A stretch of DNA of 63,862 nt, the filler included, from Hyphochytrium catenoides (Eukaryota > Protista > Hyphochytriomycota): NCBI GenBank assembly GCA_900088475.1. It is 14 parts of 14 records of this genome, joined end to end, with 100 filler letters (N's around TTAATTAATTAA, not from the genome) between each part and the next. Parts side by side here need not be neighbours in the genome. Positions count along the whole stretch, not along the records: positions 24,442 to 36,453 come from FLMG01001017.1; 13 more parts are not named here. The stretch is one strand, 5' to 3'. Numbering within the stretch: position 1 is the first letter of the stretch; every line of letters starts with the position of its first letter. The notes below the pieces were generated by a model that was given only the letters and a program-made list of their open reading frames with translations, had not been told where the DNA came from and searched no databases. This document shows positions 1-63,862 of the stretch, piece after piece. Made by a program: the position numbers and the translations under genes.

Positions 1-257
1 CAAATGAGAAGGACCAGGAGAGACTAAGAATAAGATAAGCACACGCTCATGTGCGAGAGATAAAGCGAAGAACGATGAGAGACGCAAGAGAGAAAGAGCA
101 CAAGGTTTACGCCAGCGAGAAAGAGCACAAGGTTCTCTCTCTGAACACGGCGGAGAAGAGACGTTATGAGGCCGCCCATGGTCCCGCGAGAAGAAATTGA
201 TACATAGGCGCCGAAGAAAAGGGCCGTCAGCGAGATGAAAGAAAGAAAAAAGCTGAC

Positions 258-1080
258 CAAGCTCCATGTCGAAGCGTTCTTCTTCTCCATAGCCCTGAGA
301 GGTGCAGCGGACAGCCTTAAAATCAAAGGAGTGTGAGAGAGCGAGAGAGAGGACAAAAGAGCAACCAATTATTCTCCAAGAAAGGAGAGAGAGACAAAAG
401 GCGGAGCTTGACATCTTCCCATAGCGGCTCGGGGAACCGAAGATCGTGAGAAAAGAGAAAGAAAAGAAAGTGTAGAATACAGAGAAAGATAGATGAAGAG
501 TGAAGGAAAGGAGAGAAGGAGAGTCAAAGAGAGAGAGAGGTGCCGTTGGAGGATACCTCGTAGGGCAATCATGGCGCCAAAGAGAGACAGACAGAAGGAA
601 TGAGTGAGTCACGGAGAAAGAAAGAGAGAACGAGCGAGAGAGAGAGAGGGAGAACCAGCGAGGAGAGAGAGAGAGAAAACGAGAGAGATGAGAAAGAGAG
701 ACGCTATCATACTGGAACAGTACAATGAGAGAAATGCTCTCTCAAGAAGTCAAAGTTCGGCTCTAAGGGTCCAGTTCTCCACTCTTTCCAGGAGCGCCAC
801 TTGTTACCAAGGCCCGTGATCAGGACCTGGAAAGAAGAGAACGATAATGGAGCGTGACAGAGAGCAACATTCAGGTTATCAGATAGAGAAACAGAGATAG
901 GAGAGGACAAGGATTCTCCCGTAAGAAGCCGATAAAGGGAGAAAGATGCAGAACGGAGGAGATGCTGAACCGCCTTCAGAAAGAAGCCAGAAAGAGGGAG
1001 CTGGAAAGAAAGAGGAAGAGAAAGGGGTGGAGAGAGAGAACAAGAGAGACAGAGAGAGATGAAGAATAACAAAAAAAAAT

Positions 1081-1112
<32 letters not shown>

Positions 1113-1862
1113 AGAGGGAGAAGCCGCATAGATAGGCCAGTGCTTAGGAGAGACTTAGGAGGTGAAGTCAAGATAGAGCACGTGAAGGCCGAAGTCGGAG
1201 GGAGAGAAAGGAGACATGGCAGCTCTATTAGTACCGGCTTGTTTGGCTTAAGGTAGGACCTGAAAAATGTTTCATAGGTCAGATCTAAGAGAGAGCATTC
1301 GACGTAGCGCGAGGGTGCGAGGCAGAGAGAGAAAGAAAGAGAGAAGAGGCAAGAGAGAGAGTGAGAGAGAGAGAGAGAAAGCGAGTGAGCGCGAGAGACG
1401 GTCAGAGACAAGAGGGGAAACAAAGATAAAGGAGGAAGGTGAGGGAAGGAAAACGGATATTCTGCGCTTGGCGGCGAGAGAGAGGAAGAGAAAGAAGAGA
1501 GAGGGTCGCACGCAAGAGAGAGAGAGAGAGCCAGCAGATGACATGACCCCTGAAGCGTCATACAAAATCCCCAGCAAGAGAAGTGCTAAGGGACCTTAGA
1601 CCCCAAGAAGATCCAGACGACAAAGTCACTACGAAGGGAAAACGGGAGAGAAAAAGAGAGACAGAAGAATGAGAAGAAGAGAGAGGGGAGAGAGAGAGAG
1701 AGAGACAGACGGGACAAGCGAAAGGCAAAAAGAATGGGAAGAGGTTGAAAGAGACTCTGGTGGGAGCTCAGCGAGCGGTCCACGCCACTCACTTTCTGCG
1801 GCCACGATGTCAACGTCAAGGCCCGTGGCCGCCTCTTCTCTCTTTCTTTCCTTTTCGTCCAT
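258..1862 (-). CDS. JMJD4: JmjC-domain protein, JMJD4-like (N-terminal exons; 3' part runs off the window)
   Basis: GT-AG exons ~1862-1793, 1284-1235, ~827-713 and 315-258 splice in frame to MDEKERKREEAATGLDVDIVAAENLTYETFFRSYLKPNKPVLITGLGNKWRSWKEW...PNFDFLREHFSHCTVPAVRCTSQGYGEEERFDMEL. This resembles the JMJD4 N-terminus (F..YL.PN.P...W....W...PNFD.L...F...VP). The JmjC HxD..H core is not in the window. Confidence 0.75.
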
Positions 1863-2362
1863 AGTGCAGGCGCCTTAGGCGTCAATGTAGTGCCTGAGCC
1901 ACTCTCTCCATCTCCGGCAACAATCTTCCCCCCAAAAGGAAAGCCCTACTGTCTCTCTCTTTTCGTTTTTTTCTTCTCTCGCCTCACACTCCTCTCTTTC
2001 TCTCTCTTTCTCTCTCTTTCTCTCTCTCTCTCTCCTCACTCTCTCTGTCTCTCAATGAGGTGCCCGAGCTCGACACCTCAGCTCGTATCAGCAGCGTTGC
2101 TTACTGCTCTGTTGGGACTCCCATCATGTCCTTTCTTCTGCTCTATCTCTTGGAGAAGGTGGCGCATGCACTGACATGGCGCTCGATGGGAAGTACCGGA
2201 GACACGCCGAGGTGAAAGACAGAGAAAGAGAAACGCTAACTATGCGTGCGAGGCAGGTGTGAAGGCAAGAGGCAATAAGGATTGATGGGGGGAGAGGGGG
2301 AGAGAGCACGAGAGAGGACAAAGAGACAGGAGGAAGAGAGAGAGTGAGAGAAAGAGAAGAAG

Positions 2363-2420
<58 letters not shown>

Positions 2421-3006
2421 GAGAGAAAAAAGGATAGAGAGAGACATCAGAATCCTCACCCGATGAAATACGTCAAAATAAGGTCAGGGTCTCGATATCT
2501 AATTCATCAAAGCCCTGTCCGTTACACCTTACAGAGTTAAAAGTCTCTTGAGTACACCTTAAAAGACTGCAACCAAATTTATATGCGGCAATGTAAGGGT
2601 AGCGGTCAATAGAAAGAGCTTCGTTTCAAAAAATTCTTCCTCTTCTTCTCTGACTCTTCGCCCTGTGACGCACTTCCTCCCTCTCTTCTTCACTCTCTCT
2701 CTTTTCTCTCTTCTCTCTCCTTGTCTCTCTCTCTCCTTCGCTTCTCAATCTCTTTCCGTCATCCGAGCCTTCGTCGCCTCGGCAAGTTTCCGCTAGCTCT
2801 CTCCCTCTCTCTGTCTCTTTCTCTGTCTTTCTCTCTCGCTGCAGCCTTATCTTGAGCACTCCTGCTCAAACTCACACTGATTGACCAGCAGCATCGGATC
2901 GACCTCTTGTTTCGTCCAGACCCGTCGAAGGTGCAGGCGGGGAGAGAGAGACTCAGGAAAGAAAGAGGAGCTAATAGAAGAAGGCAAAGTGCGCAGCAGA
3001 TGGCTG

Positions 3007-3329
3007 ATGGATGATGATCTCAAGAGACAGAGTGTGGTTCCCACGGTGAAGGCTCTTCTATCATCTGTCTCTTTCCTGACAATTTCTCTGATCCTCACTC
3101 TGTCTTGCACGGGCTGCCTCGGTGATCTCTCTTTAGGGCTCCGTCGTCCGCCAGCGGCTTGACTCCTTTTTTGACGAAGAAACGCTGAGAAAGGAACTGA
3201 AAGCTTGCTTCCAGCACTTTGATCAAGGCGATAAAGGTTCTCTTCCTTCTTTCGGTTGCGAATCCTCTGACACCTGATCCATGGACTCATCATCTTCTTC
3301 TCTTTCTCTCTCTGTCTCTCTGTCTCTTC

Positions 3330-3379
<50 letters not shown>

Positions 3380-5234
3380 CTCTCTCTGCCTCTCAGGCTT
3401 TTTGGACTATAAGGACCTAAAGTGCGCCACTGTCGCTCTCTTGGGAATCAACCCTTCTAAGGTGAGCAAGCCCCAGGGACTGCGGAAGGAAAGGAAGCTA
3501 ATGAGAAACAGACAGGACACGCGGGGAGTCTAAAAGTGAAACAGACATGAGATTCATGGAAGCAGGAGAGGAACAGGATGGCTACAGAGAAGGAGAAAAG
3601 ACAGAGAACCCGGGAGCCACATCAGCATAGAATTCGAGCGAGGGGCAGAGAGAAAAGGAAAACTAAGCGGAGACAAAGTGCTACACGGAGGGAGGAAAGG
3701 AGGAACAATGGAGAGAAAGAGAATGAGAGGAGAAAGGGAGGGATGGAGAGGTAGATCGAAGGCTCACAGCAGGTGGCAGGCACTGTTACACCGCTGCAAT
3801 AACCTCCAAAGAAAAGGCGAGGCCTTTGTTGGTGACTCTCTCTCTCTCTCTCCCTCTCTCTGTCCTCTCTCTCCCTCTTGCTTTCAGTCTATGCTCCTCA
3901 ATTACTTCGGCGGAGTGAGTCAGACCAGCTTCCACCAGAACGAAGCACTAACAGTTCCGGACAGGGAGCACAAGAGAAACGAGACATTGTCCATCTCTTG
4001 GGGTTATGATCTGAAGGCCCAGATAAGTAAGCTTACCTCGACAAGAGAGTGAGAGAGAGAGAGAGAAAGGTCAGGAAAGAGCATATCCGTGGAAGAAAAG
4101 CTCAAGAGAGGCACAGAACAAGAGAGATGACATGCGGAGAAATGGAGCAGGAAAGGGGAAAAGAGGAAAGTGAGAAATGGACCCCCTCTTTACCTCACGC
4201 TGTTGCTTTCAGAAAAGCTGCGCGTCTATCCTTCTGGGTTCGAGGAAGCAATGGTGGCCAAGATGCAGGAGAGAGAGCCCTATGAAGATATAAAGACAGC
4301 CTTTCAAGCGCTCGATCTCATGGCTGATGGGTTTGTCTCTGAACTGGAACTGCAAAAGGTGACAGTGCTGCCACCTGCTGTAAACGTTCCATCTTCTCTC
4401 CTCTCTCTCCGTTTCTCTCTCTCTCTGTTTCCCTCTCTCTCTCTATCTCTCTCTCTCTTCTTTTTCTCTTCGTCTTCAATCTTTCTTTCTCTCTCCTCTC
4501 TCTCAGATTTTTATCCCTAGTTCTTTCTCGCTCGACTCTTCCCTCCCTTAATACTCTTACAGGGAATTTACTATCTTCCTTCTTAGCTCTTCAGAAGCTC
4601 AGTTGCTACTATTATCTCTTCTCTCTAGCCCTTGTCTTTGGGTCTTGTCCTCATGATCCTTCTGCTATTTCCTTCGTCGCTTCGTCCCACATCCTATCAC
4701 TGGCCTGCCTTTTCTCCACAGTTCCTCTCCCTCTGAAAGGCATAATATCCCACGCATCCTCTTCTCTTACGCTCTGTCCACAACTTCTCTCTCTCTTTCT
4801 AGATTATGAAGGATGTGTGCAGCGCCGTCCCTCCCGATGTTGTCACCGACATATTCAAAGAGCTTGACCCCGACAATGATGGACGGGTAAACTTCAGATA
4901 CATGTCTCTCTCTGAAACGCACTTTCTCTGTCCGTTATCTCACTGTCTTTTTTGTCTCTGGTTCAGTCCCACTTCCTCCTCTCGAGCTCTGCTCTCATTG
5001 GAAGTGAGCTATCCTTCCAGCATAGATGCCGTCCCTGTTGGCCAGCGGCTCTGTTAATCCTCTTTACATATTATGACCACCTTCCTCTCCCTCTCCCTCT
5101 CTCCTCCGTTGCTGGGTTTCCTGTCGCACTCGATCGTCACTCTCTTTCGTCCCGCTATACCGTTCTAGGTGTCTCTCTTCGACTTTAGAGAGCTGGTCCT
5201 CTACTATCAAAGGCACTTCTCCCAATGCGGATAA
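3007..5234 (+). CDS. EFCAB11: EF-hand calcium-binding protein, EFCAB11-like (multi-exon)
   Basis: Exons give ...ELKACFQHFDQGDKGFLDYKDLKCATVALLGINPSK... EDIKTAFQALDLMADGFVSELELQK IMKDVCSAVPPDVVTDIFKELDPDNDGR VSLFDFRELVLYYQRHFSQCG*. There are three EF-hand-like loops and the G.xPSK motif typical of EFCAB11. Phase of one internal exon (~3888-4030) is unresolved. Confidence 0.78.
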
Positions 5235-6057
5235 GAAAGGACTGCACTTAGAAGATGACACCAAATTGCACCATTTTAGTTGAAGCCGAGCCTATATACT
5301 TCATAGAAACCAGCAGGAGAAAGACTTGGGGAATGGAAAGGGTTGACAATGGGAGGAGAGCTCGCCTGAAGCTAGAGGCTGAAGCGAGATCGGTCGCGTT
5401 ATCGCCCTCTTCCTTTCAGTGATTTTTGATCCACGATGGACGAAGGACGTCTCGCCTTGCTACCAGCATAGTTTCCCAGTTAAACTCGCCGTACCCTATT
5501 CTTTCTCATGTTATCCCTCTCTTTCTCTTTACCGTCAACCTTCAATCTGACTCAATCTTCTCATTTGCTGTGGCAGAGGAGGAGCTCCTTCAGGCTATTT
5601 CTCCCTGCCACTGAAGTGCCGTTGCTTCTTAGACAACCTTCACTCGAGGGTGAGCTTCAGTTAGGTTGTGCCAGGACCAAAAACCCCTAGTAGAATGGAC
5701 ACACTGCCCAGACATAGCCGCTCTGCCTGTAGATCTGGGTGTGGCTTCCACTACCTTTGAACGTTGAGGGCGGTCAGCAAGGGAAACCACTGTCGTTTCC
5801 GACCTTGAACGAGAAGCTACAGCTGCCGCAGGCCAATTCAGCTTCGCCACGTGAGATGTACAGAGTCAACACGTAAACTCCTTTAAAAGGCACCCGCCTA
5901 CACTTCAGACTAAGCTGACAGGCAACTCGCAATCAGAGAGGCGCTTCTTGATAAACGGCATTGCGCCTTTTCCTTTTTAACCCCGTTGTCCGTGGTTGGC
6001 GCCTACACTGTTTCTTCGAGTGTTTGGGCTTGAGTATGTCTAGATCTTGACTCTTAC

Positions 6058-7044
6058 TCAGTCATCCTCCGTGCCATTGCCCCAGAATCCCCTACCTGTG
6101 CGGCTTGGGGCATTGAGGTCAAGGATGCCCAAGTTGAAAGATCTCCCAAAGATGACATTGTCGTCTTCTACCTCCTGCGGCCGCGCCTGGTTCTTCACCA
6201 TTGTCGTCGGCGCCCTAAACTCATAGGAAATGCCTCTGGCAGTTATCTTCTTTTGCAAGAAGTAGCCCCCAATGCCTCCTGCCACCGTGATGCTTAGGAT
6301 GACCCACTGCGTGGCTGGTATCTGTATGTCTCCGTCTGCAGAAAGCTCTGATGCATTTTCAATGGTAAACTTAGTCCAAGAGCGCCCGGAATAATAAACA
6401 ATAGCAGATACAAAGAAGTTCGCTGGCACGATGGCCGTACAGAAGATAATGAAGTCTGTCTTTGACTTCAATACGCCCATCAGCACCGCGAATAGCGTGC
6501 CAAAAGACAGCTCTGCCACGTAGGCCACGATATCAGCGTATGTAGGCTTGATCATCCACAGAAAGCTTACGGTCATGAGGTTGCCCAGTAGTGCACCGGT
6601 GCCAAAGGCGAACATCACGACGCCTCCAATCGGCACGACGTAGGAGATAATAGCGACGGTTGTAGCTGTCAACAATTTAATTAGAATGCTCCACCAGGTG
6701 TCCTGCACCTGCATGTAAAGAAGCTCTCCTGCTCGGGCAGAGGCAAGCTCGCTGTCGTCAGCGAGATAGCTCTCTAACGCGGTCTCTGCGAGGGCATAGG
6801 CCATTAGAAAAGTCCCCAGAATCACTGTCAAGCGGAGAAACTTGAAGCCGAAGGGCCAGCAGAAGACGCTGAAGGCGATGACAACGGCTGCGAAAATGTC
6901 CTGGCTAAGTCGTCGCTTCAGGAAGCGGACGCTCCCATCGGTTGCACCAGATGGCGGTGTTAGCTCTGCTGTCGTTTCCTCATCAGCCATTAGGACGGTA
7001 AATCTAGACAAGAGACAGAGTGCTAGAAGAAGAAATGTTGCCAT
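6058..7044 (-). CDS. Multi-pass membrane protein, TMEM198/TM7SF3 (DUF4203)-like; intronless, with signal peptide
   Basis: 371-aa ORF (6058..7173). The likely start MATFLLLALCLLS is followed by about 7 hydrophobic segments. FCWPFGFKFLRLTVILGTFL resembles the DUF4203 'C.FG.R.F....F..GF' motif. Confidence 0.7.
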   Translation of the reverse strand: MATFLLLALCLLSRFTVLMADEETTAELTPPSGATDGSVRFLKRRLSQDIFAAVVIAFSVFCWPFGFKFLRLTVILGTFLMAYALAETALESYLADDSELASARAGELLYMQVQDTWWSILIKLLTATTVAIISYVVPIGGVVMFAFGTGALLGNLMTVSFLWMIKPTYADIVAYVAELSFGTLFAVLMGVLKSKTDFIIFCTAIVPANFFVSAIVYYSGRSWTKFTIENASELSADGDIQIPATQWVILSITVAGGIGGYFLQKKITARGISYEFRAPTTMVKNQARPQEVEDDNVIFGRSFNLGILDLNAPSRTGRGFWGNGTEDD

Positions 7045-7834
7045 TTTGGGATTGAAACCCAACTTGGCAGTCGAAGGAGGAGTCATCTCGCCCGCCTGTG
7101 TAGACAGAGATGCCTCAGTGAAGACCGGCTTTGCCCAGAGGGAATACTCTGCCACTCCAGAACGGAGTGTCATACTCTGCGCATAGGAGAAGGTGAGCCT
7201 CTCAAGAGTCGACCTGTCAATGCTCGCATCTCAGCCGCTGGTTGGACCCCTCAGGCCCCTGAGAAAGACAGGTGCTAGACGGCCCGACAATCCTTAGACT
7301 GACAGACAGTGGAAGTAGGACGAGAAAACGCTTATCGGCTTTGTACACCTTCTGGGCCCTTTTCAACTAGTTAGTCTCTTTGCGCTCGAGGTCGCCAAGT
7401 CTAAGTCTCGATAAGGTCCTCCGCAAAGCTCTGTCTAATCTTCATGAAAGGCCGATGCTGCGGGTGTTGAAGAACACGGCGCGCTTCGCATCTAGTGCGC
7501 GCTCTGACTCTACTGAGACTAGTATATTCTTAGGTACTTCCATATCTCTCTGAATCTACGTTGATTGCCTGGGACTCTCTTGTGCTGATCGCTTTTGTTT
7601 TATCAGATGGAGGGGATTCCAGCATAATCTTCATGTGCGTTGTACTTGTAACTCTTGAACAAATTGTGCAGTAGTGGATAGCCGGTACCGGCTGTCACTG
7701 GGGCTTGATAATCGATAGAACTGATAATCACTGGAGGGCCAGTACTGTTTTACGATGAAGCGTCACGAGGAGGGAGAAGTGAGGAAGGGTGGAGGAGAGA
7801 GAGGAGAGAGCATCCTTCTTCGTTCCTTTCTCTT

Positions 7835-7902
<68 letters not shown>

Positions 7903-8297
7903 CCTCTCTCTGTCTCTCTTCTCTCTTGATTTTTTATTTTCTTTCTCCCTCCTCTCTTTCCGCGTGCCTCTCTCGGGATCCACTTTGACACCATCTCTTC
8001 TCTCTCTCACACACGCATTTGCCGTTCTCGCTTGTTATGCTGCTGATGAGACGCCTTATCTCTCCTCCGTTGGTTGAACGGCGTCTTTCTGAGTTCTACT
8101 TCCTCCCTCCTCTTTCTGAGTATCATCGATCACTCAGTGATTATCTTGGGGAAGAAGGGAACAGAGAAATAGTAGAAGAGAGAGGCAGAGAGAGCACATA
8201 GGGGAAGAGAGAAGCAAAGAGAGAAGAAGGAAAAGAGAGCAGGAATTGAGAGGATGAGTGGCTCTTGATAAAAAGGTTTGCTGGCGGCTGAGCTCTC

Positions 8298-8688
8298 ATG
8301 CAGCTGGCCGCAGAGGAGAGAGCTCTTCGGGACCGAAGAGTGAAGAGAAGACCGAGCAAAAGAAATCCTCTTCCTCCTCTCTCAGTCTGCGAACAGAGTC
8401 AGAAAAACGATGTGGAAGGCTCAGAATCAGAGGTGGTCCTTCGTGATCCTGGTCTTAGGTAAGGAGAGAGGAAAGAGGAAATGAGAGAGGCGGCGGGAGA
8501 GAAAAAGAAAGAGAGAGCGTCTCCGTGCCCGTTTCCAGTTCATTTGCTCTATTCTTTGTTTCCTCTCTCACCTTGTTTCCACCTTCCTTCTCCCTCTTTA
8601 TCTCTCTCTCCTACGCGCTCTCTTTCCTCTCCTCCCTCTCTCTCTCTGTCTCTCTCTCTCTCTTTTTTGTTGTCTCTCTCTTTTTCTC

Positions 8689-8734
<46 letters not shown>

Positions 8735-9681
8735 TTCCTTTCTCCATCCCTCTCCCTCTCTCCATCCCTCTCCTTCTGCCCTCTTTTTCTCTCTGCCTCC
8801 ACCGCCTCTCTCTCCTTTCTTTCTCTCTAACCACTCTCTCCGCTTTATCTCTTTCCAACTAACTCCTTGCCACGTATCGCTTACCCTCTGTTCCCAGAGG
8901 TTATCCTAACTTGTTCTGTCTTGCCCGCTCCCTCTCCGTCCCCTTGTCTCTCTCTCCTTTGGTGTGTGTGTCTCTCTCTTTTCCTCTAGGAAACTCCTTC
9001 TGGAGGTTCGGAACGGAGAAACATGTCTTGACTTTCGATCTTTAGTCTCCGCGTTGTCCGCCGCGGACTTCTGGACGATCCTTAGGGCCTCCAAGGGATG
9101 CACAGCAATTTATCTGAACGGATGGCAGCATCTCACAGGGGTAACACTCTTTTTTATTCTTTCTCTCTCTCTCTTCCTCTCTCTCTCCCCATAACTCCGA
9201 GCACGCTACTTCCTGAACTCTCCCTCACTCCTGCTGTCTTAGGCACCTAGAGCTTTTCCCTCTGTCACTCTCATAGAGATGCGCTCAATCTTCTCCCTTT
9301 CTTCTCTTTCTCTCTCTCTCTCTCTCTCTCGTTCTCTTTCTCTCTCTCTCCTCGTTCCCAGGTGCTCCTTCGCAGTTTGGCCATCTCCTTTGGCAATGTT
9401 CTGCAGGTTCTGGACCTGTCGGCCACGCTCTTGGACGATCAGATGCTGAGGGCAGCGGCTGCACAGTTCTACCAGCTCCACACCTTCAACATGCGAGACT
9501 GCAAACTGGTCTCTCTCTCTCTCTCTCTGCCCTCTTGCTCTTATCTGCCGTTGTTCTCAATCTCTCATTCTCGTTCTGACTCCTCTCTCCCACTCTTTCT
9601 TCTTCCTTCTCTCGCTCTGTGTGTCTCTGCTCAGCTTGGACTCTCAGTCCCCCTTTTCTTTCTTTTCTTTTTCTCTGTACC

Positions 9682-9723
<42 letters not shown>

Positions 9724-10168
9724 AATCTTTACATCCCTTTCCTTTCCTCTCTCCCTCTTGCCCTCCTACCACGGAGACATGCCGAGCTCATCCACCTTGC
9801 TCTTTGCTCTCTTCAGTACCCTCGCTGGCCACCTTCACATCTCTAGAGTCACTCTCCCACTTACACTTGTTCCGTTTTGCCCGTCTCTCTCTTTCTCTCA
9901 TTCCCTCTCTCTCTCTCATACGCTCTCTCTCTCTCTCTCTTACGCACTCTCTCTCTCTCTCTGGCTGCAGGTGACAAATCAGTCAATGGATGCTGTCGTT
10001 CTAGGCTTCGGACCCACTCTCCGCCGCCTGGACATCTCTGCCTGTCCTCAGCTGGACTCGGACGCGCTGGGACTGCTGGCGGGCTGTGTCGGTGTCAGGG
10101 GCTACGGCTGCACAGCGCTAGAGTCTCTCGATGCAGAGGACTTTCCCCGATTGAAGGACGCGGCTTTG
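8298..10168 (+). CDS. Leucine-rich-repeat protein (FBXL/AMN1-type cysteine-containing LRRs), 3'-truncated by contig end
   Basis: Exons 8298-8458, ~8989-9140, ~9362-9508 and 9971-10168 carry repeats such as LQVLDLSATLLDD, LHTFNMRDCKLVTN, LRRLDISACPQLDS and LESLDAEDFPRLKD. Confidence 0.72.
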
Positions 10169-10188
10169 GTATGAGAGCGAGAGAGAGT

Positions 10189-10229
<41 letters not shown>

Positions 10230-10431
10230 TAAAGACTTACAATGTGGAAGACAGCGAAGACTTACAGAGAGAGGAAAGAGAGAGGTAGAGAGAGCGAGTA
10301 CGAGGAGGAGGAAGAGAAGAGAGAGTCCCGGAGAAGTGAGAGAAGGAGGGCAGGAAAGAAATTTGACAGACACCTTCAGAGAGGTAGTGTGAGCTAAATA
10401 GCAGAGGAGCGACGGAAGACACGAAAGAGAG

Positions 10432-10531
10432 NNNNNNNNNNNNNNNNNNNNNNNNNNNNNNNNNNNNNNNNNNNNTTAATTAATTAANNNNNNNNNNNNN
10501 NNNNNNNNNNNNNNNNNNNNNNNNNNNNNNN
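10432..10531. other. Artificial contig-joining spacer N44-TTAATTAATTAA-N44 (first of 13)
   Basis: Identical 100-bp spacers occur at 10432, 17932, 22260, 24342, 36454, 42167, 44535, 48201, 51581, 53676, 56884, 59724 and 61456. The 12-mer places stops in all six frames. Confidence 0.97.
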
Positions 10532-11450
10532 GAGGGAGAGGCAGAGAGAGAAGAGACGGTGAGAGGGCAGAAGTGGTAAGCAGAGAGGAGACGCAAACGC
10601 TGCCGCAGACAGAGAAGGCAAATTAGAAGAAAAGCGTGGAACAAAAAGAGCAGAAGAAGAGAAAAAAAGAGAGTGCATCGCCTCTACATGTCAGCCAGGA
10701 GATGAAGAGGATCAAGTGCCGAAGGGAATGACCTTACCTGCGGTGGAGGAAGAGCATCGTGCTTCACTGCGGCTGAAGAGAGAGAAAGAGAGAGAGAGAA
10801 GAGAGAGAGAGAAGAGAGAGAGGGAGAGAGAGAGAGAGAAAACAAAAAGCGCGGAGAGAAGAACCGGAGAGTGAAGCAGAAGAGAGACAAGACAAGAAGT
10901 AGCAGGGAACTTCCGATGTCAGGCCATGCTCTCAGCACTGAACTCTCTCTCTCTCTCTTTCCCGCTATGCCCTGAAGTCTAGGAGTCAGACACGATAGTT
11001 CTACCTGCAGAAAGGCTTCACACTGCTGCTGGAACAGAGAAGAAGAGATGCTGGGAGAAGAAGTGAAACAGGAAAAACGACCGGCAATCGGGAGAGAAGC
11101 TGTTGTGGGAGCAAGCGGGCTAGTGGGACAAGAGAAGAGAATAGAGAGAGAGAGAGAGAGAGANNNNNNNNNNNNNNNNNGAGCAGTGATGATCCCCCAA
11201 AAAGGCAGGCAACTTACACAGGAACAAAAAGAGTTTGATGTCCACATGCAACCTCCCAACTTCGGAGTATTTCACAGACGGTAACGGGCGCTCCTCCGCT
11301 TTTTTGAGGCTTCCTTAGCCCGTTACTTTCTTCCTTTCTCAGGCTCATTGGAGCTTGGCACGTCTCTCTTCCCACTCTCTCTCTCCTCTTCCCTATTCTT
11401 TCTCTCTCTCCCTCTCCCTCTCTCTCTCTAAATCTCTCTCTCTCNNNNNN

Positions 11451-11489
<39 letters not shown>

Positions 11490-11616
11490 TCTCTCTCTCT
11501 CAATCCCTCTCTCTCTCAATCTCTCAATCTCTTTGCCTGACGACACTGTTTTGCTTTCTCTGTCTCTCCTTCCTTTCTGTCTCTCCTTGCTCTCGCTCTC
11601 TTCTCTTACTTTACTT

Positions 11617-11655
<39 letters not shown>

Positions 11656-12088
11656 GTCACTCTACTATTTGCCTCGCGGTACTTTCTCGCTATCTGTTTC
11701 TCCCTCTCTCTCTCTGATTCTCTCTGTCTCGTTAACTCTCTTTCTCTTTCTGGTGCTTCCTCTAATTTGTTCTCTCCCTCTCTTCTTTCTTCCAAACTCC
11801 CTCCCTCAGCCTCTTCCCTGCACCTNNNNNNNNNNNNNNNNNNNNNNNNNNNNNNNNNNNNNNNNNNNNNNNNNNNNNNNNNNNNNNNNNNNNNNNNNNN
11901 NNNNNNNNNNNNNNNNNNNNNNNNNNNNNNNNNNNNNNNCTCTAATTACGAGCATCCAAATATCCTTCTCATCAAGGTCTACTAACCCTTGCATCTCTTT
12001 CCCCGGCAACATCACCGATAAATGCATTCTGCAGAGCGCTAAACTGCAAAACATACACTCTCTCTCTGTCTCTCTCTGTCTCTGTCTG

Positions 12089-12144
<56 letters not shown>

Positions 12145-12271
12145 CCCCTCTGTCGCACTTTGCATCCCAGTTAGATCTCTTCCAGGCGGTTTAGTTAGGG
12201 GGCTGTCTCTGCCTTTGAAAGAGTCTCTTCTTCTCCTCCCTCTGAGTGCCCGGCCATCGCCTTCTTCTCTC

Positions 12272-12306
<35 letters not shown>

Positions 12307-12526
12307 TGTACCTCAGTCCATAGCTAGTTATCTTCTCTTCTTCTCTACTCCTCGCCCATAACATCCTTATTTCTTTCTCCGCATTTTATCTCCCCACTTC
12401 TCTCTCTATCCCTCACTTTCCTCTCTCTCTCTCTTTTTCTCTCTCTCTCTCACTCTCTATCACTCTCTCTCTCTCTCTGCTCTTCCCCAATTCCTCTCTC
12501 CCTCGCCCTCTCTCCTCCTCCTAACC

Positions 12527-14281
12527 ATGGCAAAGGACAGATCTGGTGGAACTCGAAAGTCTGGCCGAAGAGCCAAGGAGGCGGCGCTTCTCATTGAAGA
12601 AAGCGACGAAGGAGAGAGAAAGTCTCCCGGGACACGGAAGAAAAGAGCTCCCACCGCTCCCACTCATTCTTCTTCGGCTGCTTCTTCCTCCGCTTCCAAG
12701 GCAAAGGGAAAGAAAGACGAGGAAGAGAGCAAGCGTGATGAGAAAGAGAAAGCTTCTAAATCATCTTCTTCTTCTCCGCTTTCTCTCTCTTCTCTCTCTG
12801 GTTGGACGGAGCATACAGCTCCTGATGGCCGTGTTTTCTACTATAACAAAGAGAGAAAAGAAAGCCGATGGCAAAAGCCTGCAGAGCTTGCAGACGCAGA
12901 AATTATCGTGAAAGCTTCAGAATGGGGAGAGCATCGCGCTCCAGACGGCAGGACGTATTATCATAATAAGCAGACGAGGGAGAGCAAGTGGACCAAGCCC
13001 ACAGAAATGATCGAGGGAGAGAAAGCGAAAGAGAGACTAGAGAAAAGAAAGAGAGGAGAAGACGTAAGCACAGAAGCAGGGACATCTTCCTCTTCTTCTG
13101 CTCTCATCGTAATAGGAAACACGGAGGAAGAGGAAAAGAAGCTGGAGGCGAAGAAACAAGCACGCAAAGCCGAGAGAGAAAGAAGAAGAGGCGTTGGCGC
13201 TTGCGATCTCTGCGAGTTCTCTCTCCCCAAATACTTCTGCCAGCAATGTGAGCAGAAGCTCTGCGATGAATGTATGACCTTCTCCCATAGAAGAGGCCCC
13301 AAGATCGGCCACACGTACACCAAGCTCAAGATAGACGTCAAGCCTCTCTCTGAACTATCTGTGGAAGAATTAGCTACCTGGATCGCGCAGTATGACTCTC
13401 TCCGCGGGTACATTCTCTCCTTTCTCTCTCTTCCCGTCGACGGCTTTATCCTCTGTGAATGTACCGAAGAAGATCTGATAGAGCTGGGGATTGCGGTTCC
13501 TCTTCATAGAAAGAAGCTGATGCACGAGGTAGAAAGAGCGAAGGCAGCGGGCGTCGATGTCGATGCGCTGGATAACTTTATAGGAGAAGTAGAGAAGATA
13601 AAGCAAAAGGCAGAGAGAGGAGAGAAGGTCCAGACCTCTTCTCCCTCGTCGTCCCCTAGCAAGCAAGAAACCTTAGGAGTTGGGCCATCTACCGCTTCCA
13701 GTGCTTCTTCTTCACTGGCAGCTACTACGGCCAATGGCTCTACCGGCGCACAAGATCGGGCAACAGCAGACGGGGAGAGAGAGAAAGACGGGACAGCATC
13801 AGTTGGAGGAAGAGGTGGAGGCGCGGCATGGATTCAGTACCAAGATGCCTCGGGAAGAGCGTACTATTATAATCCTGCCACGAAAGAGACAAAGTGGGAC
13901 ATCGGCCCTTCTACTCCTTACATGGTAGCATCGACGCGAGCGGTCATAAACGGAGGAGAAGGAGGAGGAGCACCAGCAACGGGCGTTTCTCTCTCTTCCC
14001 CTGCGGTGTCTCCCTCTCCGAGCACCCAACAGACACATGGGGCACAGCCAGGGAGAGGAGGAGGAGCAGGAGGAGAAGAGAATCTGCAGCTGTTCTCTCT
14101 GGTCAACGAGTTCTACAGGCAGGGACAGATCACGGAGTATCAGCGAACAATCCTAAAGTCTTTAGTTAGTCAAGGGCTCAGTTCAGTCGTTAATGCACTT
14201 CGGAGACGAGATGTCCTGGCGCTGAAGGGAGAGTTACAGAGATATGAAGACGACTCAGATTCAGACTGGGACTCGGATTGA
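12527..14281 (+). CDS. Intronless 584-aa protein: WW-WW, B-box-type Zn finger, SAM domain, third WW
   Basis: WW motifs GWTEHTAPDGRVFYYNKERKESRWQKP, EWGEHRAPDGRTYYHNKQTRESKWTKP and AWIQYQDASGRAYYYNPATKETKWD. B-box CDLCE..KYFCQQCEQKLCDECMTFSHRRGPKIGH. SAM-like LSVEELATWI...Y...F....VDG..L....EEDLIELGI....HRKKL. Confidence 0.9.
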   Translation: MAKDRSGGTRKSGRRAKEAALLIEESDEGERKSPGTRKKRAPTAPTHSSSAASSSASKAKGKKDEEESKRDEKEKASKSSSSSPLSLSSLSGWTEHTAPDGRVFYYNKERKESRWQKPAELADAEIIVKASEWGEHRAPDGRTYYHNKQTRESKWTKPTEMIEGEKAKERLEKRKRGEDVSTEAGTSSSSSALIVIGNTEEEEKKLEAKKQARKAERERRRGVGACDLCEFSLPKYFCQQCEQKLCDECMTFSHRRGPKIGHTYTKLKIDVKPLSELSVEELATWIAQYDSLRGYILSFLSLPVDGFILCECTEEDLIELGIAVPLHRKKLMHEVERAKAAGVDVDALDNFIGEVEKIKQKAERGEKVQTSSPSSSPSKQETLGVGPSTASSASSSLAATTANGSTGAQDRATADGEREKDGTASVGGRGGGAAWIQYQDASGRAYYYNPATKETKWDIGPSTPYMVASTRAVINGGEGGGAPATGVSLSSPAVSPSPSTQQTHGAQPGRGGGAGGEENLQLFSLVNEFYRQGQITEYQRTILKSLVSQGLSSVVNALRRRDVLALKGELQRYEDDSDSDWDSD

Positions 14282-14352
14282 AAACTTTACAAAAACTAGC
14301 GACGACAAGGAAATCGAAGCGTCCCTACCCCGTAGCTCTCTATATAGTGGCT

Positions 14353-14392
<40 letters not shown>

Positions 14393-15846
14393 TTTTTTTC
14401 TCTTTGTTTTCGATTATCTTCTCTGTCCGACCACGTGGACATTTGACACTTGATACGCTCTCTCTCCGCGCTCTCAACCCTTATCATGGTAGCCGCTTGA
14501 TGTCTCACTCTCTCTCTTTCTCTCTCTCTTTCTCTGTCTTTCTCTCCCTCTCTTTCTTTTACCCCGTCAAGCGGATTAGCACAAGGTGATTATTCTTACT
14601 TAGGTCTCATCTCATCCTTTCAGAGGTGAATGACTCTAAACTTGAGCTGTTAAACATTTCCGTCTCTCCTTTCTTCTCTCTCTCTGACTCTCTCTCTCTG
14701 CCTCTCCTCCCTCTCCTGCCAGTCCTATGGGCTCTATTATATTCAATAAACTCTCTTACTCTATCTCCGTCTCTCCTCCATCTACCGCAAGTGCCATGCG
14801 CTAGACAGCGTTTCTATGGGCTTCCCAACCACGTTCACTTCCATCGCAGCACTTGGAAGCCAATGACAATCTTCCTTCTTTTCTTCATTAGTCACTTAGT
14901 TACCTTTGTCACACACTCCCAAGGGGTCTAGCAAAGAGCTATGTCTAGTCTTTCCGTATCCGCTCATACCTCTCAATTGCTATATCTCTCTCCGCTCCAT
15001 CGCTATCTGTGTCTCTCTTCACTCCTTCCCACCTCTATTACCCGCTAAACGACTCATCTCTGCCCTTTGCAACTCCATCTTCGCGCTCGTTAGTCCAGAC
15101 GACGACGTCTTTAGATATCTCATCAGCGTGTTACGTGTGGATCAGACACTTGATTGCTCAAGGTGGGATAAGACCACAACGATTGTCTCCCGAGCCCCAA
15201 TAGTCTGCCTCCATCCACATGGGCCAAGCATGACTTCACCGATCTCGTAGGTGAATATCGAACACGACGAAAGCTCCCGCAGCTCTGTTGCTAATCCTTT
15301 GCACTTTGCGCTGCATCACATCCTGATCTATACGAGCTCTAGCCTATCATACGTCAGCAGCCAACCTACTGGTGACCTCACGGCGCCGACTCTGCGTTCA
15401 TTTGAATAGAGTCCAGGGCGATGCGGAAAAGACCAAGGAACATGCCGAAGGACGAAAGAGTTCTTTTCATAATTTATCCAATACCGACTCGAGCGGCCAT
15501 CTCTTGTCCCCTCTCCCTGGTCAGTAAGGAGTTCACCAAGGCCGAGGGAGCTGCCAATACTCCTCTTCTTCCCTTCCACGACCGAAGAACCTAAGAGACA
15601 GCCTCAAGCTTGTTATCTCTTATTTCTCTTGTTGGCAGCCTTCACGCATGGGTGTCTCTTCTCTATATTACAGAGCGGCATCTGAAGGTGCTCTTTGTTG
15701 GGTCGTCTGAGCCCCTTGCCGCCTCTTTCCTATTGATCTCTCTCTCTCTCATTGACAATTCTTTCTCTTCCTTATGGCAGCTCTTCCTTAGCTTCTCTCT
15801 TTTCCATTCACACCTTTATCCTGTCCTGTCTAGAGTTCTCAGACCG

Positions 15847-16108
15847 TTATTGCTGAGTCTTCCTCATGAGACAGTAGATTCTCTGATCTCTTTGAATGTT
15901 CACCAAGTGCCGCTGATCTCCTCTAAGGCACATCAGTAAACCTCCGTAGCTCACGTAGACAGCGCTGGAAGTCATAATAGAGAGAACAGAGAACAAAGAT
16001 TAGCAGCGGTAGAGGAAGATTGAAAGAGTAAACATGCCTCAGAGAGAGAAGGGTCAGGAAGCAGGAGCCACAAAGAAAGAGACGGCAAGGAAACGAGAGA
16101 GATTGGGA

Positions 16109-16142
<34 letters not shown>

Positions 16143-16399
16143 CAGAGACAGAGAGAGAGAGTGAAGGATGAAGCACAGTCCGCCCAGCTTCTGACGTACA
16201 CATTGTGATTGCCCTCGTACTCGTAGTTGAACACTTTCCCATACATTCCGTACTCGTAGCGATCTAGCAAAGAAGGCTGGGCATCCAGGAAAAGAGTCAA
16301 AAGTGGTTAGGACCAAACAAAATCCAACGATGGAAGAGCGGACCGCAGATGGACGAAAGGTGAAAAGTCAGGGATCTCTTACGAGAAAGAGGCAACGGA

Positions 16400-16440
<41 letters not shown>

Positions 16441-17075
16441 GGGGGAGAGAGAGACAGAGAGAGAAAGAGCACAAGAGGAGACAGAGAGAAGAATCTCACC
16501 TTTCCTGATTGATCAAACTCTCCTAGGTCTGGCTTGCCCTCGAGGTCCAGAGTGCTGGCTAAGGTGCAAGTGAACTTTTCTCCAGCTTTTATGGGATAAA
16601 CCTCAGAGTAGATATCCATCACGAGGTCCATCTCATAGGAAACACCCTTGCAAACTAAGCGGGTGACTGCCAGCAATTCCAAGGCAAGCGAGGCGATTGA
16701 AGGGAGGAGAGAGAATGTTAATGGAAAGAGAAAGGGAGAGAGTGCCAGGAAGAGAAAATGGAAAAGAGAAAGGGGCAGAAAGAGAAAGGAAGGTTAGACA
16801 TACACCTACGATGACCTAGGAGAGAGAAAATGAGAGAAGGGGCTCGAGAGACTACATGCAAAAGGAAGAGAAGAGACAAAGCCAAAAGAAAGTCAAAAGA
16901 GAAGTTGGAGGTCCAGGCAGCAGGAGACCACGCATCTCAGAGAAGAAAAGAAGAGCGCACGAGAGAAAGAGATTTTGGACGTTGTTTAAAGCAGAAGGTC
17001 AAAGTCAGAACCTCTATCGAACTTCTTTCCATCTGGGTTGAGCTTTTTAACATCAAAGATGTCCTCGAACAAGAT
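15847..17075 (-). CDS. RPB8: DNA-directed RNA polymerases I/II/III subunit RPABC3 (start codon probably in N-gap 17076-17134)
   Basis: Exons 17075-17012, 16666-16500, 16276-16200 and 15964-15847 give [46 protein letters not shown]...SLLDRYEYGMYGKVF...AVYVSYGGLLMCLRGD...IYCLMRK. This includes the hallmark GGLLM. Confidence 0.95.
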
Positions 17076-17459
17076 NNNNNNNNNNNNNNNNNNNNNNNNN
17101 NNNNNNNNNNNNNNNNNNNNNNNNNNNNNNNNNNGAGCGGCAAGAACCAGAGAAGCCTTCTGCTAATAGATGATCCCAATCTTCGCCCACTCAAGCGAGG
17201 GATTCCGTCTCCGATCAGACAACCGCACTCTCTGCTTGGGCAAGCAGTTGGCTTTCTTCTCTTCTCTCTCCTGTCTCTCTTTTATGTTTAAAGGGCAAAG
17301 GTTGGGCGGGTCAACAGAGAGTAGATCGATGGCTGAGTACCAGGAGAGGAGAGAGAAAGGATGAGTGAGAAACCAATGACAATGTAGAAGTAGAGCGCAG
17401 ATTTGACGCTTCTGAACCATCTGAACGGCTCAGATATGGAACAGAAGAGAGAGGGAGAC

Positions 17460-17500
<41 letters not shown>

Positions 17501-18031
17501 GACAGAGAGACAGAGAGCTAGCGAGAGGAAGAAAGAGAGAGAGAAGAGAGAGAGAGAGCGGGGGAGAGAGCGAGAAGGAGGAGACTTTGAACAGAGAACC
17601 AAGAAATAAGTGAATGGCTTCAGTAAATGTAGCCGTTAACGGAGTAGTGAAGGAAACAATTCTGAATGATTCAAAATCACTCTTCCGTAGCATTGTAAAG
17701 AGGAACATTTCATGGTCTCAATGAAGTATTCAAGACTTAGGAAGGTGTTCCGACTTCGTCGCATTAATGGTAATAAACAGGGGTGGGCAATTAGGGCCAC
17801 TCTCTCAGCATTGGCCATAGGTTAAATTATCCCCTCCATAACTTTCTGTGAGTTAATTCCAAGGTAAATTATTTTTGTGTTTGTGTCAATTTCCCCTGGA
17901 GTTAATTCTGGCAAGTTATACCTAGTTTCGGNNNNNNNNNNNNNNNNNNNNNNNNNNNNNNNNNNNNNNNNNNNNTTAATTAATTAANNNNNNNNNNNNN
18001 NNNNNNNNNNNNNNNNNNNNNNNNNNNNNNN

Positions 18032-18351
18032 TGATGAGTTTGGAGGAGATCAGGTTGAGGAGGAAGAGACCAAGGCCTTATAGCTTTCCTTGTTTCTTTT
18101 CTTCTTCCTCTTTCTCTTCTTCTTCTTTCTTCATCTTTTACTTCTTCATCTTCTTCTTCTTCAACTAATTCTTTTCGATTGATTTTATTTACTTAGTTGA
18201 ATTACTACTTGAATGTCTACTAAGATGTAAAAGATGAAGAAAGAAGAAGGAGAAGAAGAAGAAGAAGAAAGAGAGGAAGAAGAAAAGAAACAAGGAAGGC
18301 TATGACGCCTTGGTCTCTTCCTCCTCAACCTGATCTCCTCCACACTCATCA
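18032..18351. repeat. Inverted repeat: two retroelement 3' ends tail-to-tail
   Basis: 18032-~18142 (TGATGAGTTTGGAGGAGATCAGGTTGAGGAGGAAGAGACCAAGGC...CATCTTTTAC) is the near reverse complement of ~18227-18351. Confidence 0.85.
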
Positions 18352-19322
18352 TCAGTGCAAGGAAGAATCATAATTGATCCCTTCAGTAATAACAACAAGG
18401 GGAGAAAGAGGAGGAGGAGGTGAATCATCAACCACAATGTCATCATCAGCAACTTCGAACGCCGCGATGCAAGCAACAAGAGAAGGGTCCAACTGTTTAG
18501 GAGGAATACGCTTCAAAATCTGAAGCGCATTTTCCTCATGAATTGCCATAGGGACTCTCGTGTGAAGGCGTAAAACCATGGCCAAACGGGGCCATTCCCC
18601 AAGATGCCGAGAAGCATCAAGAGGAGAGCGGTCACATTGAAGCTTCACCAGATTGCTTACACGATCAACGACGCCCGGCATAGCTTCCCCAAAGGACTCC
18701 CAAACCAATGGAACAAATTGCAGCCCTACAGCCCGGCAAGGTGCCTCATACTTTTTCAACTTCGCCTTTTCACACAACGACCTTGATAGCCTGCGTGGAC
18801 TGCTGCATAAGGAAGGGTTCTAGATTGCAGCGAGTCCGTGACAGACACATCAAAGGCCGTATTATGCTGATATGAGGCTGAGAAGCCACGAACCAACAAA
18901 TCTCCTGGTTTCGGATTTGACCCCGGGAGGAGGTGACGGGGCTCGCGAGAGACCTTGAGGCCAGAGTTCCGAAAAGCATGAGAGAGAATATCCTGAACAC
19001 GACAATGACGCTGACTAGCGCCACCACCACGGCGACAAATGATACCGTGATCACCAAAAACATCCATAGGACAAGAGCAGGTCTGGCAAGAGACAGGCAC
19101 AGAAGAGTGGACAAGAGGGATGTCAAGAAATCGCCACAGCAATACCCGGAACACCAAGGGGGACCAAACCTTTAACTGCAGCCAGGGAATGGGAGCGACC
19201 CGAAGGAAAGCCCCTGCATAAGGGAGAGAAGCAGTCCGGAAGCGAGCCTTGGACCGCAAATCCAAGTTGGAGGAAGACAGCAAGGCCTTCTTCGCAGACG
19301 CTGACCAGACAAACCGGGACAA
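18227..19322 (-). mobile_element. 5'-truncated, frameshifted non-LTR retrotransposon with restriction-like endonuclease (CRE/NeSL/R2-type C-terminus)
   Basis: Zn knuckle CQTCSC...GDHGIIC...RH, then REP..KPGD..AFDVSVT..K..KY....FVPLVWESFG (PD-D/ExK RLE). Frameshift near 18775. The 3' UTR ends in a (TTC)n-rich tail. No RT domain remains. Confidence 0.85.
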
Positions 19323-19379
19323 TTAATAATGCAGATGTTGAAGGAAAGGACAAAGGAAAGAAGAGGGAAAAGAAGAAGA

Positions 19380-19860
19380 GACAAGATAAACTCAAAGCCT
19401 TGGTTTCGTCCTCAGCTCGATCTGCTCCACACTCATCCAGTAAAATAAGAGTCCTGATTGTTTCCCTCAATAAAAATAGGAGAGAAGAAGGATACTAGAA
19501 CTACTACTGACTGGTGATAAACGAACAACCGGAACACATCCCCCTTTTTCTATTGACTTAGGGTTACCTAACCTTAACCCATGAGATAAATCTGAGAAAT
19601 TTATCTGAAAACGAAAAAAGGGATGGACAAGAAAAACTTAAAGCCTTGATTTCGTCCTCAGCTCGATCTGCTCCACGCTCATTCCAGTAAAATAAGAGTC
19701 ATGATTGTTTTCCTCAATAAAAATAGGAGAGAGGAGGGATGCTACTACTCACTGGTGATAAACGAACAACAGGAACACATCCCCCTTGTTCTATTGACTT
19801 ACCTAACCTTAACCCATGAGATAAAACTGAGAAATTTATCTGACAAGACAAAAGGGATGG
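19380..19860. repeat. ~240-bp tandem direct duplication carrying a variant of the retroelement 3' terminus
   Basis: Copies at ~19380-19626 and ~19626-19860. Each contains AAAGCCTTG.TTTCGTCCTCAGCTCGATCTGCTCCAC.CTCAT, similar to 18307-18351. Confidence 0.85.
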
Positions 19861-20902
19861 TCCTTCTGTTTTGCAGGAGCTCCTGGAGTAACATCGAGAC
19901 TTATTTTAGGGAGTGTACCGCGAAAAGGGTACGAGGGCGGAATTTGCGTTCCTGGCTCGTACGTCATCAGCAAAGTACTATTTGGACTGAAATTTTCACC
20001 GATTTGCTGATAGCGTTGTACCATTGACAATAGAACTACCCCAGTGTAGTGGATCTCCTCTTTAATCCAATGGCTACGGGTAAAACAGTACCAGCCAAGG
20101 GTCGCGTTGCGGTCTGTGGCGTTGATGAGCCCACTGATAATAATAAGACAGTAGTACCAAGTAGTTCTCTCCCCAGGCCATGACGAGGCTAAGATACTCT
20201 TCCCACCCTACTCAGACTTGATTCTTGAGGAGAGACTCGTACAATAAAAATGGAAATTTAGTTCACTATGGCGAAGGAGCGAACTTGTGGAGAACAGGAC
20301 GGCAAGATGACGTAACCACAACAAACATGACCCCCACTTCTAGTCTATCTCCGCCGGCACTTTTATTTATTATGACTTCGTAGAAAGAAGCCAACACTGA
20401 TCTCTCAGATGATGAGAAGGCGGAGCATGTAGAATGTAGAACGCATTACTAGAGTTGATCGTTCGATTAAGGGCCTGAAATGTGACCAGAGCTGATGATG
20501 TCATCAAGCGCCGACGTATATGCTTTCGCTTTTAAACAAGGTGATCTTGTCCTTAGCCTCACGCTATGATCCACTTTCGATCCGAACAGGTCAACAAGCA
20601 ACAAGTGCCTCCTAGATGTTATGCCCTGTTGTCATTTCTTCTGATGACTGAGATGAGTACCTGAGGGTCAAAGGTGGCTCGCAATTGTCTGAAATAAAGA
20701 TGCTCCGCGCCACCAGTCTGGGTGGGAGGACAGGTGGGAGGAAGAGAGAAGCTTGCTCACAATAAGATCCGCCTCGCCAGCTTGATCATTCTTAAAATTA
20801 CCTGGAGCTTCAAAGGCACTTCCGCCTAACTTACGGAACAAGCAACATCAGACAGACAGAATTGAGTTTAATTAGAGCAAGTTTTTCTAAGAAGAAGGAG
20901 AC

Positions 20903-22259
20903 ATGGCTGCTCTCCGCCACTTTCTATGTGCTGCTTTGGCTGCTTGGTCCTTGAGTACAGCCAAGGGTCAGAATCTCACCTCAGATGTTCCTCCAGGTCG
21001 ATATATCGTGTACCTAGGCAAGAGCGCAGATGCAAAAGGAGCGGACGCCACGGATTTGGACTTTGTCCAAGCGACTGCAGCTAGTCTGGACCATTTCATA
21101 GATAGTCGCCCAGATATAACCAAAGTACACGACCTTCATACAATTGAAGCCAAAGCTGTTCAAATTGACAGTGAAACTGCTGTTGCCGAGCTCAGATCTC
21201 ATCCCGGCGTTGTCAGGATAGAGAAGGATCCAGTTCGCTATTTGGTCGGTTCGACGGCTGGTGCGAAGGCCGGAAAAGAAGCGGCACTTCCTCCTGCTCT
21301 AGCTAAAAGGAGTCTTCAAGAATGGTGGATCTACGGCCCAAAATTGATTGGAGCGGATATAACACCTTTTAACGCTGCCGCGGCGCCTGCAACTGCGCTG
21401 AAGGTCTGCGTAATTGACTCTGGCATCCGAGCTGATCACCCCGCATTCTCCGGCATTCCTATCTCTGGAAAGCCTGAAGCATTAACGGACGACTGCGGTC
21501 ATGGCACGCACGTGGCTGGCACTGTAGCTTCTCTCGAGGCCTTCGGTGTCGCTGGCGGTGTTGCACTTCACTCAGTCAAAGTACTCAGTCCCACTTCTGA
21601 CGGTGAATGCAAATGGAGCTATGCGTCAGACCTTATCAGCGCTATGGAGGAATGTAAGCGAAATGCTGGCTCACGCAGACTGATCATTAATATGAGTTTA
21701 GGGGGGGACCAATCCAGCGAAGCCGAAGCGGCGGCAGTGCTTCAATTGTTCCAAAGAGACGGAATATTGATGGTGGCAGCTGCGGGCAACCAAGGCGGCA
21801 CGAACTATTTGTATCCCGCCTCGTACGAGGAGGTCATCTCCACGGCGGCGATACGGAGAGACCTAACTCTTGCACCGTTCTCACGGCGCAACTCTCAAGT
21901 AGACCTATCCGCTCCTGGGGATCAGATCTACTCTTCATACAAAGATGGCGGCTACGGTCTCTGGTCTGGGACCTCCATGGCAGCACCTCATGTTTCTGGA
22001 GCAGCAGCAACCGTCTGGAGCTATAATCTCGATTTGTCAAATGTGGATCTGCGTTCCATTCTCACTGAAAGTGCAGAAGATCTTGGTCCCCTGCAACGGG
22101 ACGACGACTTTGGATTTGGGCTTGTAAACGTGTGCCGTGCAGCGAAGCGCGCTGGATTTGACCCGTCGAATAGAGTTTTTTGTACGAGACGACAACGCCC
22201 GCCAATCCCGACGCCAAGAAGTCCCACACCAGCGCCGACGCCAAGACCCACACCAGCGC
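20903..22259 (+). CDS. Secreted subtilisin-like serine protease (S8A) with I9 propeptide and Pro/Thr linker, 3'-truncated
   Basis: Signal peptide; propeptide with RYIVYL...HPGVVRIEKD; catalytic VCVIDSG, HGTHVAG, AAAGN and GTSMAAPHV; PTPAPTPRPTP tail. Intronless. Confidence 0.95.
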
Positions 22260-22359
22260 NNNNNNNNNNNNNNNNNNNNNNNNNNNNNNNNNNNNNNNNN
22301 NNNTTAATTAATTAANNNNNNNNNNNNNNNNNNNNNNNNNNNNNNNNNNNNNNNNNNNN

Positions 22360-22884
22360 AGCTGTTGAAGCGTCTGGATGACAGCAATGAAGCGGTCAGG
22401 AGAGAGATCTGCCGTACCCTCTCCGCTTTTTTGAAAGCCGCGCCGGCGCAACACTTTAGAGGTAAAAGAGAGAGAGACAGAGAGACTTATATCCTTATCC
22501 CACCCTACGGAGAGAGAGAGAGAATGATAGTGAGAGAGAGCAGCAGAGAGAGAGAGAGAGACAGGAGAGATAGAATGCAAGACGCTGTTGGAGCGTCTAA
22601 CGATTTCTCTTTTCCACAATTCCTGCACCTCAGGCACAATCATTCAATACACAGTGGACTGTCTCCTCATCCATTTAGACGACCCGGAGGAGAGTATGCA
22701 AGTACGTAGCGCTTGTCTCTCCCTCTCTCTCTCTCTCTCTCTCCATAATCATATTATCATTTTCTTATCTCCCTTCCTCGTTGTGTCGTCTTCTCCCCTT
22801 CCTTTCAGCTCTCTCGCATTCATTATCGCCATGCTACCAGCTCGCCTTCCATTTGTCTCCCCCCACGCAACTGGTTTAAGTCTA

Positions 22885-22929
<45 letters not shown>

Positions 22930-23186
22930 TGTCCCCTCATATGCGTCAACCGGTCCTATGGCGTACTCTTTCTTACTCTCTCTTTCACGTCCTCCTCCTC
23001 ACAAGTGTCTTTTTCTGTCTCTCTCTCTCTCTTTCTCTCTCCCTTTGCTCTTAGACTGCCGTCTTTGACGTGTTGCGCACGGCGATCTCAGTGGATCCTC
23101 AGACAGTGAGAGAGAAAGCAGCAGCCGCGAGACCTAAACAGCGCTCGCCGCAGTTCTGCGACCAGCTCGTCGAGTTAGCTCGATAA
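22360..23186 (+). CDS. DNAAF5: Dynein axonemal assembly factor 5 (HEATR2), last three exons
   Basis: LLKRLDDSNEAVR... LLIHLDDPEESMQ TAVFDVLR...KQRSPQFCDQL* matches the conserved HEATR2 C-terminus (LLKRLDD, LLVHLDDP, HRS..C.QL). Confidence 0.88.
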
Positions 23187-24453
23187 AATATGCAGAGAGA
23201 GAGAGAGACAGGGGAGAAAGAAGCAAGAAACATGGAAATTTTTAGCACCAGACGATATATAGTGAACGAATAAAGAGAGGGCGCTTCTTCCCTCTCCCTC
23301 GGGGTATCTTTCTTTCTCTCTCTTTCCATAAGCTTTTTCCTTGATGGACGGTAGAAACGAGACAGAGCTCGAAGAGACTAAGTATAGGAAACGAAGAAGA
23401 AAAGGGAGACATGGCCTCTCTCTGGGGAGACATGGCCTCTCTCTGCTCTAAAAGCAGTAGATGAGCAAGCGGTGTGTCTTGGGGTTTCTCCCTGTGTTCG
23501 AGGCTGAGAGAAGCGAAAAGGAGAAACTCGAAGGACTATGAAGAGGAGAGAGAGACGTAAAACAAGAGAGCGAGAATGGAAAGTCAAGAGAGCGTTGAAA
23601 GAGAAAGGAGAGAAAGAGAGAGAAGAGAGAGAAAGAGAGGAGAAGATCAAACGAGAGAGTACTCTTGCTCGTCGATGGCTAGTTAGTGCCTCTTCATTAT
23701 TATTATCCTAGGCTGATTTCTGCGACCAGCTGGGAAAATAGGAAGAGATCTGGAAAAAAGGACAGAGAGAGAGAGTGGCGGCATGATCGGGCATTCTAAC
23801 GCTAACACAATCACAGGAAAAGGAGAAGAGAGAGAGGGGCAAGAGAGAGAGAGAGATAACCACTGCTTTTCCGCAATTACTCTTCTTCCTCCTCCTCGTC
23901 TTCTGCCGCTCCTTCCGTGACTGCCTTCTCTAGCCCAAGTTCGGTCTTGAGGCCGTCAAAGATAACGGAGTGTGTCCTTGGCGCCTGAGGAGAGAGAGAG
24001 AGAGAAATTGACAAACCAGAGTGAAAAAGAAAGAGAATAAGGAGAAGGAGGGAGGTAGAATCCAAAGAGAGAGAGAGAGTTAGAACAAAGACTGAGTTAT
24101 GGAAAAAATCCATATTCGTAGCTCACTCCTTCTCTCCTTCCTCATCCTTCCTCTCTGTTCCTCCTCCCTCTCTCTGTTCCTCCCTCCTTCTCTCTCTCTC
24201 TCGTTCTCTCTCTGTCTCTCTCTCTGTGTGTCCCGGAGCCTCTCTCTTTTTTCCTTTAAGCATGACCACTCTTTGCCTACCGCAGGGTTCCTCTTCCTGG
24301 GGTCCATAAGGTAAAGAGAGGTAAGGAGAGTGGCCAGTCCGNNNNNNNNNNNNNNNNNNNNNNNNNNNNNNNNNNNNNNNNNNNNTTAATTAATTAANNN
24401 NNNNNNNNNNNNNNNNNNNNNNNNNNNNNNNNNNNNNNNNNTTTCTCTCCCTT

Positions 24454-24512
<59 letters not shown>

Positions 24513-25500
24513 GCGTGTGTGCCTTCTGATGCGGTCCTGCTGTTGAACTGTCAAAGATTCTGATGAAAGATCTTTCACGAACAAAAGAAAGGAGAGAAAC
24601 AAAGCATTACAGCAGAGTCTACACTGCCGTTACCAGCTAGACATGTCAACCGCTAAACCCCACTATATTTTCTCCTTGAACCATAAACAACTAAAATGCG
24701 CCATAATACCTCTTGGCAATGAATAAAATAGGCGGTCATAGCAGATCCATATATGGACGATATGATTCACAATCAGGACGGCCCTGGATCGGCCGCCTGC
24801 TGTTTTATTAGGATAATTAGCACGACGAGCGCTGGGAAACGACCTTCCTCCCTCTTCTCCTCCTTCTGACAGCATCGCTGAGATACTTAGTGCTGTTATA
24901 TGTCTGTTGATGATGGAGACAGAGAGGAAGACGAAGAGTCACCAGCTAGGTCTTCCTCTTCTTCTGCCGTCGCTTCTTCTCCAAGAGTGATCGCTTCTTT
25001 CTCTCCAATTTGTTCCTTTCGTCTTCTTCTCGTTCTTATGAGTAGCCCGCGGTCTGTACGGGCGGCATTCTCTACTATAACTACGACCAGTGGTTGTCGT
25101 CATTATAAAAAGCAAGGTTGAGAAGCAGAAAGAAGTGACAATTAGCCAAGAACAGCGATGTTAAGGGAAGCACTGGGAACAATCGACACTTCGACACTAT
25201 AGCGAAAGAGAAGGGAAGACGCATCTCCTCTTCGTTCTTGGCCATCCTCATATAACGACTTGGCATGGCATTTGAGGACTAGGCAAAACAATTGGCTTGA
25301 ATGCCAAAACCGTCTTGTTGCATGATTGATTGCCAGATGGAGAGATTATAGGAAATGGCAATCAATGTTACTCTGGAGTTAAAAATATAGGACTTTGGAA
25401 TTGAAGCCTAGCAGGGAAGACGTACACGCGGTTACGATTCCTTCTATTCTTCCCCGTTCTTGGCTTTAGGTACATGGTTTCATGATGTTGCCGGCACTGT

Positions 25501-26541
25501 TCACTTCCTTCGTAGTGATCCATTGGAGGGAGATGATGGGATTACTGCGGGCGCTGAAGTCTCTTCCCAGGAAAGATGAGGAGAAGCTTTTGCGTCCTCT
25601 GTGTCGGGTGTGGGTATCTTTTCTGAGGTCGCTTCTAGAGCTGCACTCTGTTCTGGCGTCTCTGCTGCAAGAGTCTCATCCTCTTTCTCAGGAATGGTAG
25701 ACAAGTCTTCGTCGCTCGTAGCTTCATTAGATGGCGCGGTAGGCACTTCTTCCGCTGGCAAAAGAGGAGATACCGACCCCGTCTGAGTCTCGGAAATAGA
25801 AGAATCGTCATCATCTGACCACGAGAGAGCGATCTCAGCCTCTTCTCCAGGTGCCATCCTTCCTGCGTTCATAACCCTTTGTAGGATAAGGTCAAAGAGC
25901 CATCGCCCGTGGTTCTTTGGCAACATAGCAAACAGAGTGAGGATATCCTGTTTAAGAGCCTCTGAGCGGGAAGGAAGATCCAGAATGCCGAAGGTGGCAT
26001 AAGTAAGAGCATTCTTGAAAGCCTGGTTAGCACCCTGCGTCCATAGATCTCTGAAGAAGATCTTGATGGCCTCCACAAAGCCAGACTTCAGGAAGGCCCA
26101 AAGACCCTTAATCCCTCCCTTGCTAAGGGCATCAAAGATCTGTGTGATACCCCTCTGCAGATCAGGAGGAAGATTTCCAAAGATCTTTCTAAGCTGTTCC
26201 TGCTCTTCCGGCTTGAGGTGATCATAGATCTTCAGGAAGGTTTCGCGGCTAAACCTTTCTGTCTCTTCTGACGAGAGCACTCTTCGCTCGAGGTTAGGCA
26301 TCGAAAAGTCATCTTCCAGAAACAGCGTGAGGACGACCGCTGCCTCCTCATCAGTGAAAAAGTCAGAGCTCCTGTGAGCCTGTAGAGCTCGGACGACTGG
26401 GCTGTCTGCGTTATGCTGGATGTGGTACCGTGGCAGCAGGGCCAAGCTTCTATGTTGACGTTCTTCCGAAGCTGCAAAGGGAAAGATCGCGGTAGCTAAT
26501 AAAGCCACGAGGGCAAGGAGGAAGGCTGAAGTTGTCTTCAT
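25501..26541 (-). CDS. Secreted hypothetical protein, intronless, with a helical core and acidic low-complexity tail
   Basis: Long clean ORF. MKTTSAFLLALVALLATAIFPFAAS is a signal peptide. No family recognised. Confidence 0.75.
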   Translation of the reverse strand: MKTTSAFLLALVALLATAIFPFAASEERQHRSLALLPRYHIQHNADSPVVRALQAHRSSDFFTDEEAAVVLTLFLEDDFSMPNLERRVLSSEETERFSRETFLKIYDHLKPEEQEQLRKIFGNLPPDLQRGITQIFDALSKGGIKGLWAFLKSGFVEAIKIFFRDLWTQGANQAFKNALTYATFGILDLPSRSEALKQDILTLFAMLPKNHGRWLFDLILQRVMNAGRMAPGEEAEIALSWSDDDDSSISETQTGSVSPLLPAEEVPTAPSNEATSDEDLSTIPEKEDETLAAETPEQSAALEATSEKIPTPDTEDAKASPHLSWEETSAPAVIPSSPSNGSLRRK

Positions 26542-28333
26542 GGTGCTGACTGGGATATTGGCCGTTGATTGAAAGCAGACCCTGCAACGAACGTAGGTGT
26601 TGTGACTTCTTGGCAAAATGGGAAGTGATCGGGACGTAGCTTAGAAGAGAGCTCCAGGCACCTGAGCCTCAAAATCAGAGTTCTTAGAGTACTCGAGACC
26701 ATCCTCTACGTCCTCCATTAGACCAACCCTTCCAGTTCTTGCCTACCAAGCGGTCGGATGATGCATCATTGGCAGAGTTTGAATCTGTCAAAGTGCGGTC
26801 AGAGAGGCGGAGATTGGTCACAGACCGACTATTGAAAGGTCGCTTAGGCCACGATCTCACGGCATAATCTCGTCACTCTTGGGTGCTTACGACCTAGCAC
26901 AGAGCTGTAATAATAGATGGCAATTGACATCTGCCTCTCATTGCACATCATTTCTCTCATTTTGGCCCTCATCATCTCTTCGAGTGCTGTCTCTCTTCCT
27001 TGATGGACTACTGGGTGTCATCGTGGCCAAATCCTGAAATCTTGAGCCAGGTAGGTCTAGTCCTATCATCCCACACCACTGACCCAGCGCCTGCCTCCAA
27101 ACCAATGTCCTACTCTCCTCTTCTACTCTCATACTCGTACACAAGCTGCAGATATTCCTCTTCTTTGAATAACAAGTATGCCAGTCTCCCTGCTGAGATC
27201 ACTCCTCCTTCACAGCCCCTGCCCAGTCTACCCTTGGTCTTGATAAATGATGAGGCAGGAGGAGGACCAGCCAGCCAGCCAGCAGGCAGCATCACTGGGC
27301 GCCATCAGCCCTCAGCCATCAGAGTTGATGCCCATCAAACCTGCTGAAGATCTTATCCAAGGCTCCAGACAGTTCAACAACAAAATCCATCCTTTCCATC
27401 AGCCGCTTTTTTCCAGTGACCTGGCTCTCTTTTATAAAGCCTCACCAGGAATAAGAACAAGGTCCATTCTACTTTATAGTGAGTACCACTATTACAAGGT
27501 TCTATCTTGTTATTATTTCCTTAGGATAGTTATTATAATAATATTGAACCTCAGTAATAATAAACCAAAGTAAAGAGTTTGATAATGCAATTTCTCAAGA
27601 CCACTATTTGTCCCGCCACAACCCCTTCACTCCTAGCATAAAAGGACGGAAGAGTCAAAATGTATGGGCGGACTTTCCTAAATTTCTAAAAATTGCTTTT
27701 GGTCAGTTCTTAGTGTTAGACGATCTTCCACGGGTATATACAGTAAAGTCTTCATCATCGGCCGAAGGGTCGCGCCTACATAACCTTTGGTCTCTTACCT
27801 AATAAATAGTCTGATTGAGCCATCATTGATCTGGGTCTACAGCGTCCTCAAGAGGACATTCAGGACATAAGAATCGCCTCTCCTGCTGTTCATAGAGTAC
27901 GAGGAACTACGCTTACATTGTGCGGGAGAGACAGGGAGAGGAGAGAGGCTACGGACGAGGAAGGTGCCTGATCATAACGCCAACAGATAATAGCAGCGCT
28001 CTCTCAAACCGTCCATCGCGATATCGGTGCTTTTGGCTTGCTATCTATCAATGAACTGGTAGAGGAAAGAAGGCTAGCCTTTCTGTCTTCGCACGTTACT
28101 TTAGCTGACTTCATAGACGATAGATAGCAGAGCTGAACTGCTCCTCGCGTCGTTAGTTTGAGAGCGCCAGCCTTTATAACTGATCTGTTTGGCTAAAGCG
28201 TGGCTAGGGCCTCTTAAAGTCTAGAGGGAGAACACCGGGTAGGTGTCTATTAGATGCATGGGTCGGCAGTGTATGTCAGGAATGGGATCTGTTATCCCTC
28301 ATATTGAAAGCTGAATCAGAGATGCATCTTGTT

Positions 28334-31300
28334 CTACATCTCTGCCATAATAATAGAGCGAGGATTGTGGTCGTCCGCAGACTTTCTACTGCTTGCTTTT
28401 CTCTGACGGGCAGGTCGAGGTGGGGAAGAGCGAAGGACAAGCTCCTCAAGCGACTGAATGCGCTGTGCTAACTCTTCCAATCGGCGCTTCATGCTGCTGA
28501 CCTCCGCCTGACAGCTCTCCAGTTCCTCAGCTTGGGCTTTCACTGACTCTACAAGCACTGCAGAGAGCCGCGAATAGGCTACACCCTTAAAACCTTAAGA
28601 GGAGAGATCAGAACAGGACCAAGTGTCAGGAGCCGTTAGATTTGAGGGCAGCACTGGCCATCCACTTGAGCTGCAGAGGGAGCGCAAGCACGTTCCATCT
28701 CAAAGGCACGGCCCCAACTTAGTTCAAATGGGGTTCACGTCAGCCCTTGGAAGGTCAATGCCATGCTCTGCTCCGACCCCCCTATTTCTCTTATCTAGAC
28801 TTTCTCGGTAGAGCTCTTGGTGTTCCTCTCCTTATCTCACTCTGTCCTGCCCGCCCAACGCCAGCCTTTACAGTCTTTGTCCAAAGTGCGTACCTTTACT
28901 ATCTGTATGAACCACCTCAGGAAGAATTGCTTCCACCTGCTGCGCGATAAATCCGACCTCCACTGGCCTCTGTTTCTCATGTTGCGTTGAGGCTTCTCCA
29001 TCTATGTCTAACTCTTCCTTTTCTCCTTTGGCACGGTCTTTGAGGCGGTAGCGGACCCCTTGAAGCTTCTTTACAGCCTCAAGCGCTTCTCTACCGCTAA
29101 TATCTTGGATGTCTGTTTTTAGTCTGCGATCGCTACTATCAATGTATGCTCCGCTGCCGATCACTGGTCCATCAACGGAAAGATAGCCCGATATAAAGGC
29201 GCCTAAAGAGAGATCGTAACAGAAGCAAAGCAATGAGAGATAGCAAGCGACGGATCCATCCATGAATCATGCTTTCCCTTGTCCTATCATAGCCCTTCTC
29301 TCTCCCCTCGATCTTCATTCCCAGTCGAGGTATGTCTTGGCACTGCCACTTCAACTACCACCATTTCTGAGTAACAGATAATTCACTCGTTTCTTTTGCG
29401 TACCATTGGAGACTGCAATCATGTTGTCCACGGTAATATTCTTGGCCGCCACATTCACTCCTTGCATGGTTCCACCACGAATGTACGCGTTCACCAGCTC
29501 CGCTGTAGAGCTATCTATGGTGCCAGACAATCTGGAAGTGCGAACGCCTTCAACATGCAATGTATCTGACTAAAAGGTGATAACGAAAGGAAGGGACAGG
29601 TCAAGAAACTGCCTTGCTCAGACAAACTGGATTGTCCTTGAGTTCTCAGTTGCTCCTATCCATCCACATCATCTTGTCCCTCTTCAGGGGTATAACTTGT
29701 ATTCTCTTCTGCAAACACTCCCATTGGCTCAGATCACCCTACCTGCTCATCGAAAGAGATGCTTTCAAAGGCTCTAAGACGGCCCCCCTTGGAGAAGAAT
29801 GCGCCGATCAGTTTATCAGACGAAGGCACTGACCCAACCAGCAGGTCGTTTGCCTTGAAGGAGAAGGGACCTAACCAAGGTCAGCAAGGGTCAGAGAGTA
29901 CTCTGGGAAAGATGAAGAGGCATGGAGCGATAGGCTTAGCACCATGGGATTAAAAAAATATAAAGAAGGTTTGTGAATAAGGAAAATGCAGCTCCGTAGA
30001 TCTCAAGTTGACTGGCATAGAGTTTCAGTGCAAGGAAGGAATAAGGAAAATGCAGCTCCGTAGATCTCAAGTTGACTGGCATAGAGTTTCAGTGCAAGGA
30101 AGGAACAATAGAAAGCAGCCTGGCCGGCGTAGAATATACACGGCTATGGCCAAGACAAGGAAGCTAGGGGAGACAAGTCGCTTTACAGTTCAAGGAGCAG
30201 TATGATGGCTCGAAAGATGCAGGCAGACTTTCATCGAACGACTAGACAAGCGGTTAATGAGGTGCCCGACCTATATCCAGGTGGTTTGCTGCTGTGAGTT
30301 CCTTCACGGCTTGGAGCTTTCCATCGCCAACAGATGTGGCGGTCAATGGCCGCCAAAGCGTTCCATCGAAGACGAAGAGAACAGTCACACCTAGACGGAA
30401 GAACGTTTTGCAGGTAAAGTCAGGTGACCTCCCACCTCGTTCTACAAGCGTCCTTATTTTTGTAAATATCCCAATTCTGCCTCTGAAAGCAACCATCCTC
30501 TGATCCGCCTCTCTAAACAGGGTCGTACATACCTGCTGGAATGCTGTTTTTGGTTGCAGAGTCTAGCCCATCGTTCTTGTCGTTGTTCTAGGCGAGAGAA
30601 GAGGGGGAGAGAGCAACCAGACATTGGTCTTCCTTTTCCAACCGGGGTCATGCTCCTCCACTCGTAACGCTGGCACTTAGAATTCAACATCTGGGCGTCT
30701 TCTCTTATCGACATGGACTAGCTTTCACCCTTTTAGGAGAGAACCGCGTCCAGTAATGCTGGTTCTAAAAGGTTCTCTCCTGGATTTTGTCCTTTGCTGA
30801 CACGGCTTTTCTACTGTGCACTACTTCCTGGTTCGGAACCCTACTGACGCCTTTCGTTCCTGCACTCTCTTAGCGATTAGTTACCTGGACAAGGAGCAAC
30901 TGTCCCAATTTGGCGCCAGTTTTCTCAATCTGAACGGCCATTTCTCCGTCCTTGCCATCATCTTGGATGACCACGTAGCTCTTGTTGCAAGGAATAATCA
31001 AACGGCCATCCGGCCCACTGGCAAGTGATATCGAGGCGGATACGGACAAAGGTGGAAATACCATATGAAGAAAGAAAGATACGTTAATAGGCAATCTTGA
31101 AAGACAGACAGAAGAGGTCCACAGAGAAGTTGACTGGGTTCAATAACGGGACAGTCAGACTAGAAACAGTTGATGACCACTAAAATGACAGTTGAGAATG
31201 CACACCAAAATTGCTGAAAAAGACGTCCAACCTCGTGACAGTCCGCGGAGAGACAAAGTCGGGGATAAACACAGCTCTTCCTTCTGCAACTAGATCTCCG

Positions 31301-34300
31301 GCAGCGATGACTCTCTCTCCTCTCAATTTTCCGGTGGTAAATATCTCTCCGTTACTGCTTGCCCTTAGGACCAATTCCCCATTGACTCTTCCTTGCAAAA
31401 AGTCAAAGAGAGGAGTGTCTTTCCTAGTTGCCGAGGCGTTGGCTTCAAGCAATAAGCTGGTACCCACAAAGTTTGGGCTTCCGGCGGTCACCTGTATGCA
31501 TAGAAAGAGACCCAGCAGGTCTAGAGTTGGAAGAGGCCCCTCTAGGTAAATGGACGGAAAGCAAGCACAAATCGAGGGCGGTGATAAAGGGAAGATTGAA
31601 CTGATAGAAGCCCAAGGAGAGAGCAAGGAGGGGTACTTGCCAATATCCATTACCTTAAGCACTGTTGCTGCTGAAGTGTTGCTCCTTACGGTGAGCCCTC
31701 CGTCATGGATGGCAAAGCCTCCTCCTTCTATGGAAAGACCGCCGTTCTCGATTGTCAATCCCCCTTTCCCCACTCTAACGCCTCCCTCAGCTACAGCGAG
31801 TCCTCCAGATAGAAGCGAAAGGCCACCTGCATCTACGGATAACCCTCCGCTATGGATCTGTACTGCCCCGGATCGCCGAACCTCGAAGACCGGTTTGTTA
31901 TCAGCAGTCGCTTGAATTAGAACACCATTGCCTGGCCTGCGATGATTTGAAATCGTGATAGGAGCAAGCATAAGGGAGGCTGCCAAGGGGTACGGATGGG
32001 CAAAAAGAGAGTGGACAGATATCACGTCGAAGAAAGGCGCTAGGGTCAGAGATAGAGGTATGAAGTCCTGAGAGTGAAGTGTCGATGCAATTTTCCAGAG
32101 CAGAAGCCAGCATCATATGAAAAGAGGATATATCAGGAGGGCTATTTGAAGAGGAGAAGCGGGGAAAGGAGCTAGTGGGCTTACGCTGTTCCTGGCACTT
32201 TGATCTTCAGCACAGGTCCAGAAAAGTCCTTATGAAGGGCTTCTACTGCTAGTGAAGGAGCGTTGGAGGAGCTGGAAGAGAAAGTAGCCCGTCCATTCAG
32301 TACTTCAAGGGACCTGGAACAGGTGGTGAGTCGACCTATTGGTCTCCGTTTTATTTACCCCTTCATGCTCTTTTTACATATAGGCCCTCCACCTCCTTAC
32401 CCTTCGGATAGAGTGAGGCCACCTCTCTTCACTGCCACCTTCCCTTCCGTAGTAAGAGCAACCCCTGCACTATCTGGGCCTGTCAAAACAACGAGCAGGA
32501 GTATTAGACCAAACTGCCGGATGCAGAGAAGAAGCTGGCAAGTAACAAAGATCGACGGACGATGGAAAGGTAGCGGACCTGTCATGTCCTTGTAAAGAAA
32601 AGGAAAAGAAAAGCGTTAGGCACCCTCCTCCTACCGAAGGTGGCCCCTCCTTGGGACACTGTGAGACCCTCTCCAGCTACAATCCTTCCGCGGCTGGAGA
32701 GAGAAAAGATCGATTTCCCGTTTCTCTCCGCCGCTATGATATCGGACTCTTGGGGTTTGCCAGAGGTCGAAAGAGAAAGAAGAAGGGCTGGTCCCTGGTC
32801 CAGAGATTCGACTTCAAGCGCAGGCCCGGATAGTCTTCCCTGAGAGATTTTGGCTCCCCCTTCTCTGACCTCAAGCGCCGTGTGGCCAGGGGTCCCATAG
32901 ATTATGGCCGTCCCCTGAGACCATGGTGGCAGCCGAGGTAGGGAAGACAAGAAGAAGAAGAAGGACAGTTAAGATCAGTGATAACCTCCTGGGTCCTGGT
33001 CCTTGGCATGTCTTTAAGTTCTTTACCTTGCGGACTTCCAAGTCTCCTCTTTCAATGATTTGACCGCCCTACCGTAGGAATGAAGAGTTATGTTAGACAG
33101 GGAGGCTGAGATGGGTGCAAAGAGCGGACTACCTGCTTGATGACAAGGGAACCTCGTTGAAGGTTAAGATGTCCTTCTCCTGTCACTTCCACTACCGAGC
33201 CAGCCGCATTCTCCATTAGCAACATCCTATACGTTGATGACGGCTAGACAGGTGGGATGCGTTAGCAATCATGGTCGGCCTGCCCCTTGTTCTCTCTTCT
33301 TGCTAGCTTGTACCTGTCAGCTCTCTGGCAACTGCTTATGCTTCCTCCCTCTCTCCTTTCCCATCTCCTCTTCCTGCTGTCGCACTGTCTTTCTGTCAAT
33401 CATTCTCTGGCTCTCTTGTCTCTCACTCCCACACCCTCTCTTTATCTCTCGAAGTGCTCGTACCCATTATTACTCGAGCCTCGATAACCTTCTCTGTCAA
33501 TAGCTACTCCCTTCCCCATGGACGGCATTACCTCTCTGTCGGCTCTCACTCTCAGGACAGAGCCCTCAAAATATGGACTATCAGCGTGTGCGAGGAGCTT
33601 TTCTCCTTTGTCCAAGTTATCTCCACAGGCTGCCCCGCGAAATCCCTTCTCACAGAGGCATCGTCCTGTCTTCGGATCACAAGCTCCATGCTTTGAACAG
33701 CTGAGGTAACCTAACGAAGGGGAAAGGGTCAGTATATTAAAAATGCAAATAAAATGCTCTTAGATCGTGAGAGTCAGAGGACAGGATTTAACCCAGATAA
33801 TTGGGCGACAGGAGAGACATAAAGCGGCGCTAAGGGCGGTACAGCCTAGCGTGAACGCTGGCATTAGGTAGACAAATGTAGAGAACTGTGGATAGAGTGA
33901 TGCTGAAGACTTGGTAGGAACGACGAGAAAGCGAGCAAAGGAATATTGGAAATGTAGAGAAAGAATTGGGCGACGATGGGAAGGCAAGCAGTTTGAAGAA
34001 CCCTTTACGGGAGCTCAGGACAACAGAAGGTTGGATGGCCGAAGGTGGGGGGTGGATGACGGACGCAGCGGACGTTCAAAGACCTTACGTACCAAGGACT
34101 CCGTCCTTGACGACGTCTTCTATCTGGCACTTTATGCCTAGCGGGTTTCCATATCCATTGTCGTCGTACTCGCATGAGAAGTGAGAGAGAGGTGGGTTGC
34201 CCTCATGGTAGTGTACGTTATTCATCATGGGGCTCTCTGGGTAGGAGAGTAGAGTAACCAGGTAGCTGCCCGTGCCTTTTGCAGCGTCAAAGGATTCTCT

Positions 34301-35306
34301 GACGCAGCGCTGGGAGAGAAAGATGCAACCAAGGAAATAAGGAGAGAGCTCAATAATGCATATAACTTGCGAGACAAAGGGAACCAACGAGGAATGTCGC
34401 CCGGTAGGGAACTACAGACAGCAAAGAGCTAGAATAAAACTTCGAAGATTCATGAGCCGCGAGCCAAAGAAAGGCAATCTGCTTATTCTAATCTAGCTAG
34501 CAGTGGCCAGAACACGCAAACAGACGGAGAGGAGAGGAGAGGCAACAGTTCGAGCACGCCTTAGCTGGCATTCCTCATGATGGTGAGGAGACTCTGGAAG
34601 GAAATCAAGGGAAGACGGAGATCCTTGCGACACCTACCAGACCATTAACTGTCTCAAGTCTCCGAAGGCTGGCAGTGCACGCCGAGTCCCCAAGCTTGGA
34701 GGCGTTAGCCTCAAAGTAAACGTTGTCCATACCGAAGGTAAAGCGGAAGAGCCCCGTGATCGCGTCTGCGCCGCTTGCAATGGAAGTCTTGAGGCGAATA
34801 GTGCGATGGTTGGTCTCCGTGGCGAAAGGGTCAGGACCTCGGGGACAGAGCTCTGGAAGCGAAAACGAAGTGTAAGTGGCAGGTAGAGAGAGACCCGCGA
34901 GGGCCAGAGGAAAAAAGAGCCCGGCAGAAAGAGTAAAAAGTCCAGCAGTGAAGGTCTAGCTAGTTCTTAGAAAGGAGTTGACAGAGCAGCAGGTGTGGAC
35001 GAGGGAGAGCGAACATACAGACAGGGGATAGCGATAGAGGATGAGGCCGCCGCCCTTAGAGTTACGACGATAAACGAGTGGAGGCAAGGTAGAAGTTCCC
35101 TTTGTGCTATGCACGACGACGAGCTTACTTTCAGAGCAGTCATCGGTCACATAACCAGCCTTGCAGATGCATCCCGTATCCGTGCAGAAGCCATTGCCAC
35201 TGCAATCGTTGGGGCACACCGCCCCTTCAGCCACCGCCCAAAGCAGTGAAAGGGACAGAATAAGGGCCCATCCGGCCATCCTTCGGCCTCTGACTTGCCA
35301 TGCCAT
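28334..35306 (-). CDS. ~1,050-aa secreted protein: EGF-like modules + Gly-Gly beta-repeat stalk + C-terminal Peptidase S74/intramolecular chaperone autoprocessing domain + coiled coil (18 exons)
   Basis: Phase-compatible GT-AG exons (approx.): 35306-35129, 34852-34639, 34309-34093, 33710-33532, 33243-33133, 33068-33027, 32916-32635, 32479-32401, 32313-32185, 31936-31654, 31491-31232, 31017-30885, 30587-30533, 30391-30272, 29869-29743, 29570-29403, 29201-28894, 28593-28334. Motifs: CPNDCSGNGFC..GCICKAGYVTDDCSEKLCPRGPDP; CSKHGACDPKTGRCLCEKGFRGAAC; SSDRRLKTDI...VGFIAQQVEAILPEVV...GVAYSRLSAVLVESVK. Confidence 0.85.
29975..30105. repeat. Perfect 64-bp tandem duplication within an intron
   Basis: GAATAAGGAAAATGCAGCTCCGTAGATCTCAAGTTGACTGGCATAGAGTTTCAGTGCAAGGAAG begins at 29975 and again at 30039. 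Confidence 0.9.
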
Positions 35307-61596: not shown

Positions 61597-62872
61597 TCAG
61601 CCAACGTTTTCCGTGCAGCACGGCGCCATGGGAGAACTTAACCTGTTCACTAACTGGCTGTCTACCGCGTCCCAAGCCGCTGGGAGTTTTGTAGAGACTG
61701 CAGTGCTGTTCTCTTGATCTAAAGAAAGGTACTTGCCGTGAAACGTGCGCACAGCCATCCCTGTATCAACCATCACAAGCTGAAATGTCTCCCAGGTAGA
61801 GTTCACCTGCCGATTGGCAACTACTTCGTCGGATGGCTCAGCACAAAGGAACTTTCCTGAGAGAATTATAGAGGTCGACAAAGTTAGGGAGCGCCCTTGT
61901 ACAAATACATATCGAGAGGGTGAGATAGAAACTATGATCCTCACCATGGACGCTGCGCAAGAAGATCTCGCCGCCCTCCGAAAGCCAAGCCTCCCAGTGC
62001 ATAGACTTGCTTTTCTTCTTAGGATGGCTCTTGGTGGTATAAACATGACCATTCGAGTCAGCGCAAAGCACTTCTCCACTCTTTCCTTGCAGTGTAAGCA
62101 TACAGAACCAGTTGCTAACAGGATTTTCTAACGAACGAAGAGAGCGAGGGATGCTCATGACCATAGGCACCTACGGAAAAAGAGAGCGCTTACTTGAGGG
62201 TTGCCGCGACAGGACCAAACCTTCTCATAAGGATACTTCAAGTTCATGTTGCACTGACCTTCCTAAAGCATTCGTTGCCATTGTGGAGGTAGAGGGCTTT
62301 TGCACCTGCTTTTTGGCTAAATCCCCAATCGCGATAGAGACCGACAAGCTTGTCATGCCTTCGGGTATCTTCCTCTGCCTCCAAGAACAGCTCATCGACA
62401 CCAAGAATTGCCAAGGACTTCAAGCAAGCCAGGAAAAGAACCTTACTAAGGCCGTGGCCGCGATATTTTTGGTGGACTGTGATCGACTTGATATGGGCGG
62501 AGAGGCCGTGGTGCCCACCGCCCTCCATCAGGAGACTCTTGTCTTCTTTATGGACAGTGAATATAAGCTTGCCTATTGCTCCTCGCCGATCCCTGGCAAA
62601 AGCTACCCATCGCCATTCGCCCGTCGCATGATCATATGTACCCTAGACGACGCCAAATACGAGTACGTGACGCACTGGGTGTTATGTTCAAGTCTGGCTA
62701 AGCCTAACAATTACTCGCTCACCTCAATTCGAAACTGGGGCGCCGAGATCACATCGTCCAAGTATACAATCTTTGGTTCCACAAGGATGGTTTCAAGTAA
62801 CTCAGCTTCATCTTGCTCTGGACAAGGCTCCGGCGTGTCTGCCTTTCTCATCCCAACCCCTGAGAGAACCAT
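61597..62872 (-). CDS. GNAT acetyltransferase fused to fascin-like beta-trefoil repeats (may continue past the contig end)
   Basis: GNAT motif A HIKSITVHQKYRGHGLSKVL and motif B LFLEAEED...LVGLYRDWGF. Then FLRSVHGKFLCAEPSDEVVANR...WETF and AVRTFHGKYLS (fascin-type repeats). Exons are phase-compatible. Confidence 0.8.
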
Positions 62873-63862
62873 GCTTCTAATTGAGTAAGCAGAGGACTCC
62901 TCGTGGCTCTTCAATCTCGTTCAGCTCATGGAATGAGCACTACAGCAGATTGACTCTTCGCCTGCATCACCTTCAGCCGCCAATCTTCAAAAAGGGATCC
63001 CTTGACTTTAAGGGCCACAGAAAACTTGCTTCAGATGCCCACAAACAAAAGCTTCAAAAGAAAATCTGCAGTCTTTATCTGCAATTATGGGCGAAAACGC
63101 ATTTACGTTCTCAGTTCTGGGCTTTTTTCGTTTCATTGGAGCACGAGGAACAAAAACAATTTTTCGGACGAATTTGCAATTGCGTTTCAGAGGTATTGTT
63201 ACAGAAGTAGAAACAGGCTTATTACGGGCCAGTGCTGCATATTAGGGCTCACCCTCTACTACTGTACGTTCTGCGTGTGTGTATGTCTGTCTGTCGCCCC
63301 TCCAACTCTTGTTCTGTAGTTGTGTGTGGTGTGGGGTGTTGCCAGTTCTCTTCACTGCTACATCACTTAGAGCCATTTGTACTTGTTTCTGGCGATCGAG
63401 TATGTGCTTCATTAGAGTTAGTCCGCCTATGAAACTCAAGGCCATGGCCCTTAGAATGCGATCCAGGGCTCACCTTTGTCTGGATTCTGGGGTAAGTTTC
63501 AGGGCGAGGAAGCGGTTCTGCTGACTTGAAGTTGAGGTTGCCGTTGGAAGGACATGCATCATAACGCGTCATCCCACCCGCCTTGGACCATACCCACCAC
63601 CCTTAATCAAATCAAAGTTCAGACCATGTTGAGTAACTGGAGAGAAAAGACTCTCTGATTCTACCTTAGCTGATTATTTCGGCCCGCTGTAAAAATCTTT
63701 CTGCAGATGCAGATTCATCGTGTCTCTGCTTTTTCATCGGTCACTGGCGGGTGATCCGTCTCTCTTTGCTCGCTCTGAGCACCACTCCGAAGGCCGATGG
63801 ACCAGCGTGGACGTGGTTAAAACCTAGTCCGTCTCTGCTCTTTCATTGAATCTCATCTATAG

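What the first reader, a model, noticed from the sequence alone, without database searches (positions are those of the whole stretch)
28334..35306. Secreted eukaryotic fibre protein with a phage tailspike-type self-cleaving chaperone (EGF + beta-repeat stalk + Peptidase S74/ICA)
Seen: 18 phase-compatible spliceosomal exons join into one ~1,050-aa protein with a signal peptide, two EGF-like modules, a long Gly-rich beta-repeat region, then S-D-R-R-L-K (Ser codon 29134-29132, Lys 29119-29117), GFIAQQVE..LPEVV, V.Y..L...LVES.K and a coiled coil. Known: this ICA domain trimerises and folds the triple beta-helices of phage tailspikes and fibres (e.g. K1F endosialidase), then releases itself using the Ser-Lys dyad. 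The characterised eukaryotic examples are the membrane-bound transcription factors MYRF/MrfA. Inference: here it keeps its phage-like role, folding a secreted trimeric fibre in the ER, i.e. a domesticated, fully intronised tail-fibre assembly system fused to a eukaryotic EGF module. There is no DNA-binding domain and no C-terminal TM segment.
Basis: partly seen in the sequence, partly recalled or inferred. Interest (0 to 1): 0.9.

Follow-up and report, generated by a model that had tools for sequence, protein, structure and literature searches.

The report
Secreted EGF fibre with phage-type chaperone
This is a real 17-exon protist gene for a secreted fibre-like protein that ends in the self-cleaving folding domain known from phage tail fibres; it belongs to an unstudied family found throughout stramenopiles (water moulds, brown and golden algae), so it is not a one-off.

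Summary
On the minus strand, 35306 to 28334, I rebuilt a complete gene.

The protein has these parts:
- a signal peptide;
- an EGF / beta-domain / EGF N-module with 16 Cys;
- a Gly-rich beta stalk;
- a conserved knob;
- a coiled coil.

There is no TM segment and no DNA-binding domain.

It is not unique. More than 40 full-length proteins are collinear with all parts. They come from oomycetes, Ectocarpus, Tribonema, pelagophytes and chrysophytes. The family tree follows the species tree, and the window protein is sister to the oomycete clade. The SDxR[LF]K motif is invariant.

A model of the Achlya orthologue's C-terminus matches the solved MYRF, endosialidase and phi29 ICA structures. Only the ICA is detectably phage-like.

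DNA polymorphisms avoid the predicted exons.

A Phytophthora protein annotated as EGF-like with autoprocessing was detected in zoospore membranes but was not enriched in flagella.

Trimerisation and cleavage remain inferred, and no RNA data were available. I found no paper on this family.

Verdict: real, functional, and a new variant of a known kind.

The parts
28334..35306 (-). Whole gene, ATG to stop. 17 exons: 35306-35129, 34852-34638, 34309-34093, 33710-33532, 33243-33133, 32914-32635, 32479-32401, 32313-32185, 31936-31654, 31491-31232, 31017-30885, 30587-30533, 30390-30271, 29870-29743, 29569-29404, 29202-28894, 28593-28334.
   Evidence: Splice-site and frame search guided by a family profile. 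The assembled CDS is 3102 nt, encodes 1033 aa, has no internal stop, and all introns are GT-AG.
35226..35306 (-). Signal peptide, residues 1-27 (MAWQVRGRRMAGWALILSLSLLWAVAEG), followed directly by AVCPNDC.
   Evidence: It is the only window with Kyte-Doolittle 19-residue hydropathy above 1.5. All complete relatives begin with a similar hydrophobic leader directly before the first EGF Cys. The cleavage site is judged by eye only.
35136..35216 (-). EGF-like module 1 (Cys31 to Cys57).
   Evidence: Pfam EGF_Tenascin E=2.2e-5 at 24.8 bits, just under the cut-off of 25. The Cys positions are invariant or nearly so in the family.
34093..34852 (-). Exons 2-3: the conserved beta domain between the two EGF modules (residues about 60-204). 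It has no Pfam family.
   Evidence: Profile matches E=1.2e-15 and 1.8e-22. No Pfam hit. An AF2 model of the whole N-module of relative P0184 has pLDDT 92. No solved structure matches at E<=1e-3. The same fold occurs in many shorter stramenopile EGF-like proteins.
33625..33699 (-). EGF-like module 2 (Cys208 to Cys232) in exon 4.
   Evidence: Pfam EGF_Teneurin 29.8 bits (cut-off 24.3), EGF_2 29.7 (22.1), EGF_laminin 22.1 (21).
31232..33243 (-). Exons 5-10: Gly/Ser/Ala-rich beta stalk (residues about 264-644) with no Cys.
   Evidence: Composition is G 15%, S 11%, no Cys. Collinear profile matches. No Pfam or PHROG family.
31681..31848 (-). Eight tandem 6-8-residue GGLxVxx repeats (residues 493-548) in exon 9.
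   Evidence: GG motif starts at residues 493, 500, 507, 514, 521, 528, 534 and 542. The corresponding Gly positions are invariant across 12 relatives. A weak, non-significant match to a beta-helical trimerisation domain, PF21930, E=0.093.
29743..31017 (-). Exons 11-14: conserved 'knob' (residues about 645-789). Motifs: SYVxIxDDG, GQLLLVQN, FVFDGxxW, ELTAANxLDIG.
   Evidence: Profile matches E=6e-9 and 3e-9. The small exon 12 (30587-30533) was found by comparison with relatives. AF2 on the Achlya orthologue gives beta strands at pLDDT 68-85.
29135..29569 (-). Pre-ICA beta segment (residues 790-867): exon 15 and the first part of exon 16.
   Evidence: Profile match. The equivalent region of the Achlya orthologue is modelled at pLDDT below 50 as a monomer. 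That is what one would see if its fold needs the trimer, but it proves nothing.
29132..29134 (-). Ser868 codon: the predicted nucleophile and the first residue of the released fragment.
   Evidence: Its position was derived from the model. The S of SDxR[LF]K is invariant in 22, 12 and 36 aligned relatives. It aligns with the first residue of the cleaved phi29 gp12 chaperone (3gud, SDERHKTDI) and with SSDRRIKKDI of 6f45.
29117..29119 (-). Lys873 codon: the predicted general base.
   Evidence: Invariant K in the same alignments.
28894..29134 (-). ICA / Peptidase_S74 core in exon 16 (residues 868-948). It continues in exon 17 (28593-28556, residues 948-960).
   Evidence: Pfam PF13884 E=8.2e-18. 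PDB sequence match to the MYRF ICA 7dc3, E=0.002. 28 PHROG tail-fibre or tailspike families match, best E=7.5e-15, always at their C-terminal ends. The AF2 model of the orthologue matches 7dc3 (E=7e-6, TM 0.67), 3gw6 and 3gud.
28436..28555 (-). C-terminal coiled coil (residues about 961-1000), followed by a hydrophilic basic tail and the stop TAG at 28336-28334.
   Evidence: Weak matches to coiled-coil families only. The orthologue model has one continuous helix here at pLDDT above 90. There is no hydrophobic segment.

Best explanation
The gene encodes a secreted, probably homotrimeric fibre protein of a stramenopile-wide family.

Shown:
- A complete 17-exon reading frame.
- A signal peptide and a Cys-rich EGF / beta-domain / EGF N-module.
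- A Cys-free Gly-rich beta stalk and a conserved knob.
- A C-terminal intramolecular-chaperone (ICA, Peptidase S74) domain with an intact, invariant S-D-x-R-[LF]-K motif, followed by a coiled coil.
- No membrane anchor and no DNA-binding domain.

Inferred mechanism:
1. The chain enters the ER, where the EGF disulfides form.
2. Three C-terminal ICA and coiled-coil segments associate and set the register. This lets the stalk and pre-ICA strands fold as a trimer, as in phage tailspikes and fibres.
3. Ser868, activated by Lys873, then cuts the 867/868 bond and releases a soluble 166-aa fragment.
4. The mature fibre, about 840 aa per chain (residues 28-867), carries three EGF heads at one end and the knob at the other. 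It is exported to the cell surface or into an extracellular structure.

The biological role (adhesion, surface coat, or a structure of the swimming stage) is not known. The only expression evidence is for a Phytophthora protein annotated with both domains, which was detected in zoospore membrane fractions.
For: - Gene model and domains.
- One gene: single proteins from Tribonema, Pelagophyceae, Epipyxis, Chlorochromonas, Achlya, Pythium, Phytophthora, Aphanomyces, Ectocarpus sp. 6 and a Paraphysomonas transcriptome carry both EGF and S74, and many are collinear with every exon.
- Catalytic motif: invariant and in register with solved, cleaved ICA domains.
- Fold: the ICA fold is confirmed on the Achlya orthologue, matching 7dc3 (E=7e-6, TM 0.67), 3gw6 (E=1e-3) and 3gud (probability 1.0).
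- Vertical descent: the full-length tree recovers Saprolegniales and Peronosporales, the brown plus yellow-green algae, chrysophyte and pelagophyte groups. The window protein is sister to all oomycetes with SH-aLRT 99.
- Selection: of 40 listed SNPs between or within DNA runs, only 10 lie in the 44% of the stretch that is exon (binomial P=0.009), and 5 of those 10 are synonymous. All 7 indels lie in introns (P=0.016).
- Protein-level expression in the family: PPTG_14518 (812 aa, EGF-like, GO 'protein autoprocessing', predicted signal peptide) had 9 peptides in P. parasitica zoospore membrane fractions (PMC12223298, supplement 1).
Against: - No RNA run was listed for this organism, so the splicing is not confirmed by cDNA.
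- Trimerisation, ER residence and autocleavage are inferred from the family and were not tested.
- The stalk has no detectable homology to phage fibres or to any Pfam family. Its fold (triple beta-helix or three separate helices) is unknown, and the monomer model of that region is unreliable.
- The structure models are of relatives (P0184, Achlya P0007), not of the window protein, because a spliced sequence could not be handed to the predictor.
- I could not check the sequence of PPTG_14518. Its family membership rests on its annotation.
Confidence: 0.7

Rival explanations
1. The family is a component of the stramenopile tubular flagellar hairs (mastigonemes), for instance their terminal filaments or base. 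These hairs are assembled in the ER or perinuclear space from secreted EGF-domain proteins.
For: - Every named full-length relative is from a stramenopile.
- The known mastigoneme proteins PnMas1-3 are secreted EGF-like proteins without a TM segment (PMC12223298).
- The N-module fold recurs in many 300-650-aa stramenopile EGF-like proteins.
- A Phytophthora EGF plus autoprocessing protein is present in zoospore membrane preparations.
Against: - In the same data set PPTG_14518 is not enriched in flagella: cell body 6, 5, 5, 5 against flagella 1, 3, 9, 5. PnMas1-3 are enriched 3.2- to 5.6-fold.
- No source name or paper links the family to mastigonemes.
- I could not obtain the PnMas, Ocm or Sig sequences, so homology to them is untested.
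Confidence: 0.12
2. The ICA here serves only as a trimerisation or folding module and does not cleave. Alternatively, the protein is not an elongated fibre but a globular multidomain adhesin.
For: Cleavage was not tested. The stalk fold is unknown. No phage-fibre homology was found outside the ICA.
Against: The Ser, Asp, Arg and Lys of the cleavage motif are invariant across distant relatives, which argues for retained catalysis. About 380 residues are Cys-free and Gly-rich, with eight tandem GGLxVxx repeats whose Gly positions are invariant in the family.
Confidence: 0.12
3. The gene is a recent insertion from a giant algal virus or a phage, or contaminating DNA, rather than a cellular gene.
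For: S74 domains are typical of phage fibres. They also occur in giant viruses of algae, including Heterosigma akashiwo virus, whose host is a stramenopile.
Against: - It has 16 spliceosomal introns.
- The family tree mirrors the stramenopile species tree.
- The locus is present, with allelic variants, in three DNA runs of the same organism.
- The one IMG/VR scan that ran used the knob-to-ICA alignment and matched only its ICA part, residues 205-323 of 345. The scan with the N-module alignment could not run.
Confidence: 0.02
4. The single-gene model is wrong: two neighbouring genes (an EGF protein and an S74 protein) were joined.
For: There is no cDNA for this organism. Some database relatives are short EGF-only models, such as Ectocarpus CBJ33559 at 555 aa.
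Against: - The frame stays open through 17 phase-compatible exons.
- The short Ectocarpus model is a truncation of a 1732-aa protein in Ectocarpus sp. 6.
- More than 20 relatives, including a transcriptome-derived one (P0199, MMETSP), carry both ends.
- No exon lacks a collinear match to the family profile.
Confidence: 0.04

Closest known systems
C-terminal intramolecular chaperone domain (CIMCD / ICA, Peptidase S74) of phage tailspikes and fibres: K1F endosialidase (3gw6), phi29 gp12 (3gud), T5 L-shaped fibre (4uw8), S16 long tail fibre (6f45)
   Same: C-terminal position after a beta-rich fibre; the S-D-x-R-x-K motif with the Ser-Lys pair; the GFIAQ.VE..P..V core; a terminal helix. Pfam, PHROG and PDB sequence matches and fold matches on the orthologue.
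   Different: The host protein is a spliced nuclear gene product with a signal peptide and EGF modules. The stalk and knob show no detectable similarity to phage fibres. Folding would take place in the ER lumen.
MYRF (animals) and MrfA (Dictyostelium): membrane-bound transcription factors released by an ICA domain
   Same: A eukaryotic ICA. The best PDB match by both sequence and fold is the MYRF ICA, 7dc3.
   Different: There is no NDT80-type DNA-binding domain and no TM segment after the ICA. The protein is lumenal or secreted rather than facing the cytosol. The part kept is a fibre, not a transcription factor.
Uncharacterised stramenopile 'EGF-like / Peptidase S74 domain-containing' proteins, e.g. 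Achlya OQR93941, Pythium oligandrum TMW58446, P. nicotianae F441_20154, Tribonema KAG5188017, Pelagophyceae KAJ1455740
   Same: The same architecture from end to end, collinear with all exons, about 28-35% identity. The window protein is sister to the oomycete clade and shares their short knob-to-ICA spacing.
   Different: This copy has 16 introns. Tribonema has none in its first 785 codons, and the Phytophthora gene has under 150 bp of intron. The closest relative is only about 35% identical, so the window comes from a lineage not represented in the protein libraries.
S74-domain proteins of giant algal viruses (Heterosigma akashiwo virus HaV53_86 and the HaV-MAG 1529-aa protein with an FhaB domain; prasinoviruses)
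   Same: An S74 chaperone at the end of a long beta-rich putative adhesin in a eukaryote-associated genome.
   Different: These are viral and intronless, and no EGF / beta-domain / EGF module is reported for them.
Stramenopile mastigoneme proteins (Sig1, Ocm1-4, PnMas1-3)
   Same: Secreted proteins with EGF-like domains and no TM segment, specific to stramenopiles.
   Different: They are shorter (227-598 aa in P. parasitica), and no S74 domain is reported for them. Homology to the N-module was not tested.

Membership tests
Peptidase S74 / ICA (CIMCD) | Match to PF13884 above its gathering score | tested here: met
   64.9 bits against a cut-off of 22, E=8.2e-18, covering profile positions 1-58 of 58.
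Peptidase S74 / ICA (CIMCD) | Ser-Lys catalytic pair in the S-D-x-R-x-K motif at the start of the domain | tested here: met
   S868-D-R-R-L-K873. The motif is invariant in the relatives and in register with 3gud, 6f45 and 7dc3.
Peptidase S74 / ICA (CIMCD) | ICA fold | tested here: inconclusive
   Met for the Achlya orthologue used as a stand-in: pLDDT about 90, matching 7dc3 (E=7e-6, TM 0.67), 3gw6 and 3gud. The window protein itself could not be modelled because it is spliced.
Peptidase S74 / ICA (CIMCD) | Trimerisation and autoproteolytic release of the domain | not testable with these tools
   Needs expression of the wild type against S868A and K873A.
MYRF / MrfA membrane-bound transcription factors | NDT80/PhoG-type DNA-binding domain N-terminal to the ICA | tested here: not met
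   Pfam scans of the exons of 37 aa or more find only EGF and S74. Exon 12 (18 aa) was not scanned, and exons 7 and 10 were scanned only inside longer ORFs.
MYRF / MrfA membrane-bound transcription factors | TM segment C-terminal to the ICA | tested here: not met
   There is no hydrophobic 19-residue window outside the signal peptide, and the C-terminus is hydrophilic.
Stramenopile EGF-stalk-S74 family (unnamed) | Collinear signal peptide, EGF / beta-domain / EGF, Gly-rich stalk, knob (GQLL.VQN, F.FDG..W), ICA and coiled coil | tested here: met
   Sixteen exon cores match the family profile in order. blastp covers residues 4-1019 across the relatives. The window protein sits inside the family tree as sister to the oomycetes, support 99.
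Stramenopile mastigoneme proteins (Sig / Ocm / PnMas) | Sequence homology to a localised mastigoneme protein | not tested
   No PnMas, Ocm or Sig sequence could be fetched. Only fold-level kinship of the N-module with unnamed stramenopile EGF-like proteins was seen.
Stramenopile mastigoneme proteins (Sig / Ocm / PnMas) | Enrichment on the anterior flagellum | tested here: not met
   This applies to a Phytophthora protein that carries both annotations, not to the window's gene. PPTG_14518 gave 6, 5, 5, 5 in cell body and 1, 3, 9, 5 in flagella. PnMas1-3 have ratios of 1:3.2 to 1:5.6.

The most novel reading that the evidence does not exclude
The family builds a stramenopile-specific extracellular fibre of the swimming or settling stage, such as the terminal filaments or base of the tubular flagellar hairs, or adhesive surface fibrils. 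The fibre would be assembled in the ER lumen by a phage-type intramolecular chaperone that cuts itself off. That would be the first cellular eukaryotic structural fibre known to be made in this way, and it would date to before the split of oomycetes and ochrophyte algae.
Probability: 0.15. Interest if true: 0.85.

Novelty: new variant of a known kind. Interest (0 to 1): 0.62.

Why it matters
The ICA domain is understood in two settings only: phage tailspikes and fibres, and the MYRF/MrfA transcription factors. This gene belongs to a third setting, an old, vertically inherited family of secreted eukaryotic fibre-like proteins. In this family the chaperone seems to keep its original job of folding a trimeric fibre and then leaving.

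The family is present in important crop and fish pathogens (Phytophthora, Pythium, Aphanomyces, Saprolegniales) and in major algal groups. At least one protein annotated with both domains is made in Phytophthora zoospores. I found no study of the family.

It offers a tractable test of whether phage-style fibre assembly works in the eukaryotic secretory pathway. It is also a candidate for an unassigned surface structure of stramenopile swimming cells.

Tried and rejected
- RNA evidence: no RNA run was listed for the stretch. A search of any kind found only three DNA runs and three tiny unrelated runs of the same coded organism.
- Organism identity: the neighbouring 346-aa ORF had no exact record and no Atlas relative. 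The protein tree places it beside the oomycetes.
- A tree of the ICA domain alone (198 sequences, 127 columns) is unresolved. It cannot name a donor, and the family label needs at least 8 changes on it. Many 'other' rows are probably fragments of the same family. I draw no conclusion about origin from it.
- Shared intron positions as proof of an old cellular gene: not found. Tribonema has one exon for residues 1-785, and the Phytophthora gene is almost intronless. My mapping of the Phytophthora exons returned nothing, so I used only the gene length.
- N-module fold: no solved structure matches at E<=1e-3. The weak phage baseplate and sheath hits (TM 0.25-0.35) were rejected as non-significant.
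- Mastigoneme link: searches by name, fold and literature gave no direct link. Hee et al. 2019 is not held. PPTG_14518 appears in no main text.
- One paper search was wasted by a loose setting that let 'oomycete' alone match. Another listed only papers without 'intramolecular chaperone'.
- The IMG/VR scan with the N-module alignment could not run.
- Rfam found nothing in the piece.


Full report
**1. What is in the sequence**

The piece has about 50% G+C. On the minus strand, a three-frame translation shows a series of coding-looking segments between 35306 and 28334.

I built a profile from 21 full-length relatives and searched it against every stop-to-stop segment. Sixteen segments matched, strictly in order along both the profile and the DNA, with E-values from 5e-37 to 0.05. 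I then searched for GT..AG pairs that keep the frame between neighbouring segments. By comparison with the relatives I added one small exon, 30587-30533, which restores the phase between exons 11 and 13 and encodes the conserved 'QN.D...' stretch.

The result is 17 exons and 16 GT-AG introns of 87-400 bp. The CDS is 3102 nt and encodes 1033 aa with no internal stop. It runs from ATG 35306 to TAG 28336-28334. So are its Ser codon (29134-29132, Ser868) and Lys codon (29119-29117, Lys873). The junctions I trust least are 4/5, 10/11 and the donor of exon 13.

**2. Domains**

- Residues 1-27 form a typical signal peptide. It is the only strongly hydrophobic stretch.
- Residues 28-262 form a Cys-rich N-module with 16 Cys. 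It consists of EGF1, a roughly 145-residue beta domain without a Pfam family, and EGF2. EGF1 falls just under the Pfam cut-offs. EGF2 passes three EGF cut-offs.
- Residues 263-640 are Cys-free and rich in Gly, Ser and Ala. They include eight tandem GGLxVxx units at 493-548.
- Residues 641-790 form a conserved knob.
- Residues 791-867 are a beta segment that leads into S868-D-R-R-L-K873.
- The Peptidase_S74 domain follows (PF13884, 64.9 bits, E=8.2e-18). After it come a coiled coil and a hydrophilic tail.
- No other Pfam domain appears on any exon.

**3. The chaperone domain**

- By sequence, the S74 exon matches the solved MYRF ICA (7dc3, E=0.002). More weakly, it matches the S16 long tail fibre (6f45, 'SSDRRIKKDI') and the cleaved phi29 gp12 chaperone (3gud).
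- The first residue of 3gud, in 'SDERHKTDI', aligns with Ser868.
- Twenty-eight PHROG tail-fibre, tailspike and baseplate families match the exon, always at their own C-terminal ends.
- An AlphaFold2 model of the knob-to-end region of the Achlya orthologue, built from 36 aligned relatives, is confident in the ICA and terminal helix (pLDDT about 90).
- That model matches 7dc3 (E=7e-6, TM 0.67 by target), the endosialidase chaperone 3gw6 (E=1e-3) and 3gud (probability 1.0).
- The strands before the ICA are modelled at pLDDT below 50 in the monomer. This does not tell us their fold.

**4. It is a family, not a singleton**

A search of 1.84 billion representative proteins with the S74 exon gave 1192 hits. 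None was above 52% identity, so this organism's own protein is not in the library.

tblastn of the hits back onto the piece showed many single proteins that match exon 1 through the last exon in order. Their sources are:
- Tribonema minus, Pelagophyceae sp., Epipyxis, Chlorochromonas danica, Pythium oligandrum and Achlya hypogyna;
- Phytophthora fragariae, Aphanomyces and a Paraphysomonas transcriptome;
- Ectocarpus, where the 555-aa model is a truncation of a 1732-aa protein in Ectocarpus sp. 6;
- P. nicotianae, P. cactorum, P. capsici, P. ramorum, Globisporangium, Lagenidium and further Aphanomyces species.

Pfam finds EGF plus S74 in them. Every complete member starts with a signal peptide directly followed by the first EGF. 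The S, D, R and K of the motif are invariant in alignments of 22, 12 and 36 members. Every named full-length member is a stramenopile.

**5. Descent**

- A full-length tree (37 proteins, 955 columns, quick search, SH-aLRT only) recovers Saprolegniales and Peronosporales inside an oomycete clade.
- It also recovers a group of Ectocarpus with Tribonema, a chrysophyte group and a pelagophyte group.
- An older 'long' paralogue is present in both oomycetes and a chrysophyte.
- The window protein is sister to the whole oomycete clade (support 99). Like the oomycete proteins, it has the short knob-to-ICA spacing.
- This pattern indicates an old cellular gene family, not a recent viral insertion.
- The dense introns are peculiar to this lineage.
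- The one IMG/VR scan that ran used the knob-to-ICA alignment, and it matched only the ICA part. The window's stalk exons match no phage family.
- Only the chaperone can therefore be called phage-like. A tree of the ICA alone is unresolved.

**6. Is the gene functional?**

Three DNA runs of the same coded organism hold the locus, with allelic bubbles at about half depth. Of the 40 listed SNPs, 10 fall in the 44% of the stretch that is exon (P=0.009), and five of those ten are synonymous. All seven indels fall in predicted introns (P=0.016). Thirty-one further variant places were not listed. This supports both the exon model and purifying selection.

**7. The N-module**

A model of the N-module of the closest relative (P0184, 34 sequences) has pLDDT 92. 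No solved structure matches at E<=1e-3.

In AlphaFold DB and the ESM Atlas the fold is found in the family itself. It is also found in many shorter (about 250-650 aa) stramenopile 'EGF-like domain-containing' proteins from oomycetes, Ectocarpus and Cafeteria. It is thus a stramenopile module that this family shares with smaller secreted proteins.

**8. Function**

I found no paper on this family.

The stramenopile range, the secretory route and the EGF modules suggested a link to the tubular flagellar hairs. Their known proteins (PnMas1-3, Sig, Ocm) are secreted EGF-like proteins assembled in the ER.

The only data I could bring to bear come from the P. parasitica zoospore membrane proteome. 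PPTG_14518 (812 aa, EGF-like, GO 'protein autoprocessing', predicted signal peptide) was detected with 9 peptides. Its counts in cell-body and flagellar fractions were similar. PnMas1-3 are 3- to 5.6-fold enriched in flagella. I read the column order from the paper's statement that the PnMas proteins are enriched in the flagellar fraction.

So a protein annotated with both domains is made in the swimming stage, but the hair hypothesis gains no support. I could not verify the sequence of PPTG_14518.

**9. Known comparators in eukaryote-associated genomes**

Giant algal viruses carry S74 proteins joined to long beta-helical adhesin-like parts. One example is Heterosigma akashiwo virus, which infects a stramenopile.

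**10. Verdict**

The mechanism is the best-supported reading but remains inference. In that reading, ICA-driven trimer folding in the ER is followed by self-cleavage at Ser868, which releases a 166-aa fragment.

The finding is a member of an unstudied but widespread stramenopile family. Relative to what is known about ICA domains, this is a third context, a secreted eukaryotic fibre.

Noticed in passing
window 25501-26616 (-): An intronless ORF of 346 aa counted from the first ATG at 26541. It has a clear signal peptide (MKTTSAFLLALVALLATAIFPFAAS) and an acidic, Ser/Glu/Thr-rich C-terminal third. It has no Pfam family, no Atlas relative and no exact record elsewhere. It looks like a lineage-specific secreted protein downstream of the fibre gene on the same strand.
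   Followed up: partly
window 29975-30105: A perfect 64-bp tandem duplication (2.0 copies) inside intron 13. It is polymorphic: one contig of run X3 joins 29974 to 30039 and so carries a single copy.
   Followed up: partly
window 29573-29605, 30748-30815, 31987-32052, 33631-33716: Clusters of linked variants at about half the depth in runs X1 and X2, where the contigs also break. This looks like two haplotypes of a heterozygous diploid or a mixed culture.
   Followed up: no
window 24444-24512: A (TC)n microsatellite of about 34 copies at the edge of the piece.
   Followed up: no
window 35307-35699 (-): The reading frame of exon 1 stays open for about 130 codons upstream of the chosen ATG and contains further in-frame ATGs. 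Relatives start with the signal peptide, so I kept 35306 (the next ATG is at 35279). The true start needs cDNA.
   Followed up: no
relatives P0194, P0195, P0199-P0203: An older 'long' paralogue subfamily (1200-2500 aa, with many more stalk repeats) occurs in both oomycetes and a chrysophyte. The family therefore duplicated before these groups split.
   Followed up: partly
relative P0004 and its cluster (JGI metagenome, 1605 aa): These proteins carry two Peptidase_S74 domains in one chain (Pfam, 2 stretches). This is unusual for a domain that normally sits at the very end and removes itself.
   Followed up: no
PMC12223298 supplement 1, part 33: P. parasitica zoospore membranes also contain proteins annotated with a trimeric-autotransporter-adhesin head (GIN) domain: PPTG_17386, and PPTG_17414, which is higher in flagella. 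This is another bacterial-type adhesin module in stramenopile swimming cells.
   Followed up: no
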